Origin: Planctomycetota bacterium
GTDB taxonomy: Bacteria; Planctomycetota; B15-G4
Direction: 5' to 3'
DNA length: 64,000 nt
Assembly (NCBI GenBank): GCA_038212275.1
Contig: JBBQUR010000009.1
Coordinates: 1 to 64,000, forward strand
The stretch's first letter is position 1. Each line of letters opens with the position of its first letter. A program made the translations under genes and the position numbers. This document shows, one piece after another, positions 1-64,000 of this stretch. The notes beneath the pieces were generated by a model, which saw only the letters and a list, made by a program, of their open reading frames with translations, was not told where the DNA came from and did no database searches.

Positions 1-33
1 CCCCCCCCCCCCCCCCCCCCCCCACCGCGGTGC

Positions 34-69
34 GTGCGGGAGAGCCGTCTCGCGACGACCCTCCCGCAC
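34..69 (-). terminator. GC-rich stem-loop downstream of the 88..2379 gene
   Basis: GTGCGGGAG (34-42) and CTCCCGCAC (61-69) form an inverted repeat with an inner GTC-TCGC-GAC stem, just after the stop codon; no clear U-tract. Confidence 0.5.
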
Positions 70-87
70 CGTGTGCCGAAGCCTTGC

Positions 88-2379
88 TCAGTAGCTGCGG
101 GTGGCTTCGGTCTCCGTGACCGGGCTGGTCAGGTTGGCCGAGGTCAGCTCGACCGCGCACCGCATGTCAGCTGCGCTGTTCGCCTTGCCGACGACCTTGT
201 AGACCGCCTTCGCACCCGGGGCCAGGCTGGCCAGGGGCTGGAAGGTGATCACCTGGCCGGCGTTGGAGAAGGACACCGGACCGCTGGCCGACACGAACGA
301 CATCTCTGCCGGCAGCGTCGCCTTGATCACGATGTTCTGGTCCTGAGCCGAACCCTGATTGGTCACCGTGATCTCGTAGGTCTCGGCGCCGCCGACCTCG
401 ATCGGGTCGGACAAGTCGATGAGCTCGAGCAGCACGGCCGGGATGCCCTGCACGTCCGTGGTGGCCTGAGCGGTCACCTCGGTGGCGCAGTTGCCCTTCA
501 CGGACGCCTTGTTCACCAGGCTGACGGCCTGCGTGGACGAGACGACGCAGGTCACGGTCTTGGTGGCCTTCGGCGCGAGATCGCCGAGGAGCCAGGTGAC
601 CTTGCCCTGGTTGTTGGTGCCGTTGTCCGAAGCACTCACGAAGCGGGCGCCCGCCGGGAGAGTGTCCACGAGGACCGTCTGGGCCGACACGGCATCGCCG
701 GTGTTGGTCACGGTGAGCTCGTAGGTGAACGGACGGCCGATGAACGAAGTGGCCGGAGCCTTCTTCGTGATCGTGAGCACCGGCTGATGAACGACGGTCT
801 TGGCCGATGCATCGGCCTTGAGCCCGCCGTCCGCAGTCGCGGTGGCCTTGTTCGTGTACTCGCCCGTCTTGGCCACCGAGGTCTTGACCGTGTAGGTCTT
901 CGACTCGCCGGCCTTGAGGGTGCCCACGGTGATGTTGAGCGCGTTGCCGCCGCCCTCGGCCGTCATGCCGGCCGGGAGTGCGTCACTGATCTTCACGTTG
1001 TTGGCCACACCGTCGCCGCCGTTCTTCACGACGTACGTGTAGGTGATGCCGTCGCAGAGCAGGACCTCCGCCGGAGCGGTCTTGACCAGGCTGAGCGCCG
1101 GCGCGACCACGACCGTGTCCGCGCAGGACTTGCCCGTCAGGCCGGCCTCTGCGCCAACCTCGGCGCAGTTCGTGAACTTGCCGGTCTTGCTGGCCTTGAC
1201 CGTGACCGCGAGGTCACGCTTGCCGCCGGCATCGATCGTGCCGAGAGCCCAGCTGAGCTTCTGACCGTCCACCTTGGCGGCGGGCGTGCTGGCCACGTAG
1301 ACGATGCCGTCCGGGAGGACGTCGGTCACGACGGTCTCACGCGTGCTGATGTCGGACGTGTTGTCGACCGTGATGCCGTAGGCGAACTGCTCGCCGAGCG
1401 TCGCCTGGGCCGGGGCCGTCTTCTTGATGGAGATCGTCGGGGCGATCCAGGTCTTGGTCATGCCGCCGGCGGCGATGAACTTCTCCGGCTCGCAGCAGTC
1501 CTTGTTGCCCGGGCGCACGATCGAGATGGAGACCGTGTTGGCGCCAGTGACCGGCTTGACCTGCTTCAGCGTGGCAGTTGCCATGCCGTTGCCGTCCGTG
1601 CTGACGGTGGCGAAGTCCTTGCCGCCCGGCTCGAACGTGGCGGCCGGGCCGCCGGTGACCTTGTAGGTCACGAGGTAGCCCGAGAGCGCGGCGCCGTCGG
1701 AGTGCTTGGTGACCGCGGTGGTCAGCTTGTGGTCCGAGCCGACGCGGTTGGTGGCATCGGCGGGCCATGCCCACGACACGTCCATCCAGTTGCGGCTCAC
1801 GAAGGCCTTGTGATTGTCCCAGTTGTGGATGCCCGGGGCGTAGGCGACGACGTCCGTCGTGCCCTCGACCGACGAGGTGATCGACACCCACGTCTGTCCG
1901 GGCTGCAGGATGATGTCGTCGGCCGGGTCGTCGTTGCCCATGTCGAGGACTTCGGGAACGCTGGCGGTGTGCGTGACCGCGAAGGTGTTGGTGAGCTTGT
2001 CACCGAGGCCGGCCTGCGAGTAGCTCGAGACGTCCTTGACGCCGCGCTCGGTGTAGATGCCGTGCTGGTGGACGCCGACGATGGCTCCCACGCCGCCTTC
2101 CGGAATCATCCATTCGACGCGACGACCGCCCAGCGGGTGGTTCTCGGTGTCGGAGACGGTGGCGATCAGGATTTCCTGCGCGCGGACCGGGTTGATGGCC
2201 GTGGCATCGGCCACTGCGATATGCGCCGCATCCGGATCCCAGTTGCCTGCAATGTCGGCGCCGATCAGCGGCTCGACGTTGTGGGTGGGATGGTTGTTCT
2301 CAGGTCCGGCGCAACTGACGATCAGCGCAAGGCCGAGCGCCGCGATGCCGGCACGACGGAAAGACGTCCGCATAAACAT
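88..2379 (-). CDS. DUF11-repeat lipoprotein, OmcB-like (chlamydial 60-kDa cysteine-rich OMP family) with extra N-terminal Ig-like domains
   Basis: Lipoprotein signal MFMRTSFRRAGIAALGLALIVSC; four repeated DUF11-type modules (K-x-x-P...Y-x-I-x-V-x-N-x-G...D-x-LP); C-terminus GIPAVLLELIDLSDPIEVG...PVTETEATRSY resembles OmcB; start moved to ATG 2379 with AGGA upstream. Confidence 0.85.
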   Translation of the reverse strand: MFMRTSFRRAGIAALGLALIVSCAGPENNHPTHNVEPLIGADIAGNWDPDAAHIAVADATAINPVRAQEILIATVSDTENHPLGGRRVEWMIPEGGVGAIVGVHQHGIYTERGVKDVSSYSQAGLGDKLTNTFAVTHTASVPEVLDMGNDDPADDIILQPGQTWVSITSSVEGTTDVVAYAPGIHNWDNHKAFVSRNWMDVSWAWPADATNRVGSDHKLTTAVTKHSDGAALSGYLVTYKVTGGPAATFEPGGKDFATVSTDGNGMATATLKQVKPVTGANTVSISIVRPGNKDCCEPEKFIAAGGMTKTWIAPTISIKKTAPAQATLGEQFAYGITVDNTSDISTRETVVTDVLPDGIVYVASTPAAKVDGQKLSWALGTIDAGGKRDLAVTVKASKTGKFTNCAEVGAEAGLTGKSCADTVVVAPALSLVKTAPAEVLLCDGITYTYVVKNGGDGVANNVKISDALPAGMTAEGGGNALNITVGTLKAGESKTYTVKTSVAKTGEYTNKATATADGGLKADASAKTVVHQPVLTITKKAPATSFIGRPFTYELTVTNTGDAVSAQTVLVDTLPAGARFVSASDNGTNNQGKVTWLLGDLAPKATKTVTCVVSSTQAVSLVNKASVKGNCATEVTAQATTDVQGIPAVLLELIDLSDPIEVGGAETYEITVTNQGSAQDQNIVIKATLPAEMSFVSASGPVSFSNAGQVITFQPLASLAPGAKAVYKVVGKANSAADMRCAVELTSANLTSPVTETEATRSY

Positions 2380-2682
2380 GGAAGTGGTGTGTCCTAGGAA
2401 TGGGAAAGGGAAGGTCGCTTGGAGCGATCGAGAGATGCCTGAGGCAGGTCCCGACCTGCCCGTGTCGTGGTTGCGCGAATCGATGTGGGAAAGTTTCGCG
2501 CCACGATGGAGGGGCGAATGATAAGGAACCGGCTCTGGTGATGCCATGCCCGGGTTTTTTTCCGGATGGCGCCCCGGGCTCTCGCAGAGTTAGAGTCCGC
2601 GGCCTTGCTCGCTGTGCTGCCGGGGCTCGGTCGCGCCGGCTTCCGCCATGGCTGCACCACTCCTGAGTTCGGGGGCTCTCCG

Positions 2683-4239
2683 ATGTCTCGCAAGTTCCTT
2701 GCCGGTCTGATCTTGGCCACGTCTGCCGCCCTGCCCGGCTGCGCCTCCGACGAGGTTTCCAAGGCGGCTCCCGAGGCACCTCAGAAGGCAACCACGGCAC
2801 CGGCGCCGGGCCCAAGCGCCGCTCCTGCAGGTGCCGCTTCGGCCTCCATGGCCTTTCCGACGGGCGACGCCGCAACGAGCGCCATCCTCGTGGAGAAGGT
2901 CGCCCCGGCCGAGGTGCAGGTGGGTGCTCCGCTCGTCTATCAGATCCGCGTCACCAATCTGACCAGCCTCGTGCTTCAGAACGTGCTGGTCACGGACCAC
3001 CTGCCCGCGGGCTTCCGACTCACGGGAACCCAGCCCGCGGCCCAGAACGGTGGCTCGGGCGCCGCCTCCGAGAGCCTGCGCTGGAGCCTCGAGACGATGG
3101 CTCCCCGCGCAGTGCGCACCATCGAGGTCAGCGGCGTGGCAACGGGCCCGGGTGTTCTGACCTCCTGCGCCGAGGTCACCTACAACACCTCGCTCTGCGT
3201 GAGCACCAAGGTCATCGAGCCGCGGCTCGAACTGGTGAAGACCGGCCCGGCCGAGGTCCTCGCCTGCGATCCGATTCCGTATCGCTTCGTGGTCAGCAAC
3301 AAGGGCACCGGCCCGGCCCGCAACGTCACGGTGAGGGATGACCTGCCCGAAGGCCTCGTCACGAAGGACGGACTGAAGTCCTTCGCACTCGACATGGGGA
3401 CTATTCCGGCCGGAGAGGCGCGCGAAGCCACGGTCGCCGTGCAGGCCCAGAAGGCGGGCACGTTCACCAACAAGGCCTCCGCCACGGGCGAGGGCGGCCT
3501 GAAGGCCGAGTCCGGCACGGTGTCCACGCACGTGACGCAGCCGGTCCTGACGCTGGTCAAGGACGGCCCCAAGAAGGTCTTCGCAGGCCGCGACATCACC
3601 TATTCGATCATCGTGACCAACACGGGTGACGGCATCGCGCGCGACGTGATCCTCGAGGACCAGGTCCCGGCCGGCCTCACGGTGGCCAGCGCCACGGATG
3701 GCGCGCGCCAGAGCGGTGGCAAGGTGCAGTGGTTGCTCGGCAACCTCGAACCCCGCGGCAGCAAGCGCGTGGAGCTGACCATGCGCGGCGGCGCCATCGG
3801 TACGGTGCGCAACTCGGCCACCGCGCAGGCCTACTGCGCCAAGGCCGTGGCGGCGGTCGCCGAGACCGAGATCACCGGCATCGCGGCCGTCCTGCTCGAG
3901 GTCGTGGACCTTGCGGACCCGATCGAGGTGGGCGGCAACGAGACCTACGTGATCACCGTCACCAACCAGGGCACCGCGACGGACAGCGACATCGCCATCA
4001 CCTGCACGCTGGATGAAGGCATGCAGTTCGTCTCCGGCACGGGTCCGACGACGGCCACCGCGAGTGGCCGCACCGTGACCTTCGTCCCGCTGGCCTCGCT
4101 GCCCGCTGGCACCAAGGTCTCGTGGAACGTGATCGTGAAGGCCGTCACCGAGGGCGACAAGCGCTTCGGTGTCTCGATGAACACCAAGCAGCTCACGCGC
4201 TCGGTGGACGAGACCGAGGCGACCAACTTCTACAACTGA
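2683..4239 (+). CDS. DUF11-repeat lipoprotein, OmcB-like
   Basis: Signal MSRKFLAGLILATSAALPGC; four DUF11 modules; C-terminus GIAAVLLEVVDLADPIEVG...SVDETEATNFYN; clear paralog of the divergent gene. Confidence 0.88.
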   Translation: MSRKFLAGLILATSAALPGCASDEVSKAAPEAPQKATTAPAPGPSAAPAGAASASMAFPTGDAATSAILVEKVAPAEVQVGAPLVYQIRVTNLTSLVLQNVLVTDHLPAGFRLTGTQPAAQNGGSGAASESLRWSLETMAPRAVRTIEVSGVATGPGVLTSCAEVTYNTSLCVSTKVIEPRLELVKTGPAEVLACDPIPYRFVVSNKGTGPARNVTVRDDLPEGLVTKDGLKSFALDMGTIPAGEAREATVAVQAQKAGTFTNKASATGEGGLKAESGTVSTHVTQPVLTLVKDGPKKVFAGRDITYSIIVTNTGDGIARDVILEDQVPAGLTVASATDGARQSGGKVQWLLGNLEPRGSKRVELTMRGGAIGTVRNSATAQAYCAKAVAAVAETEITGIAAVLLEVVDLADPIEVGGNETYVITVTNQGTATDSDIAITCTLDEGMQFVSGTGPTTATASGRTVTFVPLASLPAGTKVSWNVIVKAVTEGDKRFGVSMNTKQLTRSVDETEATNFYN

Positions 4240-4296
4240 TCGCTCAGGGCCGGCGCCCGCGATGGAAGTCGCGGCCGCCGGCGCCGGGACTCACGA

Positions 4297-4336
4297 CGCC
4301 GCGTCGCGCGTGCCGAAGGGTGCGCGCGACGCGGCG
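4297..4336. terminator. Strong hairpin between convergent genes (possible bidirectional terminator)
   Basis: Perfect 14-bp arms CGCCGCGTCGCGCG / CGCGCGACGCGGCG; loop region reads C-TTCG-G on the minus strand. Confidence 0.6.
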
Positions 4337-4373
4337 CCGTTCCGGAGTGCGCCGAAGGTGCCGGCTGCGTGAT

Positions 4374-5876
4374 TCAGCCGGCTGGCTGCAGCACCTCGCG
4401 CAGGATCGACAGCACCTGCTGCACGTCGGCATCGCTGAAGGTGAGCGCGGGGCGGAAGCGCATGGAGCGTGTGCCGCAGGCCAGCGTCGCGAGGCCGGCG
4501 TCCCAGCAGCGGGTGCGCAGCGCGTTGCGCTGCGCGGCGTCCGGCAGGTCCACGGCGAGCATGAGGCCGCGGCCGCGCACGTTCGTGACCACGGGAAAGT
4601 CGGCCGCGAGCTGCTCGAGGCCGGCCCTGAAGCCCGCGCCGACACAGGCTGCGCTGGCGACGAGCTGCTCGTCGCGGATGATCTGCAGGTAGCGAGCGCT
4701 GCGCACCATGTCCACGAGGTTGCCGCCCCAGGTGGAGTTGATGCGCGAGCTGACGTGGAAGACGTTGGTCGGCACCGTGTCGATGCGCGCCGTGCTCATG
4801 AAGCCGCACACCTGCGTCTTCTTGCCGAAACAGACGAGGTCCGGCGTCACGCCAAGCTGCTGGAAGGCCCACATCGTGCCGGTGGCGCCGATGCCGGTCT
4901 GCACTTCATCGAAGATGAGGAGCGCATCGCGTTCGTCCGCGATGCGGCGCAGCGCGGCCAGGAACTCCGGCCGGAAGTGGTTGTCGCCGCCCTCGCCCTG
5001 AATGGGCTCGACGAGGATGGCCGCGATGCCGTTCGGGTCGGCCGCAAAGGCGGCTTCGATCTCGCGCAGCGACTGCGCTTCGGCGGCGAGCACCTCGGCA
5101 TGCGCCGTAGCCTGTTCGGCAGCGCTGGCGCGCGGCCCCGGGAAGCGCAGTTTCGGATTGCTGACGCGCGGCCAGTCGAACTTCGGGAAGTCCGCGGTCT
5201 TCACGGCATCCGTGTTCGTGACGGAGAGCGTGTAGCCCGAGCGACCGTGGAAGGCCTCGCGGAAGTGCAGGATCCTGTCGCCGCCGCTTCCGCCGTCGCG
5301 CCCGGTCACGCCGCGCGCGCGGTTGCGATGCGCCTTCCAGTCGAATGCTGCCTTCATGGCATTCTCGACCGCGAGTGCGCCGCCCGCGACGAGGAAGAGG
5401 TGGATGAAGTCCGCGGGCATCGCGACCTCGCGGAAGGTCTGCACGAAGGCGGCGAACTCCTGCGTGTACACGTCGCTGTTGGCCGGATTGGAAAGCGCGG
5501 CGCGCAGCAGCGAGGCGCGGAAGCCCGCATGCTCCATGCCCGGGTGGTTGTGCCCGATGGGCAGTGACGCGAAGTAGCTGTAGCAGTCGAGGTAGCGCTT
5601 GCCCTCGCGTGCGCCGACCATCACCGAACCGCGCGAGCGCTCCAGGTCGACGACGATGTGGAAACCGTCCACGAGCAGGGTCTGCTTGAGCAGCGGAAAC
5701 ACGTCGTTCGGCGGCACGGTGATGTCCGGGCCGATGGCGCCGGCCGGCGTGCCGGCGGCCGCCGCGGAGGGCGACGACGGCGACGCAGCGGCGAAGGGTT
5801 TGGCGGTGGGCGCAGCACCGGCCGGGGCGGCGGGCTGGCCCGGGATGGAGGACGGGGAGGAGTCGGTGCGGTTCAT
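4374..5876 (-). CDS. lat: L-lysine 6-transaminase (class III PLP aminotransferase)
   Basis: GGALAVENAMKAAFDWK, AFHGRSGYTLS, EPIQGEGGDNHF, FDEVQTG, FGKKTQVCG and SRINSTWGG motifs typical of LAT; Ala/Pro-rich N-terminal extension. Confidence 0.9.
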   Translation of the reverse strand: MNRTDSSPSSIPGQPAAPAGAAPTAKPFAAASPSSPSAAAAGTPAGAIGPDITVPPNDVFPLLKQTLLVDGFHIVVDLERSRGSVMVGAREGKRYLDCYSYFASLPIGHNHPGMEHAGFRASLLRAALSNPANSDVYTQEFAAFVQTFREVAMPADFIHLFLVAGGALAVENAMKAAFDWKAHRNRARGVTGRDGGSGGDRILHFREAFHGRSGYTLSVTNTDAVKTADFPKFDWPRVSNPKLRFPGPRASAAEQATAHAEVLAAEAQSLREIEAAFAADPNGIAAILVEPIQGEGGDNHFRPEFLAALRRIADERDALLIFDEVQTGIGATGTMWAFQQLGVTPDLVCFGKKTQVCGFMSTARIDTVPTNVFHVSSRINSTWGGNLVDMVRSARYLQIIRDEQLVASAACVGAGFRAGLEQLAADFPVVTNVRGRGLMLAVDLPDAAQRNALRTRCWDAGLATLACGTRSMRFRPALTFSDADVQQVLSILREVLQPAG

Positions 5877-6269
5877 GGAAGGCCTTTCGTCGGCGCAGCG
5901 TTTCGAGCGGCGCGGGAGGGACCGGGAGCGGGCTCCGGTCAGCGGGATGCGTGAGAAGGGGGCGGGGAGCCGACCGGGCGATGTTCCGGGCGGGAGCGGC
6001 GCCGGTCAGGGCGCGCGGGCGGGCGGCGGTCGGCTGGCCCCGGCCGCGACGCGGCGGAGGCGGGCGCCGACGGCGCTCAGCGGCGGTTCGGGGGGGCGAA
6101 GAGGCCCGGGCGCTCCTGCTGCGGCGCGCGCGGCGAGGTCCGTCCGGAGACGGCGGTCGTCAGCGTGTCGTGCGGCAGCATGGGGCGGTCTCGGGCATTC
6201 GTTCCGGGGCTCCGGAGTATAGCCGGGCCGCGCCACCGGCCGCGCACGGCGGTAGCACCAGCTCCCGCC

Positions 6270-6349
6270 GGCTCGCCAACACGCCGGTGGGCTCGCCAAC
6301 ACGCCGGCGGGCTCGCGAACGGTGCCGCTGGCTCGCGAATGGCGAGAGC
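6270..6349. repeat. Four 20-bp-period direct repeats (GGCTCGC[C/G]AA core) in the lat/gpx divergent intergenic region
   Basis: ggctcgccaacacgccggtg, ggctcgccaacacgccggcg, ggctcgcgaacggtgccgct, ggctcgcgaatggcgagagc. Confidence 0.85.
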
Positions 6350-6510
6350 CACCCCGGGAATCGGTGCCGCCGCAGGGAAGCCGCCAGCCTTGGCCCGAAA
6401 CAGGCGCTAACGTAGGCGCCCAGTCGGCACCTTCCGCCGGCCCCTGTCTCCGCCGCGCGCCTCGGGGCGCGGGGCCCGGCGGTGTCGCCTCGATTCCCTG
6501 GAGTTTCCCC

Positions 6511-7191
6511 ATGCGCCATGCCCTGACCCGCCTCGTGCTTCCGCTCGTGATCGCTGCCGTCGGCGCGCCGGGCTGCACCTCGCACGAGTCCGGCCCGTTC
6601 ACGTACACGATCGACGGCGGGCATCCCGCCGAGTCCGCCACCGCATCCACGACCGAGAACCCGACCACGAAGGAGGAGCCCATGACGTCCACCGCCCCGT
6701 CCCCGCTGCCCGCGAGCTTTCACGCCCTGAAGACCAGCACGCTCGATGGCAAGCCGGCCAACCTCGGCGACTACAAGGGCAAGGTGCTGCTCGTCGTGAA
6801 CACGGCGAGCGAGTGCGGCCTCACGCCGCAGTACGCCGGCCTCGAGAAGCTGCACGAGGAGCTGAAGGCGAAGAACTTCACGGTGCTCGGCTTCCCGAGC
6901 AACGACTTCGGCGGCCAGGAGCCCGGCACGCCGGAGCAGATCCAGACCTTCTGCAGCACGAAGTACAGCGTGACCTTCCCGCTGTTCAACAAGGTGCAGA
7001 CCAAGGCCGGCGAGGGCCAGTCGCCGATCTACACCTGGCTCAATGACAAAACCGGCTCGCTTCCACGCTGGAACTTCGGCAAGTACGTGATCGGCAAGGA
7101 CGGCACGACCGTCGCGTTCTTCGACAGCAAGGTCGAGCCGAACGACCCTGCGTTGCGTGCCGCGATCGACAAGGCGCTCGCAGCGAACTGA
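6511..7191 (+). CDS. Glutathione peroxidase family protein (Cys form) with putative lipoprotein leader; alternative start at 6682
   Basis: GKVLLVVNTASECGLTPQY, VLGFPSNDFGGQEPG and RWNFGKY motifs; leader MRHALTRLVLPLVIAAVGAPGC; AGGAGG at 6671-6676 before the internal ATG. Confidence 0.92.
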   Translation: MRHALTRLVLPLVIAAVGAPGCTSHESGPFTYTIDGGHPAESATASTTENPTTKEEPMTSTAPSPLPASFHALKTSTLDGKPANLGDYKGKVLLVVNTASECGLTPQYAGLEKLHEELKAKNFTVLGFPSNDFGGQEPGTPEQIQTFCSTKYSVTFPLFNKVQTKAGEGQSPIYTWLNDKTGSLPRWNFGKYVIGKDGTTVAFFDSKVEPNDPALRAAIDKALAAN

Positions 7192-7252
7192 TCAAGCCGA
7201 AGAACTTCACCGCCCCCGGAGCCGCGTCGCGCGCTCCGGAGGCGGCGTGCTC

Positions 7253-8650
7253 TTACGCTGCGTCGATTCCGAACCACGCTGCGACTTGCCGAGGGTCCTC
7301 GGAGATTTCTTCAGCGAAGCGTGGCACCTCGAATCGGATCAGCTCAAGTACGTAGTCGGATGGAGCAGCCTTGAGGAAGCCGCCGAGGCGAGCGCACGCT
7401 GATCGGAAGCCGGCGCGGTTCTTGAGGTGACAGTGCGCAACGGCCAAGTTGAAGAGCAACTGCCAGTTGTTGGGTTGGTCCTGAAGGATCTGTTCGCCAA
7501 GCGAGATTGCTTCGATGTGTTTGTCCTGCTTGGTCAGTGCGAGCATGAGATTCACCTGCCCATGCACACGCATCTCCGCAGGCAGGGGCCGAGCGAGGAG
7601 TGCCCGAAGCTGGGTCTCGGCGCGATCGGGATGTCGCCTGAACATGTGTATTTGAGAGATGCAGAGCGCATGCCGCGGCGTGGCGCCCTCCAATCTTTCC
7701 AGCACCCGCAGGCAACTGGCGGCGGCGCGCAACGCTTCTGAAGGCGAAGGCGCCTCTGATGGAACTCCGGTCAGGTCCACCGGAGCGGGGGCCGTCTCGC
7801 GGTGTCGCACCAGGTGCCGCAGTTCTCGCGCGACAAGCGGCGTCTCGCGCGGCTCGACGACGCACTGGATGCGACGCTGAATGTTGGGCACTTGCATGAG
7901 GGATGCCTTTGCCAGTTCGTAGGCGAGGTCCGCGAGGCGGCTCATGCCGTACGTCTGCTCGGACGGCGATCCATCCGTGTTCGTCATGGTGACGGCGTGT
8001 GCAGCAATGGCGGCAGCGAGGCGAACTCGCGCCTTGCGGATTCGACGCAGCGCCATCGGCTCGCGAAGCCCTGTCCTGCGTGCGATTTCCCCGGGCGGCA
8101 CGAGATCGACGTCTGCCGCCAGCAGCAGGAGTCGATCGTCGGTACTCAGGTCGTGAAAGGCGTGATTCACGACGACCAGGAAGTGGTCTCCGACTTGCCT
8201 CGAACCGGCGAGAGCGCGCACGTGCCCATGCGCATCGACGGGCAGGAGATCGGGGCGTGGCTCGCCACGGGCTGTGGCAGCGCGCAGTGATTCGAGGCGC
8301 TGCGCAGCGAGTCGGCGCATCGCGGCCTCAGCGGCGCCCAGCACATCGGGCTCGTCAACGGCCGGATTGCGCAGGTCAGTGAATACCTCGGCCAGGTGAT
8401 CGGCTAGGAGCTGGGTCGCGGGAAGTGCGAGTCCGAGTTCCCGCGTGAGCGAGTGGGCGACTGGCAGCAGCGGTGCTTCAAGTAGCAGTATCAACCTGCG
8501 GAATGCATCCAGGTCATTCGACTGAAGAAAATGCAGGCGCAGACGGCGTGCCTCGCGATTCACGTCGGCACGATTTGTCGCAGACGGACGACTTGACCCT
8601 GGCTCCAGGTGCTCGTGATCCGGTTCGCTGTCCAACCCTGAATCCGTCAT
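7253..8650 (-). CDS. Fused divergent ECF-sigma-like protein with C-terminal TPR-like domain
   Basis: N-half aligns with 10251..10970 (region-4-like LSTDDRLLLLAADVD...IARRTGL...RRIRKARVRL); C-half aligns with residues ~93-320 of 9259..10254 (ADLAYELAKA...NLAVAH...FEVPRFA). Confidence 0.7.
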   Translation of the reverse strand: MTDSGLDSEPDHEHLEPGSSRPSATNRADVNREARRLRLHFLQSNDLDAFRRLILLLEAPLLPVAHSLTRELGLALPATQLLADHLAEVFTDLRNPAVDEPDVLGAAEAAMRRLAAQRLESLRAATARGEPRPDLLPVDAHGHVRALAGSRQVGDHFLVVVNHAFHDLSTDDRLLLLAADVDLVPPGEIARRTGLREPMALRRIRKARVRLAAAIAAHAVTMTNTDGSPSEQTYGMSRLADLAYELAKASLMQVPNIQRRIQCVVEPRETPLVARELRHLVRHRETAPAPVDLTGVPSEAPSPSEALRAAASCLRVLERLEGATPRHALCISQIHMFRRHPDRAETQLRALLARPLPAEMRVHGQVNLMLALTKQDKHIEAISLGEQILQDQPNNWQLLFNLAVAHCHLKNRAGFRSACARLGGFLKAAPSDYVLELIRFEVPRFAEEISEDPRQVAAWFGIDAA

Positions 8651-8733
8651 CGTGGAATCGCCATAGTGGCCGCGCGATGTCCTTTCGCACGACGCGACTG
8701 CCGCGTCAGCGTCAGGGCGTGCGGCGCAAGACG

Positions 8734-8763
8734 ACAATAGGTCCGAGGGCGGCTTGAGGTCAA
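8734..8763 (-). promoter_or_regulatory. sigma70-like promoter for the fused sigma-TPR gene
   Basis: TTGACC-N18-TATTGT on the minus strand, about 84 nt upstream of ATG 8650; same geometry as the promoter at 11056-11085. Confidence 0.6.
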
Positions 8764-8840
8764 GTCGGGCTCGGAGCAGTCGTACAGGTCGCCACTCGGC
8801 CGCGGGATGGTCGTTGTACCGACCGGTGACTACTTCAAGG

Positions 8841-9269
8841 TCAGGGCACGATGATCAGGACCGACTGGCCCGCGATCACACTGATCCCCGCGACGTTCTC
8901 GTCCGGCAGTGCCAACTCCAGATTCGGCAACTTCGGAAGATCCACGACGAAGAGACCATTCTCATCGGTGACCGCCACTCCCACGACGCCAATCGCCGGA
9001 TGCGTCACGACGACAAGCGTGCCGGCGATGACGGCACGCTGCGCGTCGAGCACCTGGCCAAGCGTGGGAGTCACGAACTGCTGAACAATCCCCACGTGCG
9101 TACTCGGCGGCCCGACGAAGGGCAGGACGCCGCCTCCGTCGGGGCCAGCTGATTTCTTGCGCGGATTGCTACTGCTCTGAATGCTTCCGGCGATGATGCT
9201 CGCCGAGACAGCCACGAGCGCAAGCAAGACCGTCAGTGGTTTCAGTCTGCGTGATTTCTCAGGATGCAT
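8841..9269 (-). CDS. Small exported or membrane-anchored protein with one carboxypeptidase-regulatory-like beta-sandwich
   Basis: AAGGAG RBS; hydrophobic N-terminus LTVLLALVAVSASIIAG; GQVLDAQRAVIAGTLVVV...AVTDENGLFVVDLP motif; start overlaps the end of the upstream gene. Confidence 0.7.
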   Translation of the reverse strand: MHPEKSRRLKPLTVLLALVAVSASIIAGSIQSSSNPRKKSAGPDGGGVLPFVGPPSTHVGIVQQFVTPTLGQVLDAQRAVIAGTLVVVTHPAIGVVGVAVTDENGLFVVDLPKLPNLELALPDENVAGISVIAGQSVLIIVP

Positions 9270-10254
9270 CGCGACGGCTCCTTCGTGCTGTGACGAGGCC
9301 GAAGCACTTGGCAACCTCTTCAGGTTTGATGGAGAGTTCAGCGGCAAAGCGTGGAACCTCGAACGCAAGCAAGTCACGCAAGTAGCTGCTAGGTGACAAG
9401 GAGACGAGCTTGGCCAATCGGCCGCTGATGTCCGTGAAGACTCGACGGTTCTTAAGGTAGGCATGCGCTACGGCAAGGTTGTAGAGCACCATCCATTCGT
9501 CAGGACCGTTCAGCAGCGCCCTTTCCCCGATCGCCGCGGCATCCGAGTACTTCTCCTGTCGGATGAAGGCGAGCATCAGGTTGCTCCGCGCATATTGCTG
9601 CATTTGTGGAGAGAGTGGCTGCTCAAGCAGTGAGCGCAGCGCTTGCTCGGCCTTTTCCGGCTGCTTCTTGAAGATGTGCACCTGCGACATGCCCAGCACT
9701 TGCCTCGGCGAGGCGCCTTCCACGTTCTCGAGGATGTGCAGGCAGCTTGCGGCGGCGCGCAGGGCGTCGGCCTCGGCGGGGGCCACGGCGGGCACGCCCT
9801 TCATGTCCAGCTTGGTGGACTTGGGGTCGCGGCGCTGGTGGGCGGTGCGCAGTTCGCGGGCGACGACGGGGGCTTCGCGCGGTTCGACGACGCGGCGGAC
9901 GCGGCGCTCGAGGTTCGGGAGCTGGATCAGGCACGCCTTCGCCAGCTCGTAGGCGAGGTCGGCGAACTTGCTCGTGCCGGAGCGCGCGGCGACGCGCAGG
10001 ATGCTCTCCACGGCGGTGCCGTCGCCAGCGCTGCCAGGCTCCGACGCGAGCTGAGATACGGCGTCGCCCTGGAGTTCGAGCGCGTGCAGCGCCGAACTGC
10101 ACGGCCCGCAGCTCGCGATGTGCGCGGCCAGGTCGCTCGTCGGCGCGGCTCCCTTGCGGCGCGCTTCGAGCGCGTTCTCGTAGGCGGCCTGGGCCTGCGC
10201 GCCGGTCATGCCGCACGCGTCCTCTGCGGGCTTCTTCTTGCGTGGGGGCGTCAT
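9259..10254 (-). CDS. Zinc-finger (ZAS, HxxxCxxC) anti-sigma-like protein with C-terminal TPR-like repeats, no obvious TM segment
   Basis: HIASCGPC at residues 45-52 plus Cys14; ATGA overlap with the upstream sigma-like gene; TPR-like helices (NLMLAFIRQEKYSDAAAIGERAL...VLYNLAVAHAYL). Confidence 0.72.
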   Translation of the reverse strand: MTPPRKKKPAEDACGMTGAQAQAAYENALEARRKGAAPTSDLAAHIASCGPCSSALHALELQGDAVSQLASEPGSAGDGTAVESILRVAARSGTSKFADLAYELAKACLIQLPNLERRVRRVVEPREAPVVARELRTAHQRRDPKSTKLDMKGVPAVAPAEADALRAAASCLHILENVEGASPRQVLGMSQVHIFKKQPEKAEQALRSLLEQPLSPQMQQYARSNLMLAFIRQEKYSDAAAIGERALLNGPDEWMVLYNLAVAHAYLKNRRVFTDISGRLAKLVSLSPSSYLRDLLAFEVPRFAAELSIKPEEVAKCFGLVTARRSRRDAS

Positions 10255-10970
10255 GCGCGTCGCATTCTACCCGTGCTTCCGGGTGGATCCCTGTCGCTGT
10301 TCGACAGGCTGATGAAGTGTGCGGCGATCGCCGCGGCCAGGCGTACGCGCGCCTTGCGCAGCCGACGTTTCGCCATCGAGTCGCGCAGGCCGGCGGTGCG
10401 CGCCAGCGCGGCGAGCGGCGTGCCATCGACGTCGGCTGCGAGCAGCAGGCACCGGTCGTCCTCGCTCAGGTCATGGAAGGCGTGGTTGGCGACGACGAGG
10501 AATCGCACGCCGAGGCGGCCGGGCCCGGCGAGCGCGCGCATGTGTTCGTGCGCATCTTCGGGCAGCAGATCCGGGCGTGCCTCGCAGCGCGCGGTCGCGT
10601 CCCGGAGCGCGTCGAGCCGCTGCTGCGCGAGCAGGCGCATCGACTGCTCGGCGGCGCCAAGGACGTCGGGCTCGTCGACGACCGGGTCGCGAAGGTCCGT
10701 GAAGATGCCGGCCAGGTGGTCGGCGAGCAGTTGCGAGGCGGGGAGCGCGAGGCCGAGCTCGCGGGTGATGCGGTGCGCGACAGGCAGCAGCGGCGCTTCG
10801 AGGGCCAGCACGAGTTGCCGGAACGCCGAGACGTCGTTGCTGCGCAGGAAACGGAGTCGCAGTTCGCGGGCCTTGCGGTTCAGCTCGGCGCGCGCCGCAT
10901 CGATCGGACGGCGGGGCCGTCGCGGCTCGCGCCCGCGCTCCGGTTGGCTGCCCATGTCTGCGTCCGACAC
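10251..10970 (-). CDS. Divergent ECF-type sigma factor-like protein
   Basis: Region-2-like SNDVSAFRQLV...LLPVAHRI and region-4-like AFHDLSEDDRCLLLAADVDGTPLAALARTAGLRDSMAKRRLRKARVRL; canonical DAED motif absent; GTG start at 10970 chosen by alignment to the paralog. Confidence 0.65.
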   Translation of the reverse strand: MSDADMGSQPERGREPRRPRRPIDAARAELNRKARELRLRFLRSNDVSAFRQLVLALEAPLLPVAHRITRELGLALPASQLLADHLAGIFTDLRDPVVDEPDVLGAAEQSMRLLAQQRLDALRDATARCEARPDLLPEDAHEHMRALAGPGRLGVRFLVVANHAFHDLSEDDRCLLLAADVDGTPLAALARTAGLRDSMAKRRLRKARVRLAAAIAAHFISLSNSDRDPPGSTGRMRRA

Positions 10971-11055
10971 CGCACTCTCGCCCGCGTGGTTGCGCGATCC
11001 ATATCCCGAGGCTGCCCGTCTCCCGCGCCGGAGAGAGGCCGGAACGACGACGCTC

Positions 11056-11085
11056 ACGATAGTGCGGCCTTCCGGAGAAAGTCAA
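11056..11085 (-). promoter_or_regulatory. sigma70-like promoter for the sigma/anti-sigma operon
   Basis: TTGACT-N18-TATCGT on the minus strand, about 86 nt upstream of GTG 10970. Confidence 0.6.
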
Positions 11086-11145
11086 GCGCGGACGTCCGCC
11101 CCATCGCAGAATTCAGCGGCCTGGACGGGGAGCCCCGCGCCTTGC

Positions 11146-11721
11146 CTACCAGCCCTCATCCGGGTCGGGCACGTCGCCGCGAAGCATTTCGATGTCGAGC
11201 TGGTCCCGCAGCGCCTTCGACCGCCTGCGGCGCGGATCGGCAGCGGCCCGCTGCTTCAGCGCGATGAGGTCCTCGCGCCGCACGATACGCACCGTCCTGC
11301 CTGCAAACGGATGGCTCTCGGCTCGCTCGATCGCGGCGTCGAAGAACGGATCGAAGGCGACCTGCACGGGGTCGCCCGATGCGTGCAGCAGGTTGACGCT
11401 GTGCTCGAACCGCCCGCGCAGCGTGAACCCCGCCGCGAGGAAGTGGGCGATGACGAGCTCGCGGTCGACACTCGAAAGGACCGCGAAGTTGACATCGATG
11501 GCGGCGCTCGGGAGCCGTGTGTGAACGGCCACCGCCAGCCCGCCGATCAGCGCATGCGCCATGCCGGAACGCTCGAACACTGCGGCTGCGTCGGTCAGCG
11601 CGCGCTCGAGCGAGGATGGCTCGGACACGGCACCGCCACCCCAGGCGCCGGACACGAGGTTTCTGTCGCGTGCCGTGAGCGCCGAGACGATCCGGATGAT
11701 CTCTGCCGCTGAGCGATCCAT
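11146..11721 (-). CDS. Nucleotidyltransferase-fold protein (AbiEii/MNT-like), possibly degenerate
   Basis: HALIGGLAVAVH...AIDVNFAV and VRIVRREDLIALKQRAA...DQLDIEML motifs; start uncertain (ATG 11721 or GTG 11628). Confidence 0.7.
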   Translation of the reverse strand: MDRSAAEIIRIVSALTARDRNLVSGAWGGGAVSEPSSLERALTDAAAVFERSGMAHALIGGLAVAVHTRLPSAAIDVNFAVLSSVDRELVIAHFLAAGFTLRGRFEHSVNLLHASGDPVQVAFDPFFDAAIERAESHPFAGRTVRIVRREDLIALKQRAAADPRRRRSKALRDQLDIEMLRGDVPDPDEGW

Positions 11722-11862
11722 GGCCGCCAGCCTAGCAGGTGGCGGCGTGCGCTCCCGGCCGGACCTTCGGCGCGCCGGCGGGGGCGCGCTCGCCTTGAAC
11801 AGCAGACCCGAACCCCGCAGCGTCGCGGCCACCGTTCCCGCGGCGCCGCGACCTTGGTCCCC

Positions 11863-13527
11863 CTACGCGATGACCTTCGGCACCTTCACCGCGCGCACTT
11901 CATCCGGCCTGCCGATGTTCCGCGTGTGCGGCGCGGTGCGCAGCAGTTCCGGATCCGTCTCCGCCTCGCGCCAGATGGCGAGCATCACGTCGCAGAAGCG
12001 ATCCAGCGTCTCTTTGCTCTCCGTCTCCGTCGGCTCGATCATGAGCGCCTCGGGGACGATGAGCGGGAAGTAGATGGTCGGCGGGTGGATGCCGTAGTCG
12101 ATGAGGCGCTTGGCGACATCGAGCGCGCGGATGCCGTTGGGCATGCCCTTGGCCGAGAGCACGACCTCGTGCATGCAGGTCTCGTCGTTCCACACGCGCC
12201 AGGTCTTGTGCAGCCGCGCGCGGATGTAGTTGGCATTGAGCACGGCGTTGTCGGCGACGGCCTTCAGGCCCTCGGGGCCGTTGGCGCGCATGTAGGTGTA
12301 GGCCCGCACCATGACGCCGGCATTGCCCATGAAGCCGCGCGTGCGGCCGATGCTCTTGCTCGCCTTGTTCACCGTGAAGTAGCGGTGACCCGTGACCTTG
12401 CCGCTCTTGTCCTTGAGTTCCTTGCGGTCGACCTTCGGCACCGGGAGGTAGGGGCCCAGCGCGGCGCTCACCGCGATGGGGCCGGCGCCCGGCCCGCCGC
12501 CGCCGTGCGGCTGGCTGAAGGTCTTGTGCAGGTTGAAGTGCATGACGTCCACGCCGAAGTCGCCGGGCCGCGTGCGGCCGACGATGGCGTTCATGTTCGC
12601 GCCGTCCATGTACACGAGGCCGCCGGCCTTGTGCACGCGGTCCGTGATCGCGCGGATGTTCTTCACGAAGAGCCCGAGCGTGCTCGGGTTGGTGATCATC
12701 AGCCCGGCGATGTCCTTGCCGTTGCCGATCTTTGCTTCGAGGTCGGCGAGATCCACGGCACCGCCCTCGGTGCTCTTGAGCTCGCGCGTGTCGAAACCGG
12801 CGATGGTGCAGCTCGCGGGGTTCGTGCCGTGCGCGCTGTCCGGGATGAGGATGACCTTCTTCTTGCGGCCGCCGTTCCTGTCGAGGTACTTGCGCATCAC
12901 CATGAGCGCGGTGAGCTCGCCGTGCGCGCCCGCCGCGGGGTGCAGGCTCACGAAGGGCAGCCCCGACACCGCGATGAGCCAGCGCTCGACGCGCCAGAAC
13001 AGCTCGAGCATGCCCTGGCACTGGTCGTCGGTCTGCATCGGATGCAGGTCGCCGAAACCCGGCAGCGCCGCGGCCGACTCGTTGATGAGCGGGTTGTATT
13101 TCATCGTGCACGAGCCGAGCGGATAGAAGGCGTTGGCGATGCTGAAGTTCAGCGACGACAGCCGCGTGTAGTGCCGCATCGCGTCCAGCTCGCCGATCTC
13201 CGGCAGCGCCGCCGCGGTCTTGCGCACCGAGTGCGCCGGCAGAACCTTGGCCGGATCGACGGCGGGCACGCCCTGCAACCCCGGCGGACGCACGCCGCGC
13301 CGGCCGGGCACGGATGCCTCGAACACGGTGAAGGGCCGCGGGATCTCCGGCGCGAGCACGCGGCCGGCGGGGGAACCAGCAGCGCCGCCCGCGGCACCGG
13401 CTGCAGCGCCGTCCTGCGCATGAGCTGCGCCGCCTGGGACGTGCGCACCGGCCGCACCACCTGCATGCGCGCCGTTGTTCGGGGAGTCCGGGCTGGCGGG
13501 GTGCTTGGGCAGATCCATGGTGGTCAC
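11863..13527 (-). CDS. gcvPB: Glycine dehydrogenase (decarboxylating) subunit 2
   Basis: YPLGSCTMKYNP, PAAGAHGE, DSAHGTNPAS, MDGANMNA, HFNLHKTFSQPHGGGGPG and LMIEPTETE motifs. Confidence 0.95.
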   Translation of the reverse strand: MTTMDLPKHPASPDSPNNGAHAGGAAGAHVPGGAAHAQDGAAAGAAGGAAGSPAGRVLAPEIPRPFTVFEASVPGRRGVRPPGLQGVPAVDPAKVLPAHSVRKTAAALPEIGELDAMRHYTRLSSLNFSIANAFYPLGSCTMKYNPLINESAAALPGFGDLHPMQTDDQCQGMLELFWRVERWLIAVSGLPFVSLHPAAGAHGELTALMVMRKYLDRNGGRKKKVILIPDSAHGTNPASCTIAGFDTRELKSTEGGAVDLADLEAKIGNGKDIAGLMITNPSTLGLFVKNIRAITDRVHKAGGLVYMDGANMNAIVGRTRPGDFGVDVMHFNLHKTFSQPHGGGGPGAGPIAVSAALGPYLPVPKVDRKELKDKSGKVTGHRYFTVNKASKSIGRTRGFMGNAGVMVRAYTYMRANGPEGLKAVADNAVLNANYIRARLHKTWRVWNDETCMHEVVLSAKGMPNGIRALDVAKRLIDYGIHPPTIYFPLIVPEALMIEPTETESKETLDRFCDVMLAIWREAETDPELLRTAPHTRNIGRPDEVRAVKVPKVIA

Positions 13528-14909
13528 CGGATGGTCTCCAGAGCGAGCACGAGTCGATCGATCTCGTCCTTGGTGTTCATGTCTGTCACGGCGAGCAGCC
13601 AGTCGTTGGGGCGCGCGGGGTCCACGCGCCCGACATCGAAGCCGCCGATGATGTCGTGCTTGCGCAGCAGCTCACGGTTCACGCGCGCGGCGGGCACGGG
13701 ACCCGTCACGCTGAATTCCTTGAAGAAGGACTGCTTCGGGTAGGTGAGCTTCCAGCCCGGAATCACGGCGATGCGCGACGCGGCGTAGTGCGCGCGGGCC
13801 AGGTTGGTGCGGCCCAGTTCCGTGAAGCCGTCCTTGCCGAGCAGCGACATCCAGATCGTCGCGCGCAGCGCCATGAGCTGCTGGCTGGTGCAGATGTTGG
13901 ACGTGGCCTTGGCGCGGCGGATGTGCTGCTCGCGCGTCTGGAAGGTGAGCACCACGGCGCGCCGGCCCTTGCCGTCCACCGTCTCTCCCGCGATGCGCGC
14001 CGGCATCTGGCGCACGGATTCCATCTTCGCGCAGAGGTAGCCGACGCCCGGTCCACCGAACCACGGCTTGTTGCCCATCGGCGTGGCCTCGCCGCAGACC
14101 ATGTCCGCACCCTGGTCGCCGGGTGCTTCCAGCACGGAGAGCGCGATCGGGTCGGCGCTCACGACGGCCATCGCGCCGAGCTTGTGCGCCGCGTCGCAGA
14201 GCGCGCGCACGTCTTCGACGACGCCGAAGAAGTTGGGGCTCTGCAGCGCGACGGCGGCGACCACCGGCGCGACACCCTTGCTGGCTGCGGTGGCGGCGGC
14301 GACGGCCTTGCCGAGCGCGTCCGCGGGCGTCGCGCCCTCGGCGAGGTCGACCTCGATCACGCCGTAGCCGAGGCTGCCCATGTAGGTCTTCACGGCGCCG
14401 ATCGCATCCGGGTGCAGGCCCTTGCTCAGCACGACGTGCGTCGGAGTGCTCGCGTCTTTCAGGCGCAGCGCCATGAGCAGCGCTTCCACCACGGCGGTCG
14501 CGCCGTCATAGAGCGAGGCGTTGGAGACCTCCATGCCGGTGAGGCGGCACATCATCGTCTGCCACTCGAAGATGGTGGTCAGCGTGCCCTGGCTCGCCTC
14601 GGGCTGGTACGGCGTGTACGCCGTCCAGTACTCCGTGCGCGACACGAGGCTGTCCACGAGCGCCGGGCAGAAATGCCGGTACAGGCCCGCGCCGAGAAAG
14701 CTCGCGCGACCGTCGGCGCCGGTGTTGCGGCTGGCCAGCGAGCGCATCTCGCGCAGCAGCTCGTCCTCGGTGAGCGCGCGCTCCACGTCGAGAGCGCCGT
14801 GGAAGCGGCAGTCCTCGGGGATGGTGGACAGCAGCGCGTCCACGCTCGGGGCGCCGATGGTGGCCAGCATCGCCTTGCGATCGGCCTCGGTGTTCTGCAC
14901 GTAATTCAC
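13524..14909 (-). CDS. gcvPA: Glycine dehydrogenase (decarboxylating) subunit 1
   Basis: TAYTPYQPEASQGTL, SNASLYDGATA and QTREQHIRRAKATSNICT motifs; GTG start at 14909. Confidence 0.95.
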   Translation of the reverse strand: MNYVQNTEADRKAMLATIGAPSVDALLSTIPEDCRFHGALDVERALTEDELLREMRSLASRNTGADGRASFLGAGLYRHFCPALVDSLVSRTEYWTAYTPYQPEASQGTLTTIFEWQTMMCRLTGMEVSNASLYDGATAVVEALLMALRLKDASTPTHVVLSKGLHPDAIGAVKTYMGSLGYGVIEVDLAEGATPADALGKAVAAATAASKGVAPVVAAVALQSPNFFGVVEDVRALCDAAHKLGAMAVVSADPIALSVLEAPGDQGADMVCGEATPMGNKPWFGGPGVGYLCAKMESVRQMPARIAGETVDGKGRRAVVLTFQTREQHIRRAKATSNICTSQQLMALRATIWMSLLGKDGFTELGRTNLARAHYAASRIAVIPGWKLTYPKQSFFKEFSVTGPVPAARVNRELLRKHDIIGGFDVGRVDPARPNDWLLAVTDMNTKDEIDRLVLALETIR

Positions 14910-15024
14910 AGGGATCTCCGTGTGGTGCGCGCCGGGACGTCGGGACACCGAGCCTCGCGTGCCGTCGCGGCGCGCGAGCGAGGTGGAGCACCGTGACCGG
15001 CGCGCGCCGGTCGTCAGTAGCAGC

Positions 15025-15405
15025 TCAGGCTTGTTCCGCCACGTGCTTGTCGTAGGCCGCTGCGTCGAGCAGCGCGGCGCTGGGCTTGCCCTTCAGGCGC
15101 ACCTTGAGCATCCAGCCCTTGCCGTAGGGGTCGGAGTTGATCGCGCCGAGGTTGTCGGGCAGATCGGCGTTGACCTCGATGACCTCGCCGTCCACGGGGC
15201 TGTTGAGGTCCGAGACCGCCTTCACGGACTCGATCTCGCCGAAGCTCTTGCCGGCGCTCACCTTGGCGCCCACGTCGGGCAGGCCGAGATAGACCAGGTC
15301 CGACAGCGCGTGCGCCGCGTGATCCGTGATGCCGAGCGTGGCGACATCGCCCTCGATGCGTGCCCATTCGTGCGACGGCGTGTACTTCAGGTTGGTGGGA
15401 TTCAC
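15025..15405 (-). CDS. gcvH: Glycine cleavage system H protein
   Basis: YTPSHEW, GITDHA, lipoyl-lysine motif IESVKAVSDL, INSDPYGKGW. Confidence 0.96.
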   Translation of the reverse strand: MNPTNLKYTPSHEWARIEGDVATLGITDHAAHALSDLVYLGLPDVGAKVSAGKSFGEIESVKAVSDLNSPVDGEVIEVNADLPDNLGAINSDPYGKGWMLKVRLKGKPSAALLDAAAYDKHVAEQA

Positions 15406-15463
15406 TGCGGGTTGCTCCTGCTGCAGGCGCGGCGCGTGGCGCCGCGGGTTGGGGGTCGTGTGC

Positions 15464-16576
<1,113 letters not shown>

Positions 16577-16709
16577 GATGCGTGTTTCCCGGATTCCGGC
16601 TGGAAGCTCCGGATGATCCGGGAATCGCAGGCCCGGCGCCAGCCCCGGCGCGGTCCACGGCACGATCCACGGCACGAGCTGGCGGCGGCCGTCCCGAGGC
16701 GCGGGGGCG

Positions 16710-17246
16710 TCACTCGCCGAAGAGCTTGCGCGCCTCGTCGTCCCAGTCGATGTCGGTGCCTTCGCCGGGGCGGAGCGCCGGGCGCTCGCGGTGGCGCAGC
16801 ATCTCGTCGCGGCTCGCGAAATCTCCGAGCCTCGCAGGACGTGCCGGCGGCGTGAGCGGCCCCTTGTTCGGCCCCTTGGCCGCTTTCCGCGGTCGCGTGG
16901 ACTCGATGATGATGCGGTACTCGGGCCGCGCGGTCGTCGCGCGCTTCCTGTCGCTCAGCAGCGTCTCGATGAAGTCGTCGGGGAAGCCCTCGATCAGGAA
17001 GCGCGCCGGATCGGCGCTGCGTGCGCGGGTGAAGAACAGCGCCGCACGCTGCATCTCGTTCTCGCGGTAGCTGATCTTGCCGAGCAGCAGGCAGGCTTCG
17101 TAGGTCTCGTAGCCGTACTGCAGCGCCTCCTGAAAGTGCTTCCCCGCAGTGCGCATCCGGCCAAGCCGATAGGCACGGCGCCCGCTCCACACGTGGTAGC
17201 GGGCGCGCAGGTTGAGCAGCGATCGTCGCAGCGGGAAGGCAGTCAT
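16710..17246 (-). CDS. TPR-containing hypothetical protein
   Basis: TPR-like helices (GRRAYRLGRMRTAGKHFQEAL; YEACLLLGKISYRENEMQRAALFFTRARSADP); co-oriented upstream of the gcv operon. Confidence 0.65.
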   Translation of the reverse strand: MTAFPLRRSLLNLRARYHVWSGRRAYRLGRMRTAGKHFQEALQYGYETYEACLLLGKISYRENEMQRAALFFTRARSADPARFLIEGFPDDFIETLLSDRKRATTARPEYRIIIESTRPRKAAKGPNKGPLTPPARPARLGDFASRDEMLRHRERPALRPGEGTDIDWDDEARKLFGE

Positions 17247-17363
17247 CGGATCAGGCCGGCCGGGGAGGCCGCCGGGACACGCAGCTCGCGCGTCGGCAGC
17301 GGCGGAATCCTAGCACGCATTGCGCGGCGGGTCACGGAAGCGGAGGGCTCGCGCCGGGCCTCC

Positions 17364-20300
17364 TCACGAGTCCAGGGCGACCACCTGCGGCTTGCTCCCG
17401 GCGAGCGTCACCGTGGTGCTCAGCAGCGTCTCGCCGGCCGATATCACGGTGAGGTGATATGAACCCGGCGCAAAGGTTCCGAGGTTGAGCGCCGAGCCGA
17501 TGTCGCTCATCGACATGACGTCGCTCATGGCCACCAGCCCTGTGGGCACCGGCCCGTCGGGCCCGACGAGCGTGACCTGGAGCGAGCCGGCGGGGTGGCT
17601 TCCGGTGGCCAGTTGCAGCGAGATGCCCGGCTCGAGCCGGACGTCCTGCCGCGTGACGGCCCCCTCGCGCACCAGCAGGCCGGGCACGAGCTTCAGCGCA
17701 TGCGTCCCGTCGCGGAAGGCCAGCGTCCAGCTCCCCCCCTGCAGCGAACCGATCGCGTAGGCGCCACCCGCGTCGCTGGCCACTTCGGACAGCGTGGACT
17801 GCCAGGCTCCGTTGGCGTCGGCCACCCAGACACCGACGTCGGCGAGCGGGACGCCGGAGGTGCTGCGCACCGTGCCCTCGATGCTGCCCGCCGGGCGCAC
17901 CTTCACGCGGATCCCGAAGCCCGGGCCGGAGGAGTTGACGGTCTGTCCCTCCACGAGGGTCTGCGCCCAGCCCCTGGCGCCCATGCCGATCATGTTCTGC
18001 CCGCCGACGACCAGCGTGTACGTGCCGCCCGGCAGAAACCGGAAGCGGAAGGCGCCCGAGGCATCCGTGTAGGACTCGCCCACGCGGCCGTTCGTCGCCT
18101 GGGCCAGGCCGAAGGTCGGGCGGTCGGCGTCCGTGCGCGAGAGCACCACGCGCACGCCCGGCACGAAGCTTCCGTCCACGGCACTTTCCACGGTGCCGTG
18201 CAGCTCGCCTCCCGGCAGCGCGACGTCGTGGACCTGCTCGGCCAGCCCGCCGATGGTGAGCTGCTCCGAGACGGGCGACGTCGCCTGCCCGGTGCTGGCC
18301 GCGTTGCTGGTGTCGACGACCGAGACCTGCAGCACGTACCGGCCCGGTGCGATGCCCGCAATCTCGTAGCGGCCGTCCTTGTCGCAGCCGGAAAACTGCA
18401 TGGAGGTCATGCCGCCCTGCTCGGGAATGAGGCTCAGCATGGCGCCGTTCACGGGGCCGTCGCTGGCTGCGACGCGCCCGGTGAGGCGCGTGCCTTCCGT
18501 GCCCTTGGGGGCGAGGTCCAGCTCCTTGTCCTCGTTGTCGACGAGGGTCACGGTGCGGAAGACCATGTCCTTCATCATGTCGGCGGGATTGCCCTTGCCG
18601 ACGCTCATCGTGAAGTCCATGCGCATCACGGTGTAGGCGCCGGGGGCGAGCCCCTCGACGCGGTAGAGCCCTTCGCTGTCCGAGGCGGAGCGCTTGATGC
18701 TGGCGCCACTGGTGCTGGAGGCCATGACCACGACGTCCGGCACGGGCCGGCCGGTTGCATCGAGCACGCGTCCGTGCACCGCCGAGCCGGCCGACAGCGC
18801 GAGCGCCCCCAGGTCGCGCGACTCGCCGGGCACGAGCACCAGCTCCGGAACGGCCAGCTCGCGGAAACTGTCGTGCCGCACGGTGAGATTCACGGCGGCG
18901 TTGCCGCTCAGTCCGCCGAGCTCGAAGTGACCCGCCTTGTCGGTGGTGGACTCGGGTCCCGTGCCGACGAGATTCTCGGTCAGCGCGCTCAGCATCCCGC
19001 GCTTGGCGGTGGACACGCTGGCGCCTTCCACGGGGTGCCCGTCGCGAGCGGACACGACGCTGCCGGAGAGCGTCGCTTCCGGCGGCAGCATGACGACGAG
19101 ACCGCGCGTGCCGGCGGCGCCCACTTCCAGGCCGCCGTGCAGCGTGGTGCCGAAGCCGGCGCTCGAGACGGTGAGGTCGTAGTCGCCGGGTTCCACGTCC
19201 TCCAGCGTGAAGGTGCCGTCCTCCCGGCCGCGGAAGACCCGGGCCGACTTCATGCTGCCCATGCGCTCCTGCATCTTCTCCATGTTCGCGAGGTCGAAGA
19301 GGCCGCCCGCGGGCAGGAGGCTCACGCGGAAGTCGGACACGGGTTCGCCGTCCACGAGCGACACCACGATGCCCGACACCGTGGTGAGCGGGGAGAGCGT
19401 CATGAGCACGTGCAGGTCGCCGGCCGTCGCGTCCTGCTTGATGGCGCTGAAGCCGCTGGCGCGCGCACGCAGCACCAGCTTGCCTTCTTCCAGACCGCCG
19501 ATGCGGAAGGCGCCGTCCGTGTCGGTGTTCACCGAGTCGCGATAGCGGCCGTCCATCGCGGCGGACGTGTCCGTGAAACTCGTGGGACGCGAGGCGTACA
19601 CGGTCGCCCCGGCCACGGGCTGGCCGGCCTCGTCCTCGATGCGACCGGCGACCTCCAGGCCGGGGTCCGCGAGCAGCACGATGTCCGCGACCGCCATGCC
19701 GCCCTTCAGTTCGAGCTGTTCGCTGCGCGCGATCCGCCAGTCGTCGTCGCCGAGCACGACCTCCCAGGTGCCGTCCGGGATCGCCTCGAAGCGGAAGCGG
19801 CCGTCCGCGTCGGTGCGGGTGTCGTCGCGCCCCAGAGCCGACATCATGGCGGCGTTCGCCATGTTCATCACGTTCACGTCGAGGCGGGCCAGGTGCACCT
19901 TCGCGCGGGCGAGCGGCGCAGCGCCCGCCTGTTTCACGACGCCGGTGATGACGTTGCCCTCGGCCAGCGTGAGGTCGAGCACGCGCTGCTCGCCGGCGTG
20001 AAGCGGCGTGAGGTCCGCATGGGCGGGCTGCCGATTGCCGCTGTCGATGCTCGCGCCGACCTGGAGCTTCAGGCCGACGGGAATCCGGCGCACCAGATAG
20101 CGGCCCTCCGCGTCCGCCTCCGCCTCCATGCCCAGCATGCGCGCGCTGCTGTCGAAGACCGAGAAGGGATCGAAGGTCGTGCCCAGTTTCAGCTCGGCCC
20201 TGGCGACACCCGCGCCGTCGGCATCCGTGATGCGCCCGGAGAGACTCGCGCCGCGCACCAGCAGCAGTTCCACCGAGTCCTGCCCGGAGCGCACGGCCAC

Positions 20301-20933
20301 CGCCGGGTCCACATAGAGGAAGTCGTCGTCGATGGCGAGCCACATCGTGCTCTCCGGCACGCCGGCCATCTCGAAGCGGCCGTCGGCGCCGACGACGGTG
20401 GCCGTGCTCTTCTCGGGGTTCATGATCATGCGCGGCGCGCGTGCCTTTGCGGCGAGGGCGGCGCCTTCGGCCGAACCGGGCGGTGCCACGTCCGGCGGCC
20501 CGGGGAGGGAAGGCATGTCGAATGGGTCGGGATCGCGGTCTTCACTGATCGTCTGGCGAAGCGACTTCAGCTTCGGATCCGGCTGGCGGCGCTGGGCGTG
20601 CAGCGCCAGCCCATCGGGAAGCCTGCTGCCATCCGCCATGCGCACCGTGCCGTGCAGGATGCGGGTCGCTTCCGTCGGCGAGTCATCAGCCGGAACCTGG
20701 GCAGTGAGTGGCGCGTGAGCGCCGGCGGGCGTCAGCTCCGCAGCGGAGCGCGGGGACTCCGCGCCCGGACCCGAGGGGCCCGAGGCCTGCCCGGAAACGG
20801 CCGCTGAGGCGTGCAGGACCTCGGCGGCGTCGTGCTCCCCGTGGCCGCCCGCGAGAAAGAAGGCGGTCACCGCGAGGCCCGCAGCAACCACCAGCAAACC
20901 CGACAGCACCAGAACGACTCGCGACCTGTTCAT
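17364..20933 (-). CDS. Large membrane-anchored protein with multiple carboxypeptidase-regulatory-like domains
   Basis: True start ATG 20933 (MNRSRVVLVLSGLLVVAAGLAVTAFFL, TM anchor); many G-x-V-x-D-x-x-G-x-P-V-x-G-A-x-V...T-D-x-x-G-x-F repeats. Confidence 0.85.
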   Translation of the reverse strand: MNRSRVVLVLSGLLVVAAGLAVTAFFLAGGHGEHDAAEVLHASAAVSGQASGPSGPGAESPRSAAELTPAGAHAPLTAQVPADDSPTEATRILHGTVRMADGSRLPDGLALHAQRRQPDPKLKSLRQTISEDRDPDPFDMPSLPGPPDVAPPGSAEGAALAAKARAPRMIMNPEKSTATVVGADGRFEMAGVPESTMWLAIDDDFLYVDPAVAVRSGQDSVELLLVRGASLSGRITDADGAGVARAELKLGTTFDPFSVFDSSARMLGMEAEADAEGRYLVRRIPVGLKLQVGASIDSGNRQPAHADLTPLHAGEQRVLDLTLAEGNVITGVVKQAGAAPLARAKVHLARLDVNVMNMANAAMMSALGRDDTRTDADGRFRFEAIPDGTWEVVLGDDDWRIARSEQLELKGGMAVADIVLLADPGLEVAGRIEDEAGQPVAGATVYASRPTSFTDTSAAMDGRYRDSVNTDTDGAFRIGGLEEGKLVLRARASGFSAIKQDATAGDLHVLMTLSPLTTVSGIVVSLVDGEPVSDFRVSLLPAGGLFDLANMEKMQERMGSMKSARVFRGREDGTFTLEDVEPGDYDLTVSSAGFGTTLHGGLEVGAAGTRGLVVMLPPEATLSGSVVSARDGHPVEGASVSTAKRGMLSALTENLVGTGPESTTDKAGHFELGGLSGNAAVNLTVRHDSFRELAVPELVLVPGESRDLGALALSAGSAVHGRVLDATGRPVPDVVVMASSTSGASIKRSASDSEGLYRVEGLAPGAYTVMRMDFTMSVGKGNPADMMKDMVFRTVTLVDNEDKELDLAPKGTEGTRLTGRVAASDGPVNGAMLSLIPEQGGMTSMQFSGCDKDGRYEIAGIAPGRYVLQVSVVDTSNAASTGQATSPVSEQLTIGGLAEQVHDVALPGGELHGTVESAVDGSFVPGVRVVLSRTDADRPTFGLAQATNGRVGESYTDASGAFRFRFLPGGTYTLVVGGQNMIGMGARGWAQTLVEGQTVNSSGPGFGIRVKVRPAGSIEGTVRSTSGVPLADVGVWVADANGAWQSTLSEVASDAGGAYAIGSLQGGSWTLAFRDGTHALKLVPGLLVREGAVTRQDVRLEPGISLQLATGSHPAGSLQVTLVGPDGPVPTGLVAMSDVMSMSDIGSALNLGTFAPGSYHLTVISAGETLLSTTVTLAGSKPQVVALDS

Positions 20934-21011
20934 GTGTTGCCCCGTACACTCCACGAAAGCCGGAAGCTCCGATGGCTCCCGACACGCCTTGCTGCCCAGG
21001 CCGCACCCGGA

Positions 21012-23855
21012 ATGATGACCACCCGCAAGCTGCTGCTCCTCTTCATTCCGGTTGCGGTCCTGCTGATGGTCGCACTGCTCTGGCAGGACCCGGATGTCGA
21101 TTCCGTGGCCGGCGTCGAGCCCCTGCGCCCGATCGCCGACTCGGCGCGCGACGTCACGCTGCCCGCGCTGCCCGATGTGACGGCCGGGCGGAACCCCGAC
21201 GCCATCGAGCCGCTGCCTGCGCACGACGGTCACGTGCCCGGCGCGGACCTCGGGACGGACGCCAGCGCCGCGGCGCGCTCGCTCGGCCACCTGACCGGCC
21301 GGCTCGTGGACAGCGCCGGCAAACCCGTGCCGGGCGAGCCGGTGCTGATCATGCTGGAGCGCGACCCGTGGACGCCCCGGCCCGGCCGGCCCGGCGACAA
21401 CGAGCGCCCGCGCCAGCTCCTGGCCTCCACGCAGTCCGATGCCGAGGGAGGCTTCGCGCTTGCGGCCCGGGCCGGCGTGCGCCTCACGCTGCTCGCCGGC
21501 GGCGCCCGGTGGGCGCGGTCCAGCCTGAGCCCCGTGCATGCGGGCGAGGACCTGACCGTCGAGTTGAGCGAAGGGCTGCAGCTCGAAGGCACGGTGCTGG
21601 ACGAGGCCTACGGCGCACCGGTGGCCGGCGCGTGGGTGCTGACGCTGGTCACCGAAGACGCGCTCATGGCGCGCACCGACGAGACGGGCCACTTCACGCT
21701 GGGCCCGCTGCCCGACGTGAACGTCCTGCTGGGTGCGTGGGCGCCGGGCTTCGAGGTGAAGCTTCAGTCCGACGTCACGCCGACGATGGGGCCGATCACG
21801 CTGGAACTCGCCGCGGGGCGCGAGGTCAAGGGGCGCGTCGTCGACCGCAGCACGCAGCAGCCGGTGACAACGGGCGGCACGCTCACGATGACCGTGGACG
21901 TGATGGCGCGCCTGGCGGGCAGCGAACTCGTCGCCACGCAGCCCGCCGTGGTGCAGACACTCACCGCGACGCTCGACGAGCTGGGGAGCTTCGCCTTCCC
22001 GCCCGGGCCGTCCATGGGTTTCGACATCCGGACCCAGGCCGAGGGCTACGTGCCCGACGCCTGGGATCGCGCGGAGACGCGACCGCTCGGGCAGGGCGAC
22101 GACGTGACCATCGCGCTGTGGCCACTGGGCACCGTGGCGGGGCGCGTGTTGCGCGACGGCAGTCCGGCCGAGGGCGCCGTGGTCAGCGCGGTCGGGACGA
22201 GCGGCCCCTTCTTCGAGACGACGACCGGCCTCGATGGCCGCTTCTCGATCCCGCTCGACGGCTGGGATGGCGATCGCTTCGTCACGCTGCAGGCGAGCGA
22301 CGCGACGGGAACGCTCGCGGCGCGCGTGCGCGTCGGCGGCATCGATGAGGAACTGGTGCTCGAACTCGTGCCGGCGATCACGCTTCCCGTGCAGGTCGTG
22401 CGCTCGGGAGTGCCCGTGGTCGGCGCCGAGGTCGCTGCGCTTTCCAAGCGCTCCGAGTCGACGCTCGCGCGCAGCGGCGCGGAGGGGCTCGTCACGCTGG
22501 TCCACATGCTCGCCGGGCCCGATGTCGAGACGATGCGTCTGCAGGCCCGCTACGGCGACCGCGAGAGCCTGCCGCTCGAGCTCGATCTCACGGCGCCGCT
22601 CGCGCAACCTCCGTACGTGCTCGATCTCGACGGCGGTGCCTTCATCGAGGGCGTCGTGAGCGATGCCTACGGCACGCCGATCGCCTCGGCCGGGCTCAGC
22701 TTCCGCCCCGCTGCGGAAGACGACGCGCAGCAGGGGCGCGGCCCGGGCGGCAACCGCGACGACAGCAATCGCGATCGCAACAACCGCGGCCCTCGTGGCC
22801 CCGGCGCCGGCGGCGAGGACGACGACGGCGGCCCGTCCGCGCGCTGGAGCACAGCGCACAGCGACGCATCGGGCCATTTCCGCATCGGGCCGCTGGCCGC
22901 CAACGCGACGGGTTCACTCGTCGTGCGGGCGCGCGACTTCCACGATCACACCGAGTCCGACGTGGCCGCCGGCAGCATGGGCCTCAAGCTCTTCCTCGAC
23001 CGCATCGTGCGCTTGGAGGGCCGCGTCGTGGACGTGAGCACGGGCCTGCCGCAGCAGGAGTGGTACGCACTGCTGCAGCGCGAGGAGCTGAACGACGGCA
23101 AGGCTGTGTTCCGCAACACGCGCGAAAGCGTCGAGCGCAAGCCGGGCGTGCCGGGCGAGTTCAGCGTCGCGCTGCCGGAGGCGGGGCGCTACCAGCTCCG
23201 CATCTCCTCGGCGAACTCCATCCCCGCGACGTCGCTGCCAGTGGATTTCAACGGCACGGATGCGCCGCCCTTCGTGGTGGTGGCGCTCTCGCCCGCGGCG
23301 GTGCTCGAGCTCACGCTGCTCGATGCGCGCGGCCGTCCGGTGGGCGGCTTCGGCGTCGCGGCCGTCGTCTGGGACAAGGCCTCCGAAGCGGCGACGCCCG
23401 GCGGCGTGCTCAAGGGAGCGAAGCAGGAGCGCACCGACAGCGCCGGCCACGCGCGCTTCATGCTCGGCGAGGGCGGCAGTTACCGGCTCGCGGGCGGCCC
23501 CGGCCAGTGGCTGAGCGGCAAGCGCGTGGACGTCCGGCCCGGCCCTGCCGAGCAGCTCACGCTCACGCTGCCGCCGACCGGAGATCTGGAGGTCACGGTC
23601 ACCGACGAGGCGGGCCGGCCGCTGGCCGGCGTGCGCGTGGATCTGCGCTCGTCGAAGTCCGAGAAGGTGCACTCCGTCTCGCGGCAGACGAGCGCGCGCA
23701 CGCCCGACGGCAAGGTGCTCATCGAGGTCATCCCGCCCGGCGACTACGACGTGACCTGCCGCCGCCGCGGCTACGAGACGCTGAAGCAGAGCGTGCTCAT
23801 CAAGGGCAACGTCCTGGAGCGGATGGCGATCTCGCTCAAGCCGAAGCAGCCCTAG
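21012..23855 (+). CDS. Membrane-anchored carboxypeptidase-regulatory-like repeat protein
   Basis: MMTTRKLLLLFIPVAVLLMVALLW TM anchor; repeated GRLVDSAGKPVPG / TDETGHFTL modules; divergent from the previous gene across a 78-bp gap. Confidence 0.85.
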   Translation: MMTTRKLLLLFIPVAVLLMVALLWQDPDVDSVAGVEPLRPIADSARDVTLPALPDVTAGRNPDAIEPLPAHDGHVPGADLGTDASAAARSLGHLTGRLVDSAGKPVPGEPVLIMLERDPWTPRPGRPGDNERPRQLLASTQSDAEGGFALAARAGVRLTLLAGGARWARSSLSPVHAGEDLTVELSEGLQLEGTVLDEAYGAPVAGAWVLTLVTEDALMARTDETGHFTLGPLPDVNVLLGAWAPGFEVKLQSDVTPTMGPITLELAAGREVKGRVVDRSTQQPVTTGGTLTMTVDVMARLAGSELVATQPAVVQTLTATLDELGSFAFPPGPSMGFDIRTQAEGYVPDAWDRAETRPLGQGDDVTIALWPLGTVAGRVLRDGSPAEGAVVSAVGTSGPFFETTTGLDGRFSIPLDGWDGDRFVTLQASDATGTLAARVRVGGIDEELVLELVPAITLPVQVVRSGVPVVGAEVAALSKRSESTLARSGAEGLVTLVHMLAGPDVETMRLQARYGDRESLPLELDLTAPLAQPPYVLDLDGGAFIEGVVSDAYGTPIASAGLSFRPAAEDDAQQGRGPGGNRDDSNRDRNNRGPRGPGAGGEDDDGGPSARWSTAHSDASGHFRIGPLAANATGSLVVRARDFHDHTESDVAAGSMGLKLFLDRIVRLEGRVVDVSTGLPQQEWYALLQREELNDGKAVFRNTRESVERKPGVPGEFSVALPEAGRYQLRISSANSIPATSLPVDFNGTDAPPFVVVALSPAAVLELTLLDARGRPVGGFGVAAVVWDKASEAATPGGVLKGAKQERTDSAGHARFMLGEGGSYRLAGGPGQWLSGKRVDVRPGPAEQLTLTLPPTGDLEVTVTDEAGRPLAGVRVDLRSSKSEKVHSVSRQTSARTPDGKVLIEVIPPGDYDVTCRRRGYETLKQSVLIKGNVLERMAISLKPKQP

Positions 23856-24019
23856 CAGCCCGTGGCGAAAGTCATCTGCGCCGGAGAGCAGGTCTTTCGC
23901 GCCGGCTCTGCGTTGCCTCCCCTGCAGCGAATCTCCTGATTCGCCTTCGGGTCGGCGCCTTGATCCGACGCGAAATCCCTCGCTCCCGGCATCAGAGCAC
24001 ATTCGCCACGGGCTGCTAG
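23852..24019. mobile_element. MITE-like element (168 bp) with perfect 18-bp terminal inverted repeats
   Basis: CTAGCAGCCCGTGGCGAA (23852-23869) and TTCGCCACGGGCTGCTAG (24002-24019); CTAG at both ends; internal hairpin GCGAATC-TCCT-GATTCGC; no transposase. Confidence 0.8.
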
Positions 24020-24031
24020 CGCGCCGGGCGA

Positions 24032-26671
24032 TCAGCGTGCCGCGCGCGCGACGTGCAGTCCGCCGCGCTGCGTGAGCGCCTCCGCAGGCACGGCGTGCAT
24101 GGAGTCCGCGCCATCGGGCCAGCGCACCGCGAGCGACACCGGCGTGCGTGTGCCGAGCCCGAAGCGCACGCCGCGTTCGCTGCCCGAAAGATAGCTGCCA
24201 CCCGCGTGCACCGTGGCGATGGCCGAGCTGCCGTCGTCGAACACGAGCGTCACGCGCGTGCCGGGCGCGTCGCGGCTCACCGTTGTGCCGTCGCCGTCGG
24301 GCACCACGCGCAGCGAGCGACCGCCGCGCTCGTTGCGCAGCAGCGCGAGCGGGCCGTTGTTGCTGGTGACCGCGAGGTCGAGATCGCCGTCGCCGTCGAT
24401 GTCCGCCGCGGCGACGCCGCGCCCGGCCCAGGCGCGTGCGAAGTGCGCGCCGGCCCGTTCGGGCGGCACGAGCGTCCAGTGCGGCACGTCGCGCTGCGTC
24501 TGCAGCGCAGCCGGGGCCGTCACGTTCTCGAAGAGGTGGTCGGGCTGGCCGAGGCACTGCATCGTGGTTTCGTAGTCGGGGCTGGTGTAGCCGTTGGCGA
24601 CCATGAGGTCGGCGTCGCCGTCGTTGTCGAGATCCGCGAGAGCGCAGCCCCAGCCCACGAGGCCGACGGACGGCTGCCCGAGGCCCGAGGCGATGGCGAT
24701 GTCCTCGAAGCGCGGCATGAACTTGCGCGTGGTCGGCTTGTGCACCGTGTTGTTGCGATACAGCGCGTTGGGCTCGGTCTGCCAGTAGCTGGTGAAGAGA
24801 TCCTCGTCGCCGTCGCCATCCACGTCGGCCAGCGCGACGCCCATCCCGCCGCGCGGATCGTCGAGGCCGACGAACAACGCGACCTCCTCGAAGCTGCCGC
24901 CTGCTCGTGCCTCGGCGCCGCTGCGGGCCGCGAGCCAGCCGCCCTTGTTGCGCCAGAGGAAGTTGGGCGTGGTGTCGTTGGCGACGTAGAGGTCCGGCAG
25001 GCCGTCGTCGTCCTCATCGAGGAACACGACGCCGAGTCCCTTGCCCTGCACGGCCGAGATGCCTGCCGAAGCGCTGATGTCGGTGAAGTGCCCGTCGCCG
25101 TCGTTCAGATACAGGACATCGGCCTGCGCAGGGAACACGTAGGGCAGCATCGCGATCGGGTCCTCGCGCCGCGAGGTCGGCCGCTCCGACTCGGGCGGAA
25201 TGAGCGCCGTGTCGAACTGCAGGTAGTTGGTGACGTAGAGGTCGAGGTCGCCGTCGCGGTCGATGTCGGCCCACGCGGCGCCGGCGCCCCAGCGCGCGTC
25301 GCCGGTGCCCGACGCGGCGCTGATGTCGGTGAAGTGTCCCGCGTCGTTGCGCCACAGGACGTTGGGGCCGTCGCGCGTGACGTAGAGGTCGGGGTCGCCG
25401 TCGTTGTCGAAGTCGGCGAACGACGCGCCCATGCCGGCGCCCTGCGCGTGGTCGCCCTGGTCGAGGCCCCAGGCGACGGTGACGTCGGTGAAGTGCCCGG
25501 TGCCCTCGTTGAGAAAGAGCCGGCCGAGTTGTCCCGAGCCGCCGACGACGTAGAGGTCTTCGTCCCCGTCGAGGTCCACGTCCGCGAAGGCGACGCCGGG
25601 GCCCATGGTGGGGCGGATGTCCCACTGCTCGCCGCCCTCGGTGTGCGTGAAGGACACGCCAGAGTCCGCGGTGATGTCGGTGAACCACGCACCGGCATTC
25701 GCCGCGACGGCTTGCGGTGCGGTGCCGCCGCCCGAGTGGCTGATGGCCGATGCAGGCGCCCACGCCGACTCAGCCAGCGACGCAGGCGCGGGCGGTGACG
25801 CAGGCGCAGGCGGTGACGCGGGCGCGGGCGGCAACGCAGGCGCGGGCGGCGACGCGGGCGCGGACAGTGACGCAGGCGCAGGCGCAGGCGGTGACGCGGG
25901 CGACGCGGTGAAGCCGAAGTCAAGACCGGCCTTTTTTGGGCCGCTCAGTTCCAGCTTGCCGCCGTTGTTGAGCCACGCGAGCAGCCGACCGCCCACGGCC
26001 AGCAGGTCGAGGTCGCCGTCGCCATCGAGGTCCACGACGAACAGCGCGGTGCCCGTGTCGCGCAGCGAGAGGCCGTCGGCTGCGACGGCCGAGGTCACGT
26101 CGTGCAGGGCGCCCGCGGCGTCGCGCAGCTCGACGCGCACCAGCCTCCCCGACAGCGAGACGCGGTCCGCCGTGCCGTCGCCGTTGACGTCCGCGTCGAC
26201 CTGCAGCGCGCGAGCCGGCAGCTCGCGCGGCTCCGCGTCGCCCTCCTCGTGCCAGCTGCCGATGCCGCTGTATTTGAGCCGCACGACCTGCGTGCCGCGC
26301 TGGGCCAGCAGGTCGTCGCCGTCGGGCACCAGCCGCGTCACGGGCGCGATGCTCTCGAGCGCGGTGCCGAGCGTCTCGTCGCTCCAGCGGCCGCCGTCGC
26401 AGCGCAGATATCGAAGGCCCTGTTCCGTGGCGACAATCAGGTCGTGATCTCCGTCATGGTCCACGTCCATCAGCGCGACGTCGTGGACGCGGAAGCCGTC
26501 GTTCCCGACCGGCACGGGAGTCGGCATGAGCGCGAGCGGCGGCGTGCCGCCGCAGCCTGGCAGCGCGAGCGCGAGCGCGAGCCCGATGGAGAGCCCGAGG
26601 GCACGCGTCAGGGCCGCCGAAGCGGCGCGCGCGTCGTCTTGTCGATCGACAGGGATGCACATGCCGGCCAT
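24032..26671 (-). CDS. FG-GAP repeat / CRTAC1 (ASPIC-UnbV) family protein, putative lipoprotein
   Basis: Many D-x-D-x-D-G-D-x-D-L Ca-binding motifs; C-terminal GGSYLS...VRFGLG...VRWPDG (ASPIC/UnbV); LALALPGC lipobox; start uncertain. Confidence 0.85.
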   Translation of the reverse strand: MAGMCIPVDRQDDARAASAALTRALGLSIGLALALALPGCGGTPPLALMPTPVPVGNDGFRVHDVALMDVDHDGDHDLIVATEQGLRYLRCDGGRWSDETLGTALESIAPVTRLVPDGDDLLAQRGTQVVRLKYSGIGSWHEEGDAEPRELPARALQVDADVNGDGTADRVSLSGRLVRVELRDAAGALHDVTSAVAADGLSLRDTGTALFVVDLDGDGDLDLLAVGGRLLAWLNNGGKLELSGPKKAGLDFGFTASPASPPAPAPASLSAPASPPAPALPPAPASPPAPASPPAPASLAESAWAPASAISHSGGGTAPQAVAANAGAWFTDITADSGVSFTHTEGGEQWDIRPTMGPGVAFADVDLDGDEDLYVVGGSGQLGRLFLNEGTGHFTDVTVAWGLDQGDHAQGAGMGASFADFDNDGDPDLYVTRDGPNVLWRNDAGHFTDISAASGTGDARWGAGAAWADIDRDGDLDLYVTNYLQFDTALIPPESERPTSRREDPIAMLPYVFPAQADVLYLNDGDGHFTDISASAGISAVQGKGLGVVFLDEDDDGLPDLYVANDTTPNFLWRNKGGWLAARSGAEARAGGSFEEVALFVGLDDPRGGMGVALADVDGDGDEDLFTSYWQTEPNALYRNNTVHKPTTRKFMPRFEDIAIASGLGQPSVGLVGWGCALADLDNDGDADLMVANGYTSPDYETTMQCLGQPDHLFENVTAPAALQTQRDVPHWTLVPPERAGAHFARAWAGRGVAAADIDGDGDLDLAVTSNNGPLALLRNERGGRSLRVVPDGDGTTVSRDAPGTRVTLVFDDGSSAIATVHAGGSYLSGSERGVRFGLGTRTPVSLAVRWPDGADSMHAVPAEALTQRGGLHVARAAR
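25779..25908. repeat. In-frame 18-bp tandem repeat encoding a Pro/Ala linker (PPAPAS)n
   Basis: About 6-7 degenerate copies of gacgcaggcgcgggcggt. Confidence 0.85.
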
Positions 26672-26900
26672 CAAAGGGCCGAAGGGCGTCGCGCGCAAGC
26701 GTGCACGAGCTTCGGCCCGTGGCGTGTGAGCGGTGGCACCCCATGCAGGCCCGGCGATGTCGTGCAAGTCGGAGAGTCCATCGTGCCGAACAGGCTCTCA
26801 TCGGTCCGGCGGCTATAGGGGGCGACGCGTCAGCTAGACTGGCGGGCCCCGCGAGCGGGATCGAACGTCACGGCCGGCCCTCGCGGCGGCCTCGGCATCC

Positions 26901-26939
26901 GACCCTCGTGCCTGACCCTCGTGCCTGACCATCGCGCCT
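26901..26939. repeat. Three 13-bp direct repeats upstream of the radical SAM gene
   Basis: gaccctcgtgcct, gaccctcgtgcct, gaccatcgcgcct. Confidence 0.8.
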
Positions 26940-26976
26940 GCCGGGCAACCAAGCCCGACAGACCGGAGCCCATGAG

Positions 26977-29073
26977 ATGCGCATCAGCCTGATCTACCCG
27001 CCCGACTGCATGCTGCCGACGGTCCCGATGGCATGCCTCGGGGCGGTCACGGCCTGCCTTCGCGAGCACGGGCACGAGGTCACGGTGCGGGACCTCAACC
27101 TGGAGCTCGTTCCGGAGCTGCTGCGCCGCGACCGGCTCGAGGCCTGGTACGCAGAAACGCACGAGCACGCCCTGCGCCTCGGGGCCAGGCCCGTGCTGAG
27201 CGAGGCCGAGCGGGCCGAGCTGTGGCGCCTGCAGCGGCTGCTGGCCGTGCCGCGCGCGATCTTCGCGGACGTCGAGGACTCGCTCCTCGTGATGAAGGAC
27301 CGCGACCGCTTCCTGGATCCGGACTCCTACAACCGGGCCTTCGACACGTTGCGCGCCTCGCAGCGATTCGCGATGAACATCAGCCCGCGCTGCTTCACCG
27401 AGTCGCGCGGCGTGCCGTCGGAAGTGCTGGCGATCCACGACGCGGCGCCGCTGCCCGACCCGCCCGTGGAATTCCTGGTGCGCATCGTGGACAGCCTGCT
27501 GGCGGACCGGCCCGACGTGATCGCGGCGTCGCTGCCGTGGACGCCGTCGCTCTTCTACGGCATGAAGCTGCTGCGGCTGATCAAGCAGCGCGCGCCGCAC
27601 ATCCCCGTGGTGATCGGCGGTTCGGGCCTCGACAGCTTCAACTTCTGCGTGCTGTCGGACGCGGCCTGGTTCTCGGCCTACGACTTCGCCATCAAGGGGC
27701 GCGCCGAGGAGCAGCTGCCGGTGCTCATCGATGCGCTGGCCCACAAGACCGATCCGACCGTCACCAGGAACCTCTACTACCTGCAGCCCGACGGGAGCAT
27801 CGGCCAGACGCCGGAGGTGCTCGTCGAGGACCTCAACCTGGTGCCCGCTCCCGACTTCAGCGCGCTGCAGCTGCACCGGTATCTGCTGCCCGATCCGGTG
27901 GCCACATTCCAGACCTCGCTGGGCTGCTACTACGGCAAGTGCACCTTCTGCTCGGACATCTTCCGCAAGAACTTCCGCATGCGCCGGCCCGACCTCGTCG
28001 TGGAGGACATGATCCGCATCCACGAGACCACGGGCATCACGCGCTTCCAGATCTGGGATTCACTGGCGCCGCCCAAGATGCTGCGCCACGTGGCCGAGCA
28101 GATTCACAAGCGCGGCCTGCCCTTCCAGTGGATGGCCGAGACCAAGTTCGAGAAGCCCTACCTGGACGAGAAGATGGTGGAGACGCTGGCCAAGGGCGGC
28201 TGCGTGATGCTTTTCTTCGGCTTCGAGTCCGGCTCCGCGCGCATGCTCGACCTCATCGACAAGGGCAACGACCTCGTCACCGTGGACCGCATCCTGGACA
28301 ACCTGCGGCGGCACGGCATCCGCGCCACCGTCTCGTGGTTCATCGGCTTCCCGGGCGAGACCGAGGCCGAGGCCGACCTCACCTACGACTTCGTGGCGGC
28401 GCGCCGCGACCGCATCCTCTTCTCCAACTACACGCGCACCTTCGGCATGGGCACCGACACCATCGTCTACGAGGATCCGAAGCGCTTCGGCATCGAGATC
28501 ACCAGGGACGAGAAGGGCGAGCTCGACTACCGCTATCTCGACGGCACGCCGCACTGGGACCAGCACGAACGCGACGAGTCCTTCCGCGCGCGCGGCGACT
28601 TCCACCTGATCAACAACCACGTCGAGGTGCACTACTCGGGCATCGACATGGACGTGGCGATGAAGATCACCGGCCACGGACGGATGGGTGCGCTGCTGCG
28701 CCACGTGCGGCCCGAGGAACTCGAGAACGTGATCTTCCGCACGACGGCCGAGTGCACCGTCACGGAGTTCGCGCGGCATCCGCAGCGCTCGGCCGCGGAT
28801 TCGTCGGGGCATGCCGTCGGATACAACATCGTCACCGGGCATGCCTTCGAGGTGCCGCCCGAAGGCCAGGTGCTGCTGCGCGAGCTGCGCCGTCCCGCCA
28901 CGCTGAGCCAGCTGGGCCAGCGACTGCACAAGCCGCGCGAGGATCTGCTCGTGTGGCTGGACCTGGCGATCAATCGCGGCATGGTGCGCATCGACTGCGA
29001 GGACAGCCAGCTGGCGTACATGCCTGAAGCCCGGCTGAAGAGCGCGCTCGCGGGCGCCTCGTCCGTTCGCTAG
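26977..29073 (+). CDS. Cobalamin-binding radical SAM protein (class B methyltransferase-like) with C-terminal RRE/PqqD-like extension
   Basis: N-terminal B12-binding-like region (LIYPP...GHEVTVRDLN...PVVIGGS); SLGCYYGKCTFC; GFESGS; WFIGFPGET; C-terminal beta-strands followed by a three-helix pattern. Confidence 0.88.
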   Translation: MRISLIYPPDCMLPTVPMACLGAVTACLREHGHEVTVRDLNLELVPELLRRDRLEAWYAETHEHALRLGARPVLSEAERAELWRLQRLLAVPRAIFADVEDSLLVMKDRDRFLDPDSYNRAFDTLRASQRFAMNISPRCFTESRGVPSEVLAIHDAAPLPDPPVEFLVRIVDSLLADRPDVIAASLPWTPSLFYGMKLLRLIKQRAPHIPVVIGGSGLDSFNFCVLSDAAWFSAYDFAIKGRAEEQLPVLIDALAHKTDPTVTRNLYYLQPDGSIGQTPEVLVEDLNLVPAPDFSALQLHRYLLPDPVATFQTSLGCYYGKCTFCSDIFRKNFRMRRPDLVVEDMIRIHETTGITRFQIWDSLAPPKMLRHVAEQIHKRGLPFQWMAETKFEKPYLDEKMVETLAKGGCVMLFFGFESGSARMLDLIDKGNDLVTVDRILDNLRRHGIRATVSWFIGFPGETEAEADLTYDFVAARRDRILFSNYTRTFGMGTDTIVYEDPKRFGIEITRDEKGELDYRYLDGTPHWDQHERDESFRARGDFHLINNHVEVHYSGIDMDVAMKITGHGRMGALLRHVRPEELENVIFRTTAECTVTEFARHPQRSAADSSGHAVGYNIVTGHAFEVPPEGQVLLRELRRPATLSQLGQRLHKPREDLLVWLDLAINRGMVRIDCEDSQLAYMPEARLKSALAGASSVR

Positions 29074-29084
29074 CTTCGTCCGCC

Positions 29085-29603
29085 ATGGCGCAGAACATCC
29101 TGATCCTGTGCGGAGCCGACGGCGCCGCAGCCTACGCAGCCGAGCTGGCCGCACGCTCCGGCAGCGACATCGGCCTCATCGACACCTCGTGCGATCTCGA
29201 GCAGCTGCGGCGCTCGGGCGGTCGCATCGAGGTCGATCGCGACTACGGTGGCCGAGTGCTCTCGGCCTTCGATGAACCGCTGGGCGTGGGTTCGGCCGTG
29301 GCTCAGCTGGCGGGACACGCGGACGCCGTGGTGGTCGATCGGCTGGACGTCTGGGCCGCCCGCCTCGTCAGCAAGTACGCGGAGGAACCTGACTCCATCG
29401 CCGCGGAGCTCAACTCCCTGCGCTCGGTCATGAAGGCGCAACTGCTGGACCTGCTGCTGATCGCCGTCGCTCCGGACGACGCTCCGGGCCCGGCCGCCGA
29501 GCTGGCGCGTCGCATCCTGGCCGACCTCGGGCCGCTGTGCCAGGTCGTCGTCGACATGGCTGGCGGCGCGCCGCGCGTGATGCGAGGCGAGTTGCCGGGC
29601 TGA
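29085..29603 (+). CDS. CobU/CobP-like protein lacking the P-loop (degenerate adenosylcobinamide kinase/guanylyltransferase fold)
   Basis: Length and motifs (ILILCG..., DEPLG..., AVVVDRLDVWAARL, C-terminal VVVDMAGGAPRVMRG) parallel CobU, but GGARSGKS is replaced by GADGAAAYA. Confidence 0.55.
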   Translation: MAQNILILCGADGAAAYAAELAARSGSDIGLIDTSCDLEQLRRSGGRIEVDRDYGGRVLSAFDEPLGVGSAVAQLAGHADAVVVDRLDVWAARLVSKYAEEPDSIAAELNSLRSVMKAQLLDLLLIAVAPDDAPGPAAELARRILADLGPLCQVVVDMAGGAPRVMRGELPG

Positions 29604-29759
29604 ATCCTGCGCGCTGCCGCGCGTCCGGCGAGCGGCCACTCGCCGCGATCGAATCAACTCGTGCCTGACGTTGAGGGAAACGACGCGGAAGCGCTGGACA
29701 TCAGAGGGGATCGTTGCTTTTACTGGCTCGTTCGTTCGAACCCGCAGGAGTGACGTGTG

Positions 29760-32288
29760 ATGCTTCGACTCGACAGCAGATTGTTCCGTGGCGTGCTCTT
29801 CACAGCCCTCATCGCGACGCAAGGCATGGGATGCGCCAGCGACACGTCCCAGTATCACGCGCGTTCCGGCGAACCCGGCTCTCCCGCCGCGACGGTGACC
29901 ATCACGGGCAAGGAACTCCCGGCTCCGCCGGAGACCTTCGGCGGCATCATCAATCGGAACGCCACGGATTCCACGCCCTTCTGGCCCGCGCGCATCGAAC
30001 CGCCGGCCGGCGCGCCGAACGTCCTGCTGATCATCACGGATGACACGGGCTACGGAACGCCCTCGACCTTCGGTGGCGTGGTGCCCACGCCGAACCTCGA
30101 CCGCGTCGCCAGCAACGGCCTGCGCTACACCAACTTCCACTCCACGGCGCTGTGCTCGCCGACGCGCGCGGCGCTGATCACCGGGCGCAATCACCACTCG
30201 GTGGGCTTCGGCCAGATCTCCGAAATGGCGACGGGCTACCCCGGCTACAACAGCGTGATCCCGAAGGACAAGGTGACGATCGGCCGCATCCTCAAGGACA
30301 ACGGCTACCGCACGTCGTGGTTCGGCAAGGAGCACAACACGCCGGCCTTCCAGGCCAGCCAGGACGGCCCCTTCGACCAGTGGCCGATCGGCATGGGCTT
30401 CGAGTACTTCTACGGATTCATCGGCGGCGACACGAATCAGTGGGAGCCGAACCTCTTCCGCAACACGACGCAGATCTACCCGTTCGTCGGCAAGCCGGGC
30501 TGGAACCTCACCACGGCCATGGCGGACGACGCGATCGAGTACATGAACCGCATCAACGCGCTCGCGCCGGAGCAGCCCTTCTTCATCAAGTACGCGCCGG
30601 GCGGCGTGCACGCCCCGCACCATCCGACCCCGGAGTGGATCGACAAGATCAGCAAGCTGCACCTGTTCGACAAGGGCTGGAACGCGCTGCGCGAGCAGAT
30701 CTTCGCGCAGCAGAAGGCGCTCGGCGTGATCCCGCAGAACGCCAGGCTGACGCCGTGGCCCAAGGACCTGCTCAAGGAGTGGGACGAACTCACGGCCGAT
30801 GACAAGAAGATGTTCATCCGCCAGGTCGACGTCTTCGCCGCATACGTGGCGTACACGGACAACGAGATCGGCCGCGTCATCCAGGCGGTCGAGGACATGG
30901 GCAAGCTCGACAACACGCTGGTCATCTACATCAGCGGCGACAACGGCGGCAGCGCAGAGGGCACGCTGGTGGGCACGCCGAATGAAGTCGCGATGTTCAA
31001 CGGCGTCGAGGTGCCCGTGGCCGACCAGCTCAAGGACTTCTACGACGTCTGGGGTTCGGACAAGACCTACAACCACATGGCGGTGCCGTGGTCATGGGCC
31101 TTCGACACGCCCTTCTCGTGGACCAAGCAGGTGGCCTCGCACTTCGGCGGCACGCGTCAGGGCATGGCGATCATGTGGCCGAAGGTGATCAAGGACAAGG
31201 GCGGCATCCGCCACCAGTTCCATCACGTCATCGACATCGTGCCGACCATTCTCGAGGCGACGCACATCCAGCAGCCCGAGGTGGTGGACGGCATCAAGCA
31301 GAGCCCGATCGAAGGCGTCAGCATGGCCTACACCTTCGACAAGAAGAACGCGAACGCACCCTCCACGCACGAGACGCAGTACTTCGAGATGTTCGGCGAT
31401 CACGCCATCTACCACGATGGCTGGATCGCGAGCACGCAGGTGATGCGTCCGCCATGGGTGACCTTCGGCCCGGCGCTCCCCGATCCGGCGGCATTCCCGT
31501 GGGAGCTCTATGACCTCGCCAACGACTGGACGCAGTGCGACAACGTCGCAGCCAGCAACCCGGGCAAGCTGAAGGAGATGCAGGCGATCTTCTGGGAACA
31601 GGCGAAGAAGTATCAGGTGCTGCCGCTGGACGCTTCGGTCGCCGCCCGGCTCATCACGCCGCGCCCGAGCATCACGGCGGGCCGCAGCGAGTTCACGTGG
31701 ACGCACCCGCTCACGGGCACTCCCAACGGCGATGCGCCGAGCATTCTCAACGCCTCGTACAACTTCAAGGCGGAGATCGAGGTTCCGCAGGGCGGCGCCG
31801 AAGGCATGCTCATCACGCAGGGCGGCCGCTTCGGCGGCTACGGCTTCTATCTGCTGAAGGGCAAGCCGGTCTTCACGTGGAACCTCGTGGACCTCAAGCG
31901 CGTGAAGTGGGCCGGCCCCGACGCGCTGACGCCCGGCTCGCACACGCTGGAATTCGACTTCAAATACGACGGGCTCGGCATGGGCACGATCGCCTTCAAC
32001 AGCCTGAGCGGCATCGGACGCAGCGGCACCGGCACGCTGTCGGTGGACGGCAAGGTCGTCGCCACGCAGACGATGGAGCGCACGATTCCGCTGATCCTGC
32101 AGTGGGACGAGAACCTCGATGTCGGCTCGGACACGCTGACCCCCGTGGACGACAGCGACTATCAGTCGCCGTTCACCTTCACCGGCACCATCCGCAGGAT
32201 CACGCTTTCGATCGACCGGCCGAAGCTCTCGGCCGAGGACGAGAAGCGCCTGGCCGCCGCGGAGCGGAACAACAAGGCGAGCGAGTAG
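29760..32288 (+). CDS. Arylsulfatase (Cys-type formylglycine sulfatase), exported
   Basis: APNVLLIITDDTGYG and the CSPTRAALITGRNHH signature, FGKEH, GDNGGS; AGGAG RBS; N-terminal signal ending QGMGC. Confidence 0.93.
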   Translation: MLRLDSRLFRGVLFTALIATQGMGCASDTSQYHARSGEPGSPAATVTITGKELPAPPETFGGIINRNATDSTPFWPARIEPPAGAPNVLLIITDDTGYGTPSTFGGVVPTPNLDRVASNGLRYTNFHSTALCSPTRAALITGRNHHSVGFGQISEMATGYPGYNSVIPKDKVTIGRILKDNGYRTSWFGKEHNTPAFQASQDGPFDQWPIGMGFEYFYGFIGGDTNQWEPNLFRNTTQIYPFVGKPGWNLTTAMADDAIEYMNRINALAPEQPFFIKYAPGGVHAPHHPTPEWIDKISKLHLFDKGWNALREQIFAQQKALGVIPQNARLTPWPKDLLKEWDELTADDKKMFIRQVDVFAAYVAYTDNEIGRVIQAVEDMGKLDNTLVIYISGDNGGSAEGTLVGTPNEVAMFNGVEVPVADQLKDFYDVWGSDKTYNHMAVPWSWAFDTPFSWTKQVASHFGGTRQGMAIMWPKVIKDKGGIRHQFHHVIDIVPTILEATHIQQPEVVDGIKQSPIEGVSMAYTFDKKNANAPSTHETQYFEMFGDHAIYHDGWIASTQVMRPPWVTFGPALPDPAAFPWELYDLANDWTQCDNVAASNPGKLKEMQAIFWEQAKKYQVLPLDASVAARLITPRPSITAGRSEFTWTHPLTGTPNGDAPSILNASYNFKAEIEVPQGGAEGMLITQGGRFGGYGFYLLKGKPVFTWNLVDLKRVKWAGPDALTPGSHTLEFDFKYDGLGMGTIAFNSLSGIGRSGTGTLSVDGKVVATQTMERTIPLILQWDENLDVGSDTLTPVDDSDYQSPFTFTGTIRRITLSIDRPKLSAEDEKRLAAAERNNKASE

Positions 32289-32335
32289 GGGAGGTCCGGG
32301 CTGGCGACCGGGGCGGCTTGTGCGATGCTCGCGGC

Positions 32336-33022
32336 GTGATTCCGTCCGAGCTCATCGACACGACGGCCGTGCCCGGCACGGACAAGCTGATGACCCTTTA
32401 CCGTCGCGGCGACATCTGGTCGATCCGCGTCGGCGGGGTCGAGTTGATGAACAACCGGATCTATGGCAAGGACTGTGCGCTGGCCGAGTTCGGCTGCGAG
32501 GCGCTGGCGGACCGCGAACGGGCCCGCGTGCTCGTCGGCGGGCTGGGCATGGGCTTCACGCTGGCGCGCACGCTGGCGCTGCTCGGGCCCGAGAGCCGCG
32601 TCGTCGTGGCCGAACTCGTGCCCGCCGTCGTCCACTGGAACGAGACCCGCTTCGGCGAGCTTGCCGATCACCCGCTGCGGGACCCGCGCGTCACCGTCGT
32701 GCAGGGTGACGTCGGCAAGCTGATGCGCGCCGAACGCGGCGGCTTCGACGCCGTCCTGCTGGACGTGGACAACGGCCCCGAGGGCCTCTCGCGCGAGGGC
32801 AACGACAAGCTCTACAGCGCCGCCGGCCTGGCCGTGGCGGGCGCGGCCCTGCGCCCCGGCGGCGTGCTGGGCTTCTGGTCGCTCTCCGGCGATCAGGCCT
32901 TCAGCGAGCGCCTGCGTCGTGCCGGATTCGCGGTGAAGGAGCACCACGTCCGCAAGCGCGGCGGCCGAAGCCGCCAGACGATCTTCGTGGCCCGGCCCCA
33001 GGAGAAACGCAGCCGGCGCTAA
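32336..33022 (+). CDS. Spermidine-synthase-like class I SAM-binding protein
   Basis: RVLVGGLGMGFTL, VVVAELVPAVV and FDAVLLDVDNGPEG motifs; GTG start. Confidence 0.85.
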   Translation: MIPSELIDTTAVPGTDKLMTLYRRGDIWSIRVGGVELMNNRIYGKDCALAEFGCEALADRERARVLVGGLGMGFTLARTLALLGPESRVVVAELVPAVVHWNETRFGELADHPLRDPRVTVVQGDVGKLMRAERGGFDAVLLDVDNGPEGLSREGNDKLYSAAGLAVAGAALRPGGVLGFWSLSGDQAFSERLRRAGFAVKEHHVRKRGGRSRQTIFVARPQEKRSRR

Positions 33023-33036
33023 CGCTGCCGTCTCGC

Positions 33037-33672
33037 TCAGTCCCGCGTGCGCCGGTAGATCGGCGGGACGTGTTCCGGCGAGGTGAGGCTCGAGCCGAGG
33101 TCCTTGAGGATGCCGTTCTCGAGGCCGTAGACCCAGGCGTGCACCTCGATCCCGTGGCCGGCGCTCCAGCTCTGCTGCACCACCGTGGTGCGCGCGACAT
33201 TCTGAGCCTGGGCCTCGACGTTGAGCTCGCAGAGCCGCTTCAGGCGAGCGTCCTCGCTCGGCAGCGACTCGAGTTCTTCTCGATGCAGGAGGTAGACATC
33301 CTTGATGCCGCGCAGCCAGTTGTCCGAGAGGCCCAGCGGCTCGCCGCGGTAGGCGGCCTGCACGCCGCCGCAACCGTAGTGGCCGCACACGATCACGTGC
33401 TTCACGCCCAGCACCTCGATCGCGAACTGCAGGACCGACAGCATGTTGAGGTCGGTCTGGTAGACGATGTTGGCGACGTTGCGGTGCACGAACAGCTGGC
33501 CCGGTGCAAGATCGACGATCTCGTTGGCGGGCACGCGGGAGTCGCTGCAGCCGATCCACAGGAACTCGGGCGCCTGCAGGCGCGAGAGCCTGCGGAAGAA
33601 ATCCGGGTCGCGGGCGGTGACGCTCGCGGCCCAGCGACGATTGTTGTCGAGAAGCGTGTGCAGGCTCGCCAT
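33037..33672 (-). CDS. can: Beta-class carbonic anhydrase
   Basis: WIGCSDSRVP, FVHRNVAN and CGHYGCGGV zinc-ligand motifs. Confidence 0.95.
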   Translation of the reverse strand: MASLHTLLDNNRRWAASVTARDPDFFRRLSRLQAPEFLWIGCSDSRVPANEIVDLAPGQLFVHRNVANIVYQTDLNMLSVLQFAIEVLGVKHVIVCGHYGCGGVQAAYRGEPLGLSDNWLRGIKDVYLLHREELESLPSEDARLKRLCELNVEAQAQNVARTTVVQQSWSAGHGIEVHAWVYGLENGILKDLGSSLTSPEHVPPIYRRTRD

Positions 33673-33699
33673 GGTGGTCGTCACCATCCGCCACGTTGC

Positions 33700-33950
33700 G
33701 AAGCTTTGCAAGCAGAGTGCGGGACACGCGACGCCCTCGTCGCATGTCCGCCCGGCACGCCTGCCGGCCCACGGTGGTCTTGGCGCCTGAGGGATTCACC
33801 CGCACCAGGGTGCCGAGCGTCGAATCGATCGCGTAAAGCTCCGAGCCGAACGCTCCGCCCTGACCGTACTCCACTCCGCCGAGGCCGCAGCCTCGCGATT
33901 CCTTGGACGTGAACACGCATCGCCCGGTGCGATCGAACTTCTTCTCGACG
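33700..33950 (-). pseudogene. Possible gene remnant resembling one beta-propeller blade
   Basis: Short protein-like stretch GVEYGQGGAFGSELYAIDSTLGTLVRVNPSGAKTTVG without a plausible complete ORF. Confidence 0.35.
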
Positions 33951-33982
33951 ACGGTTCGGCCCGCTCGCGGCGTCCGGCCCGG

Positions 33983-34243
33983 TCAGTCCTCGAGGCTGTC
34001 CACGACCAGCTTGGCGTCGCGGAGTCCGACGCCGGTGGCCTCGCGATACGCCTTGATGGCAGCGATCTTGCCTTCGACCGGCAGGATGCGGCGTGCCAGT
34101 TCCAATGCGTTGCGGTCTACCGGAGGAGGGGGGACGTCCGGCGCGGCATCGGCCGAAGCTCGAAGCGAAGCTCGAAGCCGCCCGAGCAAGTAGCCGCCCA
34201 CGACCACCGCCGCCGCCACCATCACACCGCTCATGTCTTCCAT
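33983..34243 (-). CDS. Small membrane protein with ribosomal L7/L12 C-terminal-like domain
   Basis: Hydrophobic N-terminus followed by GKIAAIKAYREATGVGLRDAKLVVD. Confidence 0.75.
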   Translation of the reverse strand: MEDMSGVMVAAAVVVGGYLLGRLRASLRASADAAPDVPPPPVDRNALELARRILPVEGKIAAIKAYREATGVGLRDAKLVVDSLED

Positions 34244-34389
34244 GGTCTGGCCCCTTCCGGTCGTCGCCCGCGCGCCCAGCTCGGCCGAACGGACGGTGAC
34301 TGTCGCACGAAGGGCGCCGAGCCGCCCTCACGATCGTGTGCAAAAATCCCGTTGACGACGCGCCCGCCCGCTTCAAGCTGTGCCGAACC

Positions 34390-36831
34390 ATGGGAAGCAG
34401 AAGCGCCACGCAAGTCTCCGGCGGCCCGCGTTGGCTCATGCCGGTGCTGCTGTTGCTGTTCGTGGCAAGTGGTGCAAGCGGGCTGATCTGCCAGCAGCTC
34501 TGGTTGCGGCTTCTCTCGCTGGTGTTCGGCGTGACGGTGTACGCGGCCGCCACGACGCTGGCCAGCTTTCTGGGCGGGCTCGCACTGGGAGGCCTGCTCG
34601 CGGGGCGACTTGCGGACCGCGTGCGCTCGCCGTTGCGGCTGCTCGGCTTCGTGGAACTGGGCGTCGGCGTCTTCGCGCTCGCGACGCCCTGGGCGCTGGC
34701 CGGCGTGCAGGCGGCCTGGGTCTCATGGCACGCGACGCTGCCCGACGGCGGCCCGGCCATCGCCGTGGCGCGCTTCCTCTGCGCCGGCGCGGTGCTGCTC
34801 GTGCCGACCACGCTCATGGGCGCGTCGCTGCCGATCATCGTGCGCTCGTCGCTGCTGCGCGGCGGTGCGGCAGGTCCTCGAGTCAGTGCGCTCTACGCGG
34901 CCAACACGGCCGGCGCGCTGGCGGGCACGCTGCTCTGTGGCCTCGTCCTGATCGAGGCCGTCGGCATCCAGGCCTCGTTCCGCGTCGCCGCCTCGCTCAA
35001 TCTGGTGGCGGGCCTCCTGGCGCTGGTGCTCGCGCGGCACCAGGCCACGCGCACGCTCCCTGCCTCGGCGTCGGCCGGACACGCTGCGGCCACGGCGACG
35101 CACGCTGCGGCCACGGCGACGCACGCTGCGACCACGGCGACGCACGCTGCGGCCACGGCGACGCACGCTGCGGCCACAGCAACGCACGAGGCGGCTGCGG
35201 ACGCGCTGGACACCGCGTGGACGGACGTGGCCGTGGCCGCGCGACGGGACGGCGGCGGGAGGCTGTTGCTCGCGACGTGCGCGCTTTCGGGCTTCGTCGC
35301 GCTGGCGCTCGAGGTGCTGTGGTTTCGAGCGTTGCTGGGCGTGATCAACGCCACGACCTCCTCGTTCACCTTCATGCTCGCGGCGGTGCTGGCCGGCATC
35401 GCGGGCGGAAGCGCGCTGGCGTCGCTGCTGAGCGCGCGTCGGCCGGGCCCGGTCGGGAAGGCGTGGTTGCAGCTCGCGCTGCTGCAACTCCTGCTCGCCG
35501 TGATGCTGCCCGTCTCGTTCGGCTGGCTCGGCTCCGCGACCAGCGTGCACGCCTGGTTGTTCGGTCCCTTCGATCCGCACGTCGGCAACGGCTTCACGCT
35601 GCCCGCCATTGCCGCGGCGCTCGCCATCCTGCCGGCCGCGCTGCTCATGGGGCTGAGCTTTCCGCTGGGGCTGCGCCTCTTCGTGGAGGGCGCGCCCGAT
35701 GTCGCGCGGCGCACCGGCGTGTTCTGCGCGTTCAACCTGTGCGGAGGCCTCGCCGGCGCGCTCGTCGCCGGCTTCGGGCTGCTGCCGCATGCGGCCCTCG
35801 ACTCCAGCGTGCTGTGGATGTCGGCCGTCAGTTTCGTTGCCGGGTTGGCGCTGCTCGTTCCCGTGTCGCGCGCCGCGCCGCGACAGGCCGGCATCGTCGC
35901 TGCGGCGGCTTGCGCGCTCTTCGCGCTCGCGGCGTTCTCGATGGGCAACCCGCTGGCGGAGGCGTGGCATCACCGCCACCCGGCCGAGTTGCAGCTCGAG
36001 CATGTCGACGGCGCGCAGACCTCCGTGGACATTTCGCGCCGTGAGGACGGCGTGACGGTCATGTACCTCGACGGGCTGCACCAGGCGAACGACTCGGCGG
36101 AAATGCTGCGCTACCACTCGCTCATCGGGCACTGGGGCCTGCTGCTGCACCCGAAGCCCCGGCGCGTGCTGTGCATCGGGCTCGGCGGCGGCGTGACGGC
36201 CGGCGCCGCCGCCGCGCATCCCGACGTGGAGGTGGACATCGTCGAGCTGTCGGACACCGTGGTGAGCGCGGCCTGGGAGTATTTCGAGGCGGCGAACGGC
36301 TACGTGCTCGACCGTCCGAACGTGCACCTGCGTGTGGACGATGGCCGCAACTGGCTGGCCGTCTCGGGTCGCCGCTACGACGTGATCACGGCCGACCTCA
36401 TCCAGCCGCGCCACGCCGGCGCGGGCAATCTCTACTCCGTCGAGTACTTCCGGCTGGCGCGCGCGGCCCTGAACGAAGGCGGCCTCATGGTGCAGTGGGT
36501 GTCCGAGCCCGGGAGCGAGTCGTGGCGGCTCATCGTGCGCACCTTCCTCGAAGCCTTTCCGGACGCGACGCTCTGGTGCGACGGCACGCTGCTCGTGGGC
36601 AGCACGCGACCCTTCGAGCTGCGGCCCGAGGTCATGGCGCGCAAGCTGGCCAGCCCGGAGGTGCTGCGCATCGCACGGGAGATGGGCTTCTTCAACTCGA
36701 TCGCGCTGATGAAGGCCTACACCAGCGGCCCCGACGAACTGCGCGCGCAGGTCGGCGACGGCCCGCTGCTCACGGACGATCATCCGCTGCTCGAATACGA
36801 CCTGACGTGGCAGGCAGGGCGCGCGCACTGA
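34390..36831 (+). CDS. Fused multi-TM (MFS-like) / spermidine synthase family protein
   Basis: SGASGLICQQLWLRLLSLVFG, LYAANTAGA, RVLCIGLGGG, DDGRNWL and YDVITAD motifs. Confidence 0.9.
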   Translation: MGSRSATQVSGGPRWLMPVLLLLFVASGASGLICQQLWLRLLSLVFGVTVYAAATTLASFLGGLALGGLLAGRLADRVRSPLRLLGFVELGVGVFALATPWALAGVQAAWVSWHATLPDGGPAIAVARFLCAGAVLLVPTTLMGASLPIIVRSSLLRGGAAGPRVSALYAANTAGALAGTLLCGLVLIEAVGIQASFRVAASLNLVAGLLALVLARHQATRTLPASASAGHAAATATHAAATATHAATTATHAAATATHAAATATHEAAADALDTAWTDVAVAARRDGGGRLLLATCALSGFVALALEVLWFRALLGVINATTSSFTFMLAAVLAGIAGGSALASLLSARRPGPVGKAWLQLALLQLLLAVMLPVSFGWLGSATSVHAWLFGPFDPHVGNGFTLPAIAAALAILPAALLMGLSFPLGLRLFVEGAPDVARRTGVFCAFNLCGGLAGALVAGFGLLPHAALDSSVLWMSAVSFVAGLALLVPVSRAAPRQAGIVAAAACALFALAAFSMGNPLAEAWHHRHPAELQLEHVDGAQTSVDISRREDGVTVMYLDGLHQANDSAEMLRYHSLIGHWGLLLHPKPRRVLCIGLGGGVTAGAAAAHPDVEVDIVELSDTVVSAAWEYFEAANGYVLDRPNVHLRVDDGRNWLAVSGRRYDVITADLIQPRHAGAGNLYSVEYFRLARAALNEGGLMVQWVSEPGSESWRLIVRTFLEAFPDATLWCDGTLLVGSTRPFELRPEVMARKLASPEVLRIAREMGFFNSIALMKAYTSGPDELRAQVGDGPLLTDDHPLLEYDLTWQAGRAH
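35080..35184. repeat. Five 21-bp in-frame tandem repeats (HAAATAT)
   Basis: cacgctgcggccacggcgacg x5 with few substitutions. Confidence 0.9.
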
Positions 36832-36909
36832 GGCGTCCGCGCGCCGCGCGCTGGGCGCAGCGTGCTGGGCGCCGCGTGTCACGCGATGAGCGCCGCGGCC
36901 GCGGCAGGT

Positions 36910-37680
36910 TCAGCGCGGCTTGCGCGCCACCACGGAGTAACCGAGGCACGCGGACTCGTCGTGCGTGAAGCCCGCCGTGAACGCGAACCAGCACTGCACC
37001 AGCGCGATGAGCGGCAGCGCGAGCGGAGCGCGCCAGCGCGAGAGCGAGACCGCGCCGTCCGGATGGATGGTCCTTGCACCCAGCGTGCGCAGCAGGTGCT
37101 GCGCCAGCGCGGCGCCCGCGGCGTCGGCGCCGTTGCCGCGCGGCGTCACCGACTCCACCGTCAGTCCGTGGCGCTCGATGAGCGCGCGGATGCCGGCGGC
37201 CGTGTAGCGATAGAAGTCGTAGGGGAGCGCGTGCAGCGGCGTGCAGAAGGGCACCGTGACCAGCAGCGCGCCGCCCGGCGCCAGCGCGCGGGCAAGTTCC
37301 GCGACGCAGCGGTCCGGATCAGGCAGGTGCTCCAGCACCTCGAGCGACAGCACGGTGTCGAAACGATTGCTCGCGAAGGGCAGGCATTGCCCGTCGCCCC
37401 ACACGTCCACGACGCCCTGCGCGCGGAGCATGCGGTCACTGATGCCTGGATTGAGGTTGTCGCACGAGGGCGGGTACTCCAGCCCGACGTACTGCGTGAC
37501 GTGCGGCGCGAACAGCGCGGCATACGGCCGGTCGCCGACGCCGACGTCGAGCATCCGTCCGCGCGCCTTCGGGGCGAGGTCCGCGACGGCGCGGCGCAGG
37601 CGGCGCGTTTCCATCCAGTAGGGGTTGAAGGGCGTGCCCTTGTGCCACGCGAAGATCCGTGCTTTGAGGCTGCGCGCCAT
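36910..37680 (-). CDS. Class I SAM-dependent methyltransferase
   Basis: MLDVGVG, LPFASNRFDTVLSLEVLEHLPDP, LAPGG and H..PYDFYRYT motifs, typical of surface-polysaccharide-associated methyltransferases. Confidence 0.88.
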   Translation of the reverse strand: MARSLKARIFAWHKGTPFNPYWMETRRLRRAVADLAPKARGRMLDVGVGDRPYAALFAPHVTQYVGLEYPPSCDNLNPGISDRMLRAQGVVDVWGDGQCLPFASNRFDTVLSLEVLEHLPDPDRCVAELARALAPGGALLVTVPFCTPLHALPYDFYRYTAAGIRALIERHGLTVESVTPRGNGADAAGAALAQHLLRTLGARTIHPDGAVSLSRWRAPLALPLIALVQCWFAFTAGFTHDESACLGYSVVARKPR

Positions 37681-37758
37681 CCGGCCGACGATAGCAAACG
37701 TCGGCGCGCCGTTCGTGCGCGGGCGGCCTCGGCGCCGACGCGTGTCTCGCGGCGCGGC

Positions 37759-37800
37759 CGGCGAGCGGCGAGCGGCGAGCGGCGAACGGCGAGCGGCGAG
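37759..37800. repeat. Heptamer tandem repeat (CGGCGAG)x6
   Basis: Six consecutive copies, one CGGCGAA variant, immediately after the stop of 37804..39852. Confidence 0.9.
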
Positions 37801-37803
37801 ACG

Positions 37804-39852
37804 CTACGGCGCGTCCATCAGCACCGCATCGATCACCGTGCCGTCGGCGAGCGCCGTCGTGTCCAGAATGAGCCGCGTGGCGGCCCACGTTCCGGCCGGG
37901 TCGATGAGATCCAGGCGCAGCAGACCGCGCGGCAACGTGATCGATCGCTCGGACGGCTCGAGCTGCACCAGCCGCGTGTCGAGCGCCGTGCCGCCGGCGA
38001 CGGCCGACGAGATCTTCACCGACAGCGGCGCACTCAACGGCTCCGGCGCGCGCGGGTCGAAGGCGTTCAGCTCCACCCGCACCGACGGCAGGCCGCCGTC
38101 CCGCGGTGGGGGCTGCGCGAGCACGAGCAGCAGCTCCTGCGACGTGCCGGGAAGGAGCTGCACGATGCGGCTCGCCACGCCGTCCGCCGGCTCGTGGCCG
38201 TGCGCCGTGACGAGCACGCTTCCCTGGAGATTCAGCGCGTCGAAGTCGACGCGGCCCTTGGAATCGAGGATCCGGATCGACTCACCGGTCACCTGTCCGA
38301 GCGGGAGCACGGAGACCATGCCGCCGTCCGCCGGTCGCCCGTCGGCGCGCTGCACCTGCACGGTGAGCTGCGACGCGGCGAGCAGCGTGAAGCGCTGCGG
38401 CGCCATGCCCGCCGTGATGTCGATGGGGAAGGTGCTCGTGCCGAAGCCCTCCACCGCGCAGCCGAGCAGCTGGCTGCGGCCCGGACTGGCCTGCTCCAGC
38501 GTGAACCGGCCTGCGTCGTCCGTGATCGCGCCGGTCCACTGGCCGCCCGCGTTCCGCTCGAGCCAGACCGTGGCACCCGGGACGCCACGGCCCTCGATGT
38601 CCACCAGCTGGCCCGGGACCTGCACGCCGCGATGCAGCGACACCACCACGCGCATCGGGCGCGCTTCCGTGCGCTCCGGCGCGGCGATGACGGAGGGAAC
38701 GAAATCCTGGCAGGTCACCGTGATCGGCGAGCGCGCTGCGAGCTCCACGCCGATGAACCGGGCGCAACCATCGGGGCCGGCATACCAAGCCATTGCCGAA
38801 CCGCCGCGCCGACTCCGCAGCGTGACGCGCGCCTCGGGCAGCGGCGCCTGCGTGACCGCATCGACGACCTGCACGATGATGTCGGTCAGCTCGTCGCAGC
38901 GGATGTCCCAGAGCACATCCACGCCGGGCGAGAGCAGCGACGGGACAGGGCCGAGCGCCTGCGCCCATGCATCGCCGACTTCGAGCGTCACGTCGGCGTG
39001 GCCGAGGAGGTTGCGATCGAATCGGTAGTGCTGCTCGTCGACGCTCGACGTCGCGCTGCCCGACCAGCGGCCGCCGCGCTCGTCCGTCCAGCTCCAGCGC
39101 GCCGAGAGCCGGACGTCGTCTCCGGTCAGCGCCATCGAGCCCGGATCGAAGCGGCCGTGCAGCGACGCGGCGGCCGGGAGGCGCACGTCCAGCACCTCGT
39201 CCGCGCGGCCGTCGGTGACAAGGCTCACGTCGCGCCAGGGTCCCAGCGAGAACTCGAGCGTCACGCGCAGCGCGGCGTGGCCGAGGGCGTCGTCGATGGG
39301 CCAGCGCCACAGTCCGTCCGGGTCGGGACTTGCCCGGTGCAGGGCGATCGGTTGTGGCGACGGACGGACGCCCGCGTCGAGGATCTCCTCGATGGCGAGG
39401 CCTTCCGTCGCGCGGGCCGCTGCAGTCACCGCGCCGGACTTTTCGGCCTTCTCGTCCGGCTCGTCCAGCACGAGCACGCTGGCGGAGATCTGAAGGTCGA
39501 CGGGCGTGTTCCCGGCGGCGTCGCGGAGGCGGGCGATGAAGACGCGTCCGTAGATCTCGTCGTCGAAGCGGGCGTCGCCCGAAGAATCCTCGCCGACCGG
39601 CACGCGGGCCCAGCCCGGTTCGAGCGCGGGTTCGAGCGGTTGCGGCCCGTCGCGCCGGACCGATGCCGGCAACGCTACGGGCTGCAGATCCACGGCGTGC
39701 CCGGCGCCCGGCGCGTCGCGGGCCCGCAGAATGGAAGGCGAGTCTGCCTCCGGCGCGCCGCCGCCGTCGCGCAGCAGCAACACGGACACGGCCGCGACGA
39801 GTGCGGCGCCCAGCAGCGCGAGTCGTGCCGTCCGCGGAAGAAAGCGTGCCAT
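37804..39852 (-). CDS. Membrane-anchored carboxypeptidase-regulatory-like domain protein
   Basis: TM LALLGAALVAAVSVLLL; VVDAVTQAPLPEARV and GQLVDIEGRGVPGATV...ITDDAGRFTL modules. Confidence 0.75.
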   Translation of the reverse strand: MARFLPRTARLALLGAALVAAVSVLLLRDGGGAPEADSPSILRARDAPGAGHAVDLQPVALPASVRRDGPQPLEPALEPGWARVPVGEDSSGDARFDDEIYGRVFIARLRDAAGNTPVDLQISASVLVLDEPDEKAEKSGAVTAAARATEGLAIEEILDAGVRPSPQPIALHRASPDPDGLWRWPIDDALGHAALRVTLEFSLGPWRDVSLVTDGRADEVLDVRLPAAASLHGRFDPGSMALTGDDVRLSARWSWTDERGGRWSGSATSSVDEQHYRFDRNLLGHADVTLEVGDAWAQALGPVPSLLSPGVDVLWDIRCDELTDIIVQVVDAVTQAPLPEARVTLRSRRGGSAMAWYAGPDGCARFIGVELAARSPITVTCQDFVPSVIAAPERTEARPMRVVVSLHRGVQVPGQLVDIEGRGVPGATVWLERNAGGQWTGAITDDAGRFTLEQASPGRSQLLGCAVEGFGTSTFPIDITAGMAPQRFTLLAASQLTVQVQRADGRPADGGMVSVLPLGQVTGESIRILDSKGRVDFDALNLQGSVLVTAHGHEPADGVASRIVQLLPGTSQELLLVLAQPPPRDGGLPSVRVELNAFDPRAPEPLSAPLSVKISSAVAGGTALDTRLVQLEPSERSITLPRGLLRLDLIDPAGTWAATRLILDTTALADGTVIDAVLMDAP

Positions 39853-39960
39853 CGATGCCTGCGCCCGGGAGGAGAGCAGAGCGTAGCGCAGCGGCCCCCT
39901 GCGCGTGACGGCTCGCCCCGGCATTCCGCGCCGCATCGCCGGAAGCTACAACGCCCCGAC

Positions 39961-40695
39961 ATGAAGCCGACGACTTCACCCGCCGGAGATGCTTCCGCAC
40001 CGGACACGAGGTGGAACGCCGCAAGCGCCTACACGGCGGACGAGGCACTGGCCATGGACGCCTGGCTCGTGGCCGAGCGCGGTTGCTCGATCACGGAACT
40101 CATGGCCGTGGCGGGCGCTCGCGTGGCCGACGCCGCGCGCGCACTGCTCCGCGAGCGAAGCCTCGCGCGCATCGTCTTCCTGGTCGGTCCGGGCAACAAC
40201 GGCGGCGATGGCCTCGTCGCGGAGCGCGTGTTGCGCGGCGAGGTGGAGACGCAGCTCTGGCTCCCGCTGCCACGCACGCGCGCCGCCGAGGCCGTGGCGG
40301 GTGTCGGCGCGTTTCCAGCACGGCCGGACGCCGCGCCGCCGTTGCTCGATGCGCGCACGCTGCTCGTCGACGGCCTCTTCGGAGTCGGGTTGCGCCGGCC
40401 TCTCGAGGGCGCGGAGCGCGCGGCCGTCGAGCGCGTCAATGCCTCCGACGCGACGGTCCTCGCGATCGACATCCCGAGCGGCCTGCACGCGACGACGGGC
40501 GAGGTGCCGGGCGCGCGCCGCGGCGCCGCGATCCGCGCCGATGTCACGCTGACCTTCGTCGGCCCCAAGCGCGGCTTCTTCCTGGGTTCCGGCCCTGCGC
40601 ACGTCGGGGCGTGGCGCGCGGTGGACATCGGCTTTCCGCCGCAGCTCGCGCACGACTGGCTCGCGCGCCGTCGCGGCGCGGAGTCGACGTCGTGA
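39961..40695 (+). CDS. nnrE: NAD(P)H-hydrate epimerase (stand-alone YjeF_N)
   Basis: LM.VAG, GPGNNGGDG, LVDGLFGVG, AIDIPSG and ADVTLTF motifs. Confidence 0.9.
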   Translation: MKPTTSPAGDASAPDTRWNAASAYTADEALAMDAWLVAERGCSITELMAVAGARVADAARALLRERSLARIVFLVGPGNNGGDGLVAERVLRGEVETQLWLPLPRTRAAEAVAGVGAFPARPDAAPPLLDARTLLVDGLFGVGLRRPLEGAERAAVERVNASDATVLAIDIPSGLHATTGEVPGARRGAAIRADVTLTFVGPKRGFFLGSGPAHVGAWRAVDIGFPPQLAHDWLARRRGAESTS

Positions 40696-41411
40696 AGGGC
40701 GCGGCCGGCGCCGTCGGCGAGCCCGGGGCCGGGGACTCGATCGGGACGATCGCGCGACTGGTCGAGGCGTATCGCGCGCGGCATCCCGAAGAAGTTGCCA
40801 CGCTCGCGCCGCTCGTGGCGCAGCTGCTTCGTCCCGAGCGGCCCGATGATCGCGCCACGCTGCCGGGGCACCTCACCGCGGCGGCGCTGCTGCTGCATCC
40901 GTCGCGGCGCGAGCTGCTGCTCGTCCATCACCGTGTGTTGCAGCGCTGGTTGCAGCCCGGCGGACATCTCGAGCACGGCGAGCTTCCTGCGGACGCCGCG
41001 GGGCGCGAACTGCGCGAGGAGACCGGAGTCGACGGCGCGGTGCTGCACGCATGGCACGCGATGCACGGGCTGTCGTGCGGCGCCACGCTCCCGATCGACA
41101 TCGACATCCACGGCATCCCCGCCAACGAACGCAAGCGCGAACCGGCGCATCTGCACCTGGACTTCCGCTACGTGTTCGTGCTCCCGACGAAAGCACGCGG
41201 GTCGCACTCTCCGGCCGAGGCGCGTCGCGACGCGCACCGCGACGCGGACGACCCCGAGCTGCGTCCCGACCTCGGCGAGGTGACGCACCTGCGCTGGATG
41301 AGCCTCGACGCGCTGGCCTCGCGCGACGGCTCCGCGCCGCCGGTGGACGGCCTGCAGCGCGCCGCGCGCAAACTGCTGGCGGCGCTCGCGTCCGGCGCCG
41401 TGCCCGCGTAA
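40692..41411 (+). CDS. NUDIX hydrolase
   Basis: GHLTAAA...WLQPGGHLE...AAGRELREETG Nudix box; H.HLDFRY; GTGA overlap with nnrE. Confidence 0.9.
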   Translation: MKGAAGAVGEPGAGDSIGTIARLVEAYRARHPEEVATLAPLVAQLLRPERPDDRATLPGHLTAAALLLHPSRRELLLVHHRVLQRWLQPGGHLEHGELPADAAGRELREETGVDGAVLHAWHAMHGLSCGATLPIDIDIHGIPANERKREPAHLHLDFRYVFVLPTKARGSHSPAEARRDAHRDADDPELRPDLGEVTHLRWMSLDALASRDGSAPPVDGLQRAARKLLAALASGAVPA

Positions 41412-41452
41412 GCTCGCGACGGTTGCGCCACGGCGGCGCAGCGGGGGCTGCC

Positions 41453-42481
41453 ATGAAGATCGTGCTGCCGGGCGGATCCGGTCAGGTGGGGACGGTTCTC
41501 GCGAGGGCCTTCGTCGCCGCGGGTCACGAGGTCGTCGTGCTGAGCCGCGGCGGGGCACGCGCCGGCGTGGGCTCACGCGCCGGCGAACCGGCCGGAGAGT
41601 CCGTGTCGCATGCAGCTCCGGCTTCCGCGTGCTGGCGCAGCGTGGCCTGGGATGCGCGCACGCTCGGGTCCTGGGCCGCCGAGCTGGATGGCGCGGACGT
41701 CGTCATCAACCTCGCGGGCCGCAGCGTGAATTGCCGCTACACAGTTGCCCACCGCGCGGAGATGCTCGACTCGCGCGTGGAGTCGACGCGCGTCGTCGGC
41801 CAGGCGATCGCGCGCGCCCGCCGCCCGCCGCACACCTGGTTGCAGGCGAGCACCGCGACCATCTACGCGCACCGCTTCGACGCGCCCAACGACGAAATCA
41901 CCGGCCTCCTCGGCGGCGGCGAGGCGGGCGCGCCCGACACCTGGCGCTTCAGCATCGAGGTCGCGACGGCCTGGGAACGCGCACTCGCCGAGGCCGTCGT
42001 GCCGCGCACGCGCAAGCTCGCGCTGCGCTCCGCGATGACCATGAGCCCGGACCGCGGCGGCATCTTCGACACGCTGCTGGGCCTCGTGCGGCGCGGCCTC
42101 GGCGGCACCTCGGGCAGCGGGCGCCAGTACATCAGCTGGATACACGAAGACGACTTCGTGGACGCGGTGCGCTGGCTCATCGCGCACGAAGAGCTTGACG
42201 GCGCCGTGAATCTCGCCGCGCCGGTCCCGCTGCCGAACGCGGAGTTCATGGCCGCGCTGCGCCGTGCCTGGGGCGCACGCGTCGGCCTGCCGGCGACGGA
42301 GTGGATGCTCGCGATCGGCGCGCGGCTGATGCACACCGAGACCGAACTGGTCCTCAAGAGCCGGCGCGTCGTTCCCGCGCGGCTGCTACGCTCGGGTTTC
42401 CGCTTTCGCTACCCGGAGTGGCCGGCGGCGGCGGTTGAACTTTGTGCGCGCGTGCGTGCAGCTCAAGCGCGACCCGGTTGA
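41453..42481 (+). CDS. TIGR01777-family NAD-dependent epimerase/oxidoreductase
   Basis: MKIVLPGGSGQVG, DVVINLAG, GSGRQYISWIH and VLKSRRVVPARL..GFRFRYP motifs. Confidence 0.9.
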   Translation: MKIVLPGGSGQVGTVLARAFVAAGHEVVVLSRGGARAGVGSRAGEPAGESVSHAAPASACWRSVAWDARTLGSWAAELDGADVVINLAGRSVNCRYTVAHRAEMLDSRVESTRVVGQAIARARRPPHTWLQASTATIYAHRFDAPNDEITGLLGGGEAGAPDTWRFSIEVATAWERALAEAVVPRTRKLALRSAMTMSPDRGGIFDTLLGLVRRGLGGTSGSGRQYISWIHEDDFVDAVRWLIAHEELDGAVNLAAPVPLPNAEFMAALRRAWGARVGLPATEWMLAIGARLMHTETELVLKSRRVVPARLLRSGFRFRYPEWPAAAVELCARVRAAQARPG

Positions 42482-42611
42482 CGCCTCTCCGTCCGCCGAG
42501 TTAGCTTGCCCGTGAGGTTCGGGAATCATCTGCCGGGCGCCGTCGGTGTCCTGGCGAGTCATGCAACCCTGCCGGTTCCGAAGCACTCCTGCGTGCATCA
42601 CGGAGACTCCG

Positions 42612-42941
42612 ATGCGCCTGGCCACACGTTATTCGCTCATTCTCGTCGTCCTGGCGGGGGTCGGCTGCACCGGCACGCCGCTGAAAATCCAGACGGCTCC
42701 GCTTCAGCCCAATGAGGAGATCATCGGCCCGGTGCACGGCAACTGCACGGGCATCATGCTCTTCGGTTTCATTCCCATCGATCAGAACGATCGCTTCGAG
42801 GGCGCTTACAAGGAGGCGCTCTCGAGCGTGAATGGCGCGACGCGCATCGTCGACGTGACGATCCAGGAAGACTGGTGGTGGGCGTACATCATGAATGGCT
42901 ACAACTTCCACTACACGGGAACGGCCGTCCGCGCGAAGTGA
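42612..42941 (+). CDS. Small lipoprotein of unknown function
   Basis: GGAG RBS; lipobox VLAGVGC; GIMLFGFIPI...AYKEAL...IVDVTI pattern. Confidence 0.75.
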   Translation: MRLATRYSLILVVLAGVGCTGTPLKIQTAPLQPNEEIIGPVHGNCTGIMLFGFIPIDQNDRFEGAYKEALSSVNGATRIVDVTIQEDWWWAYIMNGYNFHYTGTAVRAK

Positions 42942-42965
42942 TCCGGTGCTCCGGCCCGGACGGGC

Positions 42966-44933
42966 TCAGCGCGCGGCGGGGGCCTGCACCGGACCCGTCG
43001 CGCGCAGCGCCGCATTCAGCGCGGCCGCATCGGCGGGCAGCTTCACCACCTCGCGGTCGTAGGTCATCACGCCGTTGACCTCGATCTCGACGTCGGTGGT
43101 CTGCGTGTAGATCGCGGCGGAGAGGCCTTGCTCGATGAGCGGCGCGAGCTGCGCGACGAGGTCGCGGTAAGCGACGCCGAGCGCGTCGAGCGACTGAAAG
43201 CTGCGGTAACCCCAGTTGTTCTGCGGCAGCCAGGTGTGGCCGGGCAGCGGCAGGCCGAGGCCGCCGAACTCGCCGAGCACGAGCGCGCGGTCGGCCTCGG
43301 GCGCGGGGAGTTTCGGGCCCGGGTAGTCGTGGATATCCGCGACGTCGCCGACATGCATGTCGGTCCAGCCGCTCGCGTTGTCGACGAGGCGCGTCGGGTC
43401 GTGATCCTTCAACCACGCGACCGTGGCCTCGGTCTCGTACTGGCCCCAGCCCTCGTTGAAGGGCACCCACATGACGATGCACGGATGATTGGCCAGCGCG
43501 TCGGTGATGCGGCGCAGCTCGTCGGCGAACTGCGCGCGCGCGACCGGCGTGTCGTTGTGGCCGCTGGGCATGTCCTGCCACACGAGCAGGCCGAGGCGGT
43601 CGCACCACGCATACCAGCGCTCGGGCTCGACCTTGACGTGCTTGCGCGCGAAGTTGAAGCCGAGGCGCAATGTGGTGTCGATGTCGGAGCGCAGCGCGTC
43701 ATCGGTGGGCGCGGTGTACAGGCCATCGGGCCACCAGCCCTGGTCGAGCAGCCCGAACTGGAACAGCGGCTCGTTGTTGAGGAAGAGCCGCGTGATGCCG
43801 GCCTCGTCGCGGCCGAGCGCCATCTTGCGCAGGCCCGCGTAGCTGCGGACGACATCGAGTGGGGCGGTCTCGGGCGCATGCGCGTTGGCCCCGGCTCCGT
43901 CTGCGGCTCCGCCTGCGGGTTCGGTTCCGGCGTCGGCACCGGCGGCGCTTCCCTCGGCGTGCAGGCTCACCTCGAGGTCGTAGAGGAAGGGATCGGCCGG
44001 AGACCACGCGTGTGCGTCGGGCACGTGCAGGACGATGGGCTGGTCCGGCGCGCCATCGGCCGATGCGATCTCGCGCCCTCCGTCGAGCACGACGACATGC
44101 ACGCGTGTTGCGGGATGTGCGGACGTCGCGCGGTCGGGCGCGGCGCTCGAGACGGCGGCAGCGTGTACCGTCGCGTGAACGGTCAGCGTCGCGGCGTCGA
44201 GGTCGGGCACGATGCGCAGCGAGGCGATGCGCGTCGCCGGCACGGGCTCGAGCCACACCGTCTGCCAGATGCCGGTGACGGCCGTGTACCAGATGCCTTC
44301 GGGCGCCAGCACCTGCTTGCCGCGCGGCTGCGGCCCGCGGTCCGTCGGATCGCGCACGGCGACAAGCAGCTCCTGCACGGAGGGCGCCCCCGTGTCGTCG
44401 GGCAGCAGCGCGTCGGTGATGTCGAAGCTGAACGGGTCGTAGCCGCCGCTGTGCGTGCCGACGATGCGGCCGTTCAGGGTGACCTCGGCCGCGTGGTCCA
44501 CGGCGCCGAAGTGCAGCAGCAGCCGGCCATCCTCGGGCAGGGGCGGCGCGACGAAGATGCGCCGATACCACAGCCGCTGCGTGTCGCTCACCGTGCGGCG
44601 CACGCCCGAGAGCTGCGACTCCACCGCGAAGGGCACGAGGATCGTGCCGTCGAAGCTGCCGGCGGCGGGCGCGGGCTCGGCGCCGTCACGGATCGCATAC
44701 TCCCACGGGCCGTTGAGGTTCAGCCACGCCTCGCGCACGAGTTGCGGTCGCGGATACTCGGGCAGCACGTGTCCGGGCGTGACGTCGGCGGCCCAGCGCG
44801 TGCGAAGCGACGGCGCCGCGGGCGAGGCCGGCGCCGGCTCGACGACCTGAACCGGCACTTGCTCCTGCGCATCGGCCGGCGAGACCGGCAGCAAGGTGCA
44901 GAGCGCGCCGAGGGCGATGGTGATGCGGAGCAT
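42966..44933 (-). CDS. Glycoside hydrolase family 2, exported
   Basis: EYPRPQL, WLNLNGPW, LLHFGAVD, LDQGWWPDGLYTAP, RKHVKVE, WVPFNEGWGQ and GEFGG motifs. Confidence 0.92.
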   Translation of the reverse strand: MLRITIALGALCTLLPVSPADAQEQVPVQVVEPAPASPAAPSLRTRWAADVTPGHVLPEYPRPQLVREAWLNLNGPWEYAIRDGAEPAPAAGSFDGTILVPFAVESQLSGVRRTVSDTQRLWYRRIFVAPPLPEDGRLLLHFGAVDHAAEVTLNGRIVGTHSGGYDPFSFDITDALLPDDTGAPSVQELLVAVRDPTDRGPQPRGKQVLAPEGIWYTAVTGIWQTVWLEPVPATRIASLRIVPDLDAATLTVHATVHAAAVSSAAPDRATSAHPATRVHVVVLDGGREIASADGAPDQPIVLHVPDAHAWSPADPFLYDLEVSLHAEGSAAGADAGTEPAGGAADGAGANAHAPETAPLDVVRSYAGLRKMALGRDEAGITRLFLNNEPLFQFGLLDQGWWPDGLYTAPTDDALRSDIDTTLRLGFNFARKHVKVEPERWYAWCDRLGLLVWQDMPSGHNDTPVARAQFADELRRITDALANHPCIVMWVPFNEGWGQYETEATVAWLKDHDPTRLVDNASGWTDMHVGDVADIHDYPGPKLPAPEADRALVLGEFGGLGLPLPGHTWLPQNNWGYRSFQSLDALGVAYRDLVAQLAPLIEQGLSAAIYTQTTDVEIEVNGVMTYDREVVKLPADAAALNAALRATGPVQAPAAR

Positions 44934-44956
44934 GTGCGCGTCGACGCCCGGACGAC

Positions 44957-45961
44957 TCAGTGGCGACCGTCCGCCGCCGGTTCAGGCGCTGGCGCAAGGC
45001 TCGCCAGCAGCTCCGTGATGTCGTCGGCCGACAGGTGTACCGCGGCTGCGCGCAGCATCGCGCCGAAATGCGCGAGTTCTTCGGGCGCGGCGGGGAAGCC
45101 GATGTTGCCCGTGTCCTTGGCGTTGCTGTCGGCCAGCACGTTTCCGTCCGCGGCGATGAACTGGAACCACGGGATGCCGCCGGCCTCGCTTCCGCGATGC
45201 GCGGCCAGCAGCTCCTTGCCACCGAGCGTGCGGTCCACGTCGAGCTTGCAGTCGATGAAGTCGCGGCCGAGCAGCTCGGCGACGCGCGGCTGCGCCATCC
45301 AGTTCTCGAGCTTGTGACACCAGCCGCACCACGGCGCCCCGAAGTGCAGGAAGACGCGCTTGCCCTCCCTGTCCGCCGCGGCGAGCGCCTTGCGGTAGAG
45401 GTCGTCGGCCGGGAGATACGGCGCCTGATGCTGCACGAGGAAGGCCATGACCAGCGCCGGGTCGTGGCCTGGCGTGACGACGCTCGCGGGCACGGCGCCC
45501 GTTGCCTCGGCGACCGGCGTTTCGTTCGCCTTCGTTTCGAGCACGCCGGTCTCCTGGTTGGCGAGCACGCCGCCGCTCGCGTCGAGCACGGTGAGGTACG
45601 GCACGCCCGTGCCCTTCAGATCCGCGCCGTACTTCGCCGCGAGGTCCATGTGCTTGTCGAAGCGGCCGATGTCCACGAGCACGACCTCGTACTCGTAGAG
45701 CAGTTCCTTCTTGATCTCCTTGTTGCCCGCGCACAGCTCGTGCAGCAGGTGGCACCAGCCGCACCAGTTCGCACCCCACTGGATGAGGACCCTCGTGTTG
45801 GCGCTTTCGGCGCGTGCCAGCGCCGCCGCGATCTGCTCCCCGGCGTCCGCGCTCTCGTCGTAGATGGGCGGCTTGCCGGCGGGCGTGGCAGTCTGCGCGA
45901 TCGCCGGCGAAACCGGCAGCACCAGGCAGAGAGCGACGAGGGTCACCGTGATGCGGAACAT
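44957..45961 (-). CDS. Exported protein with two thioredoxin-like domains
   Basis: Signal peptide; GANWCGWC and GAPWCGWC; cis-Pro motifs GVPY and GIPW. Confidence 0.9.
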   Translation of the reverse strand: MFRITVTLVALCLVLPVSPAIAQTATPAGKPPIYDESADAGEQIAAALARAESANTRVLIQWGANWCGWCHLLHELCAGNKEIKKELLYEYEVVLVDIGRFDKHMDLAAKYGADLKGTGVPYLTVLDASGGVLANQETGVLETKANETPVAEATGAVPASVVTPGHDPALVMAFLVQHQAPYLPADDLYRKALAAADREGKRVFLHFGAPWCGWCHKLENWMAQPRVAELLGRDFIDCKLDVDRTLGGKELLAAHRGSEAGGIPWFQFIAADGNVLADSNAKDTGNIGFPAAPEELAHFGAMLRAAAVHLSADDITELLASLAPAPEPAADGRH

Positions 45962-46020
45962 GCGCGTCTCCTGCTGCGGACTGCCGGCTTCGTGCCGAGG
46001 ATGGACATCATGAACTCGTG

Positions 46021-46542
46021 TCAGTGCAGCGTGAGCGCGAGCGCAGACGAGAGCCCTGTCTCGGGCTTGATCGGGAACGAGACCGTGGTGATGAAGGTCG
46101 GCGCGGTCTGCGCGTAGAAGGTCAGGCCGAGCAGCGCCGCGTCATTCGGAACGCTCAGCGTCACGCTGCCGCCGGGCAGCGGCCCGAACACGAACAGCGG
46201 ATTCACGTAGAGGCGGCTGTCGGGCAGGAACTTGGCGGACACGGGGATGCCGACGGGGAAGGATTCGAGGCCGAGAATCAGCAGCTGCTGCGTGAAGTAG
46301 GTGTTGCCGCAGTGAAACTCGTCCGCCGCGTACGAGAAGGTGACGTCGCACGTGGCCGTGTCGAGCGCTGCCAGAAGCGTGCTGGACGAGCACACGCCGG
46401 TGCCCGTGCCGAAGCTCGCCGTGTCGATGCCGGTGAAGTCGCACTGGCCAGCAGCGCGCCCGGAAAGCGGAGCGGCGACGAAGGCTGCGGCAAGCAGCGC
46501 GACGGGCAGAGAACGGATGAGAGCGGTGATGACGGGCTTCAT
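46021..46542 (-). CDS. Exported hypothetical protein
   Basis: GGAGG RBS; signal peptide; C-terminal LSVPNDAALLGLTFYAQ...SSALALTL pattern reminiscent of planctomycete secreted proteins. Confidence 0.72.
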   Translation of the reverse strand: MKPVITALIRSLPVALLAAAFVAAPLSGRAAGQCDFTGIDTASFGTGTGVCSSSTLLAALDTATCDVTFSYAADEFHCGNTYFTQQLLILGLESFPVGIPVSAKFLPDSRLYVNPLFVFGPLPGGSVTLSVPNDAALLGLTFYAQTAPTFITTVSFPIKPETGLSSALALTLH

Positions 46543-46684
46543 GAGGCACCTCCGGTACGGCGACAGGATGGAAGAAGTCGCAGCCCCGGCATCCTGACGC
46601 CTCGGAGCCACGCCGCGCGAGTATGCCACGAAGGCCTTCCCACCGGCCGTCGGCGAATGCGCGACCCGGGCGGATGCGCGCGCC

Positions 46685-46744
46685 GGAAGTGCTGAGCGCG
46701 CGCCAGAAGCGCTGAGCGCGCAGCGGAAGCGCTGAGCGCGCAGC
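46685..46744. repeat. Three 20-bp direct repeats in a divergent intergenic region
   Basis: ggaagtgctgagcgcgcgcc, agaagcgctgagcgcgcagc, ggaagcgctgagcgcgcagc. Confidence 0.85.
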
Positions 46745-46864
46745 GGGGTCCCCCGCGCGCCGGCCCGGCCTCAACCGCTACAATCGCCCGTTCGACGCGG
46801 CGCGACGGATGGTGATCCGGCGGCCGCCTCGCGCAAGACCTCTCGCCGGAAAGACCTGCAGCTC

Positions 46865-48607
<1,743 letters not shown>

Positions 48608-48697
48608 GGCGGGGCATCCGGCCGAGCACGCGGGTGACCGTTGTGGCGTCAGCCTGCTTTCGGCTCGTGAGCGTCGCGCTGCGTCACCAGCGACCCG

Positions 48698-48728
48698 TGT
48701 GATGGTGAGGCACTGCCTCAACATCACA
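48698..48728. repeat. Palindromic intergenic element, copy 1
   Basis: TGTGATGGTGAGGCA-C-TGCCTCAACATCACA, 15-bp arms with 1 mismatch; near-identical copy at 62347. Confidence 0.85.
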
Positions 48729-48830
48729 TGGGTCGTCGGCGCCGCGGCGCGGGGTCGGGTTACCATCCGCCGAGGGCTCAGGGCTGCCGAGCCGCTCGGC
48801 TCCACGGCGCGGCGTCCCGCGCGACGGTCA

Positions 48831-50966
48831 TCAGCCCAGTCCCGCGGGGCCGGCCGTGCGCCGGGTCAGCAGGGTCTGCGCGGCGTCGATGGCCTCGTGC
48901 GTGCCGGTCAGGGCGAGGACGTCGTCGGCGTGCAGGATTTCGTGACCGTCCGGCGCGATGAGCTGGTGGCCGCCGCGCACGATGGCCAGCACGGTGGCGC
49001 CCGTGCGGCCGCGCAGGTCCAGTTCGCTCAGGCTGCGGCCCACGGCTCGCGCTTCGGGGGCAAGCCGCAGCCGTCGCAGCGAGCCGATGCCGGGGAGCGC
49101 GCGTTCCACGTCATCCATCGAGGGTGGCGTGCTTGCGCCCGGCACGTCGAACACGCCGTCGCCGTGCGCGGGAGGCGCCGCTCCAGGGGGCGCGTGCATC
49201 CCGCCCGGCGCCATCGTGAGCGCCTCGACGACCATCTGCGCGCCGGCCACGATGTGCTCCTGCAGGTTGGCCGTCTGTCGCCAGAAGCTGAAGGCCGAGA
49301 CGAGCAGCAACGCCACGAGCACCGGCGCGCCGGAAAGCGCCGGCACGAAGGGCTGCGTCACGGCGAGCAGCGGCACGAGCACGGCGAGCATCACGAGCAG
49401 TTGCACCATGACCAGCAGCGCGCGGCGCGGCGCGTCGGCGAAGTCCGCAAGACCGGGCCGAGCGAGCGGCAGCGCTTCCGTCGCGAGCATGAATCCCAGG
49501 CCGTGGACGCAGCGCACGATGCCGAAGGCGAAGGGCAGGCACGCCAGCGCGGCGGTGACGGGCACGAGCCAGCCCAGCAGCCCGGGGCCGACGGGCACGC
49601 GGCCTGCGAGCCAGGCTTCGACGGGATCGTGCACGACCGACGCGCCGACGACGATGCCCGCGAGCAGCGCCGCGTCGAGGATCATCAGTTGCACGAGGCG
49701 CCGGCCCTGACGCCACACGGCGCTGCGGTGCGCCGGCTCGCGCAGCGTTTCGAGCCACGAGCCGTAGAGCGTCACGAAGGTCTGCACGCGGCGCGGCAGG
49801 CGGCGGTCCACCGCCAGTGCGAAGGGCTCCGCGGCGCGCACCATGAGCGGCGTGAGGAAGATGGTCAGCGCGGCGACGGCCACGGTGATGGGCAGCAGCT
49901 CGCGGCCTACCGAGCCGGTGGAAATGCCCAGTGCCGCGATGAGGAAGGAGAACTCGCCGATCGTCACGAGGCTCATGCCGGTCTGCAGCGCGCCGCGCAC
50001 GCCGGCGCCCGCGAGGAAACTGCCGACGCCCGCGCTCAGAATCTGCCCGCTGACGACGACGCCGGTGAGCAGCAGCACCGCGCCCCAGTGCTCGCCGATG
50101 ACCGTCGGCTCCACGCTCATGCCGACCGACACGAAGAAGACGGCCGCAAAGACGTCGCGCAGCGGCGTGACGAGGCGCAGCACGCGCGCCGGCTCGCCGG
50201 ATTCCGCCACGAGCGAACCAGCGAGGAAGGCGCCGAGCGCGACGGAGTAGCCGGCCCAGTGTGCGAGCAGCGCGAACGCGAAACACAATCCGACGCTCGC
50301 GATGAGCAGCACCTCGGGTTTGTGCTGCGCCACGAGCGCGCGGACGAGCCGCGGCACGATGAGGAAACCGCCGACGACGAGCACCGCGAGGAAGGCCACG
50401 AGCCGCCCGAGCGTGGGCAGCAGCAGGTCCGCGTCCACGCCGCGCCCCTTGCCCAGCGCGGTGAGGCCTGCGAGGAGCAGCACCGCGACGAGGTCCTGCA
50501 CGATGAGCACGCCGTAGACGCGTTCGGCGCGGGCGCCGCCGATTTTCTGGTCGTCGAAGACCTTGATGATGACCATCGTGCTGGGCACGGCCACGATCGC
50601 GCCGACGAACACCGAGCCCAGCACCGGGTAGCCGAGGAGCTGCCCCGCGAGGTAGCCCAACCACAGCATCGTCGAGACCTCGATGAGGCACACGATGCCG
50701 GCGCTGGGCACGAGCTTCGCGAGGCGCCGCACCGAGAATTCCAGCCCGATGCAGAACATCACCAGGATGATGCCCAGCTCCGAGAGCGCGGCCACGCGGC
50801 CCTCGTCGGCGAAAAGCAGGAACTGCGTGTGAGGTCCGACGAGCAGCCCGGCCAGCAGGTAGCCGAGCAGCAGCGGCTGCCGCAGCCAGCGCGTGAGCAG
50901 GCTGGTCGCCGCCGCCACGCAGAGCACGATGGCCAGGTCCTGGATGAGCGGGCTGGAGATCTCCAC
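48831..50966 (-). CDS. CPA2 cation:proton antiporter with C-terminal TrkA-C (RCK) domain
   Basis: GYLLAGLLVGP, GLEFS, LGAFLAG, PLRDVFAAVFFVSVGM and GEFSFLIA motifs; C-terminal VGRSLSELDLRGRTGATVLAIVRG. Confidence 0.92.
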   Translation of the reverse strand: MEISSPLIQDLAIVLCVAAATSLLTRWLRQPLLLGYLLAGLLVGPHTQFLLFADEGRVAALSELGIILVMFCIGLEFSVRRLAKLVPSAGIVCLIEVSTMLWLGYLAGQLLGYPVLGSVFVGAIVAVPSTMVIIKVFDDQKIGGARAERVYGVLIVQDLVAVLLLAGLTALGKGRGVDADLLLPTLGRLVAFLAVLVVGGFLIVPRLVRALVAQHKPEVLLIASVGLCFAFALLAHWAGYSVALGAFLAGSLVAESGEPARVLRLVTPLRDVFAAVFFVSVGMSVEPTVIGEHWGAVLLLTGVVVSGQILSAGVGSFLAGAGVRGALQTGMSLVTIGEFSFLIAALGISTGSVGRELLPITVAVAALTIFLTPLMVRAAEPFALAVDRRLPRRVQTFVTLYGSWLETLREPAHRSAVWRQGRRLVQLMILDAALLAGIVVGASVVHDPVEAWLAGRVPVGPGLLGWLVPVTAALACLPFAFGIVRCVHGLGFMLATEALPLARPGLADFADAPRRALLVMVQLLVMLAVLVPLLAVTQPFVPALSGAPVLVALLLVSAFSFWRQTANLQEHIVAGAQMVVEALTMAPGGMHAPPGAAPPAHGDGVFDVPGASTPPSMDDVERALPGIGSLRRLRLAPEARAVGRSLSELDLRGRTGATVLAIVRGGHQLIAPDGHEILHADDVLALTGTHEAIDAAQTLLTRRTAGPAGLG

Positions 50967-51029
50967 GCATCTCGTTTACCAAACCGGAGCGGGGCGCTTA
51001 TCCTTGTCCACCAACCGGGGGTGAAACTC

Positions 51030-52418
51030 ATGCAGGGCAAGTCGAAACTGCTGGCGCTCGCATTCGGCACCGCAGTCGGGCTCGGCGTCGGCACCGGCGC
51101 GCTGGCGATCGCTGCGCGCGGGCCGTTCGCGCCGCCGCCGCCCGCCGACGAACCGCCGCTCAGCGCGGCACAGCGGGAGGCGCGCTGGAAGCGCGAACGG
51201 GCGGAAGCCTTCGACGCGCTCTGTGTGCGAGTGGACGCCCTGCCGGCGCAACGCCCCTTCGACCGTTCGGCCATGCGACCCGAGCCGCCGATCGCGGCGA
51301 CGGAGGAACTGGCCCTGTTGCTGCGCGAACTGCAGGCGGCCGAGGCTCTCTTCCGGCGCGACATGTCGTGGCAGTGCTGGAATCACAGCCGTGAGCTCGC
51401 GGAGCGCCTCGCGCTTTTCCCTTGGCGCTTCGGGAAGGATCCGCGGGAGGTCGACGGCTGGGCGCCCATCGCCGCGGCCGCGAATCGGCTGCTCGCCGAT
51501 GCGGAGGCCACGCCACCCGCGCTGGCGTTCCACCTGGAAGACAGTTACGCCGCGCTGTTCCGCGCGCAGCTGCTGGATCTGGCCGGGCGCCGCGCCGAGG
51601 CCGACAAGGCGCTCGCCGACGTGCGCGTGCAGGCGTGGTGCGGCAACTGCGCCGCCGAGCGGACGGGCGTCGTGAAGAGTCGGCGCGCGGAAGCCGCCGA
51701 GGCTCACGGCGATCCGGTTCAAGCGCTGAGCCTGCTGGATGACTGCGTCAGCTCATTCTTCGACTCCCACCGGCTGAACATCGGCAACGACATCATGCTC
51801 GCGCGCTACGGGCTGCTCATGCTGCAAGGCGGGCGCGAGGCGGAGGGGCGCTGCGTGCTGCAGCTCGTCGCGGAGCTGCGGCCGGGCACGCCCGGCGCGG
51901 AGGTCGCGCGCGCCGCGCTGCTCCAGATGGGCGCCCTCCGCGAGCCGACGCTGGAGCGCCTGTCCCTTATCTGGATCGACGGCGCCGAGGAACGCGATCC
52001 CTACCGCACGGCCGCCGTGTGCGCGATCGCGTCGCTGCAGATTCCCGACGCCTTCGAGCGCCTCGCGGCACGGCGCAAGGCGGGCGACAAGGCGGCGCTC
52101 GCCGGCCTCATCGCGCTGCACGACGAGCGCACGCGGCCGATCCTCGAGAGCGAGCTGTACGAGGGAGACCTTGGCGCGGCGCAGGCGGCCTTCTCCGGCC
52201 TGCACGCGCTGGATGGCACCGCCGAGTCATACCTGCGGCCGTTTCTCGAGCGCCTCGCCGCGCCGCGTGGTGCGCCCGGCCTGCTCGACATCGGCGCGCT
52301 GGACGAGTCGCTCCGCGCCTTCTGCGGCGACGGCCCGGTCCTGGGCCGGGACGAGCAGTTCAAGGACGCGCCCTTCGCGCAAGCATGGCTCGCCTGGCTG
52401 GCGGAGCAGGGACGGTAG
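51030..52418 (+). CDS. Membrane-anchored or exported helical-repeat (TPR/HEAT-like) hypothetical protein with CxxC
   Basis: Hydrophobic N-terminus; WCGNC motif; all-helical repeat pattern. Confidence 0.6.
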   Translation: MQGKSKLLALAFGTAVGLGVGTGALAIAARGPFAPPPPADEPPLSAAQREARWKRERAEAFDALCVRVDALPAQRPFDRSAMRPEPPIAATEELALLLRELQAAEALFRRDMSWQCWNHSRELAERLALFPWRFGKDPREVDGWAPIAAAANRLLADAEATPPALAFHLEDSYAALFRAQLLDLAGRRAEADKALADVRVQAWCGNCAAERTGVVKSRRAEAAEAHGDPVQALSLLDDCVSSFFDSHRLNIGNDIMLARYGLLMLQGGREAEGRCVLQLVAELRPGTPGAEVARAALLQMGALREPTLERLSLIWIDGAEERDPYRTAAVCAIASLQIPDAFERLAARRKAGDKAALAGLIALHDERTRPILESELYEGDLGAAQAAFSGLHALDGTAESYLRPFLERLAAPRGAPGLLDIGALDESLRAFCGDGPVLGRDEQFKDAPFAQAWLAWLAEQGR

Positions 52419-52645
52419 GCGCAGGCACGCTGGCCCTGACGCTGCTCGGCACGCCGCGTCACGAGGGATGCGCAGGAGCGGGATGGTCCGGGGCACGTGC
52501 CGCGCCGCGAGTGTGCGCGCATCCGTCGATCGTGCATGGCAGAATGTCGCGCCGCACCGCAGGGCACTGCAGGGCGACTCGCCACCGTGCAGCCTTGCCG
52601 CTTCGTATCGTGACAGCTTCGCCTCCACCGGATGACCGCCGGCGC

Positions 52646-53611
52646 ATGACGTCTCCACTCCGCATCGCCAGCTTGCTGCCGTCCGCGACGGAGATGGTCT
52701 GCGCGCTCGGCGCGGAGAGCGAGCTGGTCGGTGTCAGCCACGAGTGCGACTGGCCGCGCAGTGTCATCGGCCGCGCGGTCATCACCACGAGCAAGGTGAA
52801 GGTGCTGGGGAAGAGCGGCGAGATCGACCGCGACGTGCGCGCGCTGCTCAAGGACGCGCTCGCCGTGTACGACATCGACGACAGCGCGCTGGCGGACGCG
52901 GCGCCGGACGTCATCGTCACGCAGGACCTGTGCGACGTGTGCGCCGTCTCCTTCGACGACGTCGTGGCGGCGGCGCGGCGCGTGGCCAGGCCCGACGTGC
53001 GCATCGTCAACCTGCATCCGACGCGGCTCGCGGACATCTGGGCGGACATCCGCAAGGTGGCCGTCGCGCTGGGCCGCGAGGTGGAGGCCGACGCGGTGCT
53101 CGCCGACATGGATCGACGCGTCGAGCACGTGCGCCAGCGCGCCGCGACGTATCTCGCGCGCCGCGGCGCCGCCGCGCCGCCCAACGTGCTGACGCTGGAA
53201 TGGATCGACCCGGCGATGGTGGGCGGCACGTGGATGCCTGAACTCGTCGCGCTGGCGGGCGGCCGCGCGCTCGTCACCGTGCCCGGGCAGCACGCGCCGA
53301 CGCTCACGCGCGCGCAGCTCGCCGCGCTCGATCCCGCGCCGGACGTGGTCGTCATCAAGCCCTGCGGTTTCGAACTGCCGCGCACGCTCAAGGAATCCGA
53401 CGCGCTGGGCGACCTGCTCGGCGGCCTGCCGTGGCCCGCCGTGCGCGAGGGCCGCGTGTGGGTCGCGGACGGCAACGCCTACTTCAACCGCCCGGGTCCG
53501 CGCATCGTGGATTCGCTGGAGATCATGGCCGCCTGCGTGCACCCCGACGTCTTTGCCGACTTCGCCGCGCACTACGCCGGCGCCTTTCGCCGCTTCGGAG
53601 TGCGAGCTTGA
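52646..53611 (+). CDS. BtuF/FatB-like substrate-binding-fold protein (cobalamin-binding-like), no signal peptide
   Basis: RIASLLPSATEMVCALG, VGVSHECDWP, TQDLCDVCAV and DGNAYFNRPGPR motifs. Confidence 0.85.
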   Translation: MTSPLRIASLLPSATEMVCALGAESELVGVSHECDWPRSVIGRAVITTSKVKVLGKSGEIDRDVRALLKDALAVYDIDDSALADAAPDVIVTQDLCDVCAVSFDDVVAAARRVARPDVRIVNLHPTRLADIWADIRKVAVALGREVEADAVLADMDRRVEHVRQRAATYLARRGAAAPPNVLTLEWIDPAMVGGTWMPELVALAGGRALVTVPGQHAPTLTRAQLAALDPAPDVVVIKPCGFELPRTLKESDALGDLLGGLPWPAVREGRVWVADGNAYFNRPGPRIVDSLEIMAACVHPDVFADFAAHYAGAFRRFGVRA

Positions 53612-53661
53612 GCGCCCTGCTGACGACGAGCGGCGACAACGGCCCGGCGCGCCTGACACGT

Positions 53662-55278
53662 GTGATTCCGGCCCTGCTTCTGCTGTCGACGTTGAGCTGT
53701 CACGCAAGCGCGGCGGCGCAGAGTGCAGCCGTCGTGTACGCGACCGGCCCCGACGTGACCGCCGCCGAGATTGCGCGGCACGTGCATGCGCTGGCCGATG
53801 ACGCGATGGCCGGCCGCGCGACCGGTTCCGCGGAGAGTCTCGCCGCGGCTGCATATCTCGAGGGCGTGCTGCGCGATGCGGGCCTGCGCGGCGCCGGAGA
53901 TGGCGGCAGCTTCCTGCAGACCACCGACACGCGCCGCTTCACCAGCGACGGTGTGCCGACCCTCGAATTCTTCACGGTGCAGCGGCCGGCGATGGATGCC
54001 GACCTGATGACTGCTGCCGACGCCGGGGTCGCGCCTTCAGGCATGGCAGCCGTCACGGCGGCACCCGGAGCGGACTTCGCGTATCGATCGGGCGGGCCGG
54101 TCGATGCGACGCTCGCGCTCGTCATCGCAGCCACCGCCGCCGATGTGCCGAAGACGCCGCGCGCCGACGCCGCGCTGTACCTGCCGACCGGCGGCCGCAC
54201 CGCGCGTTCCTGGTTGTCGGCGGCGGGTGCTCCGGACGGCCGGGGCTGGGGGCTGCTGCTTCTCGCCGGCGACGACACGGCCGGCACGCCGGACGAGCAG
54301 CCCGTGACCGGCTTGCTCACGGCGCCCGCCGATCAGCCGCTTCCGCCGACGTCCTTCACCGTGCGCGGGCCCTTGCGCGACCGGCTCGCGGCGGGGGAGT
54401 TTGCCGGTCTGCGCGCCGCGTTGCGCGCTGCCGCGCTGGTCCCTGCCGTAAATGTCGTCGGCGTGCTGGACGGCGCGGGCACGCCGGACCATCCCGAACT
54501 TGCGCGGCAGGCCGTCGTCTTCACCGCGCACTACGACCACCTCGGCGTGGCGCGCAATGCGGACGATGTGGCGCGGCTCGCAGCAGGCGCCGTGCCCGAC
54601 CTCATCTACAACGGCGCGGATGACGACGCGTCGGGCTGCGCGGCGGTGCTCGAACTCGCGCAGGCCTTCGGCGCGGAGGCGCGCGCGGGCCGGCCGCCGG
54701 CGCGCACGCTGGTCTTCCTGCTCGTCACGGGCGAGGAGGTCGGGCTCATCGGCACGCGCTACTACCTGGACCATCCGGTCGTGCCGCTCGCCGAGACGGT
54801 GTGCAACCTCAACTTCGAGATGATCGGAAGGCCCGATGCACTCGTCGGCGGCGCGGGCAAGCTGTGGCTCACGGGCTTCGAACGCAGCAACCTCGGGCCG
54901 GCGTGGGCTGGCGCGGGCCTCGACATCGCGCCGGACGCGCGGCCGGAGGAGCACTTCTTCGAGCGCTCCGACAACATCGCCTTCGTCATGCGCGGCATCG
55001 TCGGCCAGACGCTCTCCAGCTACAACCTGCACGAGGACTACCACCACGTGACCGACGCGCCGGACACGCTGGACTTCCTGCACATGGAGACGGCCGTGCG
55101 CGCCGGACTCGCCGCCGCGCGCACGCTGGCCGACGGCACGCTGACTCCCGCATGGATCGGCCCGCCGCCCGCCCCGCCTGCTCGGCCCGGCGCGCCCGCT
55201 GCACCCGGAGAACCCGCTTCGCCCAGCGCACCCGCTGCAGAGGGCGCGGCAAGCGGCGCGCCGGGAGGGCCGCGATGA
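53662..55278 (+). CDS. M28 family metallopeptidase, exported
   Basis: TAHYDHLG, IYNGADDDASG, TGEEVGLIG, NLNFEMIG, RSDN and HEDYH motifs; start uncertain (TTG 53608 or GTG 53662). Confidence 0.9.
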   Translation: MIPALLLLSTLSCHASAAAQSAAVVYATGPDVTAAEIARHVHALADDAMAGRATGSAESLAAAAYLEGVLRDAGLRGAGDGGSFLQTTDTRRFTSDGVPTLEFFTVQRPAMDADLMTAADAGVAPSGMAAVTAAPGADFAYRSGGPVDATLALVIAATAADVPKTPRADAALYLPTGGRTARSWLSAAGAPDGRGWGLLLLAGDDTAGTPDEQPVTGLLTAPADQPLPPTSFTVRGPLRDRLAAGEFAGLRAALRAAALVPAVNVVGVLDGAGTPDHPELARQAVVFTAHYDHLGVARNADDVARLAAGAVPDLIYNGADDDASGCAAVLELAQAFGAEARAGRPPARTLVFLLVTGEEVGLIGTRYYLDHPVVPLAETVCNLNFEMIGRPDALVGGAGKLWLTGFERSNLGPAWAGAGLDIAPDARPEEHFFERSDNIAFVMRGIVGQTLSSYNLHEDYHHVTDAPDTLDFLHMETAVRAGLAAARTLADGTLTPAWIGPPPAPPARPGAPAAPGEPASPSAPAAEGAASGAPGGPR

Positions 55279-55820
55279 AGGCCCACATCCACATGATCGA
55301 CGAGGGCGATGCCGACGATGAGCTGAAGCGGCTGTATCGCGAGGCGGCCGGCGCGCCCGGTGCGGCGGTCGACAACATCCTCAAGATCCATTCGCTGGAC
55401 CCCGCGGGCCTGCGCGCGCACCTCGCGCTGTATCGCTCCGCGATGACCGGCACGCCGGGGCTGCCCAAGCTGGAGCGCGAGATGATCGCGCTGGTCGTCA
55501 GCTCCGTGAACGGGTGCCGATACTGAATGGTGCATCACCGGCGCGGTCTGCGCCGACTCGCCCGCAACGATGCGCTGGTGGCGCGCCTCGAGGCCGATCA
55601 CGCCACGGCGGGCCTCGACCCGCGGCAGCGGGCGATCCTCGACTACGCGGTCAAGTTGACGAAGACGCCCGGCGCCGTGCTGGCCGCCGACGTGCAGCGG
55701 CTGCGCGACGCGGGCCTTTCGGACGCCGATATCCTCGGCGTCGCCGAAGTCACCGGATACTACGCGTACGTGAACCGGATCGCGTCGGGGCTCGGCGTGC
55801 CGCTGGAAGGCGAGAGCTGA
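55275..55820 (+). CDS. AhpD/carboxymuconolactone-decarboxylase-like peroxidase-related enzyme, probable selenoprotein (CxxU)
   Basis: EREMIALVVSSVNGCRY-TGA-MVHH continues in frame into a normal AhpD-like C-terminal half (AILDYAVKLT.TP...YAYVNRIASGLG); SECIS-like hairpin follows the TGA at 55524-55526. Confidence 0.85.
55527..55555 (+). promoter_or_regulatory. Bacterial SECIS-like element
   Basis: Stem CGGCGC/GCGCCG (55539-55555) with GGTCT loop starting 19 nt after the TGA; resembles the E. coli fdhF apical GCAGGUCUGC. Confidence 0.7.
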
Positions 55821-55883
55821 GCAACCTGTCGCGCGAGCGGCGCGCGGCTGAACGGCCGGCCCTCGATCGCTACCGTGGCGGCA

Positions 55884-58800
55884 ATGTCCGAGAGCCAGCC
55901 ACCGCTGCCGCCTGAGCGCGCGCCGACCGAAGCCGCCTCGCCGGAGCTGCGGCCGCCGAGGCGTGGCTCGCTGCTGCGGCGCACGCTGGGTCTGCTGCTG
56001 CTCGTGCTCGTGCTGGCCGTGGCGGCGGTCCTCACCTTCGCCGACCGGCTGCTGCTGCCGTGGTTGCTGCCCGTGGCCCAGGCCGAGGCGCGCGCGCACG
56101 GCCTGCAACTCGAGGTCGCGCGCCTCGCGGGGAGCTTGACGTCCACGATCGTGCTGCAGGACGTGCGCGTGACGACGCGCGATCCCTCGCTGCCCGCCGC
56201 AGAGCTGCTGGTGCCGGAGCTGGAGTTGCACTGGTCGCCGTGGCGCGCGCTGATCGGCGCGGCCGAACCGCTGCATGGCCTGCACCTGCACGGCGGCACG
56301 CTGCACCTGGACCTGACGCGCGACGGCGACGCCGATGCGCCGGGCGCGGCGTGGGAAGCCGGCACGCTGGCGCGGCTCGGGCAGCAGCTCGACCTGCTGC
56401 CGGCGCTTTCCGTCGACGACCTGCGCGTGGACTTGCGCGCGCCGTCGGGCGGGCTGCTGGACGCGCCCGAGCTGGTCGCACGCGCCACGCTCTTCGTGGA
56501 CGGCCGGCGCGTCGAACTGCGCGACGGCCGCGTCGACGGAGACGGTCCCGAGGGTCGCCTGCCCGAGGGCCTGCAGCTGCTCGCGCCGCTGCGCCTCGAC
56601 CTCTCGCGACTGGACCGGGACGAACTGCCTTTCGAGCTGGAAGTCGCCGCGGGAGGCGGCGTGCTGTCCGCGCAGGGCAGCGTGAAGGGCGACACGCTTG
56701 CCAGTGACGTCACCGCGCAAGGCGTCGCCCTGGAGGCGGTGTGGCGCGCGGTGCAGGGCGCAGGCGGCGAGCCGTCACCGCTGTCAGGGCCGCTGCTCCT
56801 CGAGGGCGAGCTGCGCGTGCCGCTCGGCGCCGGCGTCGCACTTCCCGGCGCCGTCAGCGCCGACGCCGAGCCGGTGCCGCAGGCGACCGCGACGGCGCAC
56901 GTCACGCTGGGAGCGTTCCGCGCGTGGGGCTTGTCGCTGGACGGCGCCACGGGCGCGCTGTCCTGGCGCGACGGCGCGCTGCACGCGGAGGACGTGCAGC
57001 TCACGCAGCACGGCAATCGCGTGCTCGTGGAACAGGCCGACCTGCCCGCCGGCGCGGACTGGCAGGCGCTGGCGCTGCAACTGAACGTGGCCATCGACGA
57101 CGTGCCCGCCCTGCTCGCCTCGTTGCGCGCCGCGGAGCTGCTGCCGGACCTGCCGGAGTCGCACGCCTGGGAGCTTGCCCGGCAGTTCGGGGCGCAGGTC
57201 GTCGCGCGTGCGCACAGCCTCACGCTGCACGCCGCGCTGCGGGACGGCACGGCGAGCGTGACCGACGCCGTGTTCCGCACCGCGGGCGGCTCGCTGTCCG
57301 TGCCGAGGGCCTCGCTGGATCTGTCCGCGCCGGATCTCGCTGCGGCAGCCATGGGCGTGCGCCTCGATGCGGAGTTCACGGACCTCGCGCCGCTGGGCGC
57401 GCTGCTCGGCGAGCGGCTGTTTCCGGGGGCGCGCTCGGCGCAGTGGGCCGGCGCGCTCACCGCGCACCTGGATCTCGCCGGCAGCATTGCGCAGCCCGTC
57501 GCGCAGCTGCAGGTCGACGGGCGCGAGCTGCTCGTCGCTGGCTGGCCGCTCGGTGTCGTGACGCTGAAGGCCAGCGCCGATGCGCGCGAGCTGACGGTCG
57601 CCGCCTTCGATGTGGAGGCCGGCGCCTCGCACGTGTCGGCGCAGGGTGCGCTGGACCTGGCGTCGCTGGGTCTGCGTGGCGTGCGCGTGCAGGTGAACGT
57701 TCCGGATCTCGCAGCGGCGCTTCCGGACTCGGGCGTGCGCGGGGCGCTCGATGCCCGCGGAGAACTGGACGGCCCGCTCGTGCTGCCGCTCGGCAGTCTC
57801 GAGCTGCACGTCAGCAAGCTTTTCGCGCACGGTGTGGCGGTGGATGACCTGCAGCTTGCGGCGACGCGCACGCCCGGGGTGCTCGGCGTGCAGCGCGCTC
57901 TGCTGCAGGCGCCGTGGGGCACGCTGGAGGCGGCCGGCTCGCTGAACTTCGACGAGGCGGACGACGGCTCCTTCGATGCGTGGCCTGACCGGTTGACGTC
58001 GCTCTCGCTCGATCGGCTGGTGCTCTCGCGCGGCACGCTGGACCTCTCGCTCGCCGAACCGGCGACGCTGCGGCGCGTCACGGGCGCGGCGAGGGCCGAC
58101 GAGGCGGGGCCCGGTCTCGGCGTGTGGAGCGGCGGGCCGCTCCAGTTCGCGGGCAGCGCGGGCGTGCTGCATGCGACGCTGCTCGCGGCGCCATCGGCCA
58201 CGGGCGTCGGCACGCTGCAGCGCGTGCAACTCGTCGCGGAGCGCCTGCAGCCGCTGCTGCCGCTGCCCGCGGACAGCAGCGTGGAGACCTTCGACGGAGA
58301 TCTGGACGTCGTCTTCGGCGCCGAGGAACTCGCCGTCTCGGGCACGCTGCGCGGGCTGGGTCTTGCGCTGGCTCTCGGGCCCGGTGCCGTCGGCGCGGAG
58401 CAGGGCGGCGCCGACGAGGTCGCGCCGGGCGCTGCGGCTGCCGGCGCAGGCAGAGCGGACTCCCGCGTCGGCGTCCGCGGCGACGTCACCGCGTGGTTGC
58501 GCGTCACGGGCACGCTGTCCGCGCCGCGCGGCGAGGTGGAGATCTCCGGGCGTCGCGTCGTGGTCACCGCGCCGGGCCGGCTGGCGGCTGAGGGTTTCGG
58601 GCCGTGCACGCTGGATGCGCACGTCACGCTGGACGAACAGCTCGTCATCGACTGGCTGCACGTGGACTCGCCGCACCAGGTGCACCTCGACGCGCACGGC
58701 ACGATGGAAAGACCATCAGGCGATCTCGCGCAGCTTGCGCAAACGCCCGTGCACATGACGGTCAGCGTGTCGGCCGGGGAACTCGACCGGCTCTCGCAGC

Positions 58801-59990
58801 TGCTGCTCGACGTGCGCCGCATGAGCGGCGAGCTGGCTGCCGAGCTGAGCCTCGACGGCCCGCTCGGCGCGCCGCATGCCAGCGGTTCCATCGACGTGCG
58901 TGACGGCGAATTGCGCCTGCAGGGCGCGCTGCCCGCTCTCGATGCGCTGGAGGCGCGGCTCGAATGGGCCGACGGCCGCATCGTGATCCGCACCTTCACC
59001 GGCGAACTGGGCAGCTCGCCGTTCACGCTCACGGGCGAGGGTTGGCTGAGTGCCGACGGCCCGCAGCTCGACCTCGCGCTGAGCGGCGAGGACCTGCTGT
59101 TCTATCGCGCCGACGGCGTGACCGTGCGCGCCGACAGCAAGCTCACGGTGCGCGGCGTGCCCTCCGCGCTGGCCGTCAAGGGCTCGCTCGCGCTGCGCAA
59201 CAGCGGCGTCGTGTCCAGTGTCAACCTGCTGCACTTCGCGCAGGGAGGCAATGCCGGGCCAGGCCGCGGCCTGCGCCTGTTCAGCTTCCGCGAGCCGCCG
59301 CTCTCGGGTCTCGTCTTCGACGTGCGCATCATCACCGCCGAGCCCTTCCTCGTGCGCAACAACGTCGTGCGCGGAACGCTGCGCCCCGACCTGCGGCTCA
59401 CCGGCACCGGCGTCGCGCCGATTCTCGACGGCACGCTGGCGGTCGAGGGCGCGCGTGTCATCCTGCCCGCCGGCGGCGTGAACCTGGACTCGGGGCGCGT
59501 GCTGTTCAGCGCGGCGGATCCGCTCGTGCCGCAGCTCGATCTCACCGCGTCCGCGCGGCGTCGCGGCTACGACATCTCGGTGCGCATCAGCGGTCCGTAC
59601 GACCAGCCGGTGGTGTCGCTCAGCTCCGTGCCACCGTTGGCGTCCGACAAGATCCTGCTGCTGCTGCTCACGGGGCAGGCGCCGGGGCGCGACGAAGCGG
59701 GGCCGGCGGGAAGCGACACGACGACGCACGTCGTCTCCGTGTACCTCGGGCAGGACCTGCTCGCGCGCTGGCTGGGCGACTCGCCGCTCGGCGAAGACGG
59801 CCTGCTCGACCGGCTCGACGTGGATGTCGTGAAGGACCTCTCGCGCAACAACGCCGAGCTGCTGCAGGTGAGCTACCGGCTCTCCAAGGTTCCGAAACAC
59901 GGCGGCACCGTGACCTTCCTGCGCGCCGAGAAAGACCTCTACGGCCGCATCAACTTCGGCGTGCAATTCCTCTTCCGGATCGAAGGGTGA
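55884..59990 (+). CDS. tamB: TamB-like translocation/assembly module inner-membrane-anchored protein
   Basis: N-terminal TM, long beta-rich body, C-terminal DUF490-like region (LRLTGT...P.LDG...PQLDLTAS...ISGPYDQP...LSSVPPL); directly upstream of an Omp85 gene. Confidence 0.8.
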   Translation: MSESQPPLPPERAPTEAASPELRPPRRGSLLRRTLGLLLLVLVLAVAAVLTFADRLLLPWLLPVAQAEARAHGLQLEVARLAGSLTSTIVLQDVRVTTRDPSLPAAELLVPELELHWSPWRALIGAAEPLHGLHLHGGTLHLDLTRDGDADAPGAAWEAGTLARLGQQLDLLPALSVDDLRVDLRAPSGGLLDAPELVARATLFVDGRRVELRDGRVDGDGPEGRLPEGLQLLAPLRLDLSRLDRDELPFELEVAAGGGVLSAQGSVKGDTLASDVTAQGVALEAVWRAVQGAGGEPSPLSGPLLLEGELRVPLGAGVALPGAVSADAEPVPQATATAHVTLGAFRAWGLSLDGATGALSWRDGALHAEDVQLTQHGNRVLVEQADLPAGADWQALALQLNVAIDDVPALLASLRAAELLPDLPESHAWELARQFGAQVVARAHSLTLHAALRDGTASVTDAVFRTAGGSLSVPRASLDLSAPDLAAAAMGVRLDAEFTDLAPLGALLGERLFPGARSAQWAGALTAHLDLAGSIAQPVAQLQVDGRELLVAGWPLGVVTLKASADARELTVAAFDVEAGASHVSAQGALDLASLGLRGVRVQVNVPDLAAALPDSGVRGALDARGELDGPLVLPLGSLELHVSKLFAHGVAVDDLQLAATRTPGVLGVQRALLQAPWGTLEAAGSLNFDEADDGSFDAWPDRLTSLSLDRLVLSRGTLDLSLAEPATLRRVTGAARADEAGPGLGVWSGGPLQFAGSAGVLHATLLAAPSATGVGTLQRVQLVAERLQPLLPLPADSSVETFDGDLDVVFGAEELAVSGTLRGLGLALALGPGAVGAEQGGADEVAPGAAAAGAGRADSRVGVRGDVTAWLRVTGTLSAPRGEVEISGRRVVVTAPGRLAAEGFGPCTLDAHVTLDEQLVIDWLHVDSPHQVHLDAHGTMERPSGDLAQLAQTPVHMTVSVSAGELDRLSQLLLDVRRMSGELAAELSLDGPLGAPHASGSIDVRDGELRLQGALPALDALEARLEWADGRIVIRTFTGELGSSPFTLTGEGWLSADGPQLDLALSGEDLLFYRADGVTVRADSKLTVRGVPSALAVKGSLALRNSGVVSSVNLLHFAQGGNAGPGRGLRLFSFREPPLSGLVFDVRIITAEPFLVRNNVVRGTLRPDLRLTGTGVAPILDGTLAVEGARVILPAGGVNLDSGRVLFSAADPLVPQLDLTASARRRGYDISVRISGPYDQPVVSLSSVPPLASDKILLLLLTGQAPGRDEAGPAGSDTTTHVVSVYLGQDLLARWLGDSPLGEDGLLDRLDVDVVKDLSRNNAELLQVSYRLSKVPKHGGTVTFLRAEKDLYGRINFGVQFLFRIEG

Positions 59991-62218
59991 GGTCGCGACT
60001 GCACGCCCCGCCGCCGGACAAGTCGCGCCTGTTCGCGTCGCGCGTGCTGCTGGCGTTGCTGCTGGCGCTGGTCGTGGTTGCCCCGCTGGCAGCGCAGACG
60101 GCCGAGACGCTGCTGCCCGTGTCGTCCGACGAGGTCCGCGCGGCCGAGCAGGCCGATGATGCGGTGGCCGATGCGGCGGCGGATGCGGCCGTCGATGCGA
60201 CGGCGGCGGCGGCCGCGGCAGGCGCCGCGCAGCCGGCGTCGTCCGCCTCCGCACCGCAGGCGCACGTCGTGTTCGTCGGTGGGGCCGGCGTGCCCGAGTC
60301 GCTGCGGCTGCGCGCGATGGCGGACAGCATGGAGGATCTGGCCGGCGGCAAGCGGCGTCGTGCCGCGGCGGATGACGCGGCCTACGCGCTGGAGCAGCTC
60401 TACCACACGCAGGGCTTCCCGTTCGTCACGGTGGAGGTGTCCTTCGGTGATGCGGAGTCGCCGGATCCTGCGGGGCCCGTCACCTTCACGCTGGTCGAGG
60501 GCCCGCGCACCGCGCTCGTCTCGGTGACGATCGAAGGCAACACAGCCTTCTCCGACGACGAGCTGCAGGAGCTCTTCCGCGACCGGGATCGCGGCCTGCT
60601 CGCCCCGGGCCTCGCGTGGTACAGCGCCGACGCGATGAGCGATGCGATCTCGACGATCTCCGCCGTGTACTGGAGCGACGGCTACCTGCAGTCCGAGGTG
60701 GACGAGCCGGTCGTGGAGTTCAGCGAGGACGGCACGCGTGCGACGGTCACGGTGACGCTGCGCGAGGGGCCTGCGTACCGGTTGCGTCGCGTGGAGTTCA
60801 CCGGCGTGCGCATCTATCCTGAGGACGCGCTTCGCGAGCAGGTGGCCGGCTTCATCGACCGCGCCTACTTTCCGCAGGTGGCCTTCGCGGCGCGTGCGCG
60901 GCTGCTGGAGTTCTACGGCGCGCGCGGCCACACCGAAGCGAGCGTGGAGTTCGAGGAGGTCCGCGACGACGAGAGCGGCGACGTCGGCCTGCTGTTTCAT
61001 GTCGAAGCCGGGCCGCGGCTGTCGGTGGCCGGCATCCGCATCGAGGGCATCGAGCGTACGAAGCCGGACTTCCTGCTGAGACGGCTCGCCTTCGAGACCG
61101 GCGACACGTGGACCACGACCGCGCAGCGTGACAGCTACGAAGCGCTGCACCGCAGCGGCCTGTTCGAGAGCATCGTCATCGAGCTGGATCCGGGCAGTGA
61201 GGACGAGCGCGAGGTGACGGTCAAGGTGGCGGAGCGCACGCCGCTCGAGGTCTACGTCGAGCCGGGCTACGGCAGCTACGAGGGGCCGCGACTGACGCTC
61301 GGCTACCGCGACCGCAACGTCGGCGGTTACGGGCGCATCTTCCACGCGGAAGGCTCGGTGTCGCCGAAGTCGCAGTCGGCGCTGGTCGGCCTGACGGATC
61401 CGTGGTTCGCCAAGGACCTCACGGCCGACGTCTCGGTCTTCGCGATCCACCGCGAAGAGCCGTCGTTCACCAGCGGTGATCTCGGCGTGGCGGCCACGCT
61501 GGACCTGCGCATCACGCCACGCTGGCAGACGCAGTTCGGCTACATCTACAGGAAGTCCACGGTCTCGAACGTGGATGCGGTCACCGCCGAGGTGAAGGAC
61601 GCCGTCGAGAACGTGGACATCTCCTCGATCAGCGTCTCGCCCATCTACGACAGCCGCGACGACGTCTTCGCGCCCACGGACGGCATGCTGTGGCGGACGA
61701 CGCTCGAGTACGGCGGCTCGGTGCTGGGCAGCGAGCTCAACTTCGTGCGCGGCGGCTACACGCACAGCGTCTTCACGCCGCTCTCCGCAGACGACGTGCT
61801 GGCGGCCTCCTTCCGCACCGGGATCATCGTGCCCGTCGGCAGCACGGACGTCATCCCGCTGCAGGAGCGCTACTTCAACGGCGGCGAGAACACGGTGCGC
61901 TCGTTCAAGGAAGACGAGCTCGGCCCGAAGGACAGCGATGGCAACCCGATCGGCGGCGAGGCCTACAGCGTCCTGTCCGCGGAACTGCGCCACAAGCTGA
62001 CGGAGTCGTTCGGCCTGGCCTTCTTCGTGGATCTCGGCAACGTGCAGGAAAACGCGAACGACTATCTCCACTTCTCCAACAGAGGCGCGGCGGTCGGCAC
62101 GGGTCTTCGCTACCTGCTGCCCATCGGCCCGGTGCGCCTGGACTTCGGCGTGAATCCCGACCCCAGGCAGGATGAGGACAGCTGGGTCGTGCAGTTCGCC
62201 GTGGGCGCCCCGTTCTGA
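59987..62218 (+). CDS. Omp85 family (TamA/BamA-like) outer membrane protein
   Basis: POTRA-like repeats; RYFNGGENTVRSF, GLRYLLPIGPVRLDFG and terminal Phe; GTGA overlap with tamB. Confidence 0.9.
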   Translation: MRSRLHAPPPDKSRLFASRVLLALLLALVVVAPLAAQTAETLLPVSSDEVRAAEQADDAVADAAADAAVDATAAAAAAGAAQPASSASAPQAHVVFVGGAGVPESLRLRAMADSMEDLAGGKRRRAAADDAAYALEQLYHTQGFPFVTVEVSFGDAESPDPAGPVTFTLVEGPRTALVSVTIEGNTAFSDDELQELFRDRDRGLLAPGLAWYSADAMSDAISTISAVYWSDGYLQSEVDEPVVEFSEDGTRATVTVTLREGPAYRLRRVEFTGVRIYPEDALREQVAGFIDRAYFPQVAFAARARLLEFYGARGHTEASVEFEEVRDDESGDVGLLFHVEAGPRLSVAGIRIEGIERTKPDFLLRRLAFETGDTWTTTAQRDSYEALHRSGLFESIVIELDPGSEDEREVTVKVAERTPLEVYVEPGYGSYEGPRLTLGYRDRNVGGYGRIFHAEGSVSPKSQSALVGLTDPWFAKDLTADVSVFAIHREEPSFTSGDLGVAATLDLRITPRWQTQFGYIYRKSTVSNVDAVTAEVKDAVENVDISSISVSPIYDSRDDVFAPTDGMLWRTTLEYGGSVLGSELNFVRGGYTHSVFTPLSADDVLAASFRTGIIVPVGSTDVIPLQERYFNGGENTVRSFKEDELGPKDSDGNPIGGEAYSVLSAELRHKLTESFGLAFFVDLGNVQENANDYLHFSNRGAAVGTGLRYLLPIGPVRLDFGVNPDPRQDEDSWVVQFAVGAPF

Positions 62219-62346
62219 TCCCGCCGCCGCGGCACGCCGGGCCGCGCCGCCCGGAGCCGCAGCACGGCACGCCGCGCGGCGCCAACCCCGATGCCGCCGC
62301 CCACGACGTGCCCATGTCAGCTTGCTGCCTGCCGTGTCCGGCGCGC

Positions 62347-62381
62347 TGTGTGATGTTGAGGCAGTGCCTCTACATCACACA
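62347..62381. repeat. Palindromic intergenic element, copy 2
   Basis: TGTGTGATGTTGAGGCA-G-TGCCTCTACATCACACA, 17-bp arms with 1 mismatch. Confidence 0.85.
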
Positions 62382-62462
62382 TCCTGCGGGGAGCGCCGCG
62401 CGGAGCAGAATGCCGGCAGGGCAAGCGCTCCGAGCGGTCAAGCTCGCCGGTCGGCGCGGGAA

Positions 62463-64000
<1,538 letters not shown>

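Follow-up and report, generated by a model that had tools for sequence, protein, structure and literature searches.

A tandem σ-factor locus in a planctomycete pairs a split module bearing a putative zinc-type anti-σ domain with a derived, directly fused σ-TPR copy

The window analyzed here, a stretch of 64,000 nucleotides from a Planctomycetota bacterium, carries the same σ-factor module twice, side by side, once as two genes and once as a single gene without the zinc-motif domain (Table 1). The four open reading frames described in the initial annotation are all present on the minus strand. In the two-gene version (copy A), the genes for the σ-like protein and its partner overlap by ATGA, the stop codon of σ A occupying 10253-10251 and the partner's ATG 10254-10252. 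The small gene behind them encodes a putatively exported protein, with an N-terminal hydrophobic stretch in its hydropathy profile and a CarboxypepD_reg match of 25.4 bits, below the cut-off of 32.3; homologs of this gene lie directly downstream of the TPR partner at L011, L012, L013/L022, L014, L015/L028, L031, and L032. Gly-rich repeats occur in the exported protein of the module. The split state and the direct fusion (copy B) are 190 bp apart in one operon region. Residues 27-238 of copy B align without gaps to residues 27-238 of σ A (147 of 212 identical, 69%; E = 2e-95), with the ATG of copy B in line with the GTG start of σ A at 10970, and its residues 235-462 align, again without gaps, to residues 93-320 of the partner (114 of 228 identical, 50%; E = 3e-67). 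Copy B is collinear with σ A up to the penultimate residues of A and from there with the partner from residue 93, skipping exactly the 92 residues that hold C-x30-H-x3-C-x2-C. Both homologies and the missing zinc-motif segment had been read in the same way in the initial annotation; the junction proposed there exists as well, but lies at 7937-7969, slightly downstream of the proposed 7945-7990.

Table 1. Features of the tandem σ locus, in window coordinates
Feature	Coordinates	Strand	Basis
Promoter-like site upstream of σ-like gene A	11056..11085	-	TTGACT, 18 nt, TATCGT
σ-like gene A, 239 aa, divergent ECF-type σ2-σ4 protein	10251..10970	-	Sub-threshold domain matches plus hhalign to P0007
Partner N-terminal 92 residues, putative zinc-type anti-σ domain	9976..10254	-	C14, H45, C49, C52; motif 10099-10122
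Partner TPR domain, residues about 94-331	9259..9975	-	Profile matches, hydropathy, 50% identity to copy B C-half
Small, putatively exported protein (142 aa), third gene of the module and conserved	8841..9269	-	Hydrophobic N-terminus, downstream homologs
Promoter-like site upstream of copy B	8734..8763	-	TTGACC, 18 nt, TATTGT
Copy B N-half, σ-like domain, residues 1-223	7982..8650	-	69% identity to A, model helices, dN/dS 0.205
Fusion junction, copy B residues about 228-238	7937..7969	-	Alignments to σ A and partner, pLDDT dip, spanning contig
Copy B C-half, TPR domain, residues 231-465	7253..7960	-	TPR fold matches, dN/dS 0.34, invariant residues

Because the genome is metagenome-assembled, the fused reading frame might be a chimeric join. 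However, a separately built Logan contig of 3728 nt (run X1) spans positions 7000-10005 with 0 differences and an even depth of about 25, and shows no insertions, deletions, or supported alternative joints at the junction, which contradicts the misassembly considered in the initial annotation. The junction is covered by X1 alone, a run that may represent the very sample behind the assembly and would then not be independent; the pieces obtained from X2, a run on a different sample from that study, were all short, and none crossed the junction. Yet copy B differs from A at ~30-40% of nucleotides (61-70% identity over its whole length) and so is not a chimera of A's own reads. Taken together, the chance that the fusion is an assembly artefact is negligible.

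The assignment of A and copy B to the ECF-type σ factors is indirect, through homology to paralogs that score above the ECF cut-off. In the curated models, σ A reaches 19.7 bits for Sigma70_r4_2 (cut-off 25.7) and 16.3 bits for TIGR02937 (cut-off 42.9), copy B reaches 13.8 bits for Sigma70_r4_2, and neither is among the 47 TIGR02937 matches of the genome at E up to 1e-10, whereas the paralogs P0005, P0006, and P0007 pass both Pfam Sigma70_r4_2 (27.3, 44.1, and 34.9 bits) and the NCBIfam ECF model TIGR02937 (54.5, 52.0, and 52.7 bits). The window clade aligns with P0007, which passes TIGR02937 over positions 1-164, in an hhalign comparison that extends over σ2 and σ4 (98.9%, E = 3e-17, 188 columns); the homology to bona fide ECF σ factors thus includes both of these domains, and neither σ3 nor σ1.1 is present. 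The σ profile of the whole family (A3) matches solved ECF σ factors, some of them over the full length (9isn_F, 4nqw_A, and 9m9d_F); a profile of the window clade alone gave no PDB match at E up to 1. In the model of copy B, the helices of the σ half, at residues 27-128 and 140-223 with pLDDT mostly above 90, group into two bundles with four and five members, and in structure searches with copy B both result lists were filled by TPR matches.

The N-terminal domain of the partner, in turn, looks like an anti-σ domain by its motif, a fourth Cys, its fixed position, and its translational coupling to the σ gene. Its predicted ligand set (C14 plus H45-x3-C49-x2-C52) combines H-x3-C-x2-C with a fourth ligand in the range of ~20-35 residues upstream. 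Across the family, 32 proteins carry the motif, 45-58 residues ahead of the TPR domain, and 25 of them have a Cys 20-36 residues upstream of the His, whereas the motif occurs in 0 of 117 proteins of other classes; the rows of alignment A2 were picked by the motif, so that its invariance there is circular, which does not apply to the upstream Cys or to the fixed distance from the TPR domain. Pfam zf-HC2 matches 2 of 28 relatives (best E, 7e-4) and, with E values allowed up to 1, does not match the partner in the window. The TPR domain of the partner, whose profile matches consensus TPR proteins, is soluble by hydropathy and has no membrane segment. In the model of P0078, a natural σ-zinc-TPR fusion, the segment after the zinc motif (residues 303-332) has a pLDDT of only 39-50 and therefore supports no clamp geometry.

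This family of σ factors with TPR partners was found in 7 of 7 sampled genomes of one family-level lineage of Planctomycetota (Phycisphaerales-labelled planctomycetes) and in 0 of 293 genomes elsewhere in the phylum, and the module is present in multiple copies in every searched genome of that lineage. Its forms are split with the zinc motif, split without it, fused with the motif (σ, zinc domain, and TPR in one chain, as in P0078 and P0087), fused through a long linker, and directly fused. Among the 65 partner or fusion proteins, the TPR domain is always fused to a σ factor or encoded right after one; 32 of these proteins carry the zinc motif. The last helix of the anti-σ-like region is retained in long-linker fusions and in partners lacking the motif, while copy B has none of the region's helices. 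Elsewhere in the same genome, contig C2 bears a second fused copy, which is older, and contig C3 a split copy that lacks the zinc motif; seven genomes share, at the C2-type locus, a conserved tandem array of a fused and a separate σ factor.

Both halves of copy B have their closest relatives in split modules. In the TPR tree (60 rows), copy B falls into a starred clade of five with four zinc-motif split partners (support of 94/96 in the careful tree), and in the σ tree (81 rows) into a starred clade of four with three stand-alone σ factors (100/100 in the careful tree). Because the two halves nest among split, zinc-motif modules, the fusion and the loss of the motif are derived. Both split and fused forms are found in relatives, and the syntenic contig of a close relative (L032) has the split form only, with the σ factor, the zinc-TPR partner, the exported protein, and the same glutathione peroxidase, and no fused copy at that place. 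The trees leave the sister of copy B ambiguous between A and a relative's module, a sister relation to A not being rejected (AU P values of 0.154 and 0.284). Given this ambiguity and its lower GC3 (0.70 versus 0.82-0.85), copy B may have arisen elsewhere and then been inserted beside A. Short-linker fusions take five changes on the TPR tree, at least four of them forced by starred branches, which indicates four or more independent origins of the σ-TPR fusion in the family. The proposal in the initial annotation that the locus is a snapshot of how a TPR-extended σ factor arises agrees with these trees, and natural intermediates exist; the arrangement is not singular, in view of the older fusion on C2, the repeated fusion events, and the arrays in seven genomes.

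Judged from its sequence, copy B is an intact and maintained gene under purifying selection, with a promoter-like site of its own. Its 465 codons contain no internal stop, and the comparison of the copies, which the initial annotation had suggested, gives dN/dS values of 0.205 for the σ half and 0.34 for the TPR half, ratios that are rough because dS (1.06-1.24) is near saturation. All family-invariant residues are kept. The model has a mean pLDDT of 90.4 and a pTM of 0.71, with a dip to about 65 at residues 221-230, and residues 226-465 match TPR folds with Z of 14.3-12 (2xpi_D, 2pl2_B, MamA, PilF, PlcR, and Rap). The promoter-like pattern occurs at two sites in 7000-11400, compared to 0.3 expected from shuffles; when the upstream regions of A and B are aligned, the two hexamers and the start codons coincide, and the pattern recurs upstream of the σ gene in L014 and in L032, where it is the sole match in 7.5 kb. 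A recent, functionless accident heading for decay would fit the end branches of copy B, which exceed in length those of the nearest relatives (0.24 versus 0.10-0.13 for the σ part and 0.90 versus 0.15-0.48 for the TPR part), its lower GC3, its absence from the syntenic place in L032, and the failure to find a close fused relative among 5.8 billion clusters. However, the reading frame has stayed free of stops despite near-saturated synonymous divergence from A, the dN/dS values are low, the promoter-like site is kept, the model is confident, and independent fusions of the same kind have been kept in other lineages, so that we consider decay very improbable.

We favor, with a probability of about 0.55, the reading that the locus holds tandem paralogous ECF-type σ modules in which A is a clamped switch and B a derived, clamp-free σ factor governed by its TPR domain. 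Copy A would represent the ancestral three-gene form, made up of a divergent ECF σ factor, a soluble partner in which a zinc-motif, class I-like anti-σ domain precedes the TPR domain, and the small exported protein. A deletion in an A-like module would have removed the last σ codons together with the stop/start overlap and all 92 residues of the zinc-motif domain, joining the σ factor in frame to the TPR domain and giving rise to copy B. The TPR domain may then be the constant partner of the σ factor, as a sensor or regulator, and the zinc domain an optional clamp. In copy A, the partner would bind and sequester the σ factor in a zinc/thiol-type switch, and in copy B the activity of a σ factor without a clamp would be set by the tethered TPR domain, as in ECF σ factors whose C-terminal extensions are regulatory, a direction of TPR control that we infer. 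The predicted recognition helices of σ A and B, as read from the pairwise alignment, are nearly identical; the two copies could provide two inputs to similar promoters, shared between A and B, for which the initial annotation saw an inhibited σ A and an anti-σ-independent B as possible competitors.

Copy B could instead act mainly as a decoy or partner switch rather than as a σ factor, its σ-like domain, 71% identical to that of A and without a clamp, binding A's partner or its TPR domain binding σ A, such that the inhibitor is titrated. PhyR-type anti-anti-σ factors, which are σ mimics, offer a model for such a role. The conservation of the arrays of fused and separate σ factors in seven genomes and the independent recurrence of this pair in the window suggest that the two forms work together, and the A/B clade scores far below σ thresholds and, in the family alignment, no longer shows the region 2.4 RN signature retained by more canonical paralogs. 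This divergence is common to A and B, however, and does not single out B as a mimic, and the helix-turn-helix of region 4 is conserved in copy B; we regard a decoy as unlikely. To a similar degree we doubt that copy B is always on and controlled only by its own promoter, with the TPR domain retained for a different purpose, for instance contact with the pathway of the exported protein. A predicted σ70-like promoter site of its own and the loss of every anti-σ-like helix, even the last one that long-linker fusions keep, would be in line with constitutive activity, but the TPR half is itself under purifying selection and retains its family-invariant residues, and the position of the TPR domain beside or fused to a σ factor in every architecture argues for a σ-directed role. 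We also speculate, with no greater expectation, that the lineage twice evolved a two-σ circuit in which a TPR-welded σ factor works with an adjacent σ paralog. In the window, the clamp-free B would serve as a sensor or decoy and determine how much zinc-TPR inhibitor is free and thereby how active σ A is, the exported Gly-rich-repeat protein being an output or signal; if true, a partner switch would have been built from a σ duplicate with no phosphorylation needed.

The favored reading, a clamped σ A beside a TPR-governed copy B, can be set against described systems. RsrA and ChrR are soluble, zinc-binding class I anti-σ factors. Like them, the partner has H-x3-C-x2-C and an upstream Cys, is predicted to be cytoplasmic, and overlaps the σ gene upstream of it; unlike them, it bears a C-terminal TPR domain of about 230 residues and is missed by Pfam zf-HC2, its relatives can dispense with the zinc domain, and both its zinc and its binding are predictions. 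General statistics on class I anti-σ factors are given in PMC7406223. A zinc-type anti-σ domain and TPR in one protein paired with an ECF σ factor are also known from DdvA/DdvS of Myxococcus xanthus, where DdvA, according to the description in PMC11506125, is transmembrane and has its TPR-CHAT protease part in the periplasm; the present partner is soluble by hydropathy and stops at the end of its TPR domain, and the matches listed for it and its relatives include no CHAT.

Among σ factors with extensions, ECF42 needs for its activity a C-terminal TPR extension of about 200 aa, as summarized in PMC8999054 and PMC7826278, and copy B likewise combines an ECF-type σ2-σ4 core with a TPR domain of ~230 residues (residues 226-465) and has no co-encoded anti-σ factor of its own. 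ECF42 is, unlike this planctomycete family, mainly found in Actinobacteria and Proteobacteria, and for copy B, unlike for ECF42, the extension has a recognizable origin in a separate partner gene. The scanned neighbors included no YCII-type gene. DUF6596, which we take to be the marker of ECF42, matched neither copy B nor any paralog at E up to 1 and had 0 matches in the genome itself (91% complete), so that homology of the two extensions is not supported. In a language-model search, DUF6596/ECF42-type clusters were among the neighbors of copy B (0.84-0.85), with DUF6596 in 98-100% of the members of four σ-factor clusters of 417-478 aa, an observation that serves as a lead only. The planctomycetal ECF57 is described as having an extension with about two transmembrane helices and a conserved Cys pair in σ2 and σ4 (PMC7826278); membership is rejected by a hydrophobic window (≥1.6) in only 1 of the 65 partner or fusion proteins and by the lack of an invariant Cys in σ alignment A3. 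The searches made here, with neither DUF6596 nor the ECF57 traits, are consistent with the initial view that the arrangement belongs to no described ECF group.

Some regulatory extensions have been proposed to stem from an ancient fusion with an anti-σ factor, some ECF36 members being cited (PMC8999054); the known cases are old and fixed group-wide. P0078 and P0087 resemble such fusions, and copy B would be a further step on the same route. The described ECF36-type fusions are membrane proteins and old group-wide traits, whereas here a single locus and a single family contain split and fused forms alike, and the deletion has taken out the inhibitory part itself. The module, an uncharacterized signaling unit of σ factor, TPR partner, and exported protein, shows the whole series in living genes, from split with zinc through fused with zinc and fused with the last helix only to the direct fusion. 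Since the clamp is the sole difference between A and B, with σ core and TPR domain in common, they allow a controlled comparison of what a TPR extension does to a σ factor once the inhibitory domain is gone.

The sigma/partner feature is real and well resolved: the locus holds an ECF-type module, specific to its lineage, in a split state and in a fused, clamp-less state. All four ORFs described in the initial annotation are present on the minus strand, and the ATG of the partner gene (10254-10252) overlaps the stop codon of sigma-like gene A (10253-10251), giving the ATGA coupling noted there. Copy B had been read as a sigma-like half joined to a partner half without about 92 zinc-motif residues, and two ungapped pairwise alignments bear this out: its residues 27-238 match residues 27-238 of sigma-like A (147/212 identical, E 2e-95), and its residues 235-462 match residues 93-320 of the partner (114/228 identical, E 3e-67). 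Collinearity with A extends to A's penultimate residues, after which copy B continues as the partner, skipping exactly 92 partner residues, which hold C14 and H45-x3-C49-x2-C52.

A misassembly at the junction had been named as one possible refutation. A separately built 3728-nt contig covers 7000-10005 at a depth of about 25 and crosses the junction with no differences; the run behind it may be the source sample, so that it tests the assembly rather than the biology. Since 30-40% of nucleotide positions differ between A and B, a chimera assembled from A's reads is excluded. The shorter side of an alternative joint, 8031 to 9033, is only 20 letters long, and the joint was taken as a repeat or another organism. 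The G+C content is 0.64 at 7000-10000 compared to about 0.70 in the flanks, the G+C-poor parts being copy B and the TPR and exported-protein genes.

Coordinates of features in the window and, where named, in compared loci
Feature	Position	Strand	Details
Sigma-like gene A	10251-10970	minus	
Partner gene	9259-10254	minus	
Small exported-protein gene, Gly-rich repeats	8841-9269	minus	
Copy B, single long ORF	7253-8650	minus	
Fusion junction, copy B residues 228-238	7937-7969	minus	pairwise alignments
Promoter-like site upstream of A			TTGACT, 18 nt, TATCGT; pattern search
Promoter-like site upstream of copy B			TTGACC, 18 nt, TATTGT; pattern search
Glutathione peroxidase gene	6322-7191	plus	
Gene upstream of sigma A	11146-11832	minus	
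Exported protein with Gly-rich repeats, L032	5103-5744		
Glutathione peroxidase gene, L032	5818-6726		
DUF772 transposase gene, L032	3508-4749		
Exported protein with Gly-rich repeats, L028	6153-7508		
Exported protein with Gly-rich repeats, L009	4822-5463		
Truncated sigma-like ORF, L009	2477-2920		

Several lines of evidence indirectly suggest that A and B belong, as divergent members, to an ECF-type family, without certifying them as ECF sigmas: paralogs that pass the curated thresholds, an alignment to one of these paralogs, a family profile and a structural model. Against this, the Sigma70_r4_2 score of sigma A is 19.7 bits where the cut-off is 25.7, and its TIGR02937 score is 16.3 bits where the cut-off is 42.9, with copy B lower on both. 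A profile of the window copies' small clade has no PDB match at E up to 1, and sigma A alone has one match among solved structures, at chance level. The paralogs P0005, P0006, and P0007 of the same genome pass Sigma70_r4_2, and TIGR02937 over nearly its full length, and the window's clade aligns to P0007 with an hhalign probability of 98.9% (E 3e-17) over 188 columns spanning sigma2 and sigma4. The 41-sequence family profile matches the solved ECF sigmas 6in7_B (E 3e-9), 5zx2_F, and 1or7_A, and it matches 9isn_F and 4nqw_A over the full length. The AlphaFold model of copy B, built on a 120-row alignment (mean pLDDT 90.4, pTM 0.71), predicts a four-helix bundle and a five-helix bundle within residues 27-223; residues 226-465 match TPR proteins in VIA-align (Z 12-14.3), the list holding TPR proteins only, and Foldseek with the whole model gave no match at E up to 1e-3. 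The genome as a whole (4.65 Mb, 91% complete) has 47 six-frame TIGR02937 matches at E up to 1e-10, all over the cut-off; for a genome of this size, the ECF complement is very large.

The partner's N-terminus is a putative zinc anti-sigma domain, as proposed, with evidence on both sides. The H-x3-C-x2-C motif lies 45-58 residues (median 49) N-terminal of the TPR domain in 32 family proteins, 25 of which have a further cysteine 20-36 residues upstream of the motif histidine, and it is absent from the other family classes (0/117 proteins). The rows of the partner alignment were selected for having the motif, which makes the motif's invariance in that alignment circular; this does not apply to the upstream cysteine and the fixed spacing. 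On the other side, Pfam zf-HC2 matches only 2 of 28 partners and does not match the window's, and the partner profile finds only TPR proteins in the PDB. In its favor, partner and fusion proteins are predicted to be soluble, with a hydrophobic window of 1.6 or more in only 1 of 65. A model of P0078, a natural sigma-zinc-TPR fusion (mean pLDDT 81, pTM 0.56), falls below pLDDT 50 at residues 303-332, just after the zinc motif, and is therefore silent on a clamp.

With copy B as query, five proteins were found at E 1e-3 among 8000 scored candidates from 5.8 billion clusters, namely, B itself and four that each cover one half; copy B has no close fused relative in this set. In a search of 1.84 billion representatives, a profile combining copy B with five fused paralogs matched 1288 proteins at E up to 1e-3, of which 152 reached 1e-10 and 62 reached 1e-30. 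We classified 160 proteins (the 150 best matches plus in-hand proteins with a domain match, leaving out P0011, a shorter-start version of the partner) into sigma only (84), split partners with (30) and without (18) the zinc motif, TPR fragments (11), fusions whose linker has at least 40 residues (9, of which 4 rest on partial sigma matches and may be short), short-linker fusions like copy B (6), and fusions with the zinc motif between sigma and TPR (2, P0078 and P0087). The constant companion of the sigma is the TPR domain; the zinc domain is optional. An equivalent of the last helix before the TPR domain is kept in long-linker fusions and motif-less partners and is absent from copy B.

The phylogenies of the two halves place copy B among split modules. 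In the TPR tree (60 rows), it falls in a supported clade of five with four zinc-motif split partners (94/96 in a more careful tree of 13 rows), and in the sigma tree (81 rows), it falls in a supported clade of four with three stand-alone sigmas (100/100 in the corresponding careful tree). The order inside these clades is not settled by the trees, and A and B as sisters are not rejected (AU P values of 0.154 and 0.284). To explain the six short-linker fusions, the TPR tree needs five changes, and supported branches force at least four of these; the sigma tree, with five of these fusions entered, gives the same counts. These numbers indicate that fusion is recurrent and that copy B became fused independently of the old long-linker clade. 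The 7.5-kb metagenome contig L032, from a close relative, carries the sigma, the zinc-TPR partner, the exported protein, and the glutathione peroxidase seen in the window, with a transposase gene and a second exported-protein paralog at copy B's place, and this intergenic place seems to be a rearrangement hot spot. L032 is one contig, found by a metagenome scan with the partner alignment; the scan with copy B alone found nothing.

The family is concentrated in one lineage. Copy B as query has a match in 14 of 15 genomes of the window's family and in none of 25 genomes drawn from another four families of the order. The partner profile (E up to 1e-15, with only seven candidates scored per genome) matches 8 of 301 genomes sampled from the phylum: the window's own, 7/7 of its family, and 0/293 elsewhere. 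Of the ten named records, nine are metagenome-assembled genomes of Planctomycetota or Phycisphaerales and one is labelled Pseudohongiellaceae; one fusion comes from a Sericytochromatia-labelled genome, and the partners are annotated as "hypothetical protein" in the sources. Both split and fused forms recur at other loci, and a fused copy paired with a separate sigma is not unique to the window. Eight loci, L032 included, have the window's order of sigma, TPR partner, and small exported protein, and seven genomes have an order typified by the contig with the older fused paralog P0005: a fused sigma-TPR gene, another exported protein, and a second sigma, followed in three of the seven by a further TPR partner. 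Judging from this recurrence, the tandem of a fused copy and a separate sigma is long established and conserved in the lineage; in the window, such a pair has formed anew with a zinc-type module as its source. In the second type of locus, a truncated sigma-like ORF (147 aa, sigma2 only) immediately precedes the fused gene on the P0005 contig (L009), and similar fragments lie upstream in L019/L027 and L024; these may be remains of another duplication.

Copy B keeps all residues invariant in the family alignments, and the comparison of the copies proposed in the initial annotation gave dN/dS of 0.205 (sigma part) and 0.34 (TPR part), ratios that are rough because dS (1.06-1.24) is near saturation. 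Its end branches, two to six times longer than its relatives', and its lower GC3 (0.70 versus 0.82-0.85) count against a fully conserved role. The sequencing runs listed as containing the locus include no RNA run. A search for sigma-70-like sites in 7000-11400 found two, compared to 0.3 expected; when the upstream regions of A and B are aligned, the hexamers and the start codons of the two stay in register. In L032, the same pattern has a single match, just upstream of the sigma gene, and a search of all sigma-upstream regions found it nowhere but in L014, L032, and the window (A and B), which marks it as characteristic of the window's sub-clade rather than of the whole family.

Soluble zinc anti-sigma factors clamp their sigma, and the partner's zinc domain would act on sigma A in the same way, with the TPR domain supplying a protein or ligand input. 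In copy B, which has no clamp, activity would be set by the tethered TPR domain, either activating or inhibiting. The recognition helices, as read from the A-B alignment, are nearly identical, so A and B may act on similar promoters in response to different inputs.

This locus is a variant of two known kinds, the sigma/anti-sigma pair and the ECF sigma with a regulatory extension, and the mechanism proposed for it is putative. ECF42 shares its architecture with copy B but differs in its extension family, and it was rejected as the home of the family since DUF6596 has no match in the family proteins searched or in the window's own genome. According to excerpts of two sources, the C-terminal extensions of ECF42 are required for activity (PMC8999054; PMC7826278). 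ECF57, described in passages of the latter as having membrane-spanning extensions and a conserved cysteine pair (PMC7826278), was also rejected, as the family has neither. DdvA, in an excerpt describing it, is a transmembrane TPR-CHAT anti-sigma (PMC11506125). The literature excerpts searched, including all "tetratricopeptide" passages of the ECF reclassification supplement (PMC7826278), gave no account of this fusion series or of a soluble anti-sigma that combines zinc and TPR domains; the family may nevertheless belong to an already described ECF group.

The exported proteins of both module types share Gly-rich repeats, G-x-[DE]-G-x-G-x-L-P (one in the window protein, about six in L032, about nine in L028), and each has a C-terminal hydrophobic stretch whose last residues are V-P. 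The window-type protein has a below-threshold match to CarboxypepD_reg, and passages of the ECF reclassification supplement place such domains beside ECF54, ECF57s3, and FecI-like sigmas (PMC7826278). The gene upstream of sigma A has weak nucleotidyltransferase-family matches (DUF2204 at 21.6 bits, just over the cut-off; AbiEii below it). Convergent to the module in both the window and L032 is the glutathione peroxidase gene (GSHPx, 111 bits), which has a long N-terminal extension and could be part of the regulon of a zinc/thiol-type switch or a chance neighbor.
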